In this document: piece after piece, positions 1 through 12,801 of the stretch
Position numbering within the stretch: the first letter of the stretch is position 1
Layout of the letters: the number at the start of each line of letters is the position of its first letter
Virus record (IMG/VR): IMGVR_UViG_2563366845_000007
Coordinates: 1-12,801 of that record
Source of the DNA: a virus
Taxonomy: Duplodnaviria; Heunggongvirae; Uroviricota; Caudoviricetes
DNA: 12,801 bases
Direction: 5' to 3' (one strand)
Notes under the pieces: generated by a model
Told to the model about the DNA's origin: nothing
The model's database searches: none
What the model saw: only the letters and a program-made list of their open reading frames with translations
Program-made: the position numbers and the translations under genes

Positions 1-2562
1 ATGGCTGAACCGGTAGGCGATCTGGTCGTTGATTTAAGTCTGGATGCGGCCAGATTTGACGAGCAGATGGCCAGAGTCAGGCGTCATTTTTCCGGTACGG
101 AAAGTGATGCGAAAAAAACAGCGGCAGTCGTTGAACAGTCGCTGAGCCGACAGGCACTGGCTGCACAGAAAGCGGGGATTTCCGTCGGGCAGTATAAAGC
201 CGCCATGCGTATGCTGCCTGCACAGTTCACCGACGTGGCCACGCAGCTTGCAGGCGGGCAAAGCCCGTGGCTGATCCTGCTGCAACAGGGTGGTCAGGTG
301 AAGGACTCCTTCGGCGGGATGATCCCCATGTTCAGGGGGCTTGCCGGCGCGATCACCCTGCCGATGGTGGGGGCCACCTCGCTGGCGGTGGCGACCGGTG
401 CGCTGGCGTATGCCTGGTATCAGGGCAACTCAACCCTGTCCGATTTCAACAAAACGCTGGTCCTTTCCGGCAATCAGGCGGGTCTGACGGCAGATCGTAT
501 GCTGGTCCTGTCCAGAGCCGGGCAGGCGGCAGGGCTGACGTTTAACCAGACCAGCGAGTCACTGACGGCGCTGGTGAATGCCGGTGTGCGTGGTGGTGAG
601 CAGTTTGAGGCGATCAGCCAGAGTGTGGCGCGTTTCTCCTCTGCATCCGGCGTGGAGGTGGACAAGGTCGCTGAAGCCTTCGGGAAGCTGACCACAGACC
701 CGACGTCGGGGCTGACAGCGATGGCGCGTCAGTTCCATAACGTGACGGCGGAGCAGATTGCGTATGTTGCTCAGTTGCAGCGTTCCGGCGATGAAGCCGG
801 GGCATTGCAGGCAGCGAACGAGGCCGCAACGAAAGGGTTTGATGACCAGACCCGCCGCCTGAAAGAGAACATGGGCACGCTGGAGACCTGGGCAGACAGG
901 ACAGCACGGGCATTCAAATCCATGTGGGATGCGGTACTGGATATTGGTCGTCCTGATACCGCTCAGGAGATGCTGATTAAGGCAGAGGCTGCGTTTAAGA
1001 AAGCGGACGACATCTGGAATCTGCGCAAGGATGATTATTTTGTTAACGATGAAGCGCGGGCGCGTTACTGGGATGATCGTGAAAAGGCCCGTCTTGCGCT
1101 TGAAGCCGCCAGAAAGAAGGCTGAACAGCAGAGTCAACAGGACAAAAATGCGCAGCAGCAGAGCGATACCGAAGCGTCACGGCTGAAATATACCGAAGAG
1201 GCGCAGAAGGCTTACGAACGGCTGCAGACGCCGCTGGAGAAATATACCGCCCGTCAGGAAGAACTGAACAAGGCACTGAAAGACGGGAAAATCCTGCAGG
1301 CAGATTACAACACGCTGATGGCAGCGGCGAAAAAGGATTATGAATCGGCGCTGAAAAAGCCGAAACAGTCCGGCGTGAGGGGGTCTGCGGGCGATCGTCA
1401 GGAAGACAGTGCTCATGCTGCCCTGCTGACGCTTCAGGCAGAACTCCGGACGCTGGAGAAGCATGCCGGAGCAAATGAGAAAATCAGCCAGCAGCGCCGG
1501 GATTTGTGGAAGGCGGAGAGTCAGTTCGCGGTACTGGAGGAGGCGGCGCAACGTCGCCAGCTGTCTGCACAGGAGAAATCCCTGCTGGCGCATAAAGATG
1601 AGACGCTGGAGTACAAACGCCAGCTGGCTGCACTTGGCGACAAGGTTACGTATCAGGAGCGCCTGAACGCGCTGGCGCAGCAGGCGGATAAATTCGCACA
1701 GCAGCAACGGGCAAAACGGGCCGCCATTGATGCGAAAAGCCGGGGGCTGACTGACCGGCAGGCAGAACGGGAAGCCACGGAACAGCGCCTGAAGGAACAG
1801 TATGGCGATAATCCGCTGGCGCTGAATAACGTCATGTCAGAGCAGAAAAAGACCTGGGCGGCTGAAGACCAGCTTCGCGGGAGCTGGATGGCAGGCCTGA
1901 AGTCCGGCTGGAGTGAGTGGGAAGAGAGCGCCACGGACAGTATGTCGCAGGTAAAAAGTGCAGCCACGCAGACCTTTGATGGTATTGCACAGAATATGGC
2001 GGCGATGCTGACCGGCAGTGAGCAGAACTGGCGCAGCTTCACCCGTTCCGTGCTGTCCATGATGACAGAAATTCTGCTTAAGCAGGCAATGGTGGGGATT
2101 GTCGGGAGTATCGGCAGCGCCATTGGCGGGGCTGTTGGTGGCGGCGCATCCGCGTCAGGCGGTACAGCCATTCAGGCCGCTGCGGCGAAATTCCATTTTG
2201 CAACCGGAGGATTTACGGGAACCGGCGGCAAATATGAGCCAGCGGGGATTGTTCACCGTGGTGAGTTTGTCTTTACGAAGGAGGCAACCAGCCGGATTGG
2301 CGTGGGGAATCTTTACCGGCTGATGCGCGGCTATGCCACCGGCGGTTATGTCGGTACACCGGGCAGCATGGCGGACAGTCGGTCGCAGGCGTCCGGGAAG
2401 TTTGAGCAGAATAACCATGTGGTGATTAACAACGACGGCACGAACGGTCAGATAGGGCCACAGGCGCTGAAGGCGGTTTATGACGTAGCCCGTAAGGCGG
2501 CAATGGATGTTGTGACCGGGCAGATGCGTGATGGTGGTCTGTTCTCCGGAGGTGGACGATGA
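1..2562 (+). CDS. H: Tail tape measure protein (lambda gpH-like), 853 aa
   Basis: Full-length ORF of 853 aa, the same length as lambda gpH. N-terminus MAEPVGDLVVDLSLDAARFDEQ, long charged coiled-coil centre (EEAQKAYERLQTPLEKYTARQEELNKAL), Gly-rich C-terminus (GGAVGGGASASGGTAIQAAAAKFHFATGGFTGTGG). Stop overlaps the M start (ATGA at 2559-2562). Identity to lambda H is from memory, not a search. Confidence 0.95.
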   Translation: MAEPVGDLVVDLSLDAARFDEQMARVRRHFSGTESDAKKTAAVVEQSLSRQALAAQKAGISVGQYKAAMRMLPAQFTDVATQLAGGQSPWLILLQQGGQVKDSFGGMIPMFRGLAGAITLPMVGATSLAVATGALAYAWYQGNSTLSDFNKTLVLSGNQAGLTADRMLVLSRAGQAAGLTFNQTSESLTALVNAGVRGGEQFEAISQSVARFSSASGVEVDKVAEAFGKLTTDPTSGLTAMARQFHNVTAEQIAYVAQLQRSGDEAGALQAANEAATKGFDDQTRRLKENMGTLETWADRTARAFKSMWDAVLDIGRPDTAQEMLIKAEAAFKKADDIWNLRKDDYFVNDEARARYWDDREKARLALEAARKKAEQQSQQDKNAQQQSDTEASRLKYTEEAQKAYERLQTPLEKYTARQEELNKALKDGKILQADYNTLMAAAKKDYESALKKPKQSGVRGSAGDRQEDSAHAALLTLQAELRTLEKHAGANEKISQQRRDLWKAESQFAVLEEAAQRRQLSAQEKSLLAHKDETLEYKRQLAALGDKVTYQERLNALAQQADKFAQQQRAKRAAIDAKSRGLTDRQAEREATEQRLKEQYGDNPLALNNVMSEQKKTWAAEDQLRGSWMAGLKSGWSEWEESATDSMSQVKSAATQTFDGIAQNMAAMLTGSEQNWRSFTRSVLSMMTEILLKQAMVGIVGSIGSAIGGAVGGGASASGGTAIQAAAAKFHFATGGFTGTGGKYEPAGIVHRGEFVFTKEATSRIGVGNLYRLMRGYATGGYVGTPGSMADSRSQASGKFEQNNHVVINNDGTNGQIGPQALKAVYDVARKAAMDVVTGQMRDGGLFSGGGR

Positions 2563-2888
2563 AAACCTTCCGCTGGAAAGTGAAACCCGGTATGGATGTG
2601 GCTTCGGCCCCTTCTGTAAGAAAGGTGCGCTTTGGTGATGGCTATTCCCAGCGAGCGCCTGCCGGGCTGAATGCCAACCTGAAAACGTACAGCGTGACGC
2701 TTTCTGTCCCCCGTGAGGAGGCCACGGTACTGGAGTCGTTTCTGGAAGAGCACGGGGGCTGGAAAGCCTTTCTGTGGACGCCGCCTTATGAGTGGCGGCA
2801 GATAAAGGTGACCTGCGCAAAATGGTCGTCGCGGGTCAGTATGCTGCGTGTTGAGTTCAGCGCAGAGTTTGAACAGGTGGTGAACTGA
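2559..2888 (+). CDS. M: Tail tip protein M (lambda gpM-like), 109 aa
   Basis: 109-aa ORF starting MKTFRWKVKPGMDVASAPSVRKVRFGDGYSQRAPAGLNANLKTYSV. Start overlaps the H stop (ATGA); stop overlaps the L start (TGATG at 2886-2890). Length and position match lambda M. Confidence 0.93.
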   Translation: MKTFRWKVKPGMDVASAPSVRKVRFGDGYSQRAPAGLNANLKTYSVTLSVPREEATVLESFLEEHGGWKAFLWTPPYEWRQIKVTCAKWSSRVSMLRVEFSAEFEQVVN

Positions 2889-3586
2889 TGCAGGATATCC
2901 GGCAGGAAACACTGAATGAATGCACCCGTGCGGAGCAGTCGGCCAGCGTGGTGCTCTGGGAAATCGATCTGACAGAGGTCGGTGGAGAACGTTATTTTTT
3001 CTGTAATGAGCAGAACGAAAAAGGTGAGCCGGTCACCTGGCAGGGGAGGCAGTATCAGGCGTATCCCATTCAGGGGAGCGGTTTTGAACTGAATGGCAAA
3101 GGCACCAGTACGCGGCCCACGCTGACGGTTTCTAACCTGTACGGTATGGTCACCGGGATGGCGGAAGATCTGCAGAGTCTGGTCGGCGGAACGGTGGTCC
3201 GGCGTAAGGTTTACGCCCGTTTTCTGGATGCGGTGAACTTCGTCAACGGAAACAGAGACGCCGATCCGGAGCAGGAGGTGATCAGCCGCTGGCGCATTGA
3301 GCAGTGCAGCGAACTGAGCGCGGTCAGTGCCTCTTTTGTACTGTCCACACCGACGGAAACGGATGGCTCTGTTTTTCCGGGGCGTATCATGCTGGCCAAC
3401 ACCTGCACCTGGACCTATCGCGGCGATGAGTGCGGTTATAGCGGTCCGGCGGTCGCGGATGAATATGACCAGCCGACGTCCGATATCACGAAGGATAAAT
3501 GCAGCAAATGCCTGAGCGGCTGTACGTTTCGCAATAACGTCGGTAACTTTGGCGGCTTCCTTTCCATTAACAAACTTTCGCAGTAA
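2888..3586 (+). CDS. L: Tail tip protein L (lambda gpL-like), 232 aa
   Basis: 232-aa ORF, same length as lambda L, translationally coupled to M. C-terminal cysteine cluster (CTWTYRGDECGYSG...CSKCLSGCTF) is consistent with the Fe-S site reported for gpL. Confidence 0.93.
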   Translation: MQDIRQETLNECTRAEQSASVVLWEIDLTEVGGERYFFCNEQNEKGEPVTWQGRQYQAYPIQGSGFELNGKGTSTRPTLTVSNLYGMVTGMAEDLQSLVGGTVVRRKVYARFLDAVNFVNGNRDADPEQEVISRWRIEQCSELSAVSASFVLSTPTETDGSVFPGRIMLANTCTWTYRGDECGYSGPAVADEYDQPTSDITKDKCSKCLSGCTFRNNVGNFGGFLSINKLSQ

Positions 3587-3590
3587 TCCC

Positions 3591-4334
3591 ATGACAGAGA
3601 CAGAATCAGCGATTCTGGCGCACGCCCGGCGATGTGCGCCAGCGGAGTCGTGCGGCTTCGTGGTGAGAGCGCCGGAGGGGGAAAGATATTTTCCCTGCGT
3701 GAATATTTCCGGTGAGCCGGAGGATTATTTCCGGATGGCTCCGGAGGACTGGCTGCAGGCAGAAATGCAGGGTGAGATTGTGGCGCTGGTCCACAGTCAC
3801 CCCGGTGGTCTGCCCTGGCTGAGTAAGGCCGACCGGCGGCTGCAGGTGCAGAGTGATTTGCCGTGGTGGCTGGTCTGCCGGGGGGCGATTCACAAGTTCC
3901 GCTGTGTGCCGCATCTTACCGGGCGGTGCTTTGAGCACGGGGTGACGGACTGTTACACGCTGTTCCGGGATGCTTACCATCTGGCGGGAATTGAGATGCC
4001 GGATTTTCATCGCGGGGATGACTGGTGGCGTCACGCTCAGAATCTCTATCTTGACAATATGGAGGCGACTGGTTTTTACCGTGTCGCACTGACAGAGGCG
4101 CAGCCGGGCGATGTGCTGCTGTGCTGCTTTGGTTCATCGGTGCCGAATCATGCCGCTATTTACTGTGGTGACGGCGAGATGCTGCACCATATTCCTGAAC
4201 AACTGAGTAAACGAGAGAGGTATACCGACAAATGGCAGCGACGCACACACTCCCTCTGGCGTCACCGGGCATGGCGCGCATCTGCCTTTACGGGGATTTG
4301 CAACGATTTGGCCGCCGCATCGACCTTCGTGTGA
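3591..4334 (+). CDS. K: Tail tip assembly protein K (JAB/MPN metalloprotease-like plus NlpC/P60-like domains), 247 aa from the ATG at 3591
   Basis: The ORF-track frame opens at TTG 3549; the first ATG is at 3591, 4 nt after the L stop. A JAMM-like motif HSHPGGLPWLSKAD (HxHx7Sx2D) is preceded by ILAHARRCAPAESCGFVV, typical of an MPN N-terminus. The C-terminal half has NlpC/P60-like Cys/His context (VTDCYTLFRDAYHLAG ... HAAIYCGDGEMLHH). The classical lambda K annotation (199 aa) corresponds to the internal ATG at 3735. Confidence 0.88.
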   Translation: MTETESAILAHARRCAPAESCGFVVRAPEGERYFPCVNISGEPEDYFRMAPEDWLQAEMQGEIVALVHSHPGGLPWLSKADRRLQVQSDLPWWLVCRGAIHKFRCVPHLTGRCFEHGVTDCYTLFRDAYHLAGIEMPDFHRGDDWWRHAQNLYLDNMEATGFYRVALTEAQPGDVLLCCFGSSVPNHAAIYCGDGEMLHHIPEQLSKRERYTDKWQRRTHSLWRHRAWRASAFTGICNDLAAASTFV

Positions 4335-4903
4335 AAACGGGGGCTGAAGCCATCCGCGTACTGGCCACACAGCTCCCGGCGTTTCGTCAGAAACTGAGCA
4401 ACGGCTGGTATCAGGTACGGATTGCCGGGCGGGACGTCAGCACGTCCGGATTAACGGCGCAGTTACATGAGACTCTGCCTGATGGCGCTGTGATTCATAT
4501 TGTTCCCAGAGTCGCCGGGGCCAAGTCAGGTGGTGTATTCCAGATTGTCCTGGGGGCTGCCGCCATTGCCGGATCATTCTTTACCGCCGGAGCCACCCTT
4601 GCAGCATGGGGGGCAGCCATTGGGGCCGGTGGTATGACCGGCATCCTGTTTTCTCTCGGTGCCAGTATGGTGCTCGGTGGTGTGGCGCAGATGCTGGCAC
4701 CGAAAGCCAGAACTCCCCGTACACAGACAACGGATAACGGTAAGCAGAACACCTATTTCTCCTCACTGGATAACATGGTTGCCCAGGGCAATGTTCTGCC
4801 TGTTCTGTACGGTGAAATGCGCGTGGGGTCACGCGTGATTTCTCAGGAGATCAGCACGGCAGACGAAGGGGATGGTGGTCAGGTTGTGGTGATTGGTCGC
4901 TGA
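4232..4903 (+). CDS. I: Tail tip assembly protein I (lambda gpI-like), 223 aa
   Basis: 223-aa ORF, same length as lambda I. Starts 103 nt inside the 3' end of K in another frame, as in lambda. Gly/Ala-rich hydrophobic centre (GGVFQIVLGAAAIAGSFFTAGATLAAWGAAIGAGGMTGILFSLGASMVLGG). Confidence 0.9.
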   Translation: MAATHTLPLASPGMARICLYGDLQRFGRRIDLRVKTGAEAIRVLATQLPAFRQKLSNGWYQVRIAGRDVSTSGLTAQLHETLPDGAVIHIVPRVAGAKSGGVFQIVLGAAAIAGSFFTAGATLAAWGAAIGAGGMTGILFSLGASMVLGGVAQMLAPKARTPRTQTTDNGKQNTYFSSLDNMVAQGNVLPVLYGEMRVGSRVISQEISTADEGDGGQVVVIGR

Positions 4904-4921
4904 TGCAAAATGTTTTATGTG

Positions 4922-4941
4922 AAACCGCCTCCGGGCGGTTT
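4922..4941 (+). promoter_or_regulatory. Perfect 8-bp stem / 4-nt loop hairpin in the I-J intergenic spacer (AAACCGCC-TCCG-GGCGGTTT), followed by U-rich sequence
   Basis: Read directly: the two arms are exact reverse complements, with TATCGTTTA downstream. It sits between the I stop (4903) and J start (4964). Could be a weak attenuator, an RNA stability element, or a translational modulator. Confidence 0.35.
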
Positions 4942-4963
4942 TATCGTTTATGGATCATGACGA

Positions 4964-7900
4964 ATGGGTAAAGGCAGCAGTAAGGGGCATACCCCGCGCG
5001 AAGCGAAGGACAACCTGAAATCATCCCAGATGCTGAGCGTGATAGACGCCATCAGTGAAGGGCCGGTTGAAGGTCCGGTGGACGGATTAAAAAGTGTGCT
5101 GCTGAACAGTACGCCAGTGCTGGACAGTGAGGGGAATACCAATATCTCCGGCGTCACGGTGGTGTTCCGGGCAGGTGAGCAGGAGCAGACACCGCCGGAG
5201 GGGTTTGAATCCTCCGGCTCCGAGACGGTGCTGGGTACGGAAGTGAAATACGACACGCCGATCACCCGCACCATCACGTCGGCAAACATCGACCGTCTGC
5301 GCTTTACCTTCGGTGTGCAGGCACTGGTGGAAACCACCTCAAAGGGTGACAGGAATCCGTCGGAAGTCCGCCTGCTGGTTCAGATACAGCGTAATGGTGG
5401 CTGGGTGACGGAAAAAGACATCACCATTAAGGGCAAAACCACCTCACAGTATCTGGTCTCGGTGGTGGTGGATAACCTGCCGCCGCGCCCGTTTAATATC
5501 CGGATGCGCAGGATGACGCCGGACAGCACTACAGACCAGCTGCAGAACAAAACGCTCTGGTCGTCATACACCGAAATCATCGATGTGAAACAGTGCTACC
5601 CGAACACGGCACTGGTCGGCGTACAGGTGGACTCGGAGCAGTTCGGCAGCCAGCAGGTGAGTCGTAATTATCATCTTCGCGGGCGCATTCTGCAGGTGCC
5701 GTCGAACTATAACCCGCAGACGCGACAATACAGCGGTATCTGGGACGGAACGTTTAAACCGGCATACAGCAACAACATGGCCTGGTGTCTGTGGGATATG
5801 CTGACCCATCCGCGCTACGGCATGGGGAAACGTCTTGGTGCGGCGGATGTGGATAAATGGGCGCTGTATGTCATCGGCCAGTACTGCGACCAGTCGGTGC
5901 CGGACGGCTTTGGCGGCACGGAGCCGCGCATTACCTGTAATGCGTACCTGACCACACAGCGCAAGGCGTGGGATGTGCTCAGTGATTTCTGCTCGGCGAT
6001 GCGCTGTATGCCGGTATGGAACGGGCAGACGCTGACGTTCGTGCAGGACCGACCATCAGATAAGGTGTGGACCTATAACCGCAGTAATGTGGTGATGCCG
6101 GATGATGGCGCGCCGTTCCGCTACAGCTTCAGCGCCCTGAAGGACCGCCATAATGCCGTTGAGGTGAACTGGATTGACCCGGATAACGGCTGGGAGACGG
6201 CGACAGAGCTTGTGGAGGACACGCAGGCCATTCTCCGTTACGGTCGTAACGTCACGAAGATGGATGCCTTTGGCTGTACCAGCCGGGGGCAGGCACACCG
6301 CGCCGGGCTGTGGCTGATTAAAACGGAGCTGCTGGAGACGCAGACCGTGGATTTCAGCGTGGGTGCCGAAGGGCTTCGCCATGTGCCGGGTGATGTTATT
6401 GAAATCTGTGATGATGACTATGCCGGTATCAGCACCGGTGGTCGCGTGCTGGCGGTGAACAGCCAGACCCGGACGCTGACGCTCGACCGTGAAATCACGC
6501 TGCCATCCTCCGGTACCACACTGATAAGCCTGGTTGACGGAAGTGGGAATCCGGTCAGCGTGGAGGTTCAGTCCGTCACCGACGGCGTGAAGGTGAAAGT
6601 GAGCCGTGTTCCTGATGGTGTTGCTGAATACAGCGTGTGGGGGCTGAAGCTGCCGACGCTACGCCAGCGCCTGTTCCGCTGTGTGAGTATCCGTGAGAAC
6701 GACGACGGCACGTATGCCATCACTGCCGTGCAGCATGTACCGGAGAAAGAAGCCATCGTGGATAACGGGGCGCACTTTGACGGTGACCAGAGCGGCACGG
6801 TGAATGGTGTCACGCCGCCAGCAGTGCAGCATCTGACCGCCGAAGTCACCGCAGACAGCGGGGAATATCAGGTGCTGGCGCGATGGGACACGCCGAAGGT
6901 GGTGAAGGGTGTGAGCTTTATGCTTCGCCTGACTGTGGCAGCAGACGACGGCAGTGAGCGGCTGGTCAGCACGGCCCGGACGACGGAAACCACATACCGC
7001 TTCACGCAACTGGCGCTGGGGCGTTACACGCTGACGGTCCGGGCGGTAAATACCCGGGGACAGCAGGGCGATCCGGCATCGGTATCGTTCCGGATTGCCG
7101 CACCGGCAGCACCGTCGCGGATTGAGCTGACGCCGGGCTATTTTCAGATAACCGCCACGCCGCATCTTGCGATTTATGATCCGACGGTACAGTTTGAGTT
7201 CTGGTTCTCGGAAAAGCGGATTACCGATATCAGGCAGGTTGAAACCACAGCCCGCTATCTTGGTACGGCGCTGTACTGGATAGCCGCCAGTATCAATATC
7301 AAACCGGGCCATGATTATTATTTTTACATTCGCAGTGTGAACACCGTTGGCAAATCGGCATTTGTGGAGGCTGTTGGCCAGCCGAGTGATGATGCATCCG
7401 GCTATCTGGATTTTTTCAAAGGAGAGATAGGGAAAACCCATCTGGCTCAGGAGTTGTGGGCGCAGATTGATAACGGTCAGCTTGCGCCTGACCTGGCTGA
7501 AATCAGGACGTCCATTACGGATGTCAGCAATGAAATCACGCAGACCGTCAATAAGAAACTGGAAGACCAGAGTGCAGCGATCCAGCAGATACAGAAGGTT
7601 CAGGTTGATACAAATAATAACCTGAACAGCATGTGGGCTGTGAAGCTGCAGCAGATGCAGGACGGACGCCTTTATATCGCGGGTATTGGTGCCGGTATTG
7701 AGAATACTCCTGACGGTATGCAGAGTCAGGTGCTGCTGGCGGCGGACAGGATTGCGATGATTAATCCTGCGAATGGCAACACAAAGCCGATGTTTGTTGG
7801 TCAGGGCGATCAGATATTCATGAACGAAGTGTTCCTGAAATATCTGACGGCTCCCACCATTACCAGCGGCGGTAATCCTCCGGCATTTTCCCTGACACCG

Positions 7901-8443
7901 GACGGGCGGCTGACGGCGAAAAATGCCGATATCAGCGGTAACGTGAATGCGAACTCCGGGACGCTCAACAACGTCACGATTAACGAGAACTGCCGGGTTC
8001 TGGGAAAACTGTCCGCGAACCAGATTGAAGGCGATCTCGTTAAAACAGTGGGTAAAGCTTTCCCCCGGGACTCCCGTGCACCGGAACGGTGGCCATCAGG
8101 GACCATTACCGTCAGGATTTATGACGATCAGCCGTTTGACCGACAGATTGTTATTCCGGCGGTGGCATTCAGCGGCGCTAAACATGAGAGAGAGCATACT
8201 GATATTTACTCCTCATGCCGTCTGATAGTGCGGAAAAACGGTGCTGAAATTTATAACCGTACCGCGCTGGATAATACGCTGATTTACAGTGGCGTTATTG
8301 ATATGTCTGCCGGTCACGGTCACATGACGCTGGAGTTTTCGGTGTCAGCATGGCTGGTAAATGGCTGGTATCCCACAGCAAGTATCAGCGATTTGCTGGT
8401 TGTTGTGATGAAGAAAGCCACTGCAGGCATCACGATTAGCTGA
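4964..8443 (+). CDS. J: Central tail fiber / host specificity protein J (lambda gpJ-like), 1159 aa
   Basis: Giant ORF starting [20 protein letters not shown], 61 nt after I as in lambda. The middle region has FN3-like repeats (e.g. [32 protein letters not shown]). It is 27 aa longer than lambda J (1132 aa, from memory). Confidence 0.95.
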
Positions 8444-8462
8444 ATTTTATAACCCAGATACG

Positions 8463-8488
8463 GGCGCCAGAAATGGCGCCTTTTTTAT
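8463..8488 (+). terminator. Rho-independent terminator downstream of J
   Basis: GGCGCCA-GAAA-TGGCGCC: perfect 7-bp GC-rich stem with a GNRA-type tetraloop, followed directly by TTTTTTATT. Confidence 0.7.
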
Positions 8489-8510
8489 TGCAGAAAAGCG
8501 AGAGGTAATT

Positions 8511-9110
8511 ATGCGTAAATTATGTGCTGTTATTCTGTCCACAGTAGTCTGGCTGGTCGTCGCTGGTACGCCAGCGAGCGCAGCAGAGCATCAGTCCACA
8601 CTAAGCGCCGGGTATCTTCAGACCCATAATGATATGCCCGGCAACGATGACCTGAAGGGCATTAACGTGAAATACCGTTATGAATTTACGGACACGCTGG
8701 GGCTGGTGACGTCATTCAGTTATGCCAATGCCAAAGATGAGCAAAAAACGCATTACAGCGATACCCGCTGGCATGAAGATTCAGTGCGTAACCGCTGGTT
8801 CAGCATGATGGCGGGGCCGTCTGTACGCGTGAATGAATGGTTCAGTGCTTATGCGATGGCAGGTGTGGCTTACAGCCGTGTTTCGACTTTTTCCGGGGAT
8901 TATCTCCGCGTAACTGACATCAAGGGGAAAACGCACGATGTGCTGACCGGAAGTGATGACGGTCGCCACAGCAACACGTCTCTGGCGTGGGGGGCTGGCG
9001 TGCAGTTTAACCCGACCGAATCCGTGGCCATTGATATTGCTTATGAAGGCTCCGGCAGTGGTGACTGGCGCACTGACGGTTTCATCGTGGGTGTCGGTTA
9101 TAAATTCTGA
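8511..9110 (+). CDS. lom: Lom/Ail/OmpX-family outer-membrane beta-barrel protein, 199 aa
   Basis: RBS GAGAGG 7 nt upstream of the ATG. Signal peptide MRKLCAVILSTVVWLVVAGTPASA. Family motifs GINVKYRYE and C-terminal IAYEGSGSGDWRTDGFIVGVGYKF ending in Phe (OMP sorting signal). Position after J matches lambda lom; the sequence is divergent from lambda Lom (206 aa, from memory). Confidence 0.9.
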   Translation: MRKLCAVILSTVVWLVVAGTPASAAEHQSTLSAGYLQTHNDMPGNDDLKGINVKYRYEFTDTLGLVTSFSYANAKDEQKTHYSDTRWHEDSVRNRWFSMMAGPSVRVNEWFSAYAMAGVAYSRVSTFSGDYLRVTDIKGKTHDVLTGSDDGRHSNTSLAWGAGVQFNPTESVAIDIAYEGSGSGDWRTDGFIVGVGYKF

Positions 9111-9136
9111 TTAGCCAGGTAACACAGTGTTATGAC

Positions 9137-9164
9137 AGCCCGCCGGTTCAGGCGGGCTTTTTTG
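9137..9164 (+). terminator. Rho-independent terminator downstream of lom
   Basis: AGCCCGCC-GGTTCA-GGCGGGCT: perfect 8-bp stem, followed by TTTTTT. It ends only about 10 nt before the side tail fiber start codon. Confidence 0.7.
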
Positions 9165-9174
9165 TGGAGTGGAT

Positions 9175-11532
9175 ATGGCAGCAGTAAAAATCTCAGGTGT
9201 GCTGAAAGATGGTGCGGGAAAACCAATACAGAACTGCACTATTCAACTGAAGGCAAAGCGTAACAGCACCACGGTACTGGTGAACACGGTGGCTTCTGAA
9301 AATCCGGATGAAGCCGGGCGTTACAGCATGGACGTTGAGTATGGTCAGTACAGCGTCATCCTGCTGGTTGAAGGTTTTCTGCCTTCACATGCCGGGACCA
9401 TTACCGTCTATGAAGGCTCCAGACCAGGTACGCTGAATGATTTTCTCGGTGCCATGACGGAAGATGATGTCATGCCGGAGGCATTGCGTCGTTTTGAGGC
9501 AATGGTGGAAGAAGCGGCACGCAACGCCGAAGCCGCCTCTCAGAGCGCAGCGGCGGCAAAGAAATCCGAAACTGCAGCGGCATCATCGAAGAACGCGGCG
9601 AAAACCTCAGAAACGAATGCAGCTAATAGTGCACAGGCGGCAGCGACCTCACAGACTTCATCAGCAAACTCCGCGACAGCAGCCAAAAAATCAGAAACCA
9701 ACGCGAAAAATAGCGAGACAGCCGCAAAGACGAGCGAAACCAACGCGAAGTCCAGCCAGACGGCAGCGAAAACCAGCGAAACGAATGCCAAAGCCAGTGA
9801 AACTGCGGCGAAAAGCAGTCAGGATGCAGCAGCCGAAAGCGAGAGTGCTGCAGCTGGTTCTGCGACTTCAGCAGCTGGATCAGCAACTGCTGCGGCTAAC
9901 AGCCAGAAAGCCGCGAAGACGAGCGAAACTAACGCAAAGTCCAGCCAGACGGCAGCGAAGACCAGCGAAACGAATGCCAAAGCCAGCGAAACTGCGGCGA
10001 AAAACAGTCAGGATGCAGCAGCCCAAAGCGAGAGTGCCGCAGCTGGTTCTGCAACAGCGGCAGCTAATAGCCAAAAAGCTGCAAAAACCAGTGAAACTAA
10101 CGCAAAGACGAGTGAAACAAAAGCAGCAGCCAGCGAGACAGAAGCAACGTCAGCCGCAACAAGAGCAGAGAATGCAGCCCGGATTGCAGAAGATGCCGCT
10201 GATCCTGCTTCTGTCCCTCCGCTTCCTGATATCTGGCTACCCTTGAATGATTCTCTGGAAGCGATAACAGGGTATGCCCCGGGCTATAAAACAATAACCA
10301 TCGGCAGTGATGAAATAACAATGCCTGTTAATGGCATATGCCAATTTAGCCGGGCTTCATCTGCAACGTATATTGATAAGTCCGGGCATATTACCGTGGC
10401 AGGGAATAACGTTCCTCGTTTTGAAAAATATGGTTTGCTGATAGAGAATCAGCGAACAAACATGTTCGTAAATAGTTTTAATCCTGATGCCTGGAATAAA
10501 AGCGGTGGTATATCTGTAACATCATCAACAGATGAATTTGAGTTTAAATATGGACGTTTCACGGTAGGAAGCGATATAGCAGGAACGACAACAGGGCGAA
10601 ATATATGCACAGTTGCTGGTAACAAAGGCATAGATGTGACTGGCGATGATCAGTACAGTAAAGGTCCGTATGTTACCGCGTCGTTCAGGGTAAGAAGTGA
10701 TCTCAATGTTCGCGCACGTATCCGTTTTGAACGGTATAACTCGGAAGGATACACCTTCCTTTGCGACGCCTATTTGTCATTACAGACCCATGAACTACAA
10801 ATTACTGGTGGCAATGCCCAGCTATTAACAGCAAACTTTGAAATCGATCCAGGTAGTGGATGGATATATTTTCAGGCAACACTGAAATGTCTGCCAGAAT
10901 GGGGAATGGTTGGTACGCAGCTGCAAATTGCAGCCGACAGAGCTGTGGGGTCTTTTGCAACAGGTGACTGGATAGAAGTAACCACCCCGCAATTCGAGTA
11001 TGGTGCTTGTGCAACTTCCTTCATCATAACGACAACTGAGCCAGCGACTCGTGCATCAGATTTATGTAAATTTCCGCTGATGAAAAATATGTATACCATG
11101 CCTTTTACGTTCATGGTGGAAGTCCATAAAAACTGGTTTATTTCTCATAATGCGGCACCGCGTGTCATTGATTCAGAAAATCACCAGTCCGGAGGCCCAT
11201 TTATTATGGGGTTTGGTTCTTCTGGAACTATTAGTCAGGACGGTTATTCGTATTGCGATATAGGCGGGGCTAACCGGCGTGTATATGAGTCATGCGGAGT
11301 AAGAGATCTTGTTATGGGATTCAGGGTTAAGGCTGACGGCATGACATGCTCATTTGCAAATAAGCATATAAGCACAGAAACAAAAACAGTATGGAAATAT
11401 ATTCGTGAAGCTGCTGTGATTCGTATCGGGGGACAAACGACGACAGGATTACGACACCTTAATGGTCATATAAAAAACCTCCGTTTCTGGAACAGAGCAT
11501 TGTCAGATACGCAGCTTAAGGAATACGTATAA
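9175..11532 (+). CDS. Side tail fiber protein, mosaic: Stf-like N-terminal domain, Ala/Ser/Thr-rich repeat shaft, LamG/concanavalin-like C-terminal putative receptor-binding domain (785 aa from ATG 9175)
   Basis: The ORF-track frame opens at GTG 9169; ATG at 9175 gives MAAVKISGVLKDG..., resembling the lambda Stf N-terminus (from memory), with GGAGTGG just upstream. Residues around 120-330 are repeats of the AAKTSETNAKSSQTAAK type. The C-terminus ends HLNGHIKNLRFWNRALSDTQLKEYV, a signature typical of LamG/ConA-like jelly-roll lectin domains. The C-terminal half is clearly more AT-rich than the N-terminus. Confidence 0.85.
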   Translation: MAAVKISGVLKDGAGKPIQNCTIQLKAKRNSTTVLVNTVASENPDEAGRYSMDVEYGQYSVILLVEGFLPSHAGTITVYEGSRPGTLNDFLGAMTEDDVMPEALRRFEAMVEEAARNAEAASQSAAAAKKSETAAASSKNAAKTSETNAANSAQAAATSQTSSANSATAAKKSETNAKNSETAAKTSETNAKSSQTAAKTSETNAKASETAAKSSQDAAAESESAAAGSATSAAGSATAAANSQKAAKTSETNAKSSQTAAKTSETNAKASETAAKNSQDAAAQSESAAAGSATAAANSQKAAKTSETNAKTSETKAAASETEATSAATRAENAARIAEDAADPASVPPLPDIWLPLNDSLEAITGYAPGYKTITIGSDEITMPVNGICQFSRASSATYIDKSGHITVAGNNVPRFEKYGLLIENQRTNMFVNSFNPDAWNKSGGISVTSSTDEFEFKYGRFTVGSDIAGTTTGRNICTVAGNKGIDVTGDDQYSKGPYVTASFRVRSDLNVRARIRFERYNSEGYTFLCDAYLSLQTHELQITGGNAQLLTANFEIDPGSGWIYFQATLKCLPEWGMVGTQLQIAADRAVGSFATGDWIEVTTPQFEYGACATSFIITTTEPATRASDLCKFPLMKNMYTMPFTFMVEVHKNWFISHNAAPRVIDSENHQSGGPFIMGFGSSGTISQDGYSYCDIGGANRRVYESCGVRDLVMGFRVKADGMTCSFANKHISTETKTVWKYIREAAVIRIGGQTTTGLRHLNGHIKNLRFWNRALSDTQLKEYV
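9721..10080 (+). repeat. In-frame tandem duplication inside the fiber shaft (copy A about 9721-9909, copy B about 9910-10080)
   Basis: Copy A (gccgcaaagacgagcgaaaccaacgcgaag...) and copy B (gccgcgaagacgagcgaaactaacgcaaag...) align with roughly 10 mismatches over about 147 nt. Copy A carries an extra 21-nt internal mini-duplication (GSATSAAGSATAA vs GSATAA). Degenerate copies of the same unit flank both sides (9540-9720 and 10081-10140). Confidence 0.8.
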
Positions 11533-11801
11533 TGCGGGATATAACATTACGATTCGATAACAGAGAACAGTTTAACGCAATTGTATATGACAGTGGCCTG
11601 TTCAGTCTTGAAGAAGAAAACGGGGTTCTTGTTGATGTTATTGGCTGCATTATTGATTACGAGGAGCCAGAAAACGAAAGATGTACAGGCATTGATCGCG
11701 GTGGTTTTTTCGTAAACATGAGGATTGTTGATGGCAGTAAAAACATATCTTCTTTAATGCCTTTCATTACGACAGATCAGCATGTAAGGACATGGGCTTA
11801 A
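11532..11801 (+). CDS. Hypothetical small acidic protein, 89 aa, translationally coupled to the fiber gene
   Basis: The ATG overlaps the fiber stop by 1 nt (TAATG at 11530-11534), with AAGGAA 9 nt upstream. No recognisable motif; acidic (many D/E) and AT-rich. Its position suggests a fiber accessory or assembly factor, but this is unproven. Confidence 0.55.
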   Translation: MRDITLRFDNREQFNAIVYDSGLFSLEEENGVLVDVIGCIIDYEEPENERCTGIDRGGFFVNMRIVDGSKNISSLMPFITTDQHVRTWA

Positions 11802-11813
11802 TGGAGTAAGACA

Positions 11814-12497
11814 ATGGTTACAAAAACAGTAATTCCGGGAGACATCACCACGCTAAAGGGAGATATTTCCTCAATTAACGGAAAAGTATCAACGCTTCAG
11901 ACTGAGATGACCAGTGCAAAGCAGGATATCAGCTCCAGATACACAAAAACTGAAGTTGATAATAAGCTGAAAAACAAAGTGGAAGTGAACGATCTGGAAA
12001 GTGGTCGTTATGGTGGAGATTTTTACCCGCTGACTGGCCGTGAAGCGTTTTATTTATGGAATTTGGGCACGACTACAGCGGCGGCAAACCTTTATCTTAA
12101 TCCTGACCCTGCAATTTCGTCTGTACTGCGGTCAACATCGTCTATTCGCTATAAACATTCAGTAGAGACGATAGATTCAGAGCACGCCGCTCTCATTTTC
12201 AGGATGCGCCCTGTGTGGTACAGGTCGCAATGCGAAAATGACAGGCATGACTGGGGATTCTACGGATTGATTGCCGAGGAAGTAGGAGAAATTGCCCCTC
12301 AGTTTGTACACTGGCGACCAGCTAACGAAGATGATGCTCCTGAAGCTATTTCCAGCAATGGCCTTGTTGCCGAAGGTGTAATGTACGAACGTCTGGTTGT
12401 TCCACTGATTCACCATATCCAGAAACTGACTGAAAGAGTTGATGAACTTGAGTCAGAATTGAAGTTGTTATCAACTTCCCGAAGCGATATCGGATAA
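11814..12497 (+). CDS. Hypothetical protein, 227 aa: N-terminal coiled-coil-like segment plus C-terminal domain resembling the peptidase S74 intramolecular chaperone of tail fibers/endosialidases
   Basis: RBS GGAG 7 nt upstream of the ATG. Residues 105-119 (RSTSSIRYKHSVETI) fit the S-x-x-R-x-K autoproteolysis motif (putative Ser109/Lys114). Downstream WGFYGLIAEEVGEIAPQFV and a C-terminal amphipathic helix (VVPLIHHIQKLTERVDELESELKLL) match the conserved layout of that domain. The assignment is from motif recall, not a search. Confidence 0.65.
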   Translation: MVTKTVIPGDITTLKGDISSINGKVSTLQTEMTSAKQDISSRYTKTEVDNKLKNKVEVNDLESGRYGGDFYPLTGREAFYLWNLGTTTAAANLYLNPDPAISSVLRSTSSIRYKHSVETIDSEHAALIFRMRPVWYRSQCENDRHDWGFYGLIAEEVGEIAPQFVHWRPANEDDAPEAISSNGLVAEGVMYERLVVPLIHHIQKLTERVDELESELKLLSTSRSDIG

Positions 12498-12507
12498 AGG
12501 AGGAGTA

Positions 12508-12801
12508 ATGGATATAACACCTTTTCTTCATGCGCTTTGTGCTGTGGCTGCGCAGGTACTGATTGGCCTTTTTACCGGAAACTGGGCTTACGGTGCGATA
12601 GCCGGTTGTACGTTCTTCATTGCGCGTGAACACACCCAGGCAGAATATCGCTGGATTGAAATGTTCGGGCATGGCAAGCGAATGAATATGCCGTGGTGGG
12701 GCGGTTTTGATCCGCGCGCATGGGATGTGGCAAGCCTGATGGATTTTGCTGTGCCGGTGGTGGCGTGTCTGCTGGTCTGGCTGTTGGTTAATCGTGGGTG
12801 A
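12508..12801 (+). CDS. Hypothetical small membrane protein, 97 aa, two predicted hydrophobic segments
   Basis: Strong RBS AAGGAGG 5 nt upstream of the ATG. Hydrophobic stretches LHALCAVAAQVLIGLFTGNWAYGAIAGCTFFIA and VASLMDFAVPVVACLLVWLLV flank a polar loop (REHTQAEYRWIEMFGHGKRMNMPWWGGFDPRAWD). No lipobox. The stop codon is the last three bases of the window. Confidence 0.6.
   Translation: MDITPFLHALCAVAAQVLIGLFTGNWAYGAIAGCTFFIAREHTQAEYRWIEMFGHGKRMNMPWWGGFDPRAWDVASLMDFAVPVVACLLVWLLVNRG

Follow-up and report, generated by a model that had tools for sequence, protein, structure and literature searches.

The side tail fibre gene (stf) of this lambda-like Escherichia coli prophage joins an anchor of the lambda Stf type and a repeat shaft to a C-terminal module of two ConA-like beta-sandwiches, and the module belongs to a three-gene cassette that recurs in the same order in unrelated phages. 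Side tail fibres make the first contact between phage and host, and thus set which strains a prophage reaches, and their mosaicism is textbook knowledge. We consider it probable that Stf is the proximal subunit of a two-component side fibre, composed of a cassette-borne glycan-binding module, a small partner protein (orf89) and a distal fibre (orf227). According to this model, the N-terminal 100-130 residues would dock the trimer on the tail tip in a lambda-like manner, followed by a SETNAK shaft and, in each chain, a conserved junction and two tandem ConA-like sandwiches. These sandwiches would protrude at the end of the shaft, where they most likely bind a surface polysaccharide, O-antigen or capsule, in a weak and reversible manner. 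The module was gained through homologous recombination in the shaft repeats, within a low-GC cassette. Orf89 would serve as a co-varying, translationally coupled chaperone or adaptor, and orf227 would form a short trimeric fibre with its own chaperone, which plugs into the Stf end via its N-terminal motif.

Genomic setting, anchor and shaft

The window, that is, the whole stretch of 12,801 nucleotides that was analysed, comprises the tail end of the prophage, with the gene order H, M, L, K, I, J, lom, and then stf. The tape measure gene H is located at 1-2562, J (4964-8443) matches lambda J with its residues 1-835, lom (8511-9110) matches PF06316 (E 4e-125), and stf lies directly downstream of J and lom, as part of a lambda-type tail operon. 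It is an intact ORF of 785 amino acids on the plus strand, at 9175..11532, exactly as originally predicted. The start codon is the ATG at 9175, with a GGAG 5 nt upstream, and a strong terminator of lom (9137-9158, with a T-run) is located just 5' of this ATG. Stf matches phrog_1419 over its full length (positions 1-793) and is 97-100% identical to Stf of the plaque-forming phage PhiR55_1, which shares 97% identity with the window over 8400-12787. Copies of stf that are 98-99.9% identical, at a coverage of at least 80%, were found in prophages of 131 of 5,426 complete E. coli genomes, and many of these hosts are extraintestinal or avian pathogenic E. coli, K1 strains among them.

In E. coli strain 746 (NZ_CP023353.1), in which positions 4001-6358 of locus L001 correspond to 9175-11532 of the window, RefSeq splits stf into an N-terminal pseudogene fragment and a separate 'phage head spike fiber domain-containing protein'. 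Since the DNA is 99.9% identical and the ORF of 787 codons is intact, this split looks like an annotation artefact arising from the repeat shaft and not a true disruption. The upstream genes showed two further irregularities. In lom, the identity with PhiR55_1 dips locally to 79% at 8711-8810, inside an otherwise 97% identical gene, pointing to a surface loop that varies or to a small patch of recombination. J is also mosaic, in that its C-terminal receptor-binding part (aa 866-1159, 7559-8440) is closest to the 'A8 gpJ' variant (PDB 9wca, E 9e-183) and not to that of lambda, and nowhere in the window does GC change more strongly than at 7138, inside J (from 0.58 to 0.49).

The resemblance of the Stf N-terminus to the lambda attachment region, proposed from the sequence, was borne out by profile and structure databases. 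Residues 3-132 (9181..9570, plus strand) match PF08400 with 220.5 bits against a cut-off of 26.6 (E 8.2e-66), and the comparison with solved lambda Stf (PDB 9e7m_Ta, E 3e-48) revealed near-identity (~88%) over 93 residues. Because of this identity to the resolved lambda N-terminus, Stf trimers would be expected to attach to the tail tip as in lambda. The adjoining shaft (aa ~103-345, 9481..10209, plus strand) is rich in Ala, Ser, Thr and Lys and of the SETNAK type, with tandem repeats at 9675-10147 that have periods of 21, 42 and 189 nt, and it weakly matches the shaft of DT57C LtfA. The codon repeats of the shaft (GCA/AAA/ACN/GAA) are rich in A, which accounts for a very strong AT skew (0.5-0.66) at 9451-10200 of the window, as well as for a 260-aa ORF in another frame (9464-10246), which was discarded as a repeat by-product and not a separate gene.

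Two ConA-like sandwiches at the C-terminus

A LamG/ConA-like lectin fold had been proposed for the C-terminal part, and the proposal turned out to be correct, except that two sandwiches are present instead of one. A single-sequence Pfam search with the whole of Stf returned no LamG match, and a Beta_helix match with an E-value of 0.1 was dismissed as noise. On Stf alone, PF13385 (Laminin_G_3) stayed below its cut-off (21.3 bits versus 27.6, E 3.3e-4) and covered the last ~50 residues and profile positions 102-150 only; the presumed lectin signature RFWNRALSDTQL (residues 770-781, 11482-11517) lies within this match. At the family level, however, 35 of 58 diverse homologues matched PF13385 at E<=0.01, with a best E-value of 1.9e-11. 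Residues 422-627 matched NF048003 (NCBIfam 'phage head spike fibre') with 47.9 bits against a cut-off of 36. A profile of the module family, which counts 2,077 representatives (50% clustering, E<=1e-3), retrieved the RcGTA protein Rcc01080 (PDB 6tb9_F3, E 1.1e-34), the baseplate subunits E217 gp45 (2e-15) and Pa193 gp46 at about 1e-15, and a tail fibre gp17 (E 9e-13).

A first structure prediction, based on 26 close homologues (~50% identity), gave a pLDDT of ~24 for the last domain, and the prediction that was used is based on an alignment of 58 sequences with 25-56% identity. In the resulting model, the C-terminus adopts two-sheet jelly-roll beta-sandwich folds. The conserved junction PLPDIWLPLNDSL... 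and the first sandwich, which resembles the RcGTA head spike fibre, together span aa 349-627 (10219..11055, plus strand) and are predicted with a pLDDT >90, in line with the matches to NF048003 and 6tb9. The second sandwich, of a LamG/pentraxin/CBM40-like type, spans aa 624-785 (11044..11529, plus strand) and ends in the RFWNRALSDTQL signature. Foldseek searches against the PDB and viral models agreed with a ConA-like fold and found the two-domain unit of Stf in many phage proteins annotated as ConA-like, and the identity of the Stf sandwiches to the structural templates is only 6-16%. A CBM40-like fold is known from sialic-acid modules, and several lysogens carry a K1 capsule; we regard a connection between the two as speculation, since a fold-level identity of 13% is uninformative on the ligand. 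Among alleles of the module, the sandwich bodies are variable (entropy 2.2-2.35), the first sandwich most of all, and the junction (1.3-1.6) and the last strands are strongly conserved.

Mosaicism and the three-gene cassette

The gene had been described as high in GC in its N-terminal part and AT-rich from about 10200 onward. GC amounts to 0.507 in the anchor, 0.553 in the repeat shaft, and 0.436 in the C-terminal part (10201-11532), and the best two-segment split of 8511-12801 falls inside stf, at 10285 (0.536 versus 0.443, log-likelihood gain 18.0). GC3 falls earlier, from ~0.5 to ~0.3 near 10015-10075. The label 'high-GC' was overstated, as the N-terminal part has the average composition of E. 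coli and the GC of the shaft is partly owed to Ala codons. The AT-rich segment also turned out to be larger than claimed, since the low-GC tract runs past the end of stf through orf89 (0.393) and orf227 (0.447), and stops before orf97 (0.53).

The breakpoints were directly visible in pairwise nucleotide comparisons with the sister phages 2G7b and IdasGreatGrand. Compared to 2G7b, the identity is ~97% from lom to ~10056, drops to 45-65% from ~10110 to ~12500, and returns to 95-100% from 12511. Compared to IdasGreatGrand, the diverged block is shorter (~9860 to ~11812), and the identity is back at ~97% in orf227. Both left breakpoints (~9860 for IdasGreatGrand and ~10056-10110 for 2G7b) lie inside the repeat shaft, from which the homology needed for the exchange evidently comes. 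On the right, the breakpoints coincide with the orf89/orf227 and orf227/orf97 boundaries. The C-terminus of Stf was always swapped together with orf89, and orf227 can be exchanged separately. Both sister phages have an alternative allele of this module, ~50% identical at the protein level, and the event is an allelic replacement within one family and not the capture of a foreign domain. The original observation of a mosaic side tail fibre is hereby confirmed, and its interpretation as horizontal exchange of the receptor-binding module is supported.

The cassette consists of a fibre that ends in the module, a protein of ~90 amino acids, and a second fibre that starts with MxTxTxIPxDIxxLK. The same gene order was found in lambdoid, P2-like, T5-like, T1-like and Queuovirinae phages. 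The module is fused to other anchors as well, including P2 gpH-type N-termini (PF12571/PF03406) and T5-type lateral fibre N-termini next to LtfC, and is also present on T1-like, Dhillonvirus, Queuovirinae and rV5-like fibres. In a synteny sample of 13 loci (the window and 12 further loci), the orf89 motif GyfVNvRi came ~1.47 kb after the start of the module (PLPDxWxP) in all 13, and the gene with the MxTxTxIPxDIxxLK start a further ~129 nt on in 12 of the 13, orf227 being one of these. Dru_SM1 (locus L007, 6411-6700) is the sole examined locus with the module and an orf89 homologue but without the IPxDIxxLK start of a second fibre. Its downstream gene of 369 amino acids starts in sequence that, in T5-like phages, is internal to the second fibre, pointing to a variant that arose by deletion or frameshift. 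Beyond their N-terminus, the second fibres are variable, ranging from 227 to 574 amino acids, and their chaperone is either intramolecular and of the S74 type or encoded separately as a Caudo_TAP.

In the window, orf89 (11532..11801, plus strand; phrog_1361) overlaps with its start codon the stop codon of stf, which ends at 11532, in a TAATG coupling. In each of the 12 other loci of the sample, a homologue of orf89 immediately follows the module, and an alignment of eight homologues supports a partner of ~90 amino acids. A word-indexed homologue search with orf89 yielded fragments only, without an informative name, and a sequence search of the PDB gave no match. Given its translational coupling, its co-variation with the module and its lack of any known family, orf89 may be a dedicated chaperone or adaptor.

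Orf227 (11814..12497, plus strand) is a short second fibre. Its N-terminus bears the conserved motif MVTKTVIPGDITTLK, and it further contains a coiled-coil repeat and, at the C-terminus, an intramolecular chaperone. The motif is of the MxTxTxIPxDIxxLK type, which the second fibres in P2-like, T5-like, T1-like and Queuovirinae phages also have. The chaperone was recognized by PF13884 (Peptidase_S74) at aa 109-165, with 26.2 bits against a cut-off of 22, and by similarity to the C-terminus of DT57C LtfA (E 2.6e-5). If cleaved near Ser109 (SSIRYKHSV), the mature form would have ~108 residues, which is unusually small for a receptor-binding fibre, and would be made up of the plug motif, a short coiled coil that contains a TKTEVD repeat, and a tip of ~45 residues.

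The right flank of the cassette is formed by orf97 (12508..12801, plus strand), a small hydrophobic protein of 97 amino acids without a family match, possibly a membrane moron or exclusion protein. While the fibre genes next to it were swapped, orf97 itself has kept 95-100% identity to its counterparts in 2G7b and IdasGreatGrand. No Caudo_TAP or Tfa match was found within the window, and there is no tfa next to stf. Just past the end of the window, downstream of orf97, strain 746 carries a tfa fragment that lacks the N-terminus (locus L001, 7647-7763), and 2G7b has similar small tfa pieces. The fragment in strain 746 is probably the relic of an ancestral lambda-type stf-tfa pair that was displaced by the present cassette.

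Function of the module and comparison with known systems

Most simply, the cassette can be read as encoding a second protein that docks on orf89, on the end of the first fibre, or on both, because the N-terminus of the second fibre is conserved across unrelated virions while the remainder varies. The same argument underlay the branched LtfA/LtfB fibre of DT57C (PMC4728585). Here, synteny and the conserved N-terminal motif are what points to a contact between Stf, orf89 and orf227. It is also plausible that the sandwiches bind a surface polysaccharide, since the nearest folds belong to glycan-binding modules without catalytic activity, binding to capsule is known for the RcGTA relative, and alleles differ most in the sandwich bodies. 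Some observations speak against the two-component model, namely the PF13385 score of Stf below the gathering cut-off, the missing third motif in Dru_SM1, and the very short mature orf227 (~108 residues). Phages that carry this Stf are propagated on rough strains (E. coli C and K-12), and Stf is therefore dispensable there, and accessory as in lambda. A literature search on LamG/ConA domains in side tail fibres found nothing relevant, and the sole paper that mentions PhiR phages contains no receptor or fibre data.

The position of the module at the extreme C-terminus of Stf would also be expected if it were the distal tip and the sole receptor-binding domain, with orf89 and orf227 as unrelated passengers or remnants of an older fibre. 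The first sandwich is the most variable part among alleles, as would befit a domain that determines specificity. Orf227 is similar to the final portion of long fibre proteins (positions 1147-1384 of phrog_3299), and the tfa fragment in strain 746 indicates that the locus does hold relics. However, passengers would hardly account for an orf89 gene and a second fibre with the same motif that follow the module at constant distances in five or six phage groups unrelated to one another. Moreover, the orf227 allele is intact and ~97% conserved in IdasGreatGrand, a closely related allele is present in the T1-like phage XY3, and in the published model of IrisVonRoten a distal fibre sits on the homologous protein. 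We consider this alternative unlikely.

Another possibility is that the sandwiches are purely structural and, with orf89, form a socket for the distal fibre without binding the host, so that specificity would reside in orf227 and J. The closest solved relative of the first sandwich, E217 gp45 / Pa193 gp46, is indeed a fibre-attachment baseplate subunit (PMC10329688), and the strong conservation of the junction and last strands is what a docking surface for a conserved plug would show. Yet, the fibre-binding loop of E217 (residues 76-123) lies outside the homologous region (197-392), and the sandwich bodies are far from conserved. In addition, the C-terminus of Stf and orf89 are swapped independently of orf227, which suggests selection for diversity, and the RcGTA relative binds capsule. 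We consider a purely structural role quite improbable. Least of all do we expect the ConA-like domains to be a polysaccharide-degrading enzyme (a glucanase or lyase) and the fibre a depolymerase, which is very unlikely.

The two-component model can be extended. The module and orf89 could constitute a universal socket for any distal fibre with the ~16-residue MxTxTxIPxDIxxLK plug, across lambda-, P2-, T5-, T1-like and Queuovirinae virions, with orf89 as adaptor or lock, and the lectin-like domains adding a second, glycan-reading specificity. We put this forward as a tentative idea only. If true, it would amount to a standard interface for receptor-binding proteins across phage families, useful for the retargeting of lambda-based delivery particles. 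In any case, the ligand-reading end of this lambda-type fibre is a module common to at least five enterobacterial phage groups. Whether the module binds O-antigen or capsule would help to predict host range, and whether Stf carries a second fibre would help in the design of chimeric Stf proteins for lambda-derived delivery vectors. The gene itself is ordinary for tailed phages, and has already been deposited, annotated as side tail fibre, in plaque-forming phages. As the architecture of a homologue has been published, the value as a discovery is modest.

Compared to lambda Stf (Ur-lambda), Stf of this prophage is alike in its position after J and lom, its N-terminal anchor (~88% identity to the resolved part), and its repetitive shaft. 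The C-terminus of lambda Stf is T4 gp37-like and needs Tfa, whereas a gp37-like C-terminus with a downstream Tfa is absent here; Stf ends in two ConA-like sandwiches, and is followed by orf89 and a second fibre in place of lambda tfa.

The RcGTA head spike fibre is a flexible appendage that binds capsular polysaccharide (PMC10218006, PMC7296036). Its protein Rcc01080, of which residues 2-10 only have been resolved experimentally, is homologous to the first sandwich of Stf and the flanking strands, but it is a monomer on a capsid pentamer, instead of the end of a trimeric tail fibre, and lacks the second, LamG-like domain. E217 gp45 and Pa193 gp46 are triplex (wedge) subunits of a myovirus baseplate, unlike the tail fibre Stf, and E217 gp45 is the baseplate subunit where the tail fibre attaches (PMC10329688).

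DT57C LtfA/LtfB and phiEco32 gp14/gp15 are likewise two-gene fibres in which a second protein with a conserved N-terminus is carried by the first, and in the branched lateral tail fibre each branch is able to recognise a different O-antigen (PMC4728585). The chaperone domain and TKTEVD repeat of orf227 match LtfA; LtfA has neither a ConA-like module nor an orf89-like partner, and its docking sequences are unrelated to those of the cassette.

The closest counterpart is the T5-like phage IrisVonRoten (Bas32), which shows O16 tolerance. Its anchor differs, being a T5 LTF N-terminus with LtfC, and Gp24 is a 574-aa fibre with dual RBDs, whereas orf227 has 227 amino acids (~108 after the predicted cleavage). 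However, the C-terminal 441 residues of Gp22 share 50.6% identity with the Stf module, Gp23 is a homologue of orf89, and Gp24 starts with MVTKTVIPTDITKLK, as does orf227, with gene order and spacing alike. In the literature, Gp22 is described as the proximal fibre, from which a galectin-like domain protrudes and which bears a distal fibre, and in the BASEL-completion study the attachment of Gp24, a T-shaped distal fibre, to Gp22 is an AlphaFold-Multimer model only. Judged by these likenesses, the architecture described here is a lambdoid member of a previously described fibre type.

Follow-up and report, generated by a model that had tools for sequence, protein, structure and literature searches.

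The stretch of DNA analyzed here, referred to as the window (12,801 nucleotides; IMG/VR virus record IMGVR_UViG_2563366845_000007), represents the end of a lambda-like prophage that carries its tail genes. [quoted passage not shown] The genome of Escherichia coli strain 746 (NZ_CP023353) is 100% identical to the window over the tested stretch, and host genes start soon after the 97-aa gene in that strain. A Tfa fragment is found just outside the window in the source genome, which shows that displaced fiber pieces do collect in this region.

Stf (9169..11532) is the first gene of what we describe below as a three-gene cassette and is 787 aa long if translated from the GTG at 9169 or 785 aa from the ATG at 9175. 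Its plan is that of an N-terminal tail-attachment domain, an Ala-rich repeat shaft, and a C-terminal tip resembling a head-spike-fiber. Residues 5 to 134 match PF08400 (phage_tail_N; E = 8e-66), residues 424 to 629 match the NCBIfam model GTA_spike_fiber (GTA head-spike-fiber domain), and the full length of the protein matches phrog_1419, annotated as “tail protein.” The earlier note on this DNA, which was made by a model from the letters alone, had described the tip of this fiber as LamG-like. Pfam LamG has no match in the Stf of the window, and the GTA head-spike-fiber domain is found instead; however, Laminin_G_3 gives a subthreshold match (E = 7e-4) to a 403-aa C-terminal fiber ORF from APEC strain E18055 (WP_064468989.1), which is also the PGAP accession at the Stf locus of the genome that matches the window at 100%. 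A LamG-like character of the tip is thus doubtful.

The second gene encodes a protein of 89 aa (11532..11801), and its start overlaps the Stf stop codon (ATGA). It is followed after a 12-nt gap by the 227-aa gene and then, after a further gap of 10 nt, by the gene for a small hydrophobic protein of 97 aa (12508..12801; phrog_1443). No promoter-like or terminator-like sites were found downstream of position 11,497, a region that includes the Stf/89-aa junction, the 227-aa gene, and the 97-aa gene. By profile similarity (Pfam, PHROGs, and NCBIfam), none of the 227-aa, 89-aa, and 97-aa proteins matches the lambda Tfa or Caudo_TAP families. The same three proteins gave no PADLOC matches, and a role in antiphage defense was dropped as a candidate.

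The 97-aa protein, named “putative membrane protein” in phage 21, is a neighbor and not a part of the cassette, since its gene is missing from the cassettes of Drexlerviridae and is present after the tail fiber genes of phage 21 and of many lambda-like phages, where there is no S74 gene.

Layout of the 227-aa protein

The third gene (11814..12497) is an ATG-initiated ORF encoding a stand-alone protein of 25.5 kDa with a peptidase S74 domain. A GGAG ribosome-binding site is seen directly in the sequence at 11803..11806, 7 nt before the ATG, so that the claim of the earlier note that this is a separate ORF with its own ribosome-binding site is borne out. Two ORFs on the minus strand (12177 to 12416 and 12346 to 12672) overlap the gene and were dismissed, as the profile matches and the purifying selection belong to the plus-strand frame.

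Four segments can be distinguished in the protein. The first is a conserved N-terminal anchor (residues 1 to 15, MVTKTVIPGDITTLK; 11814..11858), defined by homolog conservation, in which M1, T3, T5, I7, P8, D10, I11, T12, L14, and K15 do not vary across eight diverse homologs. It runs into a heptad-repeat segment, a predicted coiled coil (residues ~7 to 53; 11832..11972), with five clean heptads at residues ~7 to 41, in which the core positions are hydrophobic in 9 of 10 cases. In the AF2 model, helices occupy residues 12 to 42 and 45 to 53. The segment weakly matches the coiled coil of the P22-type tail needle gp26 (4lin), and its length differs among homologs via insertions and deletions of repeat units.

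Residues 54 to 108 (11973..12137) form a short precleavage body or tip, delimited by conservation and by fused homologs, that would make up the distal end once the protein is mature. This segment has low confidence in the AF2 monomer model. T86, T87, A91, N92, R106, S107, and T108 vary hardly or not at all in a 72-sequence alignment, and an exhaustive homolog search places the start of the family-wide conserved unit at residue ~75 to 85. A stretch homologous to residues 54 to 108 directly precedes the S74 domain in two long fibers described below (P0116 and P0122). About 108 residues of coiled-coil-like sequence had been claimed to precede the S74 domain; this description fits residues ~7 to 53 but not residues 54 to 108, which are not coiled-coil-like as judged by heptads and by the AF2 model. 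Pfam and the AF2 model reveal no recognizable receptor-binding domain between the coiled coil and the cleavage site within the mature part of 108 residues.

The intramolecular chaperone domain

The remainder of the protein (residues 109 to 227; 12138..12494; 13.7 kDa) is an S74-family intramolecular chaperone (IMC) domain, which ends in a heptad helix at residues 191 to 226. The Pfam model PF13884 (Peptidase_S74) matches residues 109 to 165 over model positions 1 to 57 of 58 (E = 9.7e-6; 26.2 bits, with a gathering cutoff of 22 bits) and begins exactly at Ser109. The motif SSIRYK, which had been singled out from the sequence, corresponds to residues 109 to 114 (codons 12138 to 12155), and the GFYGLIAEEV block corresponds to residues 148 to 157, both in agreement with the positions first given for them. 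A site of autoproteolysis is predicted at Thr108-Ser109 together with Lys114 (12135..12155; codons 12135 to 12140 and 12153 to 12155), based upon conservation and upon the spacing in T5 pb1. In T5 pb1, the Thr1263-Ser1264 bond is cut, with Ser1264 activated by Lys1269 (PMC4690869), and the 227-aa protein has the same three residues at identical spacing (+5). Thr108 and Lys114 are invariant in the 72-sequence alignment, and Ser109 is conserved in at least 90% of the sequences.

The AF2 model, which was built on an alignment, has a pLDDT above 90 over residues ~110 to 227. The top Foldseek match for this model is the ICA domain of MyRF (7dc3; E = 2.7e-5; 26% identity), followed by 3gw6 and 3gud at weaker E-values, and the nearest solved sequence in the PDB is residues 952 to 1069 of the 1076 residues of 8hqz_d, a chain named “L-shaped tail fiber assembly.” The protein thus has the profile match, the Ser/Lys pair at +5 with Thr at −1, and the fold of the S74/IMC family (PF13884; IPR030392), in which a long C-terminal helix follows a mixed alpha/beta unit. 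The domain also lies at the extreme C terminus, preceded by heptad repeats and a conserved precleavage segment, and homologous S74 modules terminate fibers of 539 to 1243 aa. The original proposal of an S74-like chaperone domain with a Ser109/Lys114 dyad is therefore confirmed, as the PF13884 match, the motif, its conservation, and the fold all agree, to a degree far above chance: the ORF carries an S74 IMC domain with a T5-type cleavage motif and a confidently predicted IMC fold.

S74 domains are cis-acting modules that trimerize, template the preceding segment, and then cleave themselves off, as established for K1F endosialidase, T5 pb1, and MyRF (PMC4690869). By homology with these proteins and from its heptads, the 227-aa protein probably forms a homotrimer, and it is predicted to cleave itself in the same way.

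Conservation and selection

All 85 copies of the gene collected from phage genomes and viral contigs (85/85) are intact ORFs of 227 to 234 aa that start with ATG. Compared with homologs from virulent Drexlerviridae, dN/dS is 0.16 to 0.21 with dS saturated, and the N-terminal 108 residues and the chaperone domain give similar values. The gene is live and not decaying, since it is under purifying selection and is conserved between temperate and virulent phages.

The gene is also widespread, being found in 810 of 5,426 complete E. coli genomes (about 15%), and an exhaustive search of 1.8 billion representatives returned 3,398 relatives of the protein at an E-value of ≤1e-3. PGAP labels the product as “tail fiber domain-containing protein,” and “chaperone of endosialidase” and “hypothetical protein” are other labels in current use. 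Phage Bas05 of the BASEL collection is among several virulent Drexlerviridae that carry the gene.

A three-gene cassette with an exchangeable third slot

The order of a fiber (~595 to 810 aa), a protein of ~90 aa, and an S74 protein is found in the temperate lambdoid phages PhiR55_1 and PhiR49_1. The same cassette is found in virulent phages of the genera Warwickvirus and Hanrivervirus, namely, PeterMerian/Bas05, SECphi27, SLUR29, AV105, and phiE31-2. The ~90-aa protein is homologous throughout these cassettes and its motifs are invariant, despite an identity of only ~32%, and its predicted fold offers no clue to a docking partner. Overall, these comparisons show a conserved three-gene unit common to temperate and virulent phages.

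However, the three genes do not vary together. Between the window and prophages of the PhiR49_1 type, which are commoner than those of the window type, the first 300 residues of Stf are 84 to 98% identical, but its C-terminal part is only 26 to 62% identical. In this comparison, the ~90-aa protein is ~32% identical, whereas the S74 protein is 91 to 94% identical; overall, the latter keeps 91 to 98% identity where the fiber tip and the ~90-aa protein diverge this far. Nucleotide similarity to the window sets in ~38 nt inside the S74 gene in the majority of E. coli genomes, which marks a recombination breakpoint. It follows that the fiber tip moves as one block with the ~90-aa gene and with the first dozen codons of the third gene, the rest of which forms an independent module.

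A survey of loci seeded on the ~90-aa gene reveals several alleles in the third slot. Those of 227/234, 346/363, and 576/583 aa all have S74 domains, and the 346/363-aa and 576/583-aa alleles have different bodies and divergent S74 domains of their own, as detected by Pfam. (A homemade HMM built from alignment A1 did not detect the S74 domains of the 346- to 583-aa alleles; this result was discarded because Pfam detected them.) The alleles of 330 and 340 aa lack S74, and both contain Gp34_trimer, a T4-like fiber domain; the 330-aa allele contains gp37_trimer and Gp53-like_C in addition. The 227/234-aa, 330/340-aa, 346/363-aa, and 576/583-aa alleles all share the start M[VAT]T.T.IP.DI..LK, so that a common N-terminal attachment segment is combined with differing distal bodies, which is the pattern of distal or branch subunits of fibers. 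Alleles of Stf and of the 89-aa protein that are 98 to 100% identical to those of the window are found more commonly with the 346/363-aa form than with the 227-aa form in the sample of viral contigs.

The slot is empty in two loci and deleted in two others (L122, L124, L114, and L116), which indicates that prophages can, in some contexts at least, do without the gene; where the slot is empty, the 97-aa gene lies directly behind the ~90-aa gene. The fiber tips that precede S74-less or empty slots are 41 to 47% identical to the Stf tip of the window over ~460 to 500 residues. Since one anchor is common to several distinct alleles, the slot itself appears to be functional. On sequence evidence, then, the third slot is exchangeable and defined by the anchor, and the 227-aa form is its shortest allele. 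Of all the results, this exchange in the third slot tells us the most.

Fused relatives and probable origin

The earlier note had asked whether the ORF is fused to a fiber elsewhere, and this proves to be the case. Residues ~40 to 227 recur at 51 to 61% identity as the extreme C terminus of fibers of 539 to 1243 aa, and a module of ~190 to 235 residues is the covalent C terminus of long side tail fibers in other prophages. Among these are the Stf of a Citrobacter freundii prophage (WP_418224550; P0116; 735 aa), P0118 (958 aa), and P0122 (1243 aa); two of the long fibers with the module begin with the PF08400 tail-attachment domain, as does the Stf of the window. Fused S74 or IMC domains are also known in Drexlerviridae, in FibB of SH6/T1 at the equivalent locus and in the fiber gp28 of Cronobacter phages.

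The first ~350 residues of P0116 are 61% identical to the Stf of the window, and its last ~235 residues are collinear with the entire 227-aa protein (E = 9e-75), with the TKTVIPGDI at the start of the latter aligning with an internal fiber motif of P0116, TKDSIPGVN. What is a single polypeptide in P0116 is divided between two genes in the window, and the 227-aa gene likely originated by fission or displacement of the C terminus of a fiber.

Proposed role of the 227-aa protein

We propose, with a probability of roughly 0.55, that the 227-aa protein is a cis-chaperoned and probably trimeric mini-fiber that docks via its N terminus on the side-fiber complex. We read it as a self-chaperoned mini-fiber because it has a fiber-like N-terminal part of its own that is under selection, an intact cleavage motif, and siblings that are fiber proteins. 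Action in cis rather than in trans is favored because residues ~40 to 227 recur covalently in long fibers.

According to this model, the IMC domain (residues 109 to 227) would gather three chains, as expected from its homology with K1F endosialidase, T5 pb1, and MyRF, and would template the short N-terminal part, which consists of the anchor (residues 1 to 15), the coiled coil (residues ~7 to 53), and a small tip (residues 54 to 108). It would then excise itself at Thr108-Ser109 using Lys114, leaving a trimeric stub of ~11.8 kDa (~108 residues) per chain. The stub may dock by its conserved N terminus onto a complex of Stf and the ~90-aa protein, so that the slot would hold a second, exchangeable distal or branch module, with the 227-aa form as its shortest allele. 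We infer both the presence of the protein in the virion and its docking partner. In the literature, we found no proteomic, genetic, or structural data for the 227-aa protein or its homologs in Drexlerviridae, and no proteomics or structure for any phage that bears the cassette. Of the roles suggested in the earlier note, that of a detachable fiber tip or adaptor module is therefore the one favored here, as the slot holds interchangeable fiber proteins with one anchor.

A trimer docked on the side fiber might also serve as a blank plug for the docking site, or its uncleaved IMC domain as a transient mask that covers the fiber up to the time of release, in which case the protein would be a cap or regulator and not an adhesin. 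The short allele, in which no receptor-binding body is recognizable between the coiled coil and the cleavage site, would suit such a function, as would the fact that longer alleles, whose fiber domains are bona fide, occupy the same slot. For Alteromonas phages, transient caps formed by chaperones on the fiber tips have reportedly been described. However, the ~65 residues that precede the cleavage site have homologs in the fused relatives that make up the extreme end of the mature fiber, and direct evidence for capping was not found. The equivalent region of T5 pb1 is the receptor-binding end (PMC4690869). We therefore regard a capping function as unlikely.

By itself or together with the ~90-aa protein, the S74 protein could instead be a chaperone that acts in trans on the folding or trimerization of Stf, replacing Tfa and remaining outside the virion. 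Such a role had been among those first suggested for the ORF. The 227-aa gene sits where lambdoid phages normally encode Tfa, no Caudo_TAP or Tfa-like family matched any gene of the cassette, the mature part is very small, and the genes appear to be tightly cotranscribed, as read from their junctions and the absence of promoter-like and terminator-like sites. The authors of the BASEL collection also label the Bas05 homolog as “putative lateral tail fiber chaperone,” although this is an annotation only. A chaperone specific to the tip should covary with it, whereas the S74 protein stays nearly constant where the fiber tip and the ~90-aa protein diverge. Conversely, nearly identical Stf and ~90-aa genes are paired more often with the different 346-aa allele, and homologous tips accompany an S74-less allele or an empty slot. 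Furthermore, all known S74 domains act on their own polypeptide, and the N-terminal 108 residues, which are fiber-like, are under purifying selection equal to that on the chaperone domain. Given this independent assortment, the S74-less and empty slots, and the way in which the family is known to act, a trans-acting chaperone is decidedly improbable.

It is very unlikely that the ORF is a functionless leftover, a C-terminal piece of an ancestral Stf that was left stranded when a new head-spike-fiber tip and ~90-aa gene recombined in and that has been kept only by hitchhiking: the collinearity with P0116 (including the internal position of the motif that aligns with the start of the 227-aa protein), the empty or deleted slots, and the displaced Tfa piece nearby would all fit, but every copy is intact with an ATG start and a GGAG site, dN/dS is low, the catalytic residues vary hardly or not at all, the gene is kept in the compact genomes of virulent Drexlerviridae, and the anchor is shared by several distinct alleles. 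The suggestion that the ORF is a remnant of a displaced fiber gene thus holds for its ancestry, in view of the collinearity with the C terminus of the Citrobacter Stf, but not for a loss of function, in view of the purifying selection.

Implications for fiber modularity

Host recognition begins with the side or lateral tail fibers, and efforts to engineer host range are aimed mainly at them. The S74 family, fibers with a C-terminal IMC domain, and multiprotein lateral fibers are already known, and databases contain many short S74 proteins. What is new here is the recognition, in both temperate and virulent phages, of a conserved cassette of three genes whose third slot is exchangeable and defined by an anchor, with the 227-aa ORF as the minimal allele of that slot. 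This is an example of fiber modularity and not a new kind of system. To view the ORF as an allele of an exchangeable, anchor-bearing fiber gene and not as an accessory chaperone would change the annotation of the locus and suggests a reusable short docking tag. If the 227-aa form is merely a minimal stub, the practical consequence is small.

More tentatively, and with considerable doubt on our part, the cassette might be a plug-and-play branching system in which the Stf tip and the ~90-aa protein form a universal socket for any protein that bears the anchor. If this is true, lambdoid and T1-like phages would gain a second, freely swappable receptor-binding module, and the 227-aa form would be the minimal self-cleaving insert, with a tip that is exposed only once the chaperone leaves. 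The ~90-aa protein would then be a fiber adaptor of a new class, and the anchor M-x-T-x-T-x-I-P-x-D-I-x-x-L-K could be a transferable tag for engineering of fiber specificity.

Comparison with known systems

K1F endosialidase (3gw6), T5 pb1, the 8hqz chain, and the neck appendage of GA-1 (3gud) belong to the same Pfam family as the 227-aa protein. These phage IMC fibers and tailspikes share with it the Thr-Ser...Lys residues (+5), the predicted fold with its terminal helix, and the C-terminal place behind a fiber-like segment. However, only 108 residues precede the chaperone in the 227-aa protein, compared with hundreds to over a thousand in the known proteins. It also lacks a domain by which it could itself attach to the tail or baseplate, and its gene comes third, behind that of another fiber that is complete. 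Similarly, the module is covalently fused in P0116, P0118, and P0122, whereas in the window it stands as a gene apart that has a start, a ribosome-binding site, and a conserved anchor of its own; a different tip and the ~90-aa gene lie between it and the Stf shaft.

Lateral fibers may consist of one polypeptide or of two or more separate proteins (PMC8594841; PMC11990801). The multiprotein or branched lateral fibers of siphophages likewise have a distal protein with a conserved N terminus and an exchangeable body, encoded downstream of the proximal fiber, and some of these proteins have an IMC domain. The mature subunit of the 227-aa protein would be far smaller than those of the characterized lateral fibers, and its attachment is a proposal from sequence comparison.

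Lambda Tfa (Caudo_TAP) occupies the same place, directly downstream of stf, but has no sequence or profile similarity to the 227-aa protein, and Tfa works in trans, unlike the cis-acting S74 domains. The best structural match of the 227-aa model, MyRF ICA (7dc3), is a eukaryotic relative of the phage IMC domains. Both are thought to trimerize and to free their N-terminal cargo by self-cleavage, although the cargo of MyRF is a membrane-tethered transcription factor and that of the 227-aa protein would be a phage fiber stub.

The fiber gene and transcription into the cassette

In the PGAP annotation of both E. coli 746, the source genome (locus L125, 1644-4001), and APEC E18055, the side tail fiber gene (stf) appears as two features: a truncated pseudogene and, apart from it, a "head spike fiber domain" protein of 403 aa. 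The fiber in the window is a single unbroken open reading frame (ORF) of 787 aa (9169-11532); the Ala/Ser/Thr-rich repeats of the shaft probably led the annotation astray. Read in another frame or on the complementary strand, the near-perfect repeats of this shaft (approximately 9500-10250; AAKTSETNAKSSQT...) also yield long spurious ORFs, one of which spans 9464-10246 on the + strand and has 260 aa.

A strong terminator-like hairpin lies between lom and stf (9137-9158), with eight pairs, seven of which are G-C, followed by a T-run. Thus, the fiber cassette may depend upon read-through or upon a promoter of its own that has not been recognized.

The middle and third genes of the cassette

The middle position of the cassette is in every case, 3' of the fiber and 5' of the third gene, taken by a protein of ~90 aa belonging to phrog_1361 (11532-11801 in the window), a family with no known relatives. 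Its invariant motifs are M.D.TL.F, DVIG, G.FVN.RI, and R.W, and the predicted fold is beta-alpha-beta-beta-alpha-beta. The protein covaries with the fiber tip and may be the tip-specific chaperone, or else an adaptor.

The S74 gene of the Warwickvirus Escherichia phage AV105 (L087, 3850-4588) is annotated as two ORFs (87 aa and 108 aa). Its tblastn match is likewise in two pieces, which points to a frameshift or an error in sequencing; elsewhere the gene is conserved.

The 3' neighbor and adjacent gene fragments

The 97-aa hydrophobic protein encoded 3' of the cassette (phrog_1443; 12508-12801) is labeled a "putative membrane protein" in phage 21; its gene is found 3' of the tail-fiber genes in that phage and in dozens of lambda-like phages, and it moves independently of the cassette. 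PADLOC returned no match for this protein, which could be a moron, e.g., for superinfection exclusion. Where the third slot of the cassette is empty, the 97-aa gene directly follows the ~90-aa gene. In two comparison loci, L114 and L116 (~5270-5420), a deletion took nearly all of the third-slot gene and left, directly 5' of the 97-aa gene, its C-terminal end (...ALEEENAELRQRLSAIEAALASE), a close match to the end of the 346-aa allele.

Just past the 3' end of the window, E. coli 746 carries a fragment of a tail fiber assembly (Tfa) gene that lacks the N terminus (L125, 5290-5406); it lies directly 3' of the 97-aa gene and 5' of host genes. This fragment is consistent with displacement of an older Stf-Tfa module by the present cassette.
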